This document shows positions 1-49,455 of a stretch of 49,455 bases of DNA, piece after piece. The notes below the pieces were generated by a model that made no database searches, was not told where the DNA came from, and saw nothing but the letters and a program-made list of their open reading frames with translations. Position 1 is the stretch's first letter. Each line of letters opens with the position of its first letter. Both the position numbers and the translations under genes were made by a program. The stretch is from contig CAYLLU010000005.1 of NCBI GenBank assembly GCA_964384845.1, positions 12,212 through 61,666 of the forward strand. The letters run 5' to 3'. This stretch comes from an uncultured Dehalococcoidia bacterium. Its GTDB lineage: Bacteria > Chloroflexota > Dehalococcoidia > Lucifugimonadales > CAJWER01.

Positions 1-1
1 G

Positions 2-283
2 TGCTAGGCACAATACGGGGAAGTATGTGGCATAGGTCAGTGCACTATTGGACTCATCGATGCTGCGAGCCCAGGAGACTATACCAGCCGTAAATACAAG
101 CATGGTGAGACCGGCAACCATTGTCATTGGCAATAACCACTTCCAATCGTTGTTTGCCACGAGCCAAGCAATCTCTGCAGCATCGTCCTTGTGATCACCT
201 TCAATTATGCCTGTTGCCATAAAGATGGCCAAAGTGACGAATCCCATTATGAGGGACCACCCCGTAGTCTTTGAACTGAGCAT
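2..283 (-). CDS. Partial membrane protein (N-terminal part; runs off the left edge)
   Basis: Not in the ORF track. ATG at 283 preceded by AGGAGG; frame open to the edge: MLSSKTTGWSLIMGFVTLAIFMATGII...WLLPMTMVAGLTMLVFTAGIVSW..., with hydrophobic helices. Confidence 0.75.
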   Translation of the reverse strand, partial: MLSSKTTGWSLIMGFVTLAIFMATGIIEGDHKDDAAEIAWLVANNDWKWLLPMTMVAGLTMLVFTAGIVSWARSIDESNSALTYATYFPVLCLA

Positions 284-606
284 CGATACCTCCTATTTCA
301 TTGGACCATTCATACTCACAGTAGTGACTCTTAGTGTCAAGGCAATATTGGTACTTAGTTTACGGGTAAAAGCTTTGTATCTGTGACACCAATACTGATC
401 ACAGTTATCGCATCATTCAAACGTTATATGGGCGTGAGATGGGGCTCTTAGAAATGTCCTAGCTCTGCCTAACAACAGCCTCATAAACCCCAACAGCGTC
501 CCAACTATTCATCCGCTTGTCCTAGTGATTATCAACCATACTAAGGCCCGTTATTTCTGCCCCTAGGCTATACTGTTCCAGCTATACTGTTTCAAAGGAT
601 ATATTC

Positions 607-1419
607 ATGCAAGCTGGAATGAGACATAAAGCTGTATTAGTGTTGGGATTAGCACTTCTTGCATTGGCTATCGCCACTTGTGGTGGTAGTCAGTCGGCAT
701 CCAATATTAATGAATTTGTTGAAACTGCGGATTTACAGCGTGATACCCAGGCGGCCCAAGATATAGCAAACTACGACGAAGCCATTCGTCTCAATCCCCA
801 GGATTCCGTGGCTTACCTTGGCAGAGGAATCGCGTATGACTATCTTAATCAGCACGATAGAGCGATAGAGGACTACGACGAAGCCATACGTCTAAATCCC
901 GAGGATTCCGACGCCTATCTTGGCAGAGGTGTATCTTACAACTATCTTAATCAATACGAGAGAGCGATTCAGGATTTCGACGAGGCCATCAGACTCAATC
1001 CCGAGTACACTCTTGCCTACTACAACAGAGGTGTTGCGTACCGCCACCTACGCCAGTACGATCTAGCAATACAGGACTATGATGAAGCCATACGTCTAAA
1101 TCCTGCGGATTCCGACTCCTATCTTGAAAGAGGTATTGCGTACGGCTTCCTTAATCAGTACGAGAGGGCGATACAAGACTATGATGAAGCCATACGTCTA
1201 AATCCCGAGGATTCCGACTCCTATCTTGGCAGAGGTATGGCGTACGGCTTTCTTAATCAGTACGAGCTCGCGATACAAGACTTCGATGGGGCCATTAGCC
1301 TCAATCCCGAATACATGCACGCTTACTTGCTCAGGGCGACAATTTACACAAAACTAGGTAAATCAAAAGAAGCAGAGAGGGATATTGCAAAGGCCGCTGA
1401 ACTCGAGTACGAGCCATAG
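607..1419 (+). CDS. Tetratricopeptide repeat protein, probably an exported lipoprotein
   Basis: Six 34-aa repeats (YDEAIRLNP..AY..RG.AY..L.QY..AI.D); hydrophobic N-terminus followed by lipobox-like IATC-GG. Confidence 0.9.
   Translation: MQAGMRHKAVLVLGLALLALAIATCGGSQSASNINEFVETADLQRDTQAAQDIANYDEAIRLNPQDSVAYLGRGIAYDYLNQHDRAIEDYDEAIRLNPEDSDAYLGRGVSYNYLNQYERAIQDFDEAIRLNPEYTLAYYNRGVAYRHLRQYDLAIQDYDEAIRLNPADSDSYLERGIAYGFLNQYERAIQDYDEAIRLNPEDSDSYLGRGMAYGFLNQYELAIQDFDGAISLNPEYMHAYLLRATIYTKLGKSKEAERDIAKAAELEYEP
769..1380 (+). repeat. Six tandem 102-bp TPR-coding units
   Basis: Units start at 769, 871, 973, 1075, 1177 and 1279; units 4 and 5 differ at 9 of 102 nt by manual count. Confidence 0.9.
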
Positions 1420-1684
1420 GCGATGCTGTCTCCTGTGGAAGCTTCATACGTTGTGGTGGATAGAACCTAACGGATATGAGTCCTATTGAAGATTAAGTAC
1501 AACTTGATGTTAGGAAGATTAACCCCAAGTGGAAATATTGAACTATTGTCGTTATTTTAGGATTGGATCTGGAGATCTACGAATCTCGGTGGAGCTCTTT
1601 CTGGAAGTCTACCGTGTGCCTTCGGCTGTGCAGGGGGTGTGATTAGACCAGCGGTTCTTGATAGCAATATCGGTGGGGATTCTT

Positions 1685-2758
1685 TCAGCGGATGATACCA
1701 CGCTTCGCGATTGGCCAGATCGTCTCTATTCCTTCCCCTCGTGTGCCATAGACGACTTCACCCAGGGATGTGACCAGGCTCGCGTAGTTAGGAATGACTG
1801 TGATACGCTCGCCGATCTTGGGTTTGGGATGGCACGAACTCACGTCCACGTGCCCGTGTTCCTCTGACATACTGTAAACAGTGGCGTCGGGATACTCGAT
1901 GACGTGCCCCATTCCGATCCCCAGGTCGGCTCCCATATTGCTGAACGTCTTGCGACCGGCATCGAAAATGGCACGGTCCTCCGTGGGGCGACTTACAATA
2001 GTGCATCGCACTGTGAGAGCGCACTGTTCAAGTGTGGCGGGACTCTGGAGTACTTTCGTGCGGTCGTAGTAGATGTACATTCCCGGGCGAGTCTCGGTAA
2101 TACCATGAGGCCACTCGTCTCGCAAGATGTAAACGGTGGCGTGGGCGCTCACGATTTGCGCATTCAGTCCATCTGCAACAAGCAGATCGAGTGTCTCCCG
2201 AAAAAACGCATCCACTGCTTGGTTGTACGTCTCTTCCGGGAACCCCCCCTTGTACGTCATTATTCCAGAGAACTCAACGGCGGGTAGACGCGATATGATC
2301 TGGGCCAAGACCAGTGCTGATTGGGCTGTGGACACGCCAGTGCGCTGACCTCCTGTGTCGCACTCAACAACAAGGCCTAATGTGGAGCCGTAGGCGGCCG
2401 CTGCCTCGGATATGCCACGTGCGACGATCTCCGAATCAATAGCGACGGTGATACTTGTCCTTGCCGCCAGCCTCGCCAATCGGTTCAGTTTGCCGTGGCC
2501 AACGATATTGAAGCATATGAGGATGTCGTCGATTCCTGCAGCAGCCATTGCCTCTGCCTCTGCAAGCGTCTGGCAGGTGACGCCTTGTGCTCCGGCCTTC
2601 AGTTGCATGTGGGCGATGGCGGGAATCTTGTGGGTCTTGATGTGGGGGCGGCAGCGAATATTGCGTTTATCCAGGAACGTCTGCATGCGGCTTATGTTGT
2701 CTTCAAGAACATCCAGGTTCACGGTCAGTGCCGGCGTGTCCAGATCGTTCACATGCAT
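1685..2758 (-). CDS. D-threonine aldolase/D-serine dehydratase-like PLP enzyme (fold type III, alanine racemase superfamily)
   Basis: DTPAL, RPHIKTHK (PLP lysine), DTG..RTG, RPG.Y, DAGRK, SEEHG; GAGG upstream. Confidence 0.88.
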   Translation of the reverse strand: MHVNDLDTPALTVNLDVLEDNISRMQTFLDKRNIRCRPHIKTHKIPAIAHMQLKAGAQGVTCQTLAEAEAMAAAGIDDILICFNIVGHGKLNRLARLAARTSITVAIDSEIVARGISEAAAAYGSTLGLVVECDTGGQRTGVSTAQSALVLAQIISRLPAVEFSGIMTYKGGFPEETYNQAVDAFFRETLDLLVADGLNAQIVSAHATVYILRDEWPHGITETRPGMYIYYDRTKVLQSPATLEQCALTVRCTIVSRPTEDRAIFDAGRKTFSNMGADLGIGMGHVIEYPDATVYSMSEEHGHVDVSSCHPKPKIGERITVIPNYASLVTSLGEVVYGTRGEGIETIWPIAKRGIIR

Positions 2759-3228
2759 TAGCTCACCTCTCGGACAAAGTTCAAGAACTGAATCCCGATC
2801 ATGTCATTGTCTAGATTTCGATGGCTTCTGTGTTAGACCCTGAGGTGTCGTAAGACTAGCTTAACGTCTTCGAATAGAACGAGCGGGTTACTTCATATCT
2901 GACCGGGTTTACAACATGTACGAGACTAAACCTTTCCGCTTCGCCCCGGACCGGGAGTTGGCACCATACTAGGACCTTGATGCAATGTCCTGCGTCTATT
3001 CTAGGGAGACCCATTGCACTGTGTCAGCAGCCTAACTATCTCATCGAATCTGCCCCGCATGCCAAGGATAACCGAGTGGCTTCCGACTGTCTATGCTCCT
3101 GTGCACAAGCTAGGAAGTCATCTTCACAGCGGTCTCCTTGTCACCGCACCTATGATAGTGGTTTGCATCGCAGGCCGTCGGCACTAATTGGAGATATTCA
3201 AGGTGTAGAAGACTAGACGGTGTAGGTG

Positions 3229-3268
3229 GTGTGATCTCTTGGACTATGGGGAGATCAAGAGATCACAC
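3229..3268. terminator. Perfect 13-bp inverted repeat (hairpin or operator)
   Basis: GTGTGATCTCTTG (3229-3241) / CAAGAGATCACAC (3256-3268), 14-nt loop, ~180 nt downstream of the minus-strand SDR; no clear U-tract. Confidence 0.45.
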
Positions 3269-3451
3269 ACTGCCCTTTCGAATCTGATCAATCCTTGATA
3301 TTTTCGCTAGATGACGTGATTTCGGTCGTAAGCCACATCCGTCTGTACTAAATTCATGCCGATAATTGTCAGGCTGTTATCTCGCAGAGAGTCGATCTTA
3401 CAGGTGATGAGCCTTATACAATGCGTCTTATATTGAGTAGGGTAGTGGTGC

Positions 3452-4222
3452 CTAGTGCTCCAGCCAGAAACCGCCGTCGACGCGAAGGACTGCCCCGGTG
3501 ATATAGTCCGCCGCGTCTGAGGACAGGAACGTGGCGGCCTTGCCTAGGTCTTCGATAGTTCCCAGTCGTCCCCAAGGTAACTTAGTGCCGCCCTCTACAA
3601 TATCCTTTTCGGTATTGAACTGTCGCTCTCCAGGAGTATCGATCCATCCGGGTTCGATAACGTTGACCCTGATGCGGTGCCGAGTCAGTTCCCTGGCCAT
3701 TGTATTCGACATATGGTTCATGCCGGCCTTGGCCGAATTATAGGCAAGCGCAGTCGGAACAGGGATGAAGGCGTGCACTGAGCTGATGAAGAGGATACTT
3801 CCTCCCCTACCTTGCGCCACTAGTTGTCGAGCGCCCGCCTGAGACGTATGGAAGGCTCCAAACAGGCTGACATCTAGGGTGCGCCTCATCCCTTCGGCGG
3901 ACATGTCGAGGAAGGGCTCCCTTTTACTGTAGTAGGCGTTACACACTACGATGTCTAGTTGGCCGAAGCGCTCAACCGTGGCTGCCACCATTTGATCCAC
4001 GCCCACGCGATCGGAAACATCTGCGTGGAACACCATGGCCTGACGGCCTAACGAGCGTACCGACTCCGCCACCTCCTCAGCATCATCGACATGGCTACGA
4101 TAGTTAATGGTCACATCTGCACCGGCCCTGGCCATCTCGATTGCACATCCCCTACCAATACCTCGCGATGAGCCTGTGATTAGAGCGACTTTGCCGTTCA
4201 GATCTATCATAGTATTCTCCAT
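3452..4222 (-). CDS. Short-chain dehydrogenase/reductase (glucose 1-dehydrogenase-like)
   Basis: TGSSRGIG, YNSAK catalytic motif, PGWIDT, VDGG; true start may be the ATG at 4210, which has GGAG upstream. Confidence 0.92.
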   Translation of the reverse strand: MENTMIDLNGKVALITGSSRGIGRGCAIEMARAGADVTINYRSHVDDAEEVAESVRSLGRQAMVFHADVSDRVGVDQMVAATVERFGQLDIVVCNAYYSKREPFLDMSAEGMRRTLDVSLFGAFHTSQAGARQLVAQGRGGSILFISSVHAFIPVPTALAYNSAKAGMNHMSNTMARELTRHRIRVNVIEPGWIDTPGERQFNTEKDIVEGGTKLPWGRLGTIEDLGKAATFLSSDAADYITGAVLRVDGGFWLEH

Positions 4223-4366
4223 GAGGATGCAGCCTCTTATTTTATCCCGCGAGTGATTATAGCGTTTCTAACGATGAGGCACTTAGCAAGAAGTCTATCA
4301 AGACGATTGAAACGGTGACACAATAGGATGGGAGTGAGTGATTGTAGTTAACTCAGGAGGTATTTA

Positions 4367-4876
4367 ATGGAAGTATATGAGGCAGTTCAGACTGTACTAG
4401 CAGTCCGTGAGTTTCAGAGCAAGCCTGTACCTGATAGTGAAATCCATCGGATTATTGAGGCTGCACGACTCACTGGGAGCAGTATGAATGGCCAGCCTTG
4501 GCATTTTGTCGTCGTACAGAACCACGACACCCTTGGCGAACTCGGTTCACTAGTGAGTTCTGGGCGATATAACGCACAAGCCGCATTCGCGATAGTAGTA
4601 GCTATCGACAAATCATCACCGTTCGGAATCTCTGACGCTAGTCGTGCGATCCAATCGATGGTGTTGACTGCATGGTCCGAGGGAATTGGCTCAAATTGGA
4701 CGGGCTGGGTTGGTATGACAGAAGTTGCCTCTCTTCTTGGCATTCCAGAAAGTCTAGATGTCATTGCGGTGGTGCCTTTCGGATATCCTACACAAATACG
4801 CACAAGGGGCAAGAAGCGGCGTAAAAACCTGTCCGAAGTCGCTCACTGCGAGCAATTTGGACAGTCGTTCGGTTGA
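4367..4876 (+). CDS. Nitroreductase family protein
   Basis: VREF, SSMNGQPWHFVVV, GIGSNW, PFGYP; RBS AGGAGG. Confidence 0.92.
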   Translation: MEVYEAVQTVLAVREFQSKPVPDSEIHRIIEAARLTGSSMNGQPWHFVVVQNHDTLGELGSLVSSGRYNAQAAFAIVVAIDKSSPFGISDASRAIQSMVLTAWSEGIGSNWTGWVGMTEVASLLGIPESLDVIAVVPFGYPTQIRTRGKKRRKNLSEVAHCEQFGQSFG

Positions 4877-4930
4877 CCATCAGTTTTAAAAAAGACTTCC
4901 GCTATCCTAACCATCGAAATACATTCCTCT

Positions 4931-4962
4931 TGCCTCCCTGAGCGCTATCGTTCGCAGAGGCA
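4931..4962 (+). terminator. Possible intrinsic terminator after the nitroreductase gene
   Basis: Imperfect hairpin TGCCTC...GAGCG/CGTTC...GAGGCA followed by AT-rich GTATTATATT. Confidence 0.3.
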
Positions 4963-5045
4963 GTATTATATTGGGGTGGTGGGTGTAATGGACCGTCTAC
5001 AGATTCTATTGGACAAGACCCAGACTAATTATAAAGGAGGCTGAA

Positions 5046-6134
5046 TTGCTCGAGAAATTTCATGTACCCGAGGACATTGAAGTAAGAATCCAAGTTGACG
5101 ACATGAGGTGGACTACTGAGGAGTTGTTCAAGACTCTGGGGATGTCCGATGCGAACGCCGTGCAGATCGCTGACGTACTTATGTATGCTGATCTCAGAGG
5201 GATCGATACTCATGGTGTTAGTAACATGCTACCTCTATACATAGATGGGTTTGTCGACGGGACAATGAACCCGAATCCAAATTGGGAGATCACTCGGGAG
5301 AATAAGGCTGTATGCGTGATAGACGGTGATGGTGGACATGGTATGGTCGTCTCACCCGTGGGCATGCAGGAGGCTATCGACCGCGCATCTCAATACGGTA
5401 TCGGAGCCGTATCGGTGATCAACTGCCATCATCTTGGTCCCTGTTCCTACTACGCGCAGATGGCATTGGAGCATGACATGTTGGGTTTGGCCACCACTAC
5501 CGGTGGACTTAATATGGTGCCCACCTTCGGCACCAAGCCACTTTTGGGTCTCAATGCACTGGCCTTCGCTGCTCCCACTGAGAAGAATCCCCCGTTCGTC
5601 TACGACGCCTCCCCGAGCGTGGTTGCTGGCAACAAGATTAGTTTGGCCAAGCGGCTTGGGCAGACCGTGCTTCCGGGATGGATCACCGACGAGCAAGGTA
5701 ACCCAATCATGAAGGAAACGGAAATCCCTGAAAAATACATGATGCTACCATTGGGGTCCACCAGGGAGGGAGGCTCCCAAAAGGGCTACTCTATGTCTGT
5801 GATCTCAGAGATCCTAACCACTGGATTGACTGCTACAGGCGCTGGTCCAAGACGGCAAGCGGACTCAGTTCATCACTTCATGGCGTGGGACGTATCTAGT
5901 TTCTCCGCCCCCTCCGATTTTAAGGCCGATCTCGACCAATACCTAACGGACTTACTCGACTGTCCCACCGTATCGGGCGACGGGAGAGTCCTTTATTCTG
6001 GCTACCCTGAGGCACGAACCGAGGAGGAGCGCATCGAAAAAGGTATCCCATACCACCCAGAGGTTATCGATTGGTTTAAGCAAGTGACATCCAGACACGG
6101 AGTTCCCTGGCGCTTAACCGGGAACCGTCAGTGA
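5046..6134 (+). CDS. Ldh_2 family oxidoreductase (malate/L-lactate/L-sulfolactate/ureidoglycolate dehydrogenase type)
   Basis: ADLRGIDTHG, HHLG, PTFG...LG.N, LPLG....S.KGY; TTG start with RBS AAAGGAGG. Confidence 0.9.
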   Translation: MLEKFHVPEDIEVRIQVDDMRWTTEELFKTLGMSDANAVQIADVLMYADLRGIDTHGVSNMLPLYIDGFVDGTMNPNPNWEITRENKAVCVIDGDGGHGMVVSPVGMQEAIDRASQYGIGAVSVINCHHLGPCSYYAQMALEHDMLGLATTTGGLNMVPTFGTKPLLGLNALAFAAPTEKNPPFVYDASPSVVAGNKISLAKRLGQTVLPGWITDEQGNPIMKETEIPEKYMMLPLGSTREGGSQKGYSMSVISEILTTGLTATGAGPRRQADSVHHFMAWDVSSFSAPSDFKADLDQYLTDLLDCPTVSGDGRVLYSGYPEARTEEERIEKGIPYHPEVIDWFKQVTSRHGVPWRLTGNRQ

Positions 6135-6604
6135 TAATTGGTGACATTCGAGTCGTTGGAAACCTTAGAGTCTGAGATTATTGGGGTCTCTTGAATCTAG
6201 TATAAAGTGTCTAACGAACGCAGAATATGTGTCCTGGTTCCAAGTCAACAAAATAAAGTCCTACGGGGAGCGGACCGAACAGATAGACTGCTAGGCGATA
6301 ATGTACCCAAAGGCAGACGTCTGTGGTTAGAATCCCATTCGGACCACTTTATCCGCTCCTACTTCGGATCGCAGCTTGCCTCACTTTATACCAACTATAA
6401 TTATGTTTTACTCCCAACAAGGCTTCAAGACTTAGCTACGTGGACGTGGTGCAAAGCTTGTGAACACCTGAACAAAATTCCAAGAGTTCACATGGCGCTT
6501 GACTGGCCGGTGTGAGGCATCAGATCCACCATTAACGAGTAGGTAGACCCGTTAGATGCTAGGCATATCAATGGCTTGCAGAATTGGTACCATATTTCGA
6601 TGAT

Positions 6605-7705
6605 CTACATCGTTCTCAGGGAGGGGATACCCAGTTTGCTCACCATGTCATCGAACCATTCCACGACTTCTTTGTGTAGGGGGATGCCATTGGCTCTCCG
6701 GTCCTGCTCCTCTTCGTACTCAGCGAGGCCAGGATAGAGCACCCTGTCATGACCAGGGGCGGGCCTGCTCGTTCGCAGTGTCTTGAGCATCCTGTCCATA
6801 TTGACTTTAAACTCGTCGACGTCAGTGAAAGCTGCGATATGGTAGGCTGCAAAAAAATGCTTGTAGCCGCTCTCGAACCGCTCTGAGTCGAACATGCTGG
6901 GGACGGAACCGGACAAGAATGAGCCAAGTACCTCGACCATCTTCATGAATCCGTAACCTTTGTGAGAGCCGTTTTCCCTGGATCCGCCCAAGGGAAGTAG
7001 ACGGTTGTACCAACCTCCTTCAGGTACAGGAGTCTCCTCCAAAATTGGGGTGCCCTCTTCATCGGCTATCCAATTAGGCAGTAGGTTGGAGCCTACCCTA
7101 TTGGCCAGAGAGAACTTGTTGCCCGCGATTTGCGATGTGGCAGCATCGAAAAGTAATGGAGGTTCGGTTTTTCCCAGGGCGGCGATTGAGATAGGGTTGG
7201 TGCCGAATCTCTGTTCTGCTGAGAAGGTGGGTAATACTCCTGCACCGGCGGCACTGGCGCACATCCCGACCATATCTTGTTTTGCCGCATGCATCGAAAA
7301 ATGTCCGACGGCTCCCAGGTGAGCGCCGTTGTTCATAGTGACTATTCCCACGCCGACGGTCTTGGCTTTCTTAATGGCTATATTCATTGCTCTGGTGCCC
7401 AAGATTATGCCTAATCCTCGATCGGCGTTGATTACAGCTGTGCCCGGGGTCTCGCGTTCGATTTGCCAGTTGGGCCTGGAGTTAATCTGCCCGCTGGTGT
7501 ACTGCTCGACGTAGATGCGAAGCATATTAGATACGCCGTGGGTCTCGACGCCTCTCAAATCGGTCATGATCAGCACGTCGGCGCCTTCTTCGGCGTCTTC
7601 ACGCGACACTCCCATCTTTTCGAAGATAGCTGTGACCACCTCATGCAGTGATTCCACTGGTACGCGTTCTGTGTCTCCCGGCCTTGGCTTGAATCGTTCT
7701 AACAT
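6605..7705 (-). CDS. Ldh_2 family oxidoreductase, paralogue of 5046-6134
   Basis: DLRGVETHG, AHLG, FGTNPI, LPLGG....SHKGYG, VLYPG..E. Confidence 0.92.
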   Translation of the reverse strand: MLERFKPRPGDTERVPVESLHEVVTAIFEKMGVSREDAEEGADVLIMTDLRGVETHGVSNMLRIYVEQYTSGQINSRPNWQIERETPGTAVINADRGLGIILGTRAMNIAIKKAKTVGVGIVTMNNGAHLGAVGHFSMHAAKQDMVGMCASAAGAGVLPTFSAEQRFGTNPISIAALGKTEPPLLFDAATSQIAGNKFSLANRVGSNLLPNWIADEEGTPILEETPVPEGGWYNRLLPLGGSRENGSHKGYGFMKMVEVLGSFLSGSVPSMFDSERFESGYKHFFAAYHIAAFTDVDEFKVNMDRMLKTLRTSRPAPGHDRVLYPGLAEYEEEQDRRANGIPLHKEVVEWFDDMVSKLGIPSLRTM

Positions 7706-8370
7706 GCTTTCTTTCCGCCCTTTCCTTTAATAGATTGATCAGGATTAGAGTTACTTGAATTATCATTCATAGATTTGTTTACAACGGCGTGGTTGTCTCT
7801 TCAGGACTATATCCTAGGAATAGCAGTCTGGATGCCAGGATGATAAGTCGGGCGTTCCTGACACCGATAATACACGGGAGTCGATGATGAGATCGGAATA
7901 CATGTTGAAGTTTCGGGTGTAGTTGGTAGCACTGTTCAAGTGAACAACTCACCAGCCCCAGTTTTACCTGGACCTGCTCGACAATCGACACTGTTATGGC
8001 TGCGTTTAATGACTAGCTACCCCGTGAACCGCCAATTCGAGTGGATTCCATCATGGCTCGCAAATCTGTCCTGATGACAGTGTGTAGGGGATCAGTTGAT
8101 CGTTCATGGAGCTTGAGGGAGTCTAGCTGCTGAGAAGGGATAGGTCAACCATGGTTTTGACGAGCAAATCCAGGTTTCGAATGGGGCTCTTTCTTTGTGT
8201 GTCTTACGTCAGGAATCGTTCGTGTCACAGCAGCGCTTGACTGAGACTGTACGGCGCAGCGTCCTGACTCCACCTCGACTTGTCCAATTCGGTTAATGGT
8301 GAATAGCGTCGCCTAGTGCCAGAGTTAGTAGTCAGCAAGTGATGATGTGGTAAGACGTATCGATCAGGCG

Positions 8371-8379
8371 TGCTATACT
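8371..8379 (+). promoter_or_regulatory. Extended -10 element
   Basis: TGCTATACT ~70 nt upstream of the TPP-enzyme start. Confidence 0.4.
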
Positions 8380-8447
8380 CGGACCCTTGAATTTGCCTAT
8401 GCTGGGCCACGGATTTGAGACACTCTCTCGGGGGAGATACCTAACCG

Positions 8448-10175
8448 ATGACAATTCGAAATATAACCGCCAATCCATCTCAGGTCATTGTGGAGCAACT
8501 TGCGGCGTCCGGTGTGAAATATGTTTTCAACAATCCTGGCTCTCGTGAGGCGATGTTCTTTGACGCATTGGCTGCACACCGAGATGTCCATGGTATTATG
8601 GCGCTCCACGAGGGCAGTGTTGCTGCGATGGCCGGGGGCTATACACAGGGCAAATGCGAGGCAGCGGTCATGTCGGTGCACCTCGGAGCAGGCCTGGCCC
8701 AGAGCTTGGGCCAGTTGATCTACATCGGAGCCGGTGGACTTCCCGTGAGCGTTATCACCTTCGCCGGTGACACTGGTAGGTTTGGAGATAAGGTTGGTCT
8801 TGATCTAGACCACAATTTCGGGCCGACATCGATTTCTACCCCGTTTACCAAGGCGACCTGGGCACTCATGGAGCCTGAAGGGCTTCCACAGGGGATCGAT
8901 CGCGCTATTCGGGTCGCCAAAGCTCCTCCGATGGGACCGGTACATTTAGCTGTGTACGACCGAGTGCTTGGACACGAGCAGATCACCACGGGCATTATCG
9001 AGAGCCAATCGATCGCAGACCGCGCAGGGTATCCGTCTACAGGCGACGCTGAGCTAATTGTAAAGGAATTGGTACAGGCTGACCGGCCGATCATCTATGT
9101 GGGCGATGGGGTCTGGAAGAGCGGCGCTGGCTCCGCCATTATGTTGCTGGCAGAACGACTTGGTACGCCAATCGCAGGCGACACTCGAGCAGTTTCTATA
9201 CGGCACCCCTTGCACTGCGGTCCGTTCGAGGACGCCGTGGCGGCATTCGAGCCGGATACAGTAGTATGTATCGGGGTTCGCCAGAACGCGCGAGGACAGC
9301 CGGCCGACTTAGCCACCTATACCGATTCGCAGCGGATCTTGGCCCTGGGGGCGGACGTCAGTTATCTGAAGAACATCCCTGGTGTGGAGGCAACCTTTCT
9401 GGCGGACGAGTCGAGGGCTATCGAGCGCATACTGGAAGTCGTGTCGGGAAGCACGGACGACACTGCATTCGATGAGCGTCGCTCCTGGGCTGTAGAGCAG
9501 GCAGAGGCGCTCCGCAAGAATCGACGGGAGGTAGTAGAGCGTGCAGGCCCACAACAAGGTTTCGTGAGGCCATGGGTTTTAGCAGACTCACTCGACGACG
9601 CCCTGGAAAACTTGGGTGGTGGCATGGTGATGATCGAGCAGTTTACGGTATCGACCGACGCGGTTAGGGACGTCCGAGAGTCGGCGCGTAATGTGTATAT
9701 GCGCGTCGGCGGACCGTCGGAAGGCTACGGTGTTGGTGGTGCGATCGGTCTAAAACTTGCCGTCGAAGACTGTCCAGTGGTCGGGCTTGTGGGTGATGGA
9801 TCGTTGTATTATGCGGACTCAGCGCTCTGGTCGGCTGCTCACCATCGCGTGCCGATTCTTTATGTCATCCCCAACAACCGTGCTTATGGCATCGTCGCCG
9901 GTGCATTTGAGAGTGTTGAGGGCACGATGAAAAAGACGGGGGCCTACGCAGGTGTCGCCTTGGAGAACATCGATCCTGTAAAGATTGCGGAAGGATTTGG
10001 CGTAGAGGCACGAAATGTCGACGATGAGTCCAGGGTCGATACCGCTATCGCTGAGGCCCTTGATCTAGTCGAGCGGGAACGGCGTCCTTTTCTACTCAAT
10101 GTTCATGTTCCGCACGGGCTGCCATCAGGTGGCCACGCGACACAGCCATATCACTTCAGAGGCACTACCACGTAG
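8448..10175 (+). CDS. Thiamine diphosphate-dependent enzyme, benzoylformate decarboxylase-like
   Basis: NPGSRE, LHE (cofactor-activating Glu), VHLGAG, GDGS...NN TPP-binding motif. Confidence 0.88.
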   Translation: MTIRNITANPSQVIVEQLAASGVKYVFNNPGSREAMFFDALAAHRDVHGIMALHEGSVAAMAGGYTQGKCEAAVMSVHLGAGLAQSLGQLIYIGAGGLPVSVITFAGDTGRFGDKVGLDLDHNFGPTSISTPFTKATWALMEPEGLPQGIDRAIRVAKAPPMGPVHLAVYDRVLGHEQITTGIIESQSIADRAGYPSTGDAELIVKELVQADRPIIYVGDGVWKSGAGSAIMLLAERLGTPIAGDTRAVSIRHPLHCGPFEDAVAAFEPDTVVCIGVRQNARGQPADLATYTDSQRILALGADVSYLKNIPGVEATFLADESRAIERILEVVSGSTDDTAFDERRSWAVEQAEALRKNRREVVERAGPQQGFVRPWVLADSLDDALENLGGGMVMIEQFTVSTDAVRDVRESARNVYMRVGGPSEGYGVGGAIGLKLAVEDCPVVGLVGDGSLYYADSALWSAAHHRVPILYVIPNNRAYGIVAGAFESVEGTMKKTGAYAGVALENIDPVKIAEGFGVEARNVDDESRVDTAIAEALDLVERERRPFLLNVHVPHGLPSGGHATQPYHFRGTTT

Positions 10176-10202
10176 GCTTAGCCGAAAGGAAGATTCTGAT
10201 GA

Positions 10203-10328
10203 CCCGTGGCTACCCTGAGAATGCCGTCTAGACACAAATGGAAACAACTACTGGATGTGGTTGAAGCGGCCAAGAAGTCGTTTCGGACTGGACATGTCGT
10301 AACAGTCTCAAAAGGGAGCGCAACTTAA
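10203..10328 (+). pseudogene. Remnant resembling the C-terminal helix of a Gfo/Idh/MocA oxidoreductase
   Basis: Reads PVAT...LLDVVEAAKKSFRTGHVVTV..*, similar to the tails of the intact paralogues here (LEITLAALESARENRVVKL; LEMCLAVEQSIMSGKVVSI); rest of the gene is absent. Confidence 0.4.
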
Positions 10329-10508
10329 TCCTTGTCAGACAAGAAATTGGGCATTATCAGGCTTACGTATTTGTCGTAATACAGAGTTGTCTTGCGAAGA
10401 TTGAGATAGATCGAATTCGCATTGTGCATCGCAGAGTTATAGATGCTAAGGCGACAGTAGACAGCCGATTCGGGGACGGCGGAACCGTCAACCTGGGGAG
10501 GTAACTAA

Positions 10509-11390
10509 TTGCCAGTATATAGTATAGCCAGCGCGCTTTTCTTGTACGACAAGCAAGGTCAAAATGTTGGGGATCCAATCGAGGCGATCCAATCTGTTGC
10601 GGCAGCTCGGTTTTCCGAGACGGAACTGATGGCGGAAGGAATGGGATGGGAGAATGGGCCTCCTGACTCAAAGCCTTATCGAGACGCCCTTGAAAACAAC
10701 GGAGTATATCCCCATACGATTCACGCCCCATTTTCGGCCATTAATCTTGCCAGTTTCGACGAAGACGAGCGTAATGACGGAGTCGAGCAGGTAGCTGCGA
10801 CCATTCGGTTTCTTGCGGAGATTGGCGGCAAGACTGTGATTATTCATGCCTCCGGTCGCCCTTCCACTTCGGATACAAGTTACTATACTCTCGAAAATGT
10901 TGGCGTGGCGACGGAGAACGCCCATCGGTCGATCTCCAAACTGGCACTCGTGGCGGAGACGGAAGGAGTTCGAATCGCGCTCGAAAATCTCCCTGCCATA
11001 ACTATGCAGGCCCGCCCCCTGGAAACGATGCAGGAGTTGAGGTCGTTCATGGCAGATCTTTCGGCCGAGCACGTAGGTATATGCCACGACATCGGTCACT
11101 CCAGGCTTATCGGCTACGATATTGCCAAGGAAGCTCGTATCGCTTCAGAGCGCCTCTTTGCCCTCCACATCCAGGACGGGTCTACAGCCAATGACGATCA
11201 CCTCCCGCCAGGTCATGGTGTGCTGGACTTTGATTCGTATGCAAGAGCTCTCGAGGAAATCGAATTTGACGGTGCGTGGACTTTAGAAGTGATGGCGAAG
11301 AATCATCATGGCAGTGTCGAGGACGTGGCGATTGAGCTCACTGATATTCATGATCTGTGGAAGTCCGAAGGAATGGTGACCATAAGATAG
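10509..11390 (+). CDS. Sugar phosphate isomerase/epimerase (xylose isomerase-like TIM barrel)
   Basis: IHAPF, ALEN, DIGH, LHIQD, DHLPPG.G, LEV metal-ligand pattern; TTG start with GGGGAGG. Confidence 0.88.
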   Translation: MPVYSIASALFLYDKQGQNVGDPIEAIQSVAAARFSETELMAEGMGWENGPPDSKPYRDALENNGVYPHTIHAPFSAINLASFDEDERNDGVEQVAATIRFLAEIGGKTVIIHASGRPSTSDTSYYTLENVGVATENAHRSISKLALVAETEGVRIALENLPAITMQARPLETMQELRSFMADLSAEHVGICHDIGHSRLIGYDIAKEARIASERLFALHIQDGSTANDDHLPPGHGVLDFDSYARALEEIEFDGAWTLEVMAKNHHGSVEDVAIELTDIHDLWKSEGMVTIR

Positions 11391-11621
11391 ACAGGCGATA
11401 GGATGATAGTACCCAACTATGCAAAAAAGCGAACCTGTGAACCTCTAAGGAGAATCAAATGTTTAGCTCGCTTGCATTACATTGGGCTCGGTGTTCCTTC
11501 GGAATTTGCTGGCAATACCTCGATGCACGTTTGTCTGTTGAAATCCAACTCGCGGGAAGTCAACTGCTCTGCGCTTTTCTGGATCTTCAGGGAGATATTG
11601 ACAGGACTTGAGTTTCGATGC

Positions 11622-13280
11622 TCATTGCTCTGCTATTTCATTGGCCAGTTCAAGGATGCCCGTTGCAATGTCTGAGTCCAGGTGAAGCCTCGCGACTCGG
11701 CGTCCAGTTGATGCCAATGCCTCTCTGTCTCCTAGGGCCTGGGCCTCGGCCAGTGTGCCAAAGGAAAACGGGTAGCCGGGTATGGGAATGTCCTCATGAT
11801 GGCTCATTGTGATCTGCAAAAACACCCCGGAGGGTGGTCCGCCTTTGTGAAGCTGTCCTGTCGAGTGCAAGAATCGTGGGCCGTACCCAAATGTGGTGGC
11901 TATCCCGTGTTTCTCAAGAACCCGTCGCCGAAGAGTCTCGAGAGCTTGGTCTATCTCTGGTGATTGACGCAGGTATGCCATGACAGATAGATAGTCGCCT
12001 TCTGTGATACTGTCAAGCAGTTCTTGCACAGTACTTTCGAATACACCGTTGGGCAGTTTGCCTGTTACTCTGTAGTGATCCAGAACACTGTCTGTAATGT
12101 CCTTGGAAGTCTGAACGTTAGGTTGATCGAAAGGGTTTACCGAAATGATGGCGCCTGCTACAGCTGTGGCAAACTCCCATCGGAAGAACTCAGCGCCTAG
12201 GTCGTAACGGTCCTGCAGATCAAACCGAATGACTGGGTGACCACCCTCCACAAACTGGTGGACGGCCTCATCGGTTGTCGTATTGTCGTCACCCTCCATG
12301 CGCAGATACACGAAAAATCGATCGCTACCGTAATGATTTGCTGCTAACAGAGGTTCTGACACTATAGGTACGATACCTTTGCAATCCTTGCCAAGGCTCT
12401 CGGCGATAAGCTGTTCTGCCCACAGCCCGAAGCTTTCGATGGACGGCGATGTTATCACGGTTAATTTGTCGTGCCCGGCAACTGAAACAGTTGCCAACGC
12501 CGCACCTAGGAAGGCCCCCGGATTTTCGTGGACTGGAACCGACGATGCGCAGGCTTTGCGCATATTGTCGGCCCGGTGAAGTAGCAAAACGACATCGATC
12601 CCGATGAGCGCAGCTGGCACCAAGCCGAAGTAGGACAGCACGGAGTACCGGCCTCCAATGTTGATCGGGTTCGAGAAGTTGCGCCGGAAACCCTCCGAGC
12701 GAGCTATCTTCTCCAGTGGCGTGCCGGGGTCGGTGATGGAGACGAAATTCCTGCCCGAGGCCGGATTATGGACTGTCTCTTTTAGGAGTGTCCTGAAATG
12801 GCGATATAAGCTATTAGACTCGATCGTTCGTCCTGATTTGGAGGATACGAGGAACAGTGTATGAGAGAGATCGAGTGTTGCTGTGACCGATTCGATCCAT
12901 TCAGGTACAGTCGAATCGAGCACGATCAATTCAGGGAAGCCCATAGTGCTCCCCATGATCTGGCGTAAGATCTCAGGTCCGAGACTGCTGCCGCCCATTC
13001 CAAGCAGTACCACATGCTTGAAACCCTCGTCTTTGACCTCCTGAGCGAAGGTCTCCAAAAGGGGCATATGCTCTGCCGTGAAATCTGTCACCGCTAGCCA
13101 ACCCAGACGATTGACTATCTCTTCAGGTCCTCTCGCCCACACCGTGTGGTCCATTTGCCATAGACGCTGGACCACGTTGTCTCGGTCCAGCCTGTTTAGT
13201 GCAGCTTCTGTTTCATCTAGATAGCAACCTAAGTTGGCGCTGGACTGATCGTACTCGTAGACGTTTTTGGTGTTTGACAT
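11622..13280 (-). CDS. pgi: Glucose-6-phosphate isomerase (type resembling the Pgi half of Tal-Pgi fusions)
   Basis: GMGGSSLG, SSKSG.T.E, GGRYSVLS.FG, QLIAESLGK, NPFDQPNV..SK, GPRFLHSTGQLHKGG. Confidence 0.9.
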   Translation of the reverse strand: MSNTKNVYEYDQSSANLGCYLDETEAALNRLDRDNVVQRLWQMDHTVWARGPEEIVNRLGWLAVTDFTAEHMPLLETFAQEVKDEGFKHVVLLGMGGSSLGPEILRQIMGSTMGFPELIVLDSTVPEWIESVTATLDLSHTLFLVSSKSGRTIESNSLYRHFRTLLKETVHNPASGRNFVSITDPGTPLEKIARSEGFRRNFSNPINIGGRYSVLSYFGLVPAALIGIDVVLLLHRADNMRKACASSVPVHENPGAFLGAALATVSVAGHDKLTVITSPSIESFGLWAEQLIAESLGKDCKGIVPIVSEPLLAANHYGSDRFFVYLRMEGDDNTTTDEAVHQFVEGGHPVIRFDLQDRYDLGAEFFRWEFATAVAGAIISVNPFDQPNVQTSKDITDSVLDHYRVTGKLPNGVFESTVQELLDSITEGDYLSVMAYLRQSPEIDQALETLRRRVLEKHGIATTFGYGPRFLHSTGQLHKGGPPSGVFLQITMSHHEDIPIPGYPFSFGTLAEAQALGDREALASTGRRVARLHLDSDIATGILELANEIAEQ

Positions 13281-13516
13281 GATTCACCTGCGATTCGATC
13301 CCCAATGGTAGGGCCCGCAGTACTGATATTGTTGCGATCACGGCCTTAGTTCTTTATTCAATGTAGCGAGGGGTAGTTACCGTGGGCTCGGTTGGTGATC
13401 GGAGCAGACCCCGGAACAGTCCGAGTGGGGTCATCTGATAGGACACGATGTTTTGGAGGATGGTATTAGTGGGGAGGTCGTATGTTTACCGGAGTGAAGT
13501 AGCGTAGTCGCTATTC

Positions 13517-14266
13517 CTAGAGCCCCAGTAATTTAATAGCGTTTAGACCCAGTATCTGACGTTTGTCATTATGGGAGATATCAGCTGTCACCACCTTGCC
13601 AATCTGTTGGCGGGCGTCCATTAGTGCCATGTCGGTGCCAAACAGTATGCGGTCTGCGCCTGCAGTAACGACCGCTTTCTCAATGGCTCCCAAGGCTGTT
13701 CCTGACCCGCAGGTCTCAAGATACACATTCGGGAGATCTCGCGCGGCCTCGAGCGGCTCTTTGTTACTTGCGCCGCCAGCGTGCGCAATCACCCACTTAA
13801 CGTTTGGGAAGCGTTCGGATAGTGCCGCGTACCTCTCTTTGACCACGACGCCGGGGCTATCAAACGGGTAGGTCGCATGGCTCATAACCGCTAAGCCGTG
13901 CTCGTTCAGCCATTCGTATATTGGGAAGTATGCCGGATCATCGTTGGGTTTGCGAAAGTAATCGGGATAGATCTTAAGGAACTTCATTCCGAGTTGAAAA
14001 AAGGCGCGATCCAATTCCGCAATCGCCTCATCCGGATAGTGTGGAGTGACGAATGCCACTGGTATGAAACGGTCCGGTCGTCTGGCTACGAATTCGGCGA
14101 CGAGGTCGTTGGCGGCTCGTGCGTCTCCCAGGAAGATGCAGTTTACGCAGGCTTTGTCGATACCGGCGCGGTCCATGATATCTATATACTGTTCCTGGTC
14201 TCCACGCATTGCATGCCTTCCCCAGTTGCCCAGGTGCGCGTGGAAGTCGATTACCGGGGTATCCAT
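13517..14266 (-). CDS. Amidohydrolase family (Amidohydro_2) metalloenzyme
   Basis: DFHAH, KIYP, SH, IAHAG, RILFGTD. Confidence 0.9.
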   Translation of the reverse strand: MDTPVIDFHAHLGNWGRHAMRGDQEQYIDIMDRAGIDKACVNCIFLGDARAANDLVAEFVARRPDRFIPVAFVTPHYPDEAIAELDRAFFQLGMKFLKIYPDYFRKPNDDPAYFPIYEWLNEHGLAVMSHATYPFDSPGVVVKERYAALSERFPNVKWVIAHAGGASNKEPLEAARDLPNVYLETCGSGTALGAIEKAVVTAGADRILFGTDMALMDARQQIGKVVTADISHNDKRQILGLNAIKLLGL

Positions 14267-14268
14267 GT

Positions 14269-15057
14269 CTATACCATTCCTAATAGGCGTTCGAGGTTGC
14301 CCGCACAGATCGCCTGTAGTGCATCCATGCCCAGATCAGTGTGATGCAAGTGAAATAATTGGGGCGAGAGAGCTTGGTCGGGGAATCGAGAACCGAACAG
14401 CACTCGCTCCGGCCCGATCGCATCGACAACCGAATTGACGCCTCCTACCGTAACGAATCTGGATATCTCAAAGTCCAGATTCGGTAGGCTTCGGACCAGG
14501 GCTAGCGCCCACGATGCGTCGCTGTACTTTACTTCGCTCAGTACGGCTCTGATCTCAGGCCGTGCTGATAGTGTGTTGTAGATATCACGTGGGTCGACAG
14601 GATAGGTCCCAGGTATTGGGCCTAGCAACTCATGTTCGACTGGGAGCCACACCGGAATACCTGTTTCAGCGAGCCAGTCGAGCCAGGGACCGATCATCCA
14701 TGGAAGAAACGGGTAGTTGTGGATGCCTGGCAGCATCCTGACAGAACGTACATCCTCTGTATCGACATGTGTGGACATCTCTTCAAGATCATCAAAGGAA
14801 GGGTTGCAAACGAACTGCGGCACGAATTCATCCGAGCCGCGAATCGCATTGATTAACGACAGATTTCCCTCGCCGGAGTCATAGATCGCGGCGTGAGGTG
14901 CATAAACCAGCCCACGCCCGACACCCGCCCGTTCCATCTCTTTCTTGGTATCCTCAAGGGAGTCGACGTTGACAGGCCTATCATGACGTCTTCCGAGCGC
15001 CATGTTAGCGTCGAACACAGGAGTCGATGGATTGAAGTCAAGGTCGACGTTACCCAT
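14269..15057 (-). CDS. Amidohydrolase family protein with degenerate metal site
   Basis: Same fold pattern (GPERVLFGS..P, GNLERLLG), but DANMA replaces DxHxH and FGSR replaces FGTD; RBS GAGGAG. Confidence 0.8.
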   Translation of the reverse strand: MGNVDLDFNPSTPVFDANMALGRRHDRPVNVDSLEDTKKEMERAGVGRGLVYAPHAAIYDSGEGNLSLINAIRGSDEFVPQFVCNPSFDDLEEMSTHVDTEDVRSVRMLPGIHNYPFLPWMIGPWLDWLAETGIPVWLPVEHELLGPIPGTYPVDPRDIYNTLSARPEIRAVLSEVKYSDASWALALVRSLPNLDFEISRFVTVGGVNSVVDAIGPERVLFGSRFPDQALSPQLFHLHHTDLGMDALQAICAGNLERLLGMV

Positions 15058-15350
15058 TGTTGCGACCGATTACTCCTCGATGGATTAGGATCAGTTTTTT
15101 ACAGCAGCTCGTGTCAGTTTAGCACAGATCGTGGGAGACTGGTCAGTCGCGACTTAATTGTGCAACCCTCCGATCCAATGTGATGCTGAGGAGGCTCCTG
15201 ATTTAGTACTTGGAATGGGGGCGTTTCTGTATTGGTCCTAGGGTGAAACCCTAAGTCCTCATATCTTTTACATCTGCTCAGGGTGACTTGGGCCGATCGG
15301 ATTATGTGCGTTGTCCAACGAGTTGGTGCTGTTTTCAAATCCAGGACTGA

Positions 15351-17192
15351 TCACACTCGGCTCCTGGCGAGATTGCGCTTTTGACGATTCCTGGCAGTGT
15401 CGGACAGCAGTTTCTTGCGCAGCCTGATGTTTTGAGGAGTGACCTCCACAAGTTCATCGTTCGCGATGAAGTCAAGCGAGTCTTCGAGACTCAATTTTAC
15501 AGGCGGGCTCAGTCGCCTGACGATGTCGGCGCTGGCCGCACGCATATTGGTTAACTTCTTCTCTTTACAAACGTTGATACCGATGTCTTGATCCTTCGGA
15601 TGAAAACCGACGACCATCCCTTCGTACACCGAAGTTCCAGGCTCGATGAAGGTCTCTCCACGGCCTTGGGCGTTGAGAAGACCGTATGTGAGTGCTGTGC
15701 CTGCCTCGGATGCCACCAGCACTCCAGTGGTCGACGACTTGACGTGGCCGCTCATCCGCTGGAAGCCGGTGACGACGTTGTTGAGTACTCCATTGCCATG
15801 GGTGTCCCTGAGGAATCCAGATCGGAACCCGATCAGGCCTCGGGTGGGTATGTCGTACTCCAACCGTACGTTTCCCTCACCGTCGTTGGACATGTCTACA
15901 AGTTGAGCCAGGCGCCCTGAAAGCTCCTTGGTCAGTGCTCCAATGAACTCATCACGGGTGTCAATGGTGAGGCGCTCATAGGGCTCGTAGACCTCGCCGT
16001 CGACGATCTTGGTGACGGGCTCAGGCTTGGACACTTGGAATTCGTATCCCTCTCGTCTGATCGTCTCCACCAGTATCGTGAGATGCAACTCGCCACGGCC
16101 TGACACTAGGAACTCGTCGGGGCTTTCCGTAGTCTCCACCCGAAGACTAACGTTGGTCCTCAGGTCCCTGAACAGGCGTTCACGGAGTGTCCTGGATGTA
16201 GAATACCTCCCCTCCCTTCCCATGAAAGGAGATGTGTTCACAGCAAATGTCATCTTTACAGTTGGCTCTTCTATTTTTATAGTTGGCAGGGCCTCGGGAT
16301 ATTCACTGTCTGCAATTGTGTCACCTATTGACACTCCTTCGATACCGGACACAGCCACGATATCTCCAGCGGAGGCCTCCGAGACCTCCATCTGATCCAG
16401 CCCTTGGAAAACGTACACCTTGTCCAATTCATGTAACTCTGGCTGCTGTCCTTTACGGAGCAGGACGACCTTGCTGTGGCCTTTAGCTGAGCCTCGAGAT
16501 ACTCTGCCGATGGCGATCTGACCCACATAATTACTGTAGTCCAGCGCTGTGACTAGCATTTGGAAGGGTCCGTCTGGATCACTGTCAGGAGCTGGAACAC
16601 TGTCTATCATCGCCTTGAACAGTGGCGCCATTCCCTCTTTGGGATCGTCGAGCTTTGCGACTGCGTATCCTTCGCGGGCCGAGGCGTACAGAATAGGGAA
16701 GTCGAGTTGCTCTGAACTGGTAGCCAGTTCTAGGAAAAGGTCCTGTACAAGCTCGACAACCTCGTCAACCCTGGCCTGAGGCCGGTCAATCTTGTTGATA
16801 ACCACCATCGGCGAAACATCGTGGGCCAGTGCCTGCTGAAGTACAAAGCGAGTCTGAGGCATTGGGCCGTCTACGGCGTCGACCAGTAATAAGCAGCCGT
16901 CGGCCATGTTCATGATTCGCTCGACTTCGCCGCTGAAATCAGCGTGGCCTGGCGTGTCGATGATGTTGATCTTTGTGTCGTTATACGTCACTGCGGTGTT
17001 CTTGGAGAGAATAGTAATGCCACGCTCGCGCTCCAGTGGGTTGGAGTCCATGATCAGCTCGCCGACTACTTTGCGTTCGCTAAACGCGAGTCCTTGTTTC
17101 AACAGAGCATCCACGAGCGTAGTTTTGCCGTGATCAACGTGGGCGATGATGGCGATATTTCGGATGCTATTTTTCAACTCAGTGAGGCTCAA
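15351..17192 (-). CDS. typA: Translational GTPase TypA/BipA
   Basis: AHVDHGKTT, ERERGITI, DTPGHADF, NKID, GRGELHL, KKLTNMRA, DELVEVTP. Confidence 0.98.
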   Translation of the reverse strand: MSLTELKNSIRNIAIIAHVDHGKTTLVDALLKQGLAFSERKVVGELIMDSNPLERERGITILSKNTAVTYNDTKINIIDTPGHADFSGEVERIMNMADGCLLLVDAVDGPMPQTRFVLQQALAHDVSPMVVINKIDRPQARVDEVVELVQDLFLELATSSEQLDFPILYASAREGYAVAKLDDPKEGMAPLFKAMIDSVPAPDSDPDGPFQMLVTALDYSNYVGQIAIGRVSRGSAKGHSKVVLLRKGQQPELHELDKVYVFQGLDQMEVSEASAGDIVAVSGIEGVSIGDTIADSEYPEALPTIKIEEPTVKMTFAVNTSPFMGREGRYSTSRTLRERLFRDLRTNVSLRVETTESPDEFLVSGRGELHLTILVETIRREGYEFQVSKPEPVTKIVDGEVYEPYERLTIDTRDEFIGALTKELSGRLAQLVDMSNDGEGNVRLEYDIPTRGLIGFRSGFLRDTHGNGVLNNVVTGFQRMSGHVKSSTTGVLVASEAGTALTYGLLNAQGRGETFIEPGTSVYEGMVVGFHPKDQDIGINVCKEKKLTNMRAASADIVRRLSPPVKLSLEDSLDFIANDELVEVTPQNIRLRKKLLSDTARNRQKRNLARSRV

Positions 17193-18085
17193 ATCGGTAC
17201 CTTCCCTATATAAATATCGCCCAACAATAGGCGTGGCTGTCTGTAGTGGATCAGATGAATCAATGGAGTAGAGTGGGGGAAATCCACTAGAACTATGTGA
17301 TCATACTTGAGCCAGGCGTCTTGACTTGCAATTTGGCATGTCTACGTACTAAGGGTAACATAGGTTCCGTGATTCTCCCCTCGGGCGTACTAAGAAAAGA
17401 TTGAGATTTCTACTCAAATAAGCGATCGAGTGGCCCATGAACTTTTAAATATGAGAGGCTGCTGAAACGCTGGGACGCGCCACTAAAGTTGAACCATGCT
17501 GTCGCCGAGATGATGTCACCTGCACCTAGACAATTCACTTGTTTATTGAGACAAGGGCGGATGAATCGCGCAGCGATCTCCGAACCAACATGACTGATTC
17601 TGAGGCACACATCGATCGGTGAAGAGTAGTAGCAATTGCGACTAACGACCATGGACGATACGCACGATATACCTGATAAAGGACATTGATCTGAACGGGG
17701 CTGATGACTATCATTCGCGGATGTCTTACTAGGTATTTGGCAAAATTGGGGAGGGAAGAAGGCCGGGTCGATCTTGTGTGCAATGAACAATCGACAGGGA
17801 CCTGGATCAAGTCCGAATCCATGTGGCGAAGCGCAGGGATGTTGTGGAGAGCTGCCGAGATATCTGGTCCAACGGCACCCAAACGCGAGGTAAAGACGGT
17901 CGTCGATAATGAGGTCGTACTGCCATGATTGGTATAGGTTGGTGATCTAGTTATTGTCGATATCAAAATGTAGACGCGACTCAGCCTACACTACAATGAG
18001 CGGATGAGAAGGTTTTGGGGATACGGAAACTTTCGTAGCATGAGAGGTATGGGGATCACATTTAGCAGGAAGATCAGAAACCGAT

Positions 18086-19108
18086 TTAGTTTGCGTCGGC
18101 AACCGTCAGAGGCAGTTTCACTACTCTGTTCTCTCGGGCGGATTCCAGAGCAGCCAGCGTGATCTCGAGTGTATCCCGCGCGTCTTTGGGCCCACACATC
18201 GGCTCTGTATCGTTCAGTACACTGTCCACAAAATGCTCAAGGGTGTCGTACGCTGCGTCGGGCCCATACTTCAGCGATCTGTTACCCGATTTTCCGTAGG
18301 CGTTCCAGTGTGGCTGGTTTGCGTCGAGGACGATCATCCCATGGGTACCATGGATACGAAGGGTTTGATCGCCGCCGTACCCATTTGGGTGTGCAACTGC
18401 TGTTCGGCCAACCGAAGTAGACGCTACTACGCCTTGCTCTAGGTTCATGGTAATGAAGGCCAAGTCTTCAAGGTCTTTGTTCCTTGCCTCCTCGAAGAAG
18501 AATGACCCGGTTATGGCGTACACATCAAGTGGTTTATTGGGGACCAGGTAGAGTAGGGCGTCGAGGGGGTACATCCCGTGGTTGCGCAACTCCCCCACTC
18601 CAGCCACGTTCTTGCCGGCGGCGATTATCCATTCACTGTGAATGGCCCATGGCAGGCCCACCGCTCCGCTCCTGATCGCTTCGCGGGCTTGTAGAATGGC
18701 CGGCTTAAATCGGTAGTTATGTCCAACCATTAGCCTGACCCCGTGGCGAGAGATCGATTCGATGATCGAGTCTGCGTCTGCCAGGTTGTCTGTGAGGGGC
18801 TTGTCCCCGAAGATGTGCTTGCCGGACGAGGCAATCTTTTCTACCAGTGGTGCGCGACGATCGAAGGGACTCGAAAAGGTGATTGCGTCAACGTCTGAGC
18901 GCTCCAATACCTCGTCGAGTTCCTCAATATATGGTACCCCAAATTTCTGGGCCGCCTCGACGTTGCGCTGTCTCACTTCGGGTGCCGGTGATTCGTCGGT
19001 AACCGCAACTATCTCGACCCTGGGGTTTCGGAACAGCGTATCGGCATAGTGACCGTTCTGGCCGCTAATGCTCAGCACCGCTATCTTGATGGTTTCAACC
19101 GACATCAT
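18086..19108 (-). CDS. Gfo/Idh/MocA family oxidoreductase (atypical N-terminus)
   Basis: GKHIFGDKP, LMVGHNYRF, GT.G.I, typical C-terminal helix; ATGA overlap with the upstream paralogue. Confidence 0.88.
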   Translation of the reverse strand: MMSVETIKIAVLSISGQNGHYADTLFRNPRVEIVAVTDESPAPEVRQRNVEAAQKFGVPYIEELDEVLERSDVDAITFSSPFDRRAPLVEKIASSGKHIFGDKPLTDNLADADSIIESISRHGVRLMVGHNYRFKPAILQAREAIRSGAVGLPWAIHSEWIIAAGKNVAGVGELRNHGMYPLDALLYLVPNKPLDVYAITGSFFFEEARNKDLEDLAFITMNLEQGVVASTSVGRTAVAHPNGYGGDQTLRIHGTHGMIVLDANQPHWNAYGKSGNRSLKYGPDAAYDTLEHFVDSVLNDTEPMCGPKDARDTLEITLAALESARENRVVKLPLTVADAN

Positions 19109-20097
19109 TTACCCTCTATGGACACGACCTTACCCGACATGATTGACTGTTCCACCGCAAGGCACATCTCCAGTGCGATCCGACCCTGCTGACCGGTAAC
19201 GGGCGGTGGCGTGCCATCCACTACACAGGATTCAAAGGCGGCTATTTCTTGGTCGAACGCGTACTGGATGTCGAGATTGAAGGAACTAAGACCATCGTCG
19301 TTGTGCAACCATTGATTATCGTGTTGCGTGCCGGTTGTGATTTCGCCGTCGGTGCCCAAAATGGTGATAGAACTCTCTCGCGCGGAGCGCGGAACGTTGG
19401 CGCGGCTGGTATCCATGACGGCGATCGCGCCATTGTCGTATTTGACGGTAATCATGAAATAGTCATTCATTTCTAACTGCGACGAGGTGATATTACGTGC
19501 TTGTCCGTATACGGAGACGGGTCGGGCACCGAGCCACCAATTACATAGGTCAGTTGCGTGGACTCCGTTGGTGATGACGTTGCCGCCCGTATTCGTGGGG
19601 CTGATACGATTCCCCGTCCAGTCTTGCCGCCAGAATCCTCCACCCATGCTGAAGCGTATGTATACTGGATCGCCGATCTCCCCGCTGTCGATCGCAGCCT
19701 TGGCACTGACGGAACGTTCGTAGAAGTGGAGGGTGTGTCCCACCATAAGCTGCACGTCGGTGCCGCGAGCGGCCGAGATAATTCTGTCGGCGTCCTCGAG
19801 CGTGGTTGCGATAGGCTTCTCAACTAGTACGTGTTTGCCGGCTGCTGCTGCTTTGGACGCAATTGACCCATGGGTGGATTCGGTGGTGCAGATGTCGACC
19901 GCGTCGATGTCTTCCCAGCCGAGTAACTCGTGATAGTCGGTCGTCCAACGCTCAATTCCGAGGATTGCCGCAGCCTTGGTCGCTCTTTTAGGGTCGGTGT
20001 CGGCTACGGCCACGATCTGTGCAGTGTCGCGTTTTAGCCATGCGTCGATGTGGTGCTTTGCCACACTACCAGCGCCAATAAGTCCTATCTCAAGCAT
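19105..20097 (-). CDS. Gfo/Idh/MocA family oxidoreductase
   Basis: GAGSVA, GKHVLVEKP, GGN...NGVH..D; RBS GAGGAG. Confidence 0.93.
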   Translation of the reverse strand: MLEIGLIGAGSVAKHHIDAWLKRDTAQIVAVADTDPKRATKAAAILGIERWTTDYHELLGWEDIDAVDICTTESTHGSIASKAAAAGKHVLVEKPIATTLEDADRIISAARGTDVQLMVGHTLHFYERSVSAKAAIDSGEIGDPVYIRFSMGGGFWRQDWTGNRISPTNTGGNVITNGVHATDLCNWWLGARPVSVYGQARNITSSQLEMNDYFMITVKYDNGAIAVMDTSRANVPRSARESSITILGTDGEITTGTQHDNQWLHNDDGLSSFNLDIQYAFDQEIAAFESCVVDGTPPPVTGQQGRIALEMCLAVEQSIMSGKVVSIEGK

Positions 20098-20146
20098 CGC
20101 TGTACTCCTCCGGGAACCGGTTTTCCCAACCCGCTGGGCGGCCGAA

Positions 20147-20155
20147 ATTATAGCA
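20147..20155 (-). promoter_or_regulatory. Extended -10 element for the Gfo/Idh/MocA pair
   Basis: TGCTATAAT on the minus strand 50 nt upstream of the ATG at 20097. Confidence 0.5.
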
Positions 20156-20357
20156 CAGAGTTCCGTTTGGCGACGAAGTTTCTTCTGAGTGTCTCGATTC
20201 TGTAATCATAGGTGTTCTTAAGAGGGATTTGTTTGCAATGATATAATGTCCCGTAGTGAAAAATGAGATTATAGACAACATAATCACGACAAATTCGGGG
20301 GCATTTTCAGTAGTGTTAGCTCTGAGCCCACAAAACTTCGATTGATGGAGAGTTCTT

Positions 20358-21545
20358 ATGGTGTGCGATCCGTTACCTGAGTCGGCGGTCCCCAAGCGAA
20401 TACTCCTAGGACCTGGCCCTAGTGAGTCGCATTCCAGGGTTCTACGGGCGATGAGTGGTCCAATGATAGGCTATCTCGATCCCTATTTTTTGCAAGTTAT
20501 GGACGAGGTATCTGATCTTCTCAGGCGGTTGTTTAATACTGAGGACGAACTGGCCATGGTTTTGCCTGGAACCGGCTCTGCTGGGATGGAGGCGGGCCTA
20601 AGTAGTCTTCTTGAGCCTGGTGACACAGTGGTGCTTTGCGTCTGCGGCTTCTTTGGACGGCGCATGGTGGAAATGGCAGAGAGGGCCGGTGCCAATGTAG
20701 TCCTACTAGAGAGCGAGTGGGGGGTTCCATTTCCAGCGGAGATGCTAGAGGCTGAGCTAAAAAAGCATGAGAATGTCAAGCTTGTTGCAACCGTGCACGC
20801 GGAGACCTCTACTGGTGTTCTTCAGCCGCTGGAGGACATCTCCCGGCTAGCAAAGGATCACGACTCCTTATTGATGGTCGACGCCGTAACATCTCTCGGA
20901 GGCACCGAAGTCAAGGTGGATGAGATCGGCATTGACTACTGCTACTCCGGTACCCAAAAATGTCTCGCTGCTCCTCCAGGTTTGTCACCTGTGGTAGTTA
21001 GTCAGAGGGCTATTGAAACCGTCACCAGCCGTAATACCAAGGCAGCCTCCTGGTATCTTGATCTAGCCCTAATTTCCAACTGGTGGGGCAAGAATCATGT
21101 CTATCACCATACTGCGCCGGTCAGTAATATTATCGGTCTGCGGGAAGGCCTAAGGATCATTCTGGAGGAGGGCATGGATCATCGTATTGCAAGGCACAGA
21201 CGTAATTCGGCGGCCCTACGAGCAGGGCTAAAGGCACTTGGACTCCGGCTCGTCGTATCCTCTGAGCACCAACTCGATCAGATCACCCCAGTGTATATAC
21301 CAGAGGGGGTCGAAGATCAGTCTGTACGGGCTGCGCTACTTCGCGATCACCACATCGAGATTGGCAGAGGGCTCGGAGATTTTGCCGGTAAGGTCTGGCG
21401 AATTGGACTGATGGGCGAATCTAGTAGGGCGGAGTACGTGCTAACGTTGTTATCGGCCTTCGAGTCGATACTGCCGGACGCGGGTTTCGAGGTAGCTCTG
21501 GGATCAGGAGTTGGGGCCGCGAGCAGATCATTGGCAGCATCGTAG
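20358..21545 (+). CDS. Alanine-glyoxylate/serine-pyruvate aminotransferase (class V)
   Basis: LLGPGPS, GTGSAGME, HAETSTG, DAVTSLGG, SGTQKCL (PLP Lys), YHHT, WRIGLMG. Confidence 0.95.
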   Translation: MVCDPLPESAVPKRILLGPGPSESHSRVLRAMSGPMIGYLDPYFLQVMDEVSDLLRRLFNTEDELAMVLPGTGSAGMEAGLSSLLEPGDTVVLCVCGFFGRRMVEMAERAGANVVLLESEWGVPFPAEMLEAELKKHENVKLVATVHAETSTGVLQPLEDISRLAKDHDSLLMVDAVTSLGGTEVKVDEIGIDYCYSGTQKCLAAPPGLSPVVVSQRAIETVTSRNTKAASWYLDLALISNWWGKNHVYHHTAPVSNIIGLREGLRIILEEGMDHRIARHRRNSAALRAGLKALGLRLVVSSEHQLDQITPVYIPEGVEDQSVRAALLRDHHIEIGRGLGDFAGKVWRIGLMGESSRAEYVLTLLSAFESILPDAGFEVALGSGVGAASRSLAAS

Positions 21546-21563
21546 ATTCCGTGGAGGGCCCAG

Positions 21564-21770
21564 GTGAAGTATATCCCCATTATATTTCCTATTGCTCTGG
21601 CGGTGATAATCATCGGGATCTTCTTCATCGGCGCGTATGCGATTGCCGAAGGGGCGACCTATTACGATGTCGTAGTATCCGGCAACCGTTTCACAGATGA
21701 TCCGGTGTCGCTGCGGGCCGACCATGACTGGTATCAGGCAGCTGCAATCTTGGTCTGCCCTCTCCATTAA
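21564..21770 (+). CDS. Small single-pass membrane protein ending in CPLH
   Basis: GTG start with GGAGG upstream, 18 nt after the aminotransferase stop; strongly hydrophobic N-terminal helix; 68 aa. Confidence 0.6.
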   Translation: MKYIPIIFPIALAVIIIGIFFIGAYAIAEGATYYDVVVSGNRFTDDPVSLRADHDWYQAAAILVCPLH

Positions 21771-22262
21771 TCCCATGTCTAATACAGCCGCTGGATAGTC
21801 GGGTGAAATGATTTGGGGACTTGGCACCAATCGTCAAATTGATGTTCAAATGTCTGTGTCTATAACACGGAAAACGCGAGTGATTTGGACTGGATGGTGT
21901 TTGATTCTAGGATCATTTTAGGCCACATTGAGGTATACCGGTAGGGTTACTTCTCATCTGTGAAACCGTTTCCTGGTCCCCGATAGTGCATTCGTTGTTG
22001 TGCCATCTTGAAACGGTTGCTTTTTCGAGCCGCGGTTGATTGGGTTGAGATTCAATGATTAAGGCGGAGAGGTAGCTAGGTGTATCGATAGTTAGGTTGC
22101 TTAGTTTGGTCCCTGGTCAGTGGAGGGCTTTTGCGAAATCGGACAGATTCTCCGAGATTTACAAAACGTGACAATGTCTGGCTCCGAGGCAACTAGAATT
22201 CCCTTGAGAATATATTGGTGCGATAACGTGACGTTTCAACTACCGTGTGGAGGGGGCATCAT

Positions 22263-23012
22263 ATGAGCGTATTAGCAGATCAGGTCGCCATCATAACTGG
22301 TGCGGCAACTGGCATAGGCCAGGCCATCGCTTCAAGGCTGGGAAGCGAGGGCGCGCGAATTTTGGTTGTCGATCTAGATCGTGATGAGATGGAGCGGGCA
22401 GCTGGGAAACTTGCGGCCGAGGGGATCGATGTCCGTATTCAGTTGGGTGACGTGGGCGATCACGCTGTCGCTGCGGCGAGCGTTGCACAAGCATTGGAGC
22501 TATGGGGACGCGTCGACATTTTAGTTAACAACGCAGGGATTGCAGGTAATGTGGGTTCCATCTGGGAAATCCCGGTTGAAGAGATGGACCGCGTATATAG
22601 GACCAATCTTCGTGGCGTCTTCTTGTTCTGCCACGCGGTCATACCTCATATGATGGAACATGATTATGGGCGCATCGTGAATATCGCCTCGATTGCGGGT
22701 AAAGAAGGCAATCCTAGGATGGTGCCCTACTCAGCTACCAAAGCGGCCGTCATTGGGCTGACCAAGTCTGTGGGTAAGGAATTGGCTGAAACGGGCATCC
22801 GGGTCAATTGCATAACTCCTGCAGTAATACAGACCAAGATATTGGATCAACTGACCCCAGCACAGGTGGATTATATGTTGGACCGTGTCCCCATGGGGCG
22901 CACGGGTGGGGTTGAGGAGGTTGCTGCACTGGTGGCATGGCTCGCGTCTAAGGAGTGTTCGTTCAGCACCGGTGCGGTCTTCGACATCAGCGGCGGTAGG
23001 GCGACTTACTAA
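22263..23012 (+). CDS. SDR oxidoreductase, 2-keto-3-deoxy-sugar-acid dehydrogenase (LRA5)-like
   Basis: TGAATGIG, NNAG, ASIAGKEGNP, YSATK, C-terminal CSFSTGAVFDISGGRATY; ATG at 22263 follows GGAGG. Confidence 0.88.
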   Translation: MSVLADQVAIITGAATGIGQAIASRLGSEGARILVVDLDRDEMERAAGKLAAEGIDVRIQLGDVGDHAVAAASVAQALELWGRVDILVNNAGIAGNVGSIWEIPVEEMDRVYRTNLRGVFLFCHAVIPHMMEHDYGRIVNIASIAGKEGNPRMVPYSATKAAVIGLTKSVGKELAETGIRVNCITPAVIQTKILDQLTPAQVDYMLDRVPMGRTGGVEEVAALVAWLASKECSFSTGAVFDISGGRATY

Positions 23013-23649
23013 GTCTGGGGCAAAGGGCATGTACCACAGATCAAAGTTAGGTTCGGCGACACTTACACTTGGACCGTATTTTATCTGTCGTTCGTTACGC
23101 CAATGATCCTAACGGGTGTGATCATTGATTGGATGCGTGACGCTGTTAGGGGGCGACGATGAGATGCTACCCTCCGGCAGTTGAGCTTCTCGTAGAGTCT
23201 GACCCTTCTGATTTGATTATTGTGTTGTAAAGTTGATGTTGTTGATGTTAGGGACTCCCCTCACGACAAGACGCACCACTGTTTACAGTGTATACCATGT
23301 CGCTTCCGACGACGTGGTTCAGTAGGGCAGGGACGATCGCCAGGGTGAAAAGCCGTATTGATTCTCGTCTTTGGTAGTTGTGTCAGCCCATACTTGTGGT
23401 GCCTGCTACGACTCTGTCCAAGAGTGCCACTACTACAGATCTGTGATCAGTTGAGGTGTTGTTACTAATGGTTAGCTAACTGCATCGCACTACTATATTA
23501 TGCTTCCGCGTTGGGCAACGATGCGATATTACTCGTTGTTGCACGACAAACGGTGAGGGACGGATGATATATAGAAGACCTGAGAACTTCGTCTATTACC
23601 GAGATAGCACCTTAATTAGGTAGTCTACGACGAGGCTGCCGTGGGAGAT

Positions 23650-24579
23650 TTAAGGAAGACTCGTCTCGGTCTCCGGCTGGTCTCTGCGGGATCTGCGCCC
23701 GAACAAACCATGTTCCCATGAGATCAGGAAATTGGTGGCGATCGCTATAGAACTATAAGTTCCGACTATCACGCCGATCAGCAGCACCCACAAGAAAACC
23801 CTGATAGTTGGTCCCCCGAACAGCAGCAATGCAATTAGGGTGAACAGCAGGGTCAGGCTCGTGTTTAGGGAGCGCCCGATGGTCTCTGAGATACTCAGAT
23901 TGGCATTGGCGTCCAGCGGCCTATTCGGGTAAAGGAGTACATTTTCACGGAGCCTGTCAAACACCACGATCGTATCGTTGACACTGTAGCCGATCACCGT
24001 TAGTAGGGCAATGAGGAACATCGTGTTTACTTCTATGTCTGCTACCACTCCAAGGATAGCGAAGATGCCCACCACAACCATCGTGTCGTGAAGCAGCGCC
24101 AAGATCGCAGCAGTGCCGTAGCGAAAAGGACTTGGCACATTGCGGAAGGCCCACCAGACGTACAGGAAAATGCCCACTGTTGCGGCTAGGACTGCCCAGA
24201 GCGCATTTATCACCGTCTCCGTTGCGACCACTGGCGACACCAGATCAAACGATAGGACTACTACTCCGTCCGGAGAGAGTTTGGTTTGCAGCGTTTCTAC
24301 TAGACTGTCCTTGGCTTCCTCTGCCAATTCCTTTGTCCGAATGAAGAATGTCCGGTCCTCCAACTTTTGGACGATCGAATCCGGATGGCCAGAGAGGGCC
24401 AATTCGTTTCGGAGATAACCCTGATCGACATCCGATTGGAACTCTAGTGCCATTGTAGATCCGCCAGTGAAATCTATACCTGGTTTCAGCCCGGGCGTGA
24501 TTAATAGAAATACGATACCCGGTGCAATAACTAGCAGGGATATTAAGAAAAACCAGTTTCTCTTGCTTACAAAGTCCAA
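23650..24579 (-). CDS. secF: Protein translocase subunit SecF
   Basis: GIDFTGG, LLHD, IGYSVNDTIVVFDRLRE, RSLNTS, GTYSSI. Confidence 0.97.
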   Translation of the reverse strand: MDFVSKRNWFFLISLLVIAPGIVFLLITPGLKPGIDFTGGSTMALEFQSDVDQGYLRNELALSGHPDSIVQKLEDRTFFIRTKELAEEAKDSLVETLQTKLSPDGVVVLSFDLVSPVVATETVINALWAVLAATVGIFLYVWWAFRNVPSPFRYGTAAILALLHDTMVVVGIFAILGVVADIEVNTMFLIALLTVIGYSVNDTIVVFDRLRENVLLYPNRPLDANANLSISETIGRSLNTSLTLLFTLIALLLFGGPTIRVFLWVLLIGVIVGTYSSIAIATNFLISWEHGLFGRRSRRDQPETETSLP

Positions 24580-24614
24580 ATCACAACTCCTTGGACGGGG
24601 TTTCTGGACATTGA

Positions 24615-26534
24615 CTACACCCCGGTGCCGACCGGAGACTCTTGTTGCGGCAAATCCCTGCCACTCGAGGGCACGAACAGGCCGAGACGTTTGCCGATCG
24701 GTGACACTGCAGCTAGTCGAAGGAGAGTTCGGCTGATAGTGATTGCTGAGAACATACTAATGCCTACACCCATAGCCAGCGTCGCTGCGAAGCCTTGTAC
24801 GATGGACGCGCCGAGGGTATCAGCGAACCAGAACAATATGGCGCATGTGATTAACGTCGAAACGTTCCCGTCCCGGATCGCGGGCCAAGCGCGGTTGAAT
24901 CCTATGTTGATGGAGGACAGCAGTGTACGTCCGGCTCGCAGTTCCTCTTTCATCCTCTCGAATATCAGGATGTTCGCGTCCACTGCCATTCCTATCGACA
25001 AGATAGCGGCTGCGATCCCGGACAGGGTCAACGTTACTGGCAATGTCTTGAATACGGCCAGTAGTATGACCGCGTACATGGTAAGGGCGGCGGCTGCAAC
25101 GATGCCTGCCACACGGTAGTAGGCGATCATGAAGAGCAACACAAGGGCCAATCCAACAGCCCCGGCAATTGTACTTTTTCTCAGAGAGTCTGCTCCGAGA
25201 ATAGCGTCGACGTCACGTTCCTGGATCAGTGTGATGGGGATTGGCAGGCGGCCACCCTCCAGTAGGAGGGCGATGTCTCGCACTCGCTCGAAAGTAAATT
25301 CCGCACCCTGGATGAACGCCGTTCCCGAGGTGATCGGCTGGTTCACCACGGGGGAGATCAACTCTACTCCGTCGAGAATGATTGAGATTTCGTCGCGCGT
25401 GCCTGCGATTTGAGAAGTTAGTTCGGCGAACTTGCTAGTGCCATCGGCGTTGAACTCTAGGTTAACGACCGGGAGTCCTGTCTGGGGCAGCTGGCTAGGA
25501 TAGGCTCGGGCCAGGTCGTCGCCTGTTAGACCAAAGTCTTCGTCGACGGCCCCGGCCTCCTCGCCTAACACGAGGTTCGGTGAGTTACCAGTCGTGGCGG
25601 CCAGATCTTCGACCGATACGAAATCGCTGGAGAGGTTGATTATGAACTTATTGGTGTCACCGACGCGAATGATCATCGGCTGCCCGGGAATAGGGAGAAT
25701 CGTCCCATCTGGAAGTGGTATCAAGGGCAGATACGGAATTCGCATTAATCTTGTCTCTGTTCCCTGGATCCCGATAGTCAGGAAGACTGGGAAGATCTGG
25801 TACGCTCCTTCGGTCGGTGTCACGCTGGCTTCCATGCGGTCAGCAAAGTCAGACAGGATAGTGGCCGCCTCGGATTTGAACTCAATCAGGAACGCTGGGG
25901 ACGGCGGGATCTCCTGCTCATCAGTCGCCACGGTTGATGTAGCGGACCCCTCATTGGTACTTGTAGCCACCGATGTGATTTCCACGGAAGTGGTGCTTGT
26001 TGCCGCCACGGGGGTCGTGGTGCCCGGTGTGAAGATCGGTATCGTGTCCGCGTCACCGACTTCGGTAATCGTGCCGACCTCGACACTCAGAACCGAACTG
26101 TCGGTGAGACCGGGCACCTCTTTAGATACGTTAAACTGGCGATGTTTGAACTCAAGACGGGCCGTTTCCCCTATCAGTGATTTGGCCCTGCCCGGGTCCT
26201 GGATGCCTGGAAGCTGGATTAAAAGACGGTCGTCGCCGAGAAGTTGCAGAATGGGCTCGCCAAGTCCGGCAGAGTTTACGCGCCGCTCTATCGTTCGTAG
26301 TAGCGACTGCATTTCTTCGGCCTTAGGTGCGATTGGATTACCGTCCGCATCTCTCAGATCAGCCTGGTATACGAGATGGCTGCCTCCCTGTAGATCCAGG
26401 CCCAGCGTCAGCCCTAGCAGCGTGTCTCCACCGCGCTGGAAGCCTCTGATGGAGATCTCCTGGAAGCTAAGGGCAACCACGGCCGCTGTCACGAGGATGC
26501 CGATAAAGATCAGTGTTCGGGCATATCTACGCAC
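24615..26534 (-). CDS. secD: Protein translocase subunit SecD with enlarged extracytoplasmic region
   Basis: LGLDLQGG, RRVN..G..EP, IGETARLEF, GMAVDANILIFER.KEE, IRDGN, GFA.TL. Confidence 0.97.
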   Translation of the reverse strand: MRRYARTLIFIGILVTAAVVALSFQEISIRGFQRGGDTLLGLTLGLDLQGGSHLVYQADLRDADGNPIAPKAEEMQSLLRTIERRVNSAGLGEPILQLLGDDRLLIQLPGIQDPGRAKSLIGETARLEFKHRQFNVSKEVPGLTDSSVLSVEVGTITEVGDADTIPIFTPGTTTPVAATSTTSVEITSVATSTNEGSATSTVATDEQEIPPSPAFLIEFKSEAATILSDFADRMEASVTPTEGAYQIFPVFLTIGIQGTETRLMRIPYLPLIPLPDGTILPIPGQPMIIRVGDTNKFIINLSSDFVSVEDLAATTGNSPNLVLGEEAGAVDEDFGLTGDDLARAYPSQLPQTGLPVVNLEFNADGTSKFAELTSQIAGTRDEISIILDGVELISPVVNQPITSGTAFIQGAEFTFERVRDIALLLEGGRLPIPITLIQERDVDAILGADSLRKSTIAGAVGLALVLLFMIAYYRVAGIVAAAALTMYAVILLAVFKTLPVTLTLSGIAAAILSIGMAVDANILIFERMKEELRAGRTLLSSINIGFNRAWPAIRDGNVSTLITCAILFWFADTLGASIVQGFAATLAMGVGISMFSAITISRTLLRLAAVSPIGKRLGLFVPSSGRDLPQQESPVGTGV

Positions 26535-28029
26535 CGCCGCCTCCGTTATCCAATATTGACTTTACTAGCAGAATTGCGTCCTGCTTGGTTGAAATCTCTC
26601 CATTCGCCTCTGCCTCGCGTACCAACTCCAAGAGTATCCCAACGCGTGTGCCGGGAGGGAGGGAGCACTCGTCCATGATTTCGTAGCCGTTTAACAGGGC
26701 TGACTTTGCCACATCTGACACTGGAGACTTGTTTTGAAGAATATGTTGGATCACCTGGCAACGATTCGCCCAGTCCTCCACGTCCAGCATGGGACCTCTG
26801 GCCGCCAGGTAGTCGGCCAAGTTCAGATAAAGGGTGGAAGTCGCAGCGTCGCCCACATCTCGATAATATCGGTAGATCGCCCTATTTGTCGGCATCTTGC
26901 CCGGCTCGGCCATCTGGCCGGGACGTAGGTGGTGTTCTACCATGTCACTGACCAGTGCCGTTCCACGACTGCTAAGCCGTAGTCGTCGCACGATCCTCTC
27001 GGCTATCCTAGCGCCCTCTGTGTGGTGACCCAAGAACCTGACCCGGCCGGATTCCTCTGTCGTTTTTGTTGCGGGCTTTGCTACATCGTGGAGGAGGCCT
27101 GAGAGCACTGCCAAGGTCTTGCGTCGGTGACCGTCACTGACCGTCTCATTAAAATACGTTTCCATGGTATCGAAACGAGGGATCATTTCCAGATGCGAGC
27201 TCGATTCGGTCAATTGGCATAGCACCTGCTGCACTTGCCCCGCTGTCTCGAGACAGTGTTCGAGCACGTCCCAATAGTGCTCTTTGGGTTGTTCCACACC
27301 CCTGCTTTCTTCCAACTCCGGAATCAGCGCGCACAATAGGCCGAGCCGGTCCAAGGATCGTAGTGATGCCGTCACGTCTTTGGCATCCAGAATCTTCAAT
27401 AGCTCTTCCCGGACGCGCTCTGGAGCGACCGTTGTGACGAGCGCTGAGTGGTCCTTTATGATATCGGATGTCTTGTTTTCGATTGAGAAATTAAGCTGCG
27501 AGGCGAGTCGTTGGGCCCGCATCAGCCGTACAGGATCATCTGAGAAAACATGTGGTGATAGAGACCTTATTGTTTTATGCTCAAGATCGTACCTGCCCCC
27601 ATGGGGGTCAATCATATTGTCAGGCTGTTCATGTATGCCAATTCCCGAGAGGGGAAAGGCTATGGCGTCGATCGAAAAATCTCTGTGGCCCAGATCTTCG
27701 TCTATGCTGCCACGTAGAGAGGCGATGTCCAAGTGAAGTCCTGTCCCTCCAGGTGGTCCAATACGTATGATATCCCTCTGATCACCCAGCGGTGCTGAGT
27801 GCCACTGGAGGAGTCTGGCCAGCCCCTCGCCAGCCAACTTAGGATCACCCTCCACTGCAATGTCTAAATCCTCCACTGGTCTGTCGAGTAGGGTATCACG
27901 AACAGCTCCACCAACCACGTAGGCCGATTCACTTCGTAAGGCAAAAAAGCCCGTCAGTATGGTCATAACGTGGCGGAGATTGCTGTGGTTGTGAAGGAGT
28001 GGAGTTTTGGCCTCTGTGGTCTGGCTCAT
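26527..28029 (-). CDS. Class II tRNA nucleotidyltransferase with HD domain (probably CC-adding)
   Basis: VGGAVRD, DLD, EDL..RDF, DP.GG..DL, DDPVRLMR, ERVREEL, HYWDVLEH...LLHDVAKP. Confidence 0.92.
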   Translation of the reverse strand: MSQTTEAKTPLLHNHSNLRHVMTILTGFFALRSESAYVVGGAVRDTLLDRPVEDLDIAVEGDPKLAGEGLARLLQWHSAPLGDQRDIIRIGPPGGTGLHLDIASLRGSIDEDLGHRDFSIDAIAFPLSGIGIHEQPDNMIDPHGGRYDLEHKTIRSLSPHVFSDDPVRLMRAQRLASQLNFSIENKTSDIIKDHSALVTTVAPERVREELLKILDAKDVTASLRSLDRLGLLCALIPELEESRGVEQPKEHYWDVLEHCLETAGQVQQVLCQLTESSSHLEMIPRFDTMETYFNETVSDGHRRKTLAVLSGLLHDVAKPATKTTEESGRVRFLGHHTEGARIAERIVRRLRLSSRGTALVSDMVEHHLRPGQMAEPGKMPTNRAIYRYYRDVGDAATSTLYLNLADYLAARGPMLDVEDWANRCQVIQHILQNKSPVSDVAKSALLNGYEIMDECSLPPGTRVGILLELVREAEANGEISTKQDAILLVKSILDNGGGGA

Positions 28030-28042
28030 GAGTGGTGAGGTA

Positions 28043-28543
28043 TCAGACCCCTATTCCCTCGACTTCCACGGAGGATGTTTGGTTCGGGATGAGATCTTGA
28101 TGGCTCTCAAGGTGGTCTAGATAAAGTATTCCATTCAAGTGATCAATCTCATGTTCCAATACTTGGGCCAATAGGCCTTCGGCCCGAAGTCGAACCAACT
28201 TCGACTGCCGGTCGAGCCCCTTGGCCTTGATCAAAATAGCGCGGGTCACTATGGCATGGTAGCCAGGTACGCTTAAGCACCCCTCTTCGACATCTCGCTC
28301 ACCTTCTCGATACGTTATTTCGGGATTGACGAATACCCGAGGCTCCTCCTCCGGAAGCTGAATTGCGATAACGCGTCGTAGCACGCAGATTTGGTTGGCG
28401 GCCAAGCCCACTCCTCCCGCGTCATACAACGTGTCGATGAGGTCATCGGCTAGTACTAATGTAGATCTGTCGATCTTGCGTACCTTCTTGGCTTTTTGCC
28501 TGAGCGCAATGTGGGGATATTCTAGTATGGGTCGTATGGCCAC
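28043..28543 (-). CDS. def: Peptide deformylase
   Basis: GVGLAANQ, EGCLS, HEIDH. Confidence 0.97.
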   Translation of the reverse strand: MAIRPILEYPHIALRQKAKKVRKIDRSTLVLADDLIDTLYDAGGVGLAANQICVLRRVIAIQLPEEEPRVFVNPEITYREGERDVEEGCLSVPGYHAIVTRAILIKAKGLDRQSKLVRLRAEGLLAQVLEHEIDHLNGILYLDHLESHQDLIPNQTSSVEVEGIGV

Positions 28544-28597
28544 TTAGATTCTCCGAGTACGTCTTAAGCAAAAGCGGCCCTTGCCACTCCCTGAGAG

Positions 28598-28627
28598 ATT
28601 ATATCTATCCAGAGACTGGGCTGTAAA
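28598..28627 (-). promoter_or_regulatory. Sigma70-type promoter for def-nucleotidyltransferase-secD-secF
   Basis: TTTACA-N18-TATAAT on the minus strand, ~55 nt upstream of the def start. Confidence 0.55.
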
Positions 28628-29078
28628 GTGAGCCGCGGTACTCAAGACCTCGAATCTTCCGGAAGCTTCAGGTTGCTTCTTGCCGTGTTCTATAGCTGGG
28701 AAGCAAGGGGGCGAATTCGCGGTGCCCCTAAGGGTAATAATTTTGTTGGAATTCGTCATGATTATTGGTACTTACCTCGGTGGTAGTCTAGTAATAAATG
28801 CCCAAGGCAGAGCATATCTCACGCTGGTGTGTCGGTCAGTAACGCCTCCACGTTATCAAGTCATCGATACTGGGTATGGGTTCGATCGTACGTTTCTCCG
28901 CGGTGCGATGGGGAATTACCAAGTAGATTGCCTATAGCTGGATGTTAATCTTGCCGGTAGTTGAGCCACTTGGGGGTCAGGCCTATACCAAATCATGCGG
29001 CTGGTTATGTTCCAGACATAACCAGCGGGCCGATTCGCGGCTCCGCGAAAAATTCATGGAAAACAGATGTTCCAACTA

Positions 29079-29108
29079 TTGACAAGCACATTTGTTCTGC
29101 ATTAAAGT
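29079..29108 (+). promoter_or_regulatory. Sigma70-type promoter in front of the candidate ncRNA
   Basis: TTGACA-N18-TAAAGT; predicted start at ~29115-29116 coincides with the first base of the closing stem. Confidence 0.5.
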
Positions 29109-29115
29109 GTATTCA

Positions 29116-29262
29116 GACACGGAGACGGGGTTCTCGCGAAACCCATAGTGCAACCGTACCGCCCAGTCATCCATAGTCCCTCTTGGGTGCTCCCCTCGAT
29201 CCCCCTCGATCGTCTAAGACGGCGTGGAGTAAAAGTTCCACTGATGGCTGGGCGGCCGTGTC
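29116..29262 (+). ncRNA. Candidate structured non-coding RNA of unknown family (~147 nt)
   Basis: Ends pair (GACACGG/CCGTGTC); 13-bp helix CCGCCCAGTCATC/GATGGCTGGGCGG; hairpins GGGTT..AACCC, CGTC-TAA-GACG and GTGGAGT-AAAA-GTTCCAC; promoter upstream; no credible ORF. Confidence 0.6.
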
Positions 29263-29631
29263 GTTCCCGGGGCCACGCGGTGAGGATTCACAAAATTTGT
29301 TGGTAGTCCTTAGGCCCTAAGTAGAATTGGTTGATCGAGGTTAACGAGAGCATCATAACCAATTTTGTAGTGGTCGAGATAATCGTCTAAGACATGTTGA
29401 TTGGACTATGGTACGTCTTAGGAGATTTGCGTATCTGATCTGTGGGCGTCTAGTAGAAATAGACTTCCTGAATACCGACTCTGATTTCGCTGTGATCCGA
29501 ACAGGGTGTGTAGAGCGGCCCAACTCCCACTGTGCCTTGAAGGTGCCATTCAATAATCATTCTATTGCTGATTCTTCCCTCTATTTGGATTCATCATACG
29601 AGGACTGCGCTCAAGAAAACCGCACTAACCC

Positions 29632-31395
29632 CTATCGCCTGCCGAACTCACGATCCAGGCGTGCAGACGTCAGATGGATCATCGTCGGCCGACCATGAGG
29701 GCAGGTGTGGGGCAGTTTGCAGGCCTCGAGTTGGCGGGTCAGCTCTGACATCTGCTGCTGTCCGAGTCTCATGCCAGCCCTAATTGCCCCATGACATGCC
29801 ATCGAATATGCCGCACGTTCCTCCCACGACTCGAATCCACCACCCTCCGCCATCGATTCCAGCACATCCACAAGTCCCTGACCGGGGTCGTTTCCAGAGA
29901 GTAATGCTGGAACACCCCTGAGGATGAATGTGTGATCTCCGAAAGGCTCCACTATGAACCCCAATCCTAGGACTATGTCGGCGTGAGTTTTGACCATCTC
30001 ATTCTGACGCGGATCCAGTTTGACAGTCACTGGCTCCATGAGACTCTGAGATTCGGGTGCCCCTGTCGTGGATTTCCCCAAAACTCTTTCGAAAACGACC
30101 CTCTCATGGGCCGCATGTTGGTCTATGAGATAGATGCCGTCGGGCCCTTCAGCGGCGATATAGGTCACTTGGACCTGCCCCAGTACTCGAAGTGCGGGCA
30201 GAGCATCTCGTAGTAGCATCGTCTCCTGCAAGTGTGGTGTCGAATGAGTCTCTATAGTGGTGGGAGATGCAGGCTGGCCGGCGGCCGGTGGTTCTCCTAT
30301 AGGCCATATTGGACTAAGAGGAGGGGGCATAGAGTGGCCCTGTGCAATTGATGTGGTGTTACCGGTGGGTTGATTACTAAGCGTAGGGATCGGTGTGTGT
30401 GTGTTGAGCGTACTACGGACAGCCTGCTGTAGTGCCGAAAAGACTGATCCCTCGCGTCGGAACCGGACCTCGGTTTTCGAGGGGTGCACATTCACGTCTA
30501 TCTCATTGGGAGGGACGGAGATGTGGACCACGGCTAGGGGAAAGCGCCGCTCCATCAGAAATCCCCGGTAAGCCTCTTGCAGCGCGTATGTCAACATCCT
30601 ACTATGGACCCATCGGCCGTTGATGAAGATGGTGATGTGATTTCGATTAGAACGAGTTATTGAAGGCGGACCGATCATCCCTGCCACCACGACCTTGGAT
30701 TCATCTGCATCGTGTAGGTCGGTGTCAATGGTTATCATCGAGTGTGCTAACTGGGGACTGTATAGGTCTGAGACCACCTCACGTAGGTCACCGGAACCCA
30801 AGGTCCCGAAGCTTGTAAATCCATCGATGTTTAAGGTGAACCTAACCCCAGGGTAGGCAAGTGCGTAGCGGGAGGTTACAGTTTGGACACGGGAGCCCTC
30901 TGCAGCTGGTGTTCTGAGGAACTTGCGCCTGGCGGGGAGGTTCTTGAACAGGTGGCGTGACGTTATTATGGTGCCCGTAGTGGCTCCAATCGGGCCGTTG
31001 AGAATCACCACTCCATCCGTTAGCTCCGCGTGTGTTCCCTGTTCTTCGGTGGTCGTCTGTGTCACGATGGCTATGTCGGAGACTGCAGCGATGCTAGGCA
31101 AGGCCTCACCTCTGAAGCCCAATGTTTTGACTGTCTCAATGTCCTCTGCGATCGTCAGTTTACTAGTGCTGAACCTCTCGAAAGCCAGTTCTACCTCGGA
31201 GGCAGGGATTCCTGAGCCATTGTCCGCAACCCGGATTTCATCGATGCCGCCCGCCGAAAGCTCAATCGTAATTTCGGTGGCGCCTGCGTCCAAAGAGTTT
31301 TCCAGCAGTTCCTTGACCACCGAAGCTGGGCGCTCGATTACCTCTCCGGCGGCAATCTTGGACGACACGTCGATGGGTAGGAGTCGGATGGGCAT
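29632..31395 (-). CDS. mutL: DNA mismatch repair endonuclease MutL
   Basis: IAAGEVIERP, KELLENSLDAG, DNGSG, GFRGEAL, DVNVHP.K.EV, DQHAAHER, CPHGRP. Confidence 0.98.
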   Translation of the reverse strand: MPIRLLPIDVSSKIAAGEVIERPASVVKELLENSLDAGATEITIELSAGGIDEIRVADNGSGIPASEVELAFERFSTSKLTIAEDIETVKTLGFRGEALPSIAAVSDIAIVTQTTTEEQGTHAELTDGVVILNGPIGATTGTIITSRHLFKNLPARRKFLRTPAAEGSRVQTVTSRYALAYPGVRFTLNIDGFTSFGTLGSGDLREVVSDLYSPQLAHSMITIDTDLHDADESKVVVAGMIGPPSITRSNRNHITIFINGRWVHSRMLTYALQEAYRGFLMERRFPLAVVHISVPPNEIDVNVHPSKTEVRFRREGSVFSALQQAVRSTLNTHTPIPTLSNQPTGNTTSIAQGHSMPPPLSPIWPIGEPPAAGQPASPTTIETHSTPHLQETMLLRDALPALRVLGQVQVTYIAAEGPDGIYLIDQHAAHERVVFERVLGKSTTGAPESQSLMEPVTVKLDPRQNEMVKTHADIVLGLGFIVEPFGDHTFILRGVPALLSGNDPGQGLVDVLESMAEGGGFESWEERAAYSMACHGAIRAGMRLGQQQMSELTRQLEACKLPHTCPHGRPTMIHLTSARLDREFGRR

Positions 31396-31716
31396 TGATC
31401 CTACCTCTTGCCGATTGCACTAATCATGCTTTGACCGAGTAATAGGGTTTTTGTACTGATGACACCTAGACTTGCCTCGATCTGTATTTACGCCGACTTG
31501 AAGTATAACTGCGAGATGGACAGTAGAAAATTAACTGTAGGCACCACATTTTGTGGCCTGAGTGTGAGGCACTACACTTCTGATGTCAAACTTCCAAATA
31601 CTAATTCAAGGCTACTCGGGCCGATACGAAAATACTTTTTCGATAGTGACCTCAACTACTTTGTAGCGTTACACTAGATTGCATATTTGTACTAAGTTTA
31701 TTAGGAGACGTACCTC

Positions 31717-32697
31717 ATGCCAGAGTTCCCGACATTGCTGGATGTAATCGCAGCGAAGGAGCGTATTGCACCGTATCTGCACCGGACTCCGCTTCACCAC
31801 TATCGTGCGCTTGATGAGCTTATCGGTGCCGAAGTCTGGGTCAAACACGAGAATCACCATGTGATGGGGGCATTTAAGATTAGAGGTGCCCTTAATGTCA
31901 TCGCCCAACTTAGTGACGAGGAGAGATCCAAGGGCGTAGTCGCTGCGTCGACGGGCAATTTTGGTCAGGGTTTGGCCTATGCTGCTGGGATTTTTGGTGT
32001 CGACGCGGTTGTGGTCGTACCGGAAGAGGCGAATAGGGGCAAGGTTGAGTCGATGCGACGGCTTGGCGCTCGGATCGTCTTTTACGGCGATGAGTTCGAC
32101 GACTCTCGTGAACAAGCCGAGCGTCTTTCTCGAGAGGAGGGGCGCCACTATATCCACTCTGCTAACGAGGCAGGCCTCATACCGGGCACAGGTACGTATA
32201 CTCTTGAAATCATGGAGGACCTACCGGACGTTGATGTAATAATCGTCCCGATCGGCGGCGGCAGTGGTGCATGTGGTGCATGTATAGTAGCCAAGACTCT
32301 GAACCCGAAGGTCCAGGTGATCGGTGTGCAGTCGGAGGCGGCGCAGGCTCAATACCTGTCGTGGAGGGAGAATCGCGTGGTTGAGGCGCCTATGCAGACT
32401 ATTGCCGAGGGTCTGGCGACAGGCTCAGGCTATGCGGACACCCTAAATATCATGATCGAGCTACTAGATGATTTTATCCTGGTATCGGAAGACCAGCTCG
32501 ACGCCGCAGTTGTGGCGCATCTCACTAATACGCACAACCTCACTGAACACGCCGGTGCAGCTTCTCTAGCGGCAGCGATCAAGATCAAGAAGAGACTTGC
32601 CGGGAAAAAGATCGCTCTGGTTGTCAGCGGAGGTAATATTACCGTGGATCAGCTTAAATTGGCCTTGGGACGAGATTTCAACAATGGTTCAACATGA
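31717..32697 (+). CDS. Threonine/serine dehydratase (fold type II PLP, no ACT domain)
   Basis: GAFKIRGA, ASTGN, PIGGGSG, TIAEGL, VSGGN; RBS AGGAG. Confidence 0.92.
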   Translation: MPEFPTLLDVIAAKERIAPYLHRTPLHHYRALDELIGAEVWVKHENHHVMGAFKIRGALNVIAQLSDEERSKGVVAASTGNFGQGLAYAAGIFGVDAVVVVPEEANRGKVESMRRLGARIVFYGDEFDDSREQAERLSREEGRHYIHSANEAGLIPGTGTYTLEIMEDLPDVDVIIVPIGGGSGACGACIVAKTLNPKVQVIGVQSEAAQAQYLSWRENRVVEAPMQTIAEGLATGSGYADTLNIMIELLDDFILVSEDQLDAAVVAHLTNTHNLTEHAGAASLAAAIKIKKRLAGKKIALVVSGGNITVDQLKLALGRDFNNGST

Positions 32698-32795
32698 TAC
32701 TAAGATCGATGGGGATATTGGTACAAGCTCCTTTATCCAGTTGGCTCTAGGGAGTAGTCTGTATTATTGTTCACACGGGTTTAGTCGGTCGTGTT

Positions 32796-33815
32796 CTACC
32801 GATCGATGTCCACTGTATCCATCAGATCCAGAAGCCTTTGGTTAATCATGCGTGGGGTCGTGGGACCTCGGTAGACGAGGCTCGTGTACATTTGCACTGT
32901 AGTTGCCCCGGCTCGTATGGCCTCCCAAGCGTCCTCGCCGGAGAAGATGCCACCGCAGGCGTTGATGGCTATGTCGGGGCCGACCTCTGACCTGATATCC
33001 TCCACCATCCTGACCATGTCCGGGAAAATGGCCCGGCCACTAAGACCACCGGTACCCATCGATAGGGCAGAGTCTTTAGTTGGCCTAGAGTTAGCAACCG
33101 TCAACGCATCCACTCCCTGTTCGACGCATGCATGGGCCAGGGATAGGACTCGTTCCCTTTCATCTCCACTATTGGCCTCGGATTCGGGGTATGGCGGTAA
33201 CTTTACCATCAGTGGTTTTTTTCGGTCATCGCCCACGCGCTGGACTAGTTCAGAAAGTGCATCAGGCTCGTGGAATACTCGTAATCCGACTGTGTTGGGC
33301 GAGCTGATGTTCACCTCGACTGCGTCGACCAAGGGCTCTAGGCGTCGGTGGCACCTCAGCACCTCCTCAACCATCGTTCCTGCAATAGAAACAACGATCG
33401 GTGTATCTAAAGTGGCGCGATCTGTCGCTTCCAGCCGTCGTGCCGCAGCCTCTAGCCCCTGCCCAGGAAAGCCCAGCGCGTTCATGAGTGAATCATGCTC
33501 CGGATAGCGGAGCACTCGAGGCTTTGGATTTCCTGACCGTGGGTTTTCCGTCACCGTTCCACCTATCAGATATCCGAATCCCCATTGGGACAGTGAACCA
33601 AGCACACGACAATCCTTGTCGAAGCCGGCTGCGAGACCTAGAGGGTTTTTGAGCCTCATGCCGCACCAATTGACCTCGAGCCTAGGGTCATTGACCCTCA
33701 GTATCTTAGAGAGAGCGCGCCAAGGAGCGACTGGTCGCAGAAATACATCTGTGATTTTCTGGGCCACCTCAGGGGGCAACATGAATAACATTGGTCTGAG
33801 CAGGTGTTTGTACAT
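32796..33815 (-). CDS. pyrD: Dihydroorotate dehydrogenase (quinone), class 2
   Basis: NPLGLAAGFDK, GNPKPR, NISSPNT (catalytic Ser), VKLPP, GGLSG, GA..VQ.Y. Confidence 0.93.
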   Translation of the reverse strand: MYKHLLRPMLFMLPPEVAQKITDVFLRPVAPWRALSKILRVNDPRLEVNWCGMRLKNPLGLAAGFDKDCRVLGSLSQWGFGYLIGGTVTENPRSGNPKPRVLRYPEHDSLMNALGFPGQGLEAAARRLEATDRATLDTPIVVSIAGTMVEEVLRCHRRLEPLVDAVEVNISSPNTVGLRVFHEPDALSELVQRVGDDRKKPLMVKLPPYPESEANSGDERERVLSLAHACVEQGVDALTVANSRPTKDSALSMGTGGLSGRAIFPDMVRMVEDIRSEVGPDIAINACGGIFSGEDAWEAIRAGATTVQMYTSLVYRGPTTPRMINQRLLDLMDTVDIDR

Positions 33816-33953
33816 TTAATTTAAGATACTAGACCCCAACGGATTATATATCAGTCTTACTCAATAAGCCTGGTAGCCACAAAAATTTGGGCATAGGTCT
33901 CATCTCTGGCGTATAATGTCTGAGGATCTCTCTAATGGAGTAGTGGTCACGCG

Positions 33954-34730
33954 ATGGACATCGTGTTTGATAGAGGCAGCGCTGAGCACCCCAAGGGACA
34001 TGCTCTCCTGTACTTCAGAAGTAATCTTGATACCGATGAGGTATGGGTCACCTATCTGGTTATTCTCCCGGTCTCTGTCGATGTGAGCAAATATGTGCCA
34101 CCGTTTCTGATCGAACAAGTTGCGCACATGGGCCCGAAGGAATTATCCGCTTTCGCATTCCCTCCTGCACCAGAGAGGCTGGGTAGCTACGATGATCTCG
34201 AGAACCTAGCTGAAGCTCGTGACGATGACATTCTATCCGCAGGACAAATCAATCTCACCGACGTCCCCGCGGCGATGATGGCGATCAATGAGACCGTGCA
34301 GTGGTACTCGAAGATTTATGGGGAGTTGGTCGGCGTCATTGGGACTGTCCAGGATGAGAGTCTGGAAGTCAACAACATCGATGATGATGCCGATCTAGGG
34401 GTCAACGAGGTAATGTATGGCCTTATGAGTGGTGTCGATAAACTTGGCGAGTTGGCCAAGCTCGTCGGAGCGCTCAAGTTTGCTCTAGAGGGCGCTGACG
34501 AGTCACAGATAAGGGAGACGGAAGCGGAGATGTACCTCCTAGCTGGGCACCTGCCGGAGAATCACTACGTTCCTCAGCTCATCCAGGCGGTCAAGTCCAC
34601 CGACAGTCGGGGCGCCCATCTCGCCGACCTATATCTCAACCGCTGCTTCCACTTGATCCAGGAGGATTATTCCGGACTTGCGCAGATAGAACAGGATTTG
34701 AAGCTTTTGGGAGCGGAACAACCCGAGTAA
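33954..34730 (+). CDS. Hypothetical acidic protein
   Basis: Long ORF with protein-like composition, GGAG RBS and TATAAT at 33912-33917; no motif recognised. Confidence 0.85.
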   Translation: MDIVFDRGSAEHPKGHALLYFRSNLDTDEVWVTYLVILPVSVDVSKYVPPFLIEQVAHMGPKELSAFAFPPAPERLGSYDDLENLAEARDDDILSAGQINLTDVPAAMMAINETVQWYSKIYGELVGVIGTVQDESLEVNNIDDDADLGVNEVMYGLMSGVDKLGELAKLVGALKFALEGADESQIRETEAEMYLLAGHLPENHYVPQLIQAVKSTDSRGAHLADLYLNRCFHLIQEDYSGLAQIEQDLKLLGAEQPE

Positions 34731-35063
34731 ATACGGAACCGGTTCATCGAACATAGTGGGTTCGATATTGCCTCAAGTTCGAAATCCTTGCTTAAATTGG
34801 GCTCTATGTACCTGCGTTAATTGTTGGAATTCAGCAGTACATCGGTCGACACTCTGGGGCATCTTCACAATTCGCATTATCGTTCCACCTGCAAAGGGAG
34901 AGACAAGAGCCAATCGGATGAAGGTAATCAGAGTGGAGGCTCACATAGATCTGGTGATGCTGATTCAATCGAAAAACTGGATGGGCAGACTCGAATGAAG
35001 CACTTTCACGATGCCCGTGGGCCGAGCGACGAACGCTCTTCGTAGAAGTCAGTAAGGGCGAAA

Positions 35064-36011
35064 TTAACCTCTGGATATCATTTGCAAGACTTCTTTCCGC
35101 GAAGGCATGGCCTCCTGTGCGCCTGGTCTAGTGACTGCTAAAGCACCTGCGGCGGTACCGTACCTTAGTGCTGTCTCGAAATCGTAGCCGCCGCCCAGCG
35201 CAACGGCGAATGCTCCTCCAAATGCATCTCCCGCAGCCACGGTGTCGATGGCGTCCACGTTAGGGGAGCCGACGTGCCCACTACCGTCGGGCCCGAAGTA
35301 GTAGACACCATTCTTTCCCAACTTCACCACCGTCGTTGGCGCGCCCATTTTACAAAGTTTCTCTGCAGCGGCCTGGGCGGATTGTAAGTCGGTAACTGCA
35401 AAACCTGTGAGGGCCTCGGCTTCGGTTTGATTGGGTGTCACTACGTCGAGTGTCTGGAGCGATTCCACCGGAAATCCAGCAGTGGCAGGCGCGGGATCCC
35501 ATATCACTGTGACCCCGAGCTTCTTCGCTTCCCTGGCTGCGACAATCGACACCTCGTGGGGTATTTCTAGCTGTAGCATGAGTACATCTGCACCCTTGAG
35601 AGTGTGTCGTGTAGCCACAAGTTGTTCATCGTCGCATTGAGTATTGGCCCCGTAGATGGCTACGATGTGATTCTGTCGCTCGGCATTCAGTAAAATCATA
35701 GCGATACCGGAGGCCTGCTCAGGGTCTGTAGATACGCCTGTCACGTCAATTCCATATCCTCTCAGATCGTTCAGCAGTATGGGTCCGAAGGTATCAGATC
35801 CCACGCGTCCTATCATGCTGACACTGGCTCCCATGCGCGCTGCCGCGACTGCCTGGTTACCACCCTTTCCCCCCGGAGCGGTGTAGAATCGATCACCAAT
35901 TATCGTCTCACCTGGCTCCGCGAGTCGGGAAGTGATCCCGATCAGGTCCATGTTGATACCGCCCAGTACCACGATTTTGGGGCGTTTGTATACAGACTCA
36001 CTCGTACTCAT
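35064..36011 (-). CDS. rbsK: Ribokinase (PfkB family)
   Basis: GGINMD, GGKGGNQAVAAAR, QLEIP, TPNQTEA, DTVAAGDAF. Confidence 0.93.
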   Translation of the reverse strand: MSTSESVYKRPKIVVLGGINMDLIGITSRLAEPGETIIGDRFYTAPGGKGGNQAVAAARMGASVSMIGRVGSDTFGPILLNDLRGYGIDVTGVSTDPEQASGIAMILLNAERQNHIVAIYGANTQCDDEQLVATRHTLKGADVLMLQLEIPHEVSIVAAREAKKLGVTVIWDPAPATAGFPVESLQTLDVVTPNQTEAEALTGFAVTDLQSAQAAAEKLCKMGAPTTVVKLGKNGVYYFGPDGSGHVGSPNVDAIDTVAAGDAFGGAFAVALGGGYDFETALRYGTAAGALAVTRPGAQEAMPSRKEVLQMISRG

Positions 36012-36022
36012 CTAGTTCGGAT

Positions 36023-36832
36023 TCATCCTATGTGTCCCTCTTTCAACATCTGTTCAAGGACTTGGGCAGCTCCGTCCTCGCCAAGGGGAGCTGCAACCAT
36101 GTCTGCCGCCTCAAGCACCTCTGGGAGTGTGTTTCCCACCGCGATACCTAAACCTGCCCAGCGCAGCATGTCCACGTCGTTATAGCCGTTGCCGAAAGTA
36201 ATGGTTTGGCGTCGTTCAATTCCTAAGTGGTCACAGAGCCATTGCAGCGCATTGTGCTTGCCGCTCTCGGGGTGCAGTATCTCGCAAAAGGTTGGCAGGG
36301 ATCGGGTGATGTGTAGTCGAGCGCCAAATGCTCTCTTTAGTTGAGGTTCCAGTTTGGCGATGTCGGCGGGGTCGCCGACGGCAAAGAGTCGCGATGGGTT
36401 CATCTCTGCAACCGACGATAGGTTGTCCAAGGCATGTATCCTTCCTTGGTTGCGTTCACTATACCCCTCGGCCCATGGCGTCATCATGTTTACGTACACT
36501 TCATCTCCTACCGACGCGACGATTTCGCTGTTCCAATCTGCAAGGGCATCGAGTGCAGACAGCGTTAGATCGGGAGTAAGAGGGCGGTGCCAGAGAACCT
36601 CTCCAGTTCCAGGATCCGCCACGTGGGCCCCTTGGAACGAGATGATCGGCGACGTCAGTCCAAGCTCCTTCGTGGACGTCATTGCGGAGCGGAACATCCG
36701 CCCGGTTGCCACGGTTATTATGGCCCCAGCCTGACCTACCGCTTTTATAGCCGCCTTCGTTCGGTCAGAAATGCCGTGCTCTTGGCTCCGAATTGTGCCG
36801 TCAATATCCAGCGCTATTAGCCGAAAGTCCAT
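36023..36832 (-). CDS. Cof-type HAD-IIB hydrolase
   Basis: DIDGT, ATGR, K in ESGKH, FGNGYNDVDM. Confidence 0.93.
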   Translation of the reverse strand: MDFRLIALDIDGTIRSQEHGISDRTKAAIKAVGQAGAIITVATGRMFRSAMTSTKELGLTSPIISFQGAHVADPGTGEVLWHRPLTPDLTLSALDALADWNSEIVASVGDEVYVNMMTPWAEGYSERNQGRIHALDNLSSVAEMNPSRLFAVGDPADIAKLEPQLKRAFGARLHITRSLPTFCEILHPESGKHNALQWLCDHLGIERRQTITFGNGYNDVDMLRWAGLGIAVGNTLPEVLEAADMVAAPLGEDGAAQVLEQMLKEGHIG

Positions 36833-37004
36833 ATAGTACCTGTAGTGTGGTAGTATTTGCTCCCGAATCCTCGGAGTACTATCTCTATGAAACTGTCTCC
36901 CAGACGACTACTGTGGATGATAGTTATGCCTCTTGTGGCCGTGTTATTGGCACTGGCTTTCAGGGGTTCCTGATCCACCGTTGGCTATCCACTGGATGCG
37001 CACA

Positions 37005-38501
37005 CTAGCGGAATTGGAACGAGTATATGTCAGCGTCCTTTAATACCATACGTATGCGCACCTGGCGACCTGCAAGTGCGCTGACGTCCGGACCGTTATC
37101 CCAGTTAACTACCCTTTCGATGTCATCGCCATATATCTCCGGGCAGTTTCCCAGAGCGTATTTATCGATGGGTTGTCCCCCTTCATCCTGTAGTTCGACA
37201 CGTATGCTCCCCGCGGCCGACGTGGAGACGTTAAGAACAAGCTCATGGCCCTTAAATACCACTGGTCGGGTAATCAGCTCTCCACCGGTCAGCTTCGCGT
37301 AGACGGATACGAAGCCATCGATGCGTAGTGAATGGCGACGAAGGCGTTTTGCAGTGTCCGGCTGGTGGGCTGCCTCGGTAACATAGAACGACAACTCCCT
37401 CCCCGCGCCATGAATTGTCGATTCGGTCTCCACGATGCCCCAATTCTGGTAGTTATCGCCATAAAACCAGCCGTCCCTTGATCTTAAACCCGGACGTATA
37501 AATGATTCCGGCCAAAGGTCGAAGTGGATAGCATCACGGCTGGACATGAACATACCGTCGGTAACCGCCGTGCCTTCGCGCCTACTTCCACTAGCCCGGA
37601 CACGTCGGTAGTCGAGCTGAGGAAGTGCCTCTGTCGAGCGGTTCCAACCTCGATCTTCATAGCGTGTGGGGAATCCGAGGTAGATATGCGGTGCTCGATA
37701 ATATGGGATGACCCCGTTCGTGTACAGTTCACTGGTACGGCTAGGGGAATAACTTAGCCAGACGGGATCTGTCCAGTCTAGGAAGTCCTGGGAAGTGCCC
37801 GTGCGAATGTCGCGGCCGTTGGGATAATCGCGAAAGTCTCTGTGGTATTCACGATACTTCCCATGCAACGTGTCCCAGAACGCCAGATTGTGGGAATCAA
37901 AGTAACCCTTGGTAATCACAGGCTGTTCACTCATCTTGGACCAGTGAATTCCGTCTGGAGATTTCAGTGGCACGATACCGCGCGGACGACCAGCTGCTTC
38001 CAATGGAGGAACTACTATGACGGCCTTGTACGTGGCATCAGGATCTACATTGGGATTATCATCTTTGAAGGGTACGAAATTATTCGCCCCCTCACCCTCC
38101 CAAACGATGTTGTTGTCCTGGGACCCCTCCCACTCCACTAATCCGAGAGAGGGGCGAGTCCAGGTTAGGCCGTCGGTGCTCTCGGCGTAGCAGACAACAC
38201 GTTGTTTGGGCGTCTCTGCTCTTTCTCCCATACGGTATACCGTGTGAGCGCCACGATAGAACATTCGGTAGATGTCGTTATCTTGGAATACGGTAAAGTG
38301 GCCGCACGCGTTGCCCTCCCAAGGTTGATCACAGATGAGCGAAACTTCTTGTGGGTCCGGATGGTGCAGCACTAGTTCTGCGCCGGCCATCCTGTCGATG
38401 TTATGGCGGTCCACAAACAGCTCAAGTCGGGAGCCGATCTGATATATGTTGTTGCCGGATCCGGAAACTTGAGACGTCAATGCGGCCTCCGAGAATCTCA
38501 A
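37005..38501 (-). CDS. Putative glycosidase-like beta-propeller protein
   Basis: Repeated S.DG..W motifs (STDGLTW, SPDGIHW, SQDFLDW, SRDAIHF), RLELFVD, FDS.N, LRIDGFVS. Confidence 0.7.
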   Translation of the reverse strand: MRFSEAALTSQVSGSGNNIYQIGSRLELFVDRHNIDRMAGAELVLHHPDPQEVSLICDQPWEGNACGHFTVFQDNDIYRMFYRGAHTVYRMGERAETPKQRVVCYAESTDGLTWTRPSLGLVEWEGSQDNNIVWEGEGANNFVPFKDDNPNVDPDATYKAVIVVPPLEAAGRPRGIVPLKSPDGIHWSKMSEQPVITKGYFDSHNLAFWDTLHGKYREYHRDFRDYPNGRDIRTGTSQDFLDWTDPVWLSYSPSRTSELYTNGVIPYYRAPHIYLGFPTRYEDRGWNRSTEALPQLDYRRVRASGSRREGTAVTDGMFMSSRDAIHFDLWPESFIRPGLRSRDGWFYGDNYQNWGIVETESTIHGAGRELSFYVTEAAHQPDTAKRLRRHSLRIDGFVSVYAKLTGGELITRPVVFKGHELVLNVSTSAAGSIRVELQDEGGQPIDKYALGNCPEIYGDDIERVVNWDNGPDVSALAGRQVRIRMVLKDADIYSFQFR

Positions 38502-38603
38502 ATTCTAGTTGATGAGATAGTGATCGACCAAGTAAGCACGCACGGGCATGCATTAGCATGCATTAGATCGTAGAGCCACAATTAACATCGGATCGTTGTA
38601 TTC

Positions 38604-39587
38604 TCAGGTGTGGTGCAGACGATAGTGTTCGGAAAGCAGGTCTTGGCCAAAATCCCCATCCACGTCCCGCCAGACCGAGTGAATGTGATTGCCCATATCT
38701 TGGGTGTTGTCGTACTCTACGAATAGTGTTGGGCCATGTATACGATAGTAATGTGGCTGACCCACATGATGACTTCCGGCCCACCCAAACCGGATGGCAT
38801 CCAGGCCTTCCGACTGGAGTTTTTCCATGGCGCGCGCGGCAACGTCCGCGGGTTTACGTCCCAGGTAAACCCCTATTAGTGCCAAAAGTTTGTTCATCTG
38901 GTCTTCTACCATCTTACTGGCGGGGAGACCGATGGGGTCTCCGATATCGACGCGCGTACTGTTTCGGGTGATCATTTCAGACGGCGCTACGGGGTACAGA
39001 GTAGCCTGTTCTTGTTGTCTGGGGTCCAAACTGAGGAGAAGTTCCCTGGCCATGTCCTCCTCTTCTTTCAAGATGCGCAACCCTTTCTTGGGGCCCGAGG
39101 GCACAAGGGCCGGATTTGCACCGAAGAATGATGGCGTTGGTGACACCGCCTTGCCGTCCACGACCGTGAAGTTCAGTGACAGGTGATGCCCTTCAACGCG
39201 CCACCCCCACGGCTCCTCTGTGCCCGGTTGTCCAAAAACAGAGAAGTAGTAGAGTCCTATGTTCCGGTCGAATCGTCCGACTCCCGCGTTGGCTTCGATC
39301 CGTCCGAGGATTGTCTCGTGATCGATGATTGACCGTGCCTTGCGGTACCCGCCGTCACTCAGGCTACTGGCCATTAGGTTCATCGCCTCATTAATCTGTG
39401 ACCTAGACATCTCACCCAGGGTGACTCCGTGGCGTGCCTTTGGTACAAAGTGCCAGTCAAAACGCTTGTTGGATGTGATGGAATGGTTGGCACGGGTACG
39501 CTGTTCCAACGATAGCTCTGGAATCCACGCCGCTGCCGCTGCAATCGACAGGGATGCGGTTTGGGACGCATCATAGAGTTGAGTCAT
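38604..39587 (-). CDS. DUF3500 family protein
   Basis: WHFVP, WGWRVEGHHLSLNF, TPSFFGANP, HYYRIHGP, EYDNTQ..NHIHSVWRD..GDFG. Confidence 0.88.
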   Translation of the reverse strand: MTQLYDASQTASLSIAAAAAWIPELSLEQRTRANHSITSNKRFDWHFVPKARHGVTLGEMSRSQINEAMNLMASSLSDGGYRKARSIIDHETILGRIEANAGVGRFDRNIGLYYFSVFGQPGTEEPWGWRVEGHHLSLNFTVVDGKAVSPTPSFFGANPALVPSGPKKGLRILKEEEDMARELLLSLDPRQQEQATLYPVAPSEMITRNSTRVDIGDPIGLPASKMVEDQMNKLLALIGVYLGRKPADVAARAMEKLQSEGLDAIRFGWAGSHHVGQPHYYRIHGPTLFVEYDNTQDMGNHIHSVWRDVDGDFGQDLLSEHYRLHHT

Positions 39588-39903
39588 GGTGTCGCTCCCT
39601 CGATGATGGAATGCTCCGAGTATAACATCCGGTGTATCGGTCTTGTGGCCAGGCGGGACCAGATGTAGATTACACTATCACGGACAATACAATAATGGAG
39701 TACGTGGAGTCATGAACAATTATTGTCTCTGCCTCCATCGCGTGCTTTGTCTTGGAAACTTCGGATTATCTATAACCACGGGGATTACATGCGAACTTTG
39801 ATACCAGGTAGTACCCGATCGTTGAACATGAGCGTAGAGTATTGAAAACCTGCCAAAATAATCCAGAGCGCCAATTACACATACACAAACGAGGGACCTA
39901 TCT

Positions 39904-40902
39904 ATGAATCGACTCATTGTCAAGGGGCCCAGGCAGGTGGAGTTCGAGGATGTTCCGATCCCTAAGTGTCCCGACGACGGACTGCTGGTACGCGCAATCG
40001 TTACAGCAATCAGCACCGGTACTGAGATCCGGGTTTACCGTTGGATTCCTGTGGATACCGAAGGGAAGTATCTCCACGGCGGTATGCTTTTCCCAGATGG
40101 ACCAGTCGAAAATGGTTACTGTATGGTCGCCGAGGTCGTGCAGGTTGGCAAAGACGTGGAGGGCTTTTTGGAGGGCGAGCGCGTATATACTAGTGAGACC
40201 CACAAGGAGTATGCCTGTGTCAATTCGGACGCGGTACTGAAGCTTCCCGACGCCATTTCAACTGAACATGCTGTGATGCTGAATATCCTGGGTGTGGGCC
40301 ACATTGCAGTGCGTACTGGTAAGCCCGATGCGGGGTCTAACGTAGCTGTACTAGGTATGGGTGTTGTTGGTCTTGCGGCCTTAGCTTATTGCAAGGCTTT
40401 CGGTTTTCGTACGGCTGCTATTGACATGAGTGAGACTCGTCTGGGCATTGCGTCGGAGATGGGAGCGGATATCGTCATTAGCCCCACGTCCTCGGAATTC
40501 AAGTCGGAGATGGACGGTCTATTTCCGGAAGGCGCCGATATTGCCATTGAAGCTGCATCGACCTGGCAAGCTATCCAGACTGGCATGGATGTGGTGGGCC
40601 AGGATGGTCGTGTTGTCGTCATTGCGCGTCACACCGACATGCCCCATTACAATCTCGTTGGCCACCCCTATTCGAAGAAGCGTATCAGCCTTCACAATGC
40701 CATGGGGTACGAGGACGATGGACAGCGATGGGATCGTGCACATTGCATGGCACTCACCATCGACATGTTGACCACGGGGCGTTTGGACATTGGCCCGATG
40801 ATGACCCATCGCATCAACTGGTATGAGATTCCTAACGTCTATCAAAGGCTCGACCAGGGCGACTTGGATATCGTAGGCGTCATTGTAGACTGGCGTGATT
40901 GA
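39904..40902 (+). CDS. Medium-chain dehydrogenase/reductase (MDR), BchC/YcjQ-like subtype
   Basis: AISTGTE and GY in place of CxSD/GHE, G.GVVG nucleotide-binding motif, no structural-zinc cysteine loop. Confidence 0.88.
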   Translation: MNRLIVKGPRQVEFEDVPIPKCPDDGLLVRAIVTAISTGTEIRVYRWIPVDTEGKYLHGGMLFPDGPVENGYCMVAEVVQVGKDVEGFLEGERVYTSETHKEYACVNSDAVLKLPDAISTEHAVMLNILGVGHIAVRTGKPDAGSNVAVLGMGVVGLAALAYCKAFGFRTAAIDMSETRLGIASEMGADIVISPTSSEFKSEMDGLFPEGADIAIEAASTWQAIQTGMDVVGQDGRVVVIARHTDMPHYNLVGHPYSKKRISLHNAMGYEDDGQRWDRAHCMALTIDMLTTGRLDIGPMMTHRINWYEIPNVYQRLDQGDLDIVGVIVDWRD

Positions 40903-40933
40903 CCGGAGGGATTATTTGCGAGACCCAGGAGCG

Positions 40934-41251
40934 ATGCTTATGGAGCAAGAGTAGCCCATCAAGGCCATTCAAGTCTGCGAGTCGTCGTGGGCTGAGTCCG
41001 TCGTCCGAACTGAGATCTTCCAAGATAAGGCGCTCTTGGGCGGCACCGTGGAAGTGTTAGATACTCACGGCTCTTCGATAGTTACTCGGTGTTCTCCTTG
41101 GTCTTACGACCCAGACTTCTTAGAATAGCGGGTCGACCTGATTGTCATGATCAAGGGCCTTGGACTTTTCACATGTGGTGGTCATGATATCAAGCGGTCA
41201 AGGGAATCCAAAGGTGTTTTAATCTCAGCAAAAATAATCTGTTTGCCTTGA
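40934..41251 (+). pseudogene. Decayed small gene with two in-frame TAG codons
   Basis: AGGAG RBS then MLMEQE*PIKAIQVCESSWAESVVRTEIFQDKALLGGTVEVLDTHGSSIVTRCSPWSYD...E*R; TAG at 40952 and 41126. Confidence 0.5.
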
Positions 41252-41437
41252 TCGCATAGCTCATCTTGGAAGAGTCGGTAATACGAGGCAAGGTTAAGAG
41301 AGTTTACAGGGGAGAGCACGGTATCGCTAATTCAAGTTAGGACATGACCCTTACGTCACTATATTGACTGTGATACGTCTGCGGACGTACACTTCGCTGA
41401 ACGCCATTTCCTATGTTCGAATTGCAGCAAGGACGGC

Positions 41438-42682
41438 TTGTTGGGCAAACTGGCCTCAAATTCCGCCGATACGGATGTGACTCCGCGGGTGGCGTCGGTT
41501 ATGGCCGAACCGCAATCTCGATTTTTTGGGATAAGTGCTTCTATATTCGAGTCCATGACCATCCGAGATTTTAGGTGGCTGTGGACAAGTTCAATCACTT
41601 CGTTTATGGCCATGAATATACAGATGATGGCCATAAACTGGCTGGCCCTACGTCTGACTAACGACTCGCCACTTGCCGTGGCCGTTGCGACCGTCTCTTT
41701 TGCTCTCCCGATGGTCCTTGTCTCACCCGTGAGTGGCGCAGTGGCCGACCGTATTCCTCGCCGCCGTATGATGATTCTTGCCCAGACTGGGAGTGCGCTG
41801 TTGGCTGTGACCATAGGAGTGCTCGATCTAATCAACTTGATCACCCTTTGGCATATCATCGGGTCGGGGCTTCTTTCTGGAACCATGATGGCCTTTAACA
41901 TGCCTAGTAGACAGGCGATTATTTCGGAGATCGTGCCCGAGAACAAATTGATGAATGGCATCGCGCTCCAGAATTCCGGGATGAACATGACTAGAATAGC
42001 TGGGCCGGCTGTAGCCGGATTCCTCATTATACTGATCGATACGGCCGGCGTATTTTTCGTGGTCACAATCCTCTACTTGATGTCGATATTGGCCATAGCA
42101 GTGATCGATGCGGGTAAGACGGCCAAGTCCAGCTCTGGCAAGGGCATTACCAACGACATTGGCGCGGGCTTCGCGTACGCCGTACGCGAACCGGTACTAC
42201 TTGGACTGATAATCATGGCTTTCATCCCAGTCCTATTTGGGATGTCCTACCACGTACTACTACCTTCCTGGGCCCGAGAAGCCCTTAATGTTGGGGCGGA
42301 AGACCTCGGTGTACTGATGATGACGATGGGTTTAGGAGCACTCGTTGGTAGTCTCCTAGTCGCCGGTCTGCGTAATTCCTCCAATCGAGGCATGCTACTG
42401 TTGGGGAGTTGCGTATCGTGGGGGATAGCCCTGGCAGTGTTTGCTCAGACCACTTCCTATCTAGAGGCCCTCCCTCTTCTTTTGTTCGTGGGGCTGGCCA
42501 GTTCCGTCTTCATGTCGCTCAACATGACACTACTCCAGATCACCGCCTCTCCAGAGATGCGGGGAAGGATAATGAGCATTGCGATGATGACCTTTGGAGT
42601 GATGCCTCTCAGTGCGGTGCCTATCGGTTTATTGGCCGATAAGATCGGGACACCCCATGCACTGATGACGAGAGGTATCTAG
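41438..42682 (+). CDS. MFS transporter (EntS/DHA3-like), apparently cut short by a TAG within the last TM helix
   Basis: G.VADR.PRR, PSRQAI, RIAGP..AG, MRGR.MS, G.LAD..G; in-frame hydrophobic continuation to TAA at 42742; start may be later (ATG 41501). Confidence 0.88.
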   Translation: MLGKLASNSADTDVTPRVASVMAEPQSRFFGISASIFESMTIRDFRWLWTSSITSFMAMNIQMMAINWLALRLTNDSPLAVAVATVSFALPMVLVSPVSGAVADRIPRRRMMILAQTGSALLAVTIGVLDLINLITLWHIIGSGLLSGTMMAFNMPSRQAIISEIVPENKLMNGIALQNSGMNMTRIAGPAVAGFLIILIDTAGVFFVVTILYLMSILAIAVIDAGKTAKSSSGKGITNDIGAGFAYAVREPVLLGLIIMAFIPVLFGMSYHVLLPSWAREALNVGAEDLGVLMMTMGLGALVGSLLVAGLRNSSNRGMLLLGSCVSWGIALAVFAQTTSYLEALPLLLFVGLASSVFMSLNMTLLQITASPEMRGRIMSIAMMTFGVMPLSAVPIGLLADKIGTPHALMTRGI

Positions 42683-42916
42683 CTTGACGCTTTCACTCTT
42701 CTATTTGCGATCGCATACCCACCATTCAGAAAAGTTGCCTAAGGTGATGGGCGGTCTCATCGCTGGTGGTCTTTCTGGGGGTGGGCAAGGGAATCCAGTC
42801 CTGGCGCCCGTCTTCATATGGTCGAAGGGGCTAGGCCTGAGGGTTTCTTTAAGAACACAATCCATTATTTTGTCTTATTCCCCCACTGATGAAATCATTA
42901 TGAATGAGGTGCACAA

Positions 42917-43969
42917 ATGACTAACCGTGAACAAACTGGAATGGCTCAGACGGTCCTGGGCCTTATTCGGCCCGAGGAGTTGGGCCCAACCACGACACAC
43001 GAGCACCTGCTCATAGACTTCAAGGTCATGTACCATCCGCCGGCTGAGGCCACTGACCTTCACAAGTCTCTACAGCCCGTGTCGTTGGAGAACCTGGCAT
43101 GGGTCAGGTATGATCAGTTTAGGAGCCGCGACAATATGGAGATCCTAGATGAAGAGCTTGCCATTTCGGAGGCACTTCTCTTCAAGAGACATGGTGGTAA
43201 AACCATTGTGGACGCCACTACCATTGGCATCGGACGCGATCCACTGGCACTAGCTCGAATCTCACGGGCAACAGGACTGAACGTCATCATGGGAGCTGGC
43301 TATTATGTAGGTGCAGCTCATCCAGATGGAATGGACGAGAAAACCGCTGAGGAGATTGGTGCACAGATTGTCGGGGAACTGACTACCGGGGTCGGCGACA
43401 CTGGTGTTAAAGCAGGTATAATTGGCGAGTTGGGCTGTTCATGGCCCCTTGACGGCAACGAACGCAAAGTGCTGATTGGGGGAGCACTAGCTCAGCGGAA
43501 AACCGGAGCACCCATACTCATTCATCCTGGCAGAAATCCCCAGGCACCGTTCGAGATATTGGACGTGTTGGAGGCGGAGGGTGCGGATATCGGTCGTGTG
43601 ATAATGGGCCATCTGGATCGCACAGTCTTCGACGATGGGTTGTTGCTCGAACTTGCCAATCGAGGGCCTTATCTGGAGTATGACCTGTGGGGATGGGAGA
43701 CCTCGTTCTATCCACTTGGAGATGTCGATATCCCAACCGATGCTCAGCGTATCGCATGGGTAAAAATGCTGATTGATGCAGGGTATGGGGAGCGTATCGT
43801 TCTGGCTCATGACGTCTTCGCTAAGACCAGACTTGTGGCCTATGGAGGTTTCGGCATGGGCCACATCCTTGAGAATATCGTGCCCAGGATGCGGCAGAAG
43901 GGTATCTCAGAGTCCGATATCGGCAACATGCTCGTTCGCAACCCGGCAAGAATATTAGCTTTCACATAG
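42917..43969 (+). CDS. Phosphotriesterase-related protein (PTER/PHP type)
   Basis: TVLG, THEHL, GIIGELG (bridging Glu), IHPGR, HLDR, EYD, AHD, NP.R.L. Confidence 0.93.
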   Translation: MTNREQTGMAQTVLGLIRPEELGPTTTHEHLLIDFKVMYHPPAEATDLHKSLQPVSLENLAWVRYDQFRSRDNMEILDEELAISEALLFKRHGGKTIVDATTIGIGRDPLALARISRATGLNVIMGAGYYVGAAHPDGMDEKTAEEIGAQIVGELTTGVGDTGVKAGIIGELGCSWPLDGNERKVLIGGALAQRKTGAPILIHPGRNPQAPFEILDVLEAEGADIGRVIMGHLDRTVFDDGLLLELANRGPYLEYDLWGWETSFYPLGDVDIPTDAQRIAWVKMLIDAGYGERIVLAHDVFAKTRLVAYGGFGMGHILENIVPRMRQKGISESDIGNMLVRNPARILAFT

Positions 43970-43999
43970 TGACTAGCTAGGACGAAAGAGAGGACGAAA

Positions 44000-44467
44000 T
44001 TGGGAATACGTGAGGACACACTTCAGCGTTTGGGGATTGAGTTGCCGCCACTACAGCAGCCGGTCGCAAACTACGTGTCCGCCGTGCGGATCGGGAGTCT
44101 GCTCTTCCTTGCAGGCGCTGGGCCTGCGGTTCCAACGGGTGACAAGATGTTGAAGGGTAAGCTTGGCCGGGACCTGAGCGTGGAGGAGGGCTATGAAGCT
44201 GCCCGTTCGGTCGGACTCGTCCAGATCGCCAGGCTCAAGTATGAACTAGGAGAATTGAGCAGGGTAGAGAGGGTCTTAAAGCTCCTAGCCATGGTTAACT
44301 GTACTCCAGGCTTTACTGATCACCCTGCCGTGATTAATGGTTGCTCTGACCTGCTCGTCGAGATCTTCGGTGACGCCGGGCGTCACGCCCGCTCCGCGGT
44401 TGGTATGAGTAATCTTCCCTTCGGTATCCCGGTGGAGATAGAGATGATCGTCCAGGTCGCGGACTGA
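44000..44467 (+). CDS. Rid (YjgF/YER057c/UK114) family protein, ~155-aa subtype
   Basis: PVANYV, GKLG, NGCSDLL...FG..GRHARSAVG...LP....VEIE. Confidence 0.93.
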   Translation: MGIREDTLQRLGIELPPLQQPVANYVSAVRIGSLLFLAGAGPAVPTGDKMLKGKLGRDLSVEEGYEAARSVGLVQIARLKYELGELSRVERVLKLLAMVNCTPGFTDHPAVINGCSDLLVEIFGDAGRHARSAVGMSNLPFGIPVEIEMIVQVAD

Positions 44468-44529
44468 GCAAAGATTACCGCAGATGACTAAAAAATTGCC
44501 GAGAAATCATTTTATGGGAGGCGCAAATT

Positions 44530-44997
44530 ATGGGTTCAATCGAAGATCGGATTAAGAGTCTTGGGTACACGCTGCCTGATGCGGCGACACCTGTTGCCAA
44601 CTATGTGCCAACTGTCCATGTGAAAAGTGCCGGGCTAGTTTTTACATCTGGGCACGTTCCGCGTACGGTGAATGGTGACTTTTGGACTGGGAAACTTGGT
44701 GTCGACATCAGTGTCGATGAGGCGTACAAAGCGGCACAAAACACAGTGCTTGGAATCCTCGCGTCGTTGAAGAACGAGTTGAGTAACTTGGACAGGGTAT
44801 CTCGCATCGTGAAACTGCTTTGCCTGGTGAACTCTGCCCCGGATTTCACAGACCATCCACTGGTCGCGAACGGGGCGTCTGACCTGCTCGTCGAAATTTT
44901 TGGTGATAGGGGCAGACACTCCCGGTCAGCGGTGGGCCTAGCTGCCCTTCCCGGGAACGTCTGCATAGAAGTTGAAATGGTTGTTGAGGTTTCATAG
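44530..44997 (+). CDS. Rid family protein, tandem paralogue
   Basis: PVANYVP, SGH.P, NGASDLL...FG..GRHSRSAVG...LP....IEVE. Confidence 0.93.
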   Translation: MGSIEDRIKSLGYTLPDAATPVANYVPTVHVKSAGLVFTSGHVPRTVNGDFWTGKLGVDISVDEAYKAAQNTVLGILASLKNELSNLDRVSRIVKLLCLVNSAPDFTDHPLVANGASDLLVEIFGDRGRHSRSAVGLAALPGNVCIEVEMVVEVS

Positions 44998-45013
44998 TAA
45001 CTTAGGAGTATGT

Positions 45014-45703
45014 ATGGGCCGTATAGCGCTGGTCGGCGGGAACGAATTCAGGGCTGGCTGCGAGGTAATGGACCGGGCTGTGCTTGCTGCCACTGGTGTG
45101 GCACACCCCAGCGTCGCTATTGTCCCGACTGCCGCCGCCGCGCAAAACCCGTCGATGGCTGCGGCCAACGGCGTTTCGTACTTCGGACTGCTGGGAGCCG
45201 ACGCTTGGCCACTTATGCTCCTCTGGTCCGCCGATGCGGATGATCCAAAGAATGTTTCACGCCTTGCCGATGCTGATCTCGTGTACCTGACTGGCGGCGA
45301 CCCTGGGCATCTGCTGAAGGTACTGTCTGGCTCCAAGTTCCTCGATTGCTTAAAGCGCATGTTAAGTAGGGGGGCAGTTTTGGCCGGGTCCAGCGCCGGG
45401 GCGATGATTATGGGTTCGTGGATGGGTTTTCCGGACTGGCAGCCTGCCCTTGGAATTCTGCCACATGTTGCACTCCTTCCTCACCACGAGGGGAGCGACC
45501 CTGATAGAACACTGGCGCTCCTTGCGGGGACCATTCTGAACGGCGTTGTCTGCATCGGAGTGGAGTCTGGGACAGCCTGCTTATCCGGAACCAACGGTTG
45601 GACTGTTGTTGGTGAGGGGTCGGTAATTCTGTATTCGTATGATGGTTGGGAACAGTTCGAGAGTGGAGTGACCCTGCCAATTGGGGCCGCCCTGAGCGTC
45701 TAA
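45014..45703 (+). CDS. Peptidase S51/cyanophycinase-like protein (class I glutamine amidotransferase fold)
   Basis: LVGGNE, PTA, YLTGGD, GSSAGA (Ser nucleophile), PH; ATG at 45014 follows AGGAG. Confidence 0.88.
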   Translation: MGRIALVGGNEFRAGCEVMDRAVLAATGVAHPSVAIVPTAAAAQNPSMAAANGVSYFGLLGADAWPLMLLWSADADDPKNVSRLADADLVYLTGGDPGHLLKVLSGSKFLDCLKRMLSRGAVLAGSSAGAMIMGSWMGFPDWQPALGILPHVALLPHHEGSDPDRTLALLAGTILNGVVCIGVESGTACLSGTNGWTVVGEGSVILYSYDGWEQFESGVTLPIGAALSV

Positions 45704-45731
45704 CTCAGATTGGATCTGGTATGGAATTGAA

Positions 45732-46502
45732 ATGAGGCTTGTTGGGAAGGTTGCACTTGTGACTGGCGGCGGTTCCGGAATTGGGGCGGCTGCCGCACTG
45801 CTCTTTGCCCAAGAGGGGGCTCACGTTGTTGTCGCGGACTTTGCGTTATCGCGTGCTGCAAAGGTTGCTCAGCAGATTAGAGCGGCGGGTGGTACGGTTC
45901 TCGCTGTTGAAGGAGATGTCTCCGTAGCCGATGATTCTCGTAATATGGTGCAGGTCGCAGTTGATGGTTTTGGAGGACTCGACGCACTAGTAAACAGCGC
46001 AGGAGTGACTGCACGCAACGCTCTCAATCCCGACGCCAGTCCAGAGGCGGTGTGGGACAGGGTGATCAAGGTAAACCTCAAGGGTACCTACCTCGTGTCC
46101 TGGCACGCTGTTGCGCATATGAAACACTTTGGTGGAGGGTCCATCGTTAATCTTTCGTCCATCATGGGGCTCGTTGGATACCCACGTGGCATGGGGGGAG
46201 GGTTCAATCCTTACCCTGCTTCTAAGGGAGGTATTGTCCAACTCACGAAGAGTATGGCGATTGATCTAGGACGGGAAGGCATCCGAGTCAACTGCATCTG
46301 TCCGGGGTTCACCCAGACCAGGTTGACCGAGGAATTACTGAGTGATCCCGACATCAGACAAGGGCTAGAAGAGCGCCATCCTATGGGACGTCTTGGACGG
46401 CCGGAAGAGATCGCCAATGCGGCGCTGTATTTGGTGTCGGACGAGGCGTCCTTTGTTACGGGGATATCTCTTGCCGTGGATGGTGGATATACTGCCCAAT
46501 AG
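45732..46502 (+). CDS. SDR family oxidoreductase
   Basis: TGGGSGIG, NSAG, YPASK, CPG, VDGGY. Confidence 0.94.
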   Translation: MRLVGKVALVTGGGSGIGAAAALLFAQEGAHVVVADFALSRAAKVAQQIRAAGGTVLAVEGDVSVADDSRNMVQVAVDGFGGLDALVNSAGVTARNALNPDASPEAVWDRVIKVNLKGTYLVSWHAVAHMKHFGGGSIVNLSSIMGLVGYPRGMGGGFNPYPASKGGIVQLTKSMAIDLGREGIRVNCICPGFTQTRLTEELLSDPDIRQGLEERHPMGRLGRPEEIANAALYLVSDEASFVTGISLAVDGGYTAQ

Positions 46503-46526
46503 GAGTCGAGCACACGTCGTGGGCAT

Positions 46527-47312
46527 CTACTCGGAGGAGATGGTGGTACTGGAGAAGTACTCTAGCTCGTATATGTGAGACTTCCAGACTTCACTGTATA
46601 TTGCCTCCATGGCTTTCTTGCCGGGTCGTTCAACCGCCAGACGCCGTTTTAGAACCTCGGCATCTGGTTTTGTCAGATAGACACAACTATCTTCGAGCCC
46701 CTTGAGAGTGGTTTTCTCACCACCTAGTAATATGTAATTTATCCGGTCATTGTAAGGAGTGAACACGGTGCGTATAACCTTGCACGTCTTATCGAATATC
46801 TCGTGGATCTGGCGTTCCCGGCTCCTCTCGAAACGCCGTTGAGACGAGCCTCCCTGCTTGTGTCGGTTCTTGACGTAGCGTGAACCGGATTTGGACGTCA
46901 CCAGCTTCTCTCCATGAATGACCCCGACCGAATAGTGACCCAGCCTCAGTAGAACGACGCCAACCACGATATTTCTGTCAAGCAGTTCCGTCAGTGGCGA
47001 GATATCGATGCCTTTCACAAAGGAGTCTTTATCTATTGGAAAGGGTGGTGCGATAGCGATGGCCGAACTATCACTCATGAAGATAGCTAGCCCTGTCTCC
47101 GACTCAGGGACACTGTGCAGCACTGCGGCTATTTCCGACCCGGCATGGTGAGCGACTTTGGCTTGAGGCTTGATGTGCAACGTGCGGGAAATCTTGTTAG
47201 AGTCTTCTAGCCTAGCTAGCAACTTTAGGACACCTGGCTTCGTGACCCAGCGACGCCTGGCTATAACAAGCTCAGACGCCTTGTCTGGACTATTGGTGGT
47301 GTTTTTTGGCAT
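46527..47312 (-). CDS. acVLRF1-type (Vms1-like) release-factor/peptidyl-tRNA hydrolase homologue
   Basis: VGVVLLRLG.Y.VG, SRYVKNRHKQGGSSQRRFERSRE, LGGE: the GGxSQ loop of the VLRF1 clade. Confidence 0.82.
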   Translation of the reverse strand: MPKNTTNSPDKASELVIARRRWVTKPGVLKLLARLEDSNKISRTLHIKPQAKVAHHAGSEIAAVLHSVPESETGLAIFMSDSSAIAIAPPFPIDKDSFVKGIDISPLTELLDRNIVVGVVLLRLGHYSVGVIHGEKLVTSKSGSRYVKNRHKQGGSSQRRFERSRERQIHEIFDKTCKVIRTVFTPYNDRINYILLGGEKTTLKGLEDSCVYLTKPDAEVLKRRLAVERPGKKAMEAIYSEVWKSHIYELEYFSSTTISSE

Positions 47313-47334
47313 AGATCAATTGTACCTAGGGCTC

Positions 47335-47363
47335 TTGACGAAGGTCTCGGACGACCATACACT
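47335..47363 (+). promoter_or_regulatory. Sigma70-type promoter for rpiB
   Basis: TTGACG-N17-TACACT, 44 nt before the start codon. Confidence 0.55.
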
Positions 47364-47407
47364 TCGAGTTGTTATCAGTATACATTTAGAACGATGAAGG
47401 TGATCAG

Positions 47408-47869
47408 TTGCGAATTGTCATAGGTGCGGACCATGCTGGATTTCCCATAAAGGCGCATCTCATGGGATATCTAGAATCTCTTGGCCATGAGATCGTCGAA
47501 GTAGGGGCCTTTTCCGTTGATCCAGACGATGATTACCCTGATTTTGCCGCCGAGGTTGCGCGGCGAGTCGCCAGAGGCGATGTGACGCGGGGCATCATGG
47601 TCTGCGGGAGTGGTGTGGGGGCGAGTGTCGCGGCTAACAAGGTAGTCGGCATTCGGGCGTCGGTTTGCCACGACGTATACTCGGCCCACCAGGGTGTGGA
47701 GCACGATGACATGAACGTGCTGTGTGTAGGGGCCCGTATCATAGGAGAGGAGGTTGCTAAGGAGTTGGTAGCCGCCTTTGCCGGAGCCCGGTTTTCCGGT
47801 GAGGAACGACACAAGCGTCGCCTGGATAAGGTCTTAGCGATGGAGGCCGAGATGGCTCAAGAGCCTTAG
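47408..47869 (+). CDS. rpiB: Ribose 5-phosphate isomerase B
   Basis: GADHAG, DYPD, CGSGVG...AANK..GIR, HDDMNVL, RH.RR..K. Confidence 0.96.
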   Translation: MRIVIGADHAGFPIKAHLMGYLESLGHEIVEVGAFSVDPDDDYPDFAAEVARRVARGDVTRGIMVCGSGVGASVAANKVVGIRASVCHDVYSAHQGVEHDDMNVLCVGARIIGEEVAKELVAAFAGARFSGEERHKRRLDKVLAMEAEMAQEP

Positions 47870-48337
47870 ACGGACTCAGGCCAAGCACTTGGTGGGCAAA
47901 TCTTCGACAGTATTTTACCGTAATAGACTAGGTGGATAGTTCTCACGCTGCAGGTCGTCTCTTCCTATTCCTCATATGGGAAAACAACATTGTTGGGCGC
48001 GTGTCGTCAACTTCTCCTGACTGGTTCTAGTGATGGAATCAATTCACGAGTCCTTGAACGCTCATATGATGCTGGCCCTATCGATCTCGCCAGATCAGAA
48101 GAACACCGTCGAGGATTTACTAGGGACGATCAGCGCTGAGGGGATATCCCGGATCTGAGACTGTATCTCATCGAGTATCCACGTATAGTCATTAGTAGTA
48201 GACGTGGCCGTTTTGAAGTTAATCATTCCATAAGGCAATTCATTATCCAAAAGTGAGTTGTTGGAGAGCCTGCAGACCATCGGTGCGCCTCGCGTTGCTA
48301 TCAACGATATCCTGGCACCTAGCCGGATGCGGGCGCT

Positions 48338-48835
48338 CTAGTTGTATTCGGCGCCCATAAGACATACGACGGGCCTGCAGGTCTCCTCAGCTTGCTGGAA
48401 TGCAGACGAGATAAGGACCGCGTCGTCGTTGTTCTCGATCAGAAAGTAGTTTATGCCCCAGGCGTGTAGGATCGGCTCGGTGTATCGGGCTGCTGAGTCC
48501 TCTATGGCACCCTGACGAGTCCATCCCCTGTAACCGATCATAATGACCATCGGGATCTGGATGTCTAGTGCGAGTCCCCGAATCGAGTCGCCGGACTCAA
48601 AGAACCCGGTATTCTGAATCATCGTAACCGGCTTCTTACCGCCTACCCAGAGCCCTGCGGCGATAGCCATGCTCTCGCCCTCTCGGCATATAGGTACGAT
48701 GGAAATCGACGTGTCGGCTACCATCTCTTCGTACATGAAACTGGTCTCGCTGTCTGGGAGCCAGACGGCGTGGGTTATGTTATTTTGGTGAAGTTGGCCA
48801 ATGATCGCTGCAGGACTGATCCTGGGCTCGTTCAA
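48338..48835 (-). CDS. Sulfopyruvate/phosphonopyruvate decarboxylase alpha-subunit-like protein (ComD-like)
   Basis: LPDS, REGE..AIAAG, MIQN.G, P.V.MIGYRG; 165 aa, TPP N-terminal (PYR) domain only. Confidence 0.8.
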   Translation of the reverse strand: MNEPRISPAAIIGQLHQNNITHAVWLPDSETSFMYEEMVADTSISIVPICREGESMAIAAGLWVGGKKPVTMIQNTGFFESGDSIRGLALDIQIPMVIMIGYRGWTRQGAIEDSAARYTEPILHAWGINYFLIENNDDAVLISSAFQQAEETCRPVVCLMGAEYN

Positions 48836-49391
48836 TGAGTATGACTCCGTTCGATAATTGAGGGTTGCTTAGGTCCATTCTAGCGGGCTTCAGAACACAT
48901 CTCACTATCATGACATGTGCCTCTTGGTGGAGGGCACAGCCTTGATCATATAAGGTTAACCTACCAAACAAGGTGCGTCAGTTCCTGTGGTAAGGTGCCA
49001 ACAAATACGCCCAGACGCTTAATTCTACCAAAAGTATCCCATGGTCTCTGGTGGTGGACTGATGCGATACACTAGGTAGCTGGTTTTGGAAAACCATGTC
49101 TAAGGTATTCAGGAGTTCTCTTAGCGGACTGATGTACTTGATGGCAAGGCCAACTTGGACCCGTCATTCAAATTCCCTGGTTATCCTGAAATTTTTTGGG
49201 ACATGTTAGTGTCGGCTGTTTAGGAGATGGCTCAGATGGTGAGGAATAATGTTAATAGCAGCTCTCCGCCCCGTTGTGCGCGTAACACATTGGATTTTTG
49301 GTATGTTAGATTTGCAGGCACGAGACAGTGCCAAGATTCATTTGTCTTTGCCAAGGACCTAAACCGCAATTATTGAACGGAGGGATTGATT

Positions 49392-49454
49392 ATGAGTGAA
49401 AAATTACGAGCAGCTGTTATCGGATGCGGACAAGGAGCTAGTCACGGGTACGCT
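49392..49454 (+). CDS. Partial CDS, probable Gfo/Idh/MocA oxidoreductase N-terminus (runs off the right edge)
   Basis: GGAGG RBS, then MSEKLRAAVIGCGQGASHGYA. Confidence 0.7.
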   Translation, partial: MSEKLRAAVIGCGQGASHGYA

Positions 49455-49455
49455 T

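Follow-up and report, generated by a model that had tools for sequence, protein, structure and literature searches.

The spacer between the genes for peptide deformylase (def) and MutL in an uncultured Dehalococcoidia bacterium holds a real, conserved and structured + strand RNA gene of marine Dehalococcoidia, whose product matches no catalogued family and is a candidate for a new RNA family. The gene lies in a stretch of 49,455 nt of contig CAYLLU010000005.1 (assembly GCA_964384845.1), which we refer to as the window. An initial annotation, made from the sequence alone, had proposed a stand-alone, unclassified structured RNA gene at this place. That proposal is borne out, as the RNA is conserved, its helices covary and it has a promoter of its own. 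It is mainly on account of the conservation and covariation, both of which are present in Dehalococcoidia relatives, that the locus stands beyond chance. To the features described at the outset we add two LexA-like boxes at the promoter, conserved runs of C within the RNA and a decayed pit gene upstream.

Dehalococcoidia and SAR202-type bacteria, most of them uncultured, abound in the deep ocean, and to our knowledge almost nothing is known of RNA regulators in them. The candidate RNA family at this locus is clear in its structure, has a conserved core that can be delimited and is putatively controlled by LexA.

The def-mutL locus and the structure of the RNA

The assembly has a size of 1.89 Mb and is 95% complete. 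Its def and mutL genes, 1.09 kb apart, flank the + strand RNA gene; both are confirmed to lie on the - strand, so that the RNA is not a 5' UTR, as had been argued from the start (Table 1). The spacer between them is not empty, because its upstream part is filled by the remnant of a phosphate-transporter gene (pit). What is left comes from the last 40% of that gene and is split over three fragments, each in a different frame, which together span residues 188-329 of 340. An intact pit gene, recognised by Pfam PF01384, occupies the equivalent position in relatives, and tblastn matched no second copy elsewhere in the assembly; the decay of pit in this small 1.9 Mb genome looks like gene loss. Immediately 3' of the remnant is a hairpin with 20-nt arms that are 80% complementary (28991-29035), probably the relic of the pit terminator. 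On the def side, a 71-codon ORF (28544-28759, - strand) abuts def upstream in the same orientation and overlaps the predicted def promoter; a Pfam search with it gave no match, and it is probably not a gene. On the mutL side, the RNA is followed by about 370 nt of AT-richer DNA (29263-29631; 43-50% GC) with several inverted repeats. This segment gave no Rfam or Pfam match, has no other copy in the genome and is missing from the marine relatives. A 12-nt word is common to the RNA (29209-29220) and to this downstream spacer (29382-29393).

Table 1. Features of the def-mutL region in window coordinates
Feature	Position	Strand	Basis
def (peptide deformylase)	28043..28543	-	PF01327, E = 2e-43
Decayed PiT/PHO4 phosphate-transporter (pit) remnant	28631..28986	+	tblastn; alignment with relatives; PF01384 on intact relatives
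Box 1, AAACAGATGTTC, palindromic LexA-like box 6 nt upstream of the -35	29061..29072	+	9/10 of GAACANNTGTTC
-35 TTGACA	29079..29084	+	promoter scan; TTGA invariant in 15/15 aligned promoters, 5 families
Box 2, GCACATTTGTTC, 12-nt palindromic LexA-like box inside the 18-nt spacer	29086..29097	+	9/10 positions
-10 TAAAGT	29103..29108	+	promoter scan; TA...T kept in homologues
Predicted sRNA, ~147 nt	29116..29262	+	5' end inferred from the -10; fold; R1 140.2 bits
P1	29116..29122 pairs with 29256..29262	+	fold
P2, 5' side hairpin (29128-29132 with 29140-29144)	29125..29157	+	fold; lineage-variable
P3	29159..29171 pairs with 29243..29255	+	fold; inverted repeat of 13 nt, 92% complementary
C-rich module	29190..29209	+	sequence, fold
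Two inner hairpins, 29211-29221 and 29224-29241	29211..29241	+	fold; variable in homologues
3' strands of P3 (29243-29255) and P1 (29256-29262)	29243..29262	+	sequence, fold
mutL, convergent with the RNA gene	29632..31395	-	PF01119, PF08676, PF13589

Searches for known RNA families came back blank, and the novelty suggested by the initial annotation stands. Rfam at the gathering threshold reported no family in the window; at E values up to 10 over 28400-29800, it gave only a chance match to mir-344 (E = 1.9), which lies outside the element and arises from the hairpin at 28991-29035. ARAGORN detected no tRNA or tmRNA in the window.

The helices P1 and P3, the 5' side hairpin P2 and the inner hairpins were recovered from both sequence and fold where they had first been drawn. 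Within the C-rich module, a C4 run (29192-29195) precedes a small hairpin (29197-29200/29206-29209) whose loop is a C5 run (29201-29205). The sequence after the closing helix contains no U-tract. The + strand folds with a minimum free energy of -61.9 kcal/mol (z = -2.94), and none of 200 shuffled sequences was as stable; for the - strand, z is -1.61 and 10 of 200 shuffles were equally stable. Two homologues gave z-scores of -4.46 (L005) and -3.27 (L015). Over the family, free energy does not discriminate between the strands, the - strand being equal or better in 8 of 16 copies.

Evidence for the fold comes from covariation. A MAFFT alignment of 13 copies, which was not fitted to a model of the RNA, shows pairing in 93.3% of the cells that belong to the 20 base pairs of P1 and P3, and sliding the partners lowers this to 26-42%; in six pairs both sides vary, and none of 500 shuffles reaches the covariation score. 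The 16-copy alignment made with our covariance model R1 (see below) is fitted to the model and so biased towards it; there, 90.7% of the helix cells are paired, as against 30-42% with slid partners, eight of the 20 pairs change on both sides (16 cells), and the covariation score of 0.280, compared to 0.178 for shuffles, is again reached by 0 of 500. Taken separately across the homologues, P1 is paired in 83.8% of cells with three of its seven pairs changing on both sides, and P3 in 94.2% with five of 13 doing so. The copy in L073 keeps the long helix with a wholly different sequence. Among the 311 cells, G·U combinations outnumber A·C combinations by 33 to 11, which favours an RNA of the + strand and upholds the strand assignment made at first from the G-U pairs. 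The promoter, moreover, has the same (+ strand) orientation in all copies.

Not all parts of the structure are equally widespread. P2 is missing in L057 and L032, and P1 is missing in the nine genomes of a sister genus, so that both are lineage-specific. The three-way junction seen by the initial annotation thus holds for part of the RNA family and fails in those nine genomes. The sister-genus RNA has a 5' hairpin, then a 12-bp main helix that is invariant genus-wide, and variable sequence thereafter; inside the main helix lie a C-rich stretch and a hairpin with the loop CCCCCA. A core of about 75 nt is near-invariant across the nine copies, and the C-runs are invariant in them. Each of the 16 R1-type copies has two or more runs of at least four Cs in its centre, and in many copies the order is C-run, AAAGC, short hairpin, second C-run. 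The core common to all forms, with the sub-types aligned separately, consists of a long GC helix with two C-runs at its tip.

Homologues, distribution and synteny

BLAST with the 197-nt element against 40 relatives gave no match because the body of the RNA is too diverged. The first two homologous loci were obtained with nhmmer, using the whole spacer against the DNA downstream of mutL in relatives. The resulting three-way alignment has a strongly conserved promoter followed by a diverged RNA with a similar fold; the promoter is the best-conserved part of the locus, and the RNA body has diverged beyond the reach of BLAST. Scanning with the promoter pattern returned 13 stretches from species-representative genomes, among which six Dehalococcoidia/Chloroflexota MAG records contain the RNA or its start, and 21 stretches from metagenomes, eight of them RNA genes. 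In its strict form, the pattern was found in 6 of the 401 genomes of the order and its reversed control in 0. The promoter pattern also occurs in five Anoxybacillus genomes (L033, L036, L039, L040 and L042), at one common locus before a short ORF.

The model R1 was built from 13 copies and brought in three more genomes; it aligns 16 homologues at 33-166 bits, with copy lengths of 156-198 nt. Run with filters off over 20 mutL loci, R1 returned weak matches only, of which those in L007 (11.7 bits) and L020 (10.5 bits) are real as judged by inspection of promoter and core. Further copies, in L007, L011-L013, L019 and L020, were found by inspecting weak matches and the promoters downstream of mutL, and BLAST with one diverged copy detected the RNA in nine of nine genomes of the sister genus. 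In total, the RNA is found in 20 reference genomes from five families of the order, to which eight complete metagenome copies are added. In the window's own family, it is present in 13 of 15 genomes and missing in G002, which is 61% complete, and in G004; the copy of G001 ends at the contig end.

Model-based counts are smaller. R1 detected the RNA in 8 of 151 genomes of the order and in 2 of 15 genomes of the family, and R2 in 2 of 151 genomes of the order; these large runs scored only 16-19 candidates per genome, so that the counts are lower bounds and do not describe the distribution. Together, the two models, each of which is specific to its own lineage, find the RNA in at least 10 of the 151 sampled genomes of the order, and two more genomes there are known from synteny alone. 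One genome, G022, has seven R1 look-alikes of 130-190 nt scoring 28-53 bits (L070 and L074-L079), which come without a LexA-type promoter; their 5' arm is rich in C and their 3' arm in G, with C-runs in between. This seven-copy element may be a multi-copy relative of the RNA or an unrelated repeat.

The usual gene order is def (-), pit (+), RNA (+), mutL (-), and the complete set is found in L037; L057 and L073 lack pit, and the window has only its decayed remnant. As the RNA persists where pit has been lost and has its own promoter, it is not the 3' UTR of pit; nor is it the leader of the downstream gene, since that gene is convergent with it. Synteny with mutL is kept across the five families. 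Calculated from the coordinates, the distance from the RNA end to the mutL stop is about 0-45 nt in L005, L032, L037, L057 and L073, and the BLAST match lies about 40-50 nt from mutL in four sister-genus genomes; in L007, the RNA abuts the mutL stop. The gap widens to 370 nt in the window and to about 35 kb in two sister-genus genomes, and in five marine metagenome copies no mutL match was obtained in the roughly 500-600 nt of downstream sequence. The recurrent adjacency to mutL raises the question of a link between DNA-damage signalling and mismatch repair.

The promoter and its LexA-like boxes

The promoter TTGACA-18-TAAAGT (29079-29108, +) has 10 of 12 matches. The initial annotation had noted that its spacing equals that of the def promoter, and the promoter scan agrees, placing TTTACA-18-TATAAT at 28627-28598 (-), likewise with an 18-nt spacer. 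Of the two boxes that accompany the RNA promoter, Box 2 sits inside the promoter spacer, where LexA could block the promoter, and all 15 promoters compared, drawn from five families, have its G.ACA and GTT unchanged. Box 1 is present in most homologous promoters, with one G invariant in all 15, and is lost or altered in L073, L019 and L020.

In form, Box 1 and Box 2 resemble LexA operators of the Gram-positive type. The LexA consensus of Corynebacterium glutamicum is given as TcGAAmAnnTGTtCGA in PMC5014011, and each box matches it at 9 of 10 positions, the 10-position consensus having been picked after the boxes were seen. The genome encodes a LexA, on contig C19 of G000, with LexA_DNA_bind and Peptidase_S24 (S24) domains. 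A Y-family polymerase gene (dinB-type, PF00817) is preceded by a GAAC-N4-GTTC box matching at 8 of 8 positions and abutting the -10 (TATATAAT); this box is found at G000:C49:15978 (L096, ~2478), about 100 nt upstream of the gene, which runs off the contig. In six genomes, the lexA promoter has two boxes, one of the GTACATTTGTTC type and one of the GCACATGCGTAC type, and one box is nearly identical to Box 2. For recA, AAACATACGTGC lies over the -10 in two of six genomes, and a related form is present in a third.

At the scale of the genome, such sites are as frequent as chance would have it, with no enrichment at either threshold: by our own estimate, about 56 sites are expected against the 52 that match at 9 or more of 10 positions, and about 720 against the 706 that match at 7 or more of 8. 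Among the 52, Box 1 and Box 2 are the only pair 12-60 nt apart. Other intergenic sites precede genes unrelated to SOS. With a weight matrix derived solely from the lexA and recA boxes, Box 2 reaches 11.9 bits and Box 1 reaches 8.2 bits, and at least 60 positions in the genome outscore Box 2. The lack of enrichment, these modest scores, the changes to Box 1 in three lineages and the choice of consensus after the fact all speak against the LexA reading. As an independent hint in its favour, the promoter pattern derived from the sRNA genes alone also retrieved seven near-identical metagenome loci that are not sRNA genes, and in the one of these checked by Pfam, the pattern stands at the start of a divergent lexA facing a gene for a LysM protein. 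The double-box lexA/LysM loci (L045, L047, L058 and L060-L063) have an unrelated bacterium as their source, and the layout typified by L045 resembles the pair of lexA and a division inhibitor in Bacillus. At the level of motifs, the sRNA promoter looks to be under DNA-damage (LexA) control. A limited search of titles and abstract openings returned no relevant literature on sRNAs or LexA in Dehalococcoidia or SAR202, and there is older work on LexA in Dehalococcoides.

Function of the RNA and comparison with known systems

The explanation that we favour, with moderate confidence, is that the gene encodes a new SOS-repressed, trans-acting sRNA that works like the actinobacterial 6C RNA without being a member of the 6C family. 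We infer for it repression by LexA, release upon damage, stabilisation by pairing of its ends and action of the C-runs on ribosome-binding sites. Transcription of the + strand from a sigma-70-type promoter would yield a product of about 150 nt, with 150-200 nt in relatives. Since the promoter has two LexA-type operators flanking or overlapping it, LexA would repress the gene, keeping it off until DNA damage triggers the self-cleavage of LexA. The 5' and 3' ends pair into the long GC-rich closing helix, for which covariation argues, and which probably makes the RNA more stable and may double as a terminator. Two single-stranded C-runs are exposed at the tip of the helix, one within the loop of a small hairpin. 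By analogy with 6C, these C-runs are likely the active part of the RNA and would base-pair with G-rich ribosome-binding regions of target mRNAs, whereby the sRNA would adjust their translation in the course of the SOS response, in the manner of 6C RNA. Two further points weigh against this explanation: C-runs are complementary to ribosome-binding sites in general, and the closing helix is not followed by a U-tract.

The C-runs or the helix might alternatively bind a protein, such as RNA polymerase in the manner of 6S/Ms1 RNA, Rho or a binder of C-rich single strands. Paired ends and a compact, stable fold are typical of protein-binding RNAs, the near-invariant core of about 75 nt in the nine sister-genus copies would suit a protein surface, and no 6S RNA was detected in the assembly, which leaves that role formally vacant. 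We nonetheless regard such a function as unlikely: the body of the RNA evolves fast, the models R1 and R2 are lineage-bound with matches in at least 10 of 151 genomes of the order, and an operator layout of the damage type is unexpected for a housekeeping 6S RNA. As for the divergent 6S/Ms1-like identity considered by the initial annotation, it is not sustained: no 6S or Ms1 model matched in the window, and the fold is not a rod with a central bubble; over the whole assembly, RF00013 gave 0 matches at E up to 1 among the 20 candidates scored. Convergence with mutL opens another route, in which the RNA acts in cis, either through SOS-induced read-through of a weak terminator that yields an antisense transcript of the mutL 3' end or as a helix terminating transcription both ways. 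The lack of a U-tract after the helix, an RNA end about 0-45 nt from the mutL stop in five loci and abutting it in L007, a BLAST match about 40-50 nt from mutL in four sister-genus genomes and the synteny across five families all accord with it. On the other side are the 370-nt gap of the window, the gap of about 35 kb in two sister-genus genomes and the five marine metagenome copies with no mutL match in about 500-600 nt downstream; a terminator, furthermore, needs neither a conserved promoter of its own nor conserved C-runs, and we consider action in cis quite improbable. A version that we hold to be equally doubtful has the gene couple the SOS response to mismatch repair, cleavage of LexA leading both to the sRNA and to read-through into the convergent mutL, into which transcription would run because there is no U-tract terminator. 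If this were true, MutL would be transiently lowered, with more mutation and more recombination between diverged sequences in a streamlined, uncultured lineage of the ocean, and the tail-to-tail arrangement with mutL across five families would be functional rather than accidental.

Two further readings depart from a regulatory RNA altogether. The transcript could be a small mRNA for an SOS-induced peptide, for instance a type I toxin. The LexA-controlled toxin genes tisAB and dinQ of E. coli, which are accompanied by antisense RNAs, offer a precedent (PMC5014011), and the copy in the window is overlapped by two ORFs, one of 45 and one of 52 codons. Neither ORF has a Pfam match, however; over the 16 copies, the longest + strand ORF has anything between 19 and 50 codons and none is conserved, the copies differ by indels (156-198 nt), and conservation tracks helices and loops, so that we take a peptide to be very unlikely. 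That the locus is a DNA-level element, namely a repeat, a recombination site or a retron template, and not an RNA gene, is what the long inverted repeats and the seven weak, promoterless look-alikes of G022 (28-53 bits) might suggest; we judge it extremely improbable. The element is single-copy in its own 1.89 Mb genome, which rules out there the dispersed, MITE/REP-like repeat that the initial annotation had named as a possible pitfall, the excess of G·U over A·C (33 vs 11) favours an RNA strand, and the conserved promoter is oriented. The likeness to a retron msr-msd, which had also been remarked upon initially, does not hold up either: the locus is not a retron, because the 95%-complete assembly has no reverse transcriptase (no RVT_1, PF00078), and none was found beside any homologue. 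Its neighbours are pit, def and mutL.

Against this background, the RNA can be set beside several known systems. It shares with retron msr-msd the terminal inverted repeats that enclose hairpins, and differs in having no reverse transcriptase. With 6S and Ms1 RNAs it shares a similar size, paired ends and a stand-alone gene, but it lacks their central bubble between two long arms, evolves fast and is found in limited lineages. In the Firmicutes, the RNAs RoxS and RsaE pair exposed C-runs with G-rich ribosome-binding sites. The principle proposed here is the same; there is no sequence or model match to RoxS/RsaE, and the regulators and architecture differ. Within the E. coli SOS response, the sRNAs istR and agrB are antisense and act as cis-encoded antitoxins of tisB and dinQ (PMC5014011). 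The present RNA is likewise small and, by its putative operators, linked to the LexA regulon; unlike them, it has no toxin ORF beside its gene.

The closest parallel is the 6C RNA of actinobacteria (cgb_03605 in C. glutamicum, 6C/B11 in Mycobacterium tuberculosis), which is also a small, stable, stand-alone RNA with C-rich single-stranded loops. According to PMC5014011, LexA binds the C. glutamicum 6C promoter, which shows about threefold derepression when LexA is missing; the RNA aids survival after DNA damage, and its loss sensitises cells to mitomycin C and UV. Few sRNAs are known to be under LexA control, and the same paper names only istR-1, agrB and C. glutamicum 6C as reported up to 2016. 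For M. tuberculosis 6C, the C-rich loops are described as pairing with mRNAs without a chaperone (PMC6486639). Membership in the 6C family was considered and rejected, as there is no Rfam model match and size, architecture and phylum differ; the homologue records are titled Dehalococcoidia or Chloroflexota, not Actinobacteria. The RNA described here is longer (150-200 nt) and has a closing helix of 13-20 bp, and although a C-run lies in a hairpin loop both in the window and in the sister genus, the overall architecture is not that of 6C. The putative operators differ as well, with two here, one of them in the promoter spacer, and only one in 6C, some 50 bp ahead of the start. Should the favoured explanation prove true, a distant phylum would hold another C-rich-loop sRNA with control of the SOS type, unrelated to 6C, which would suggest that the design has arisen more than once.
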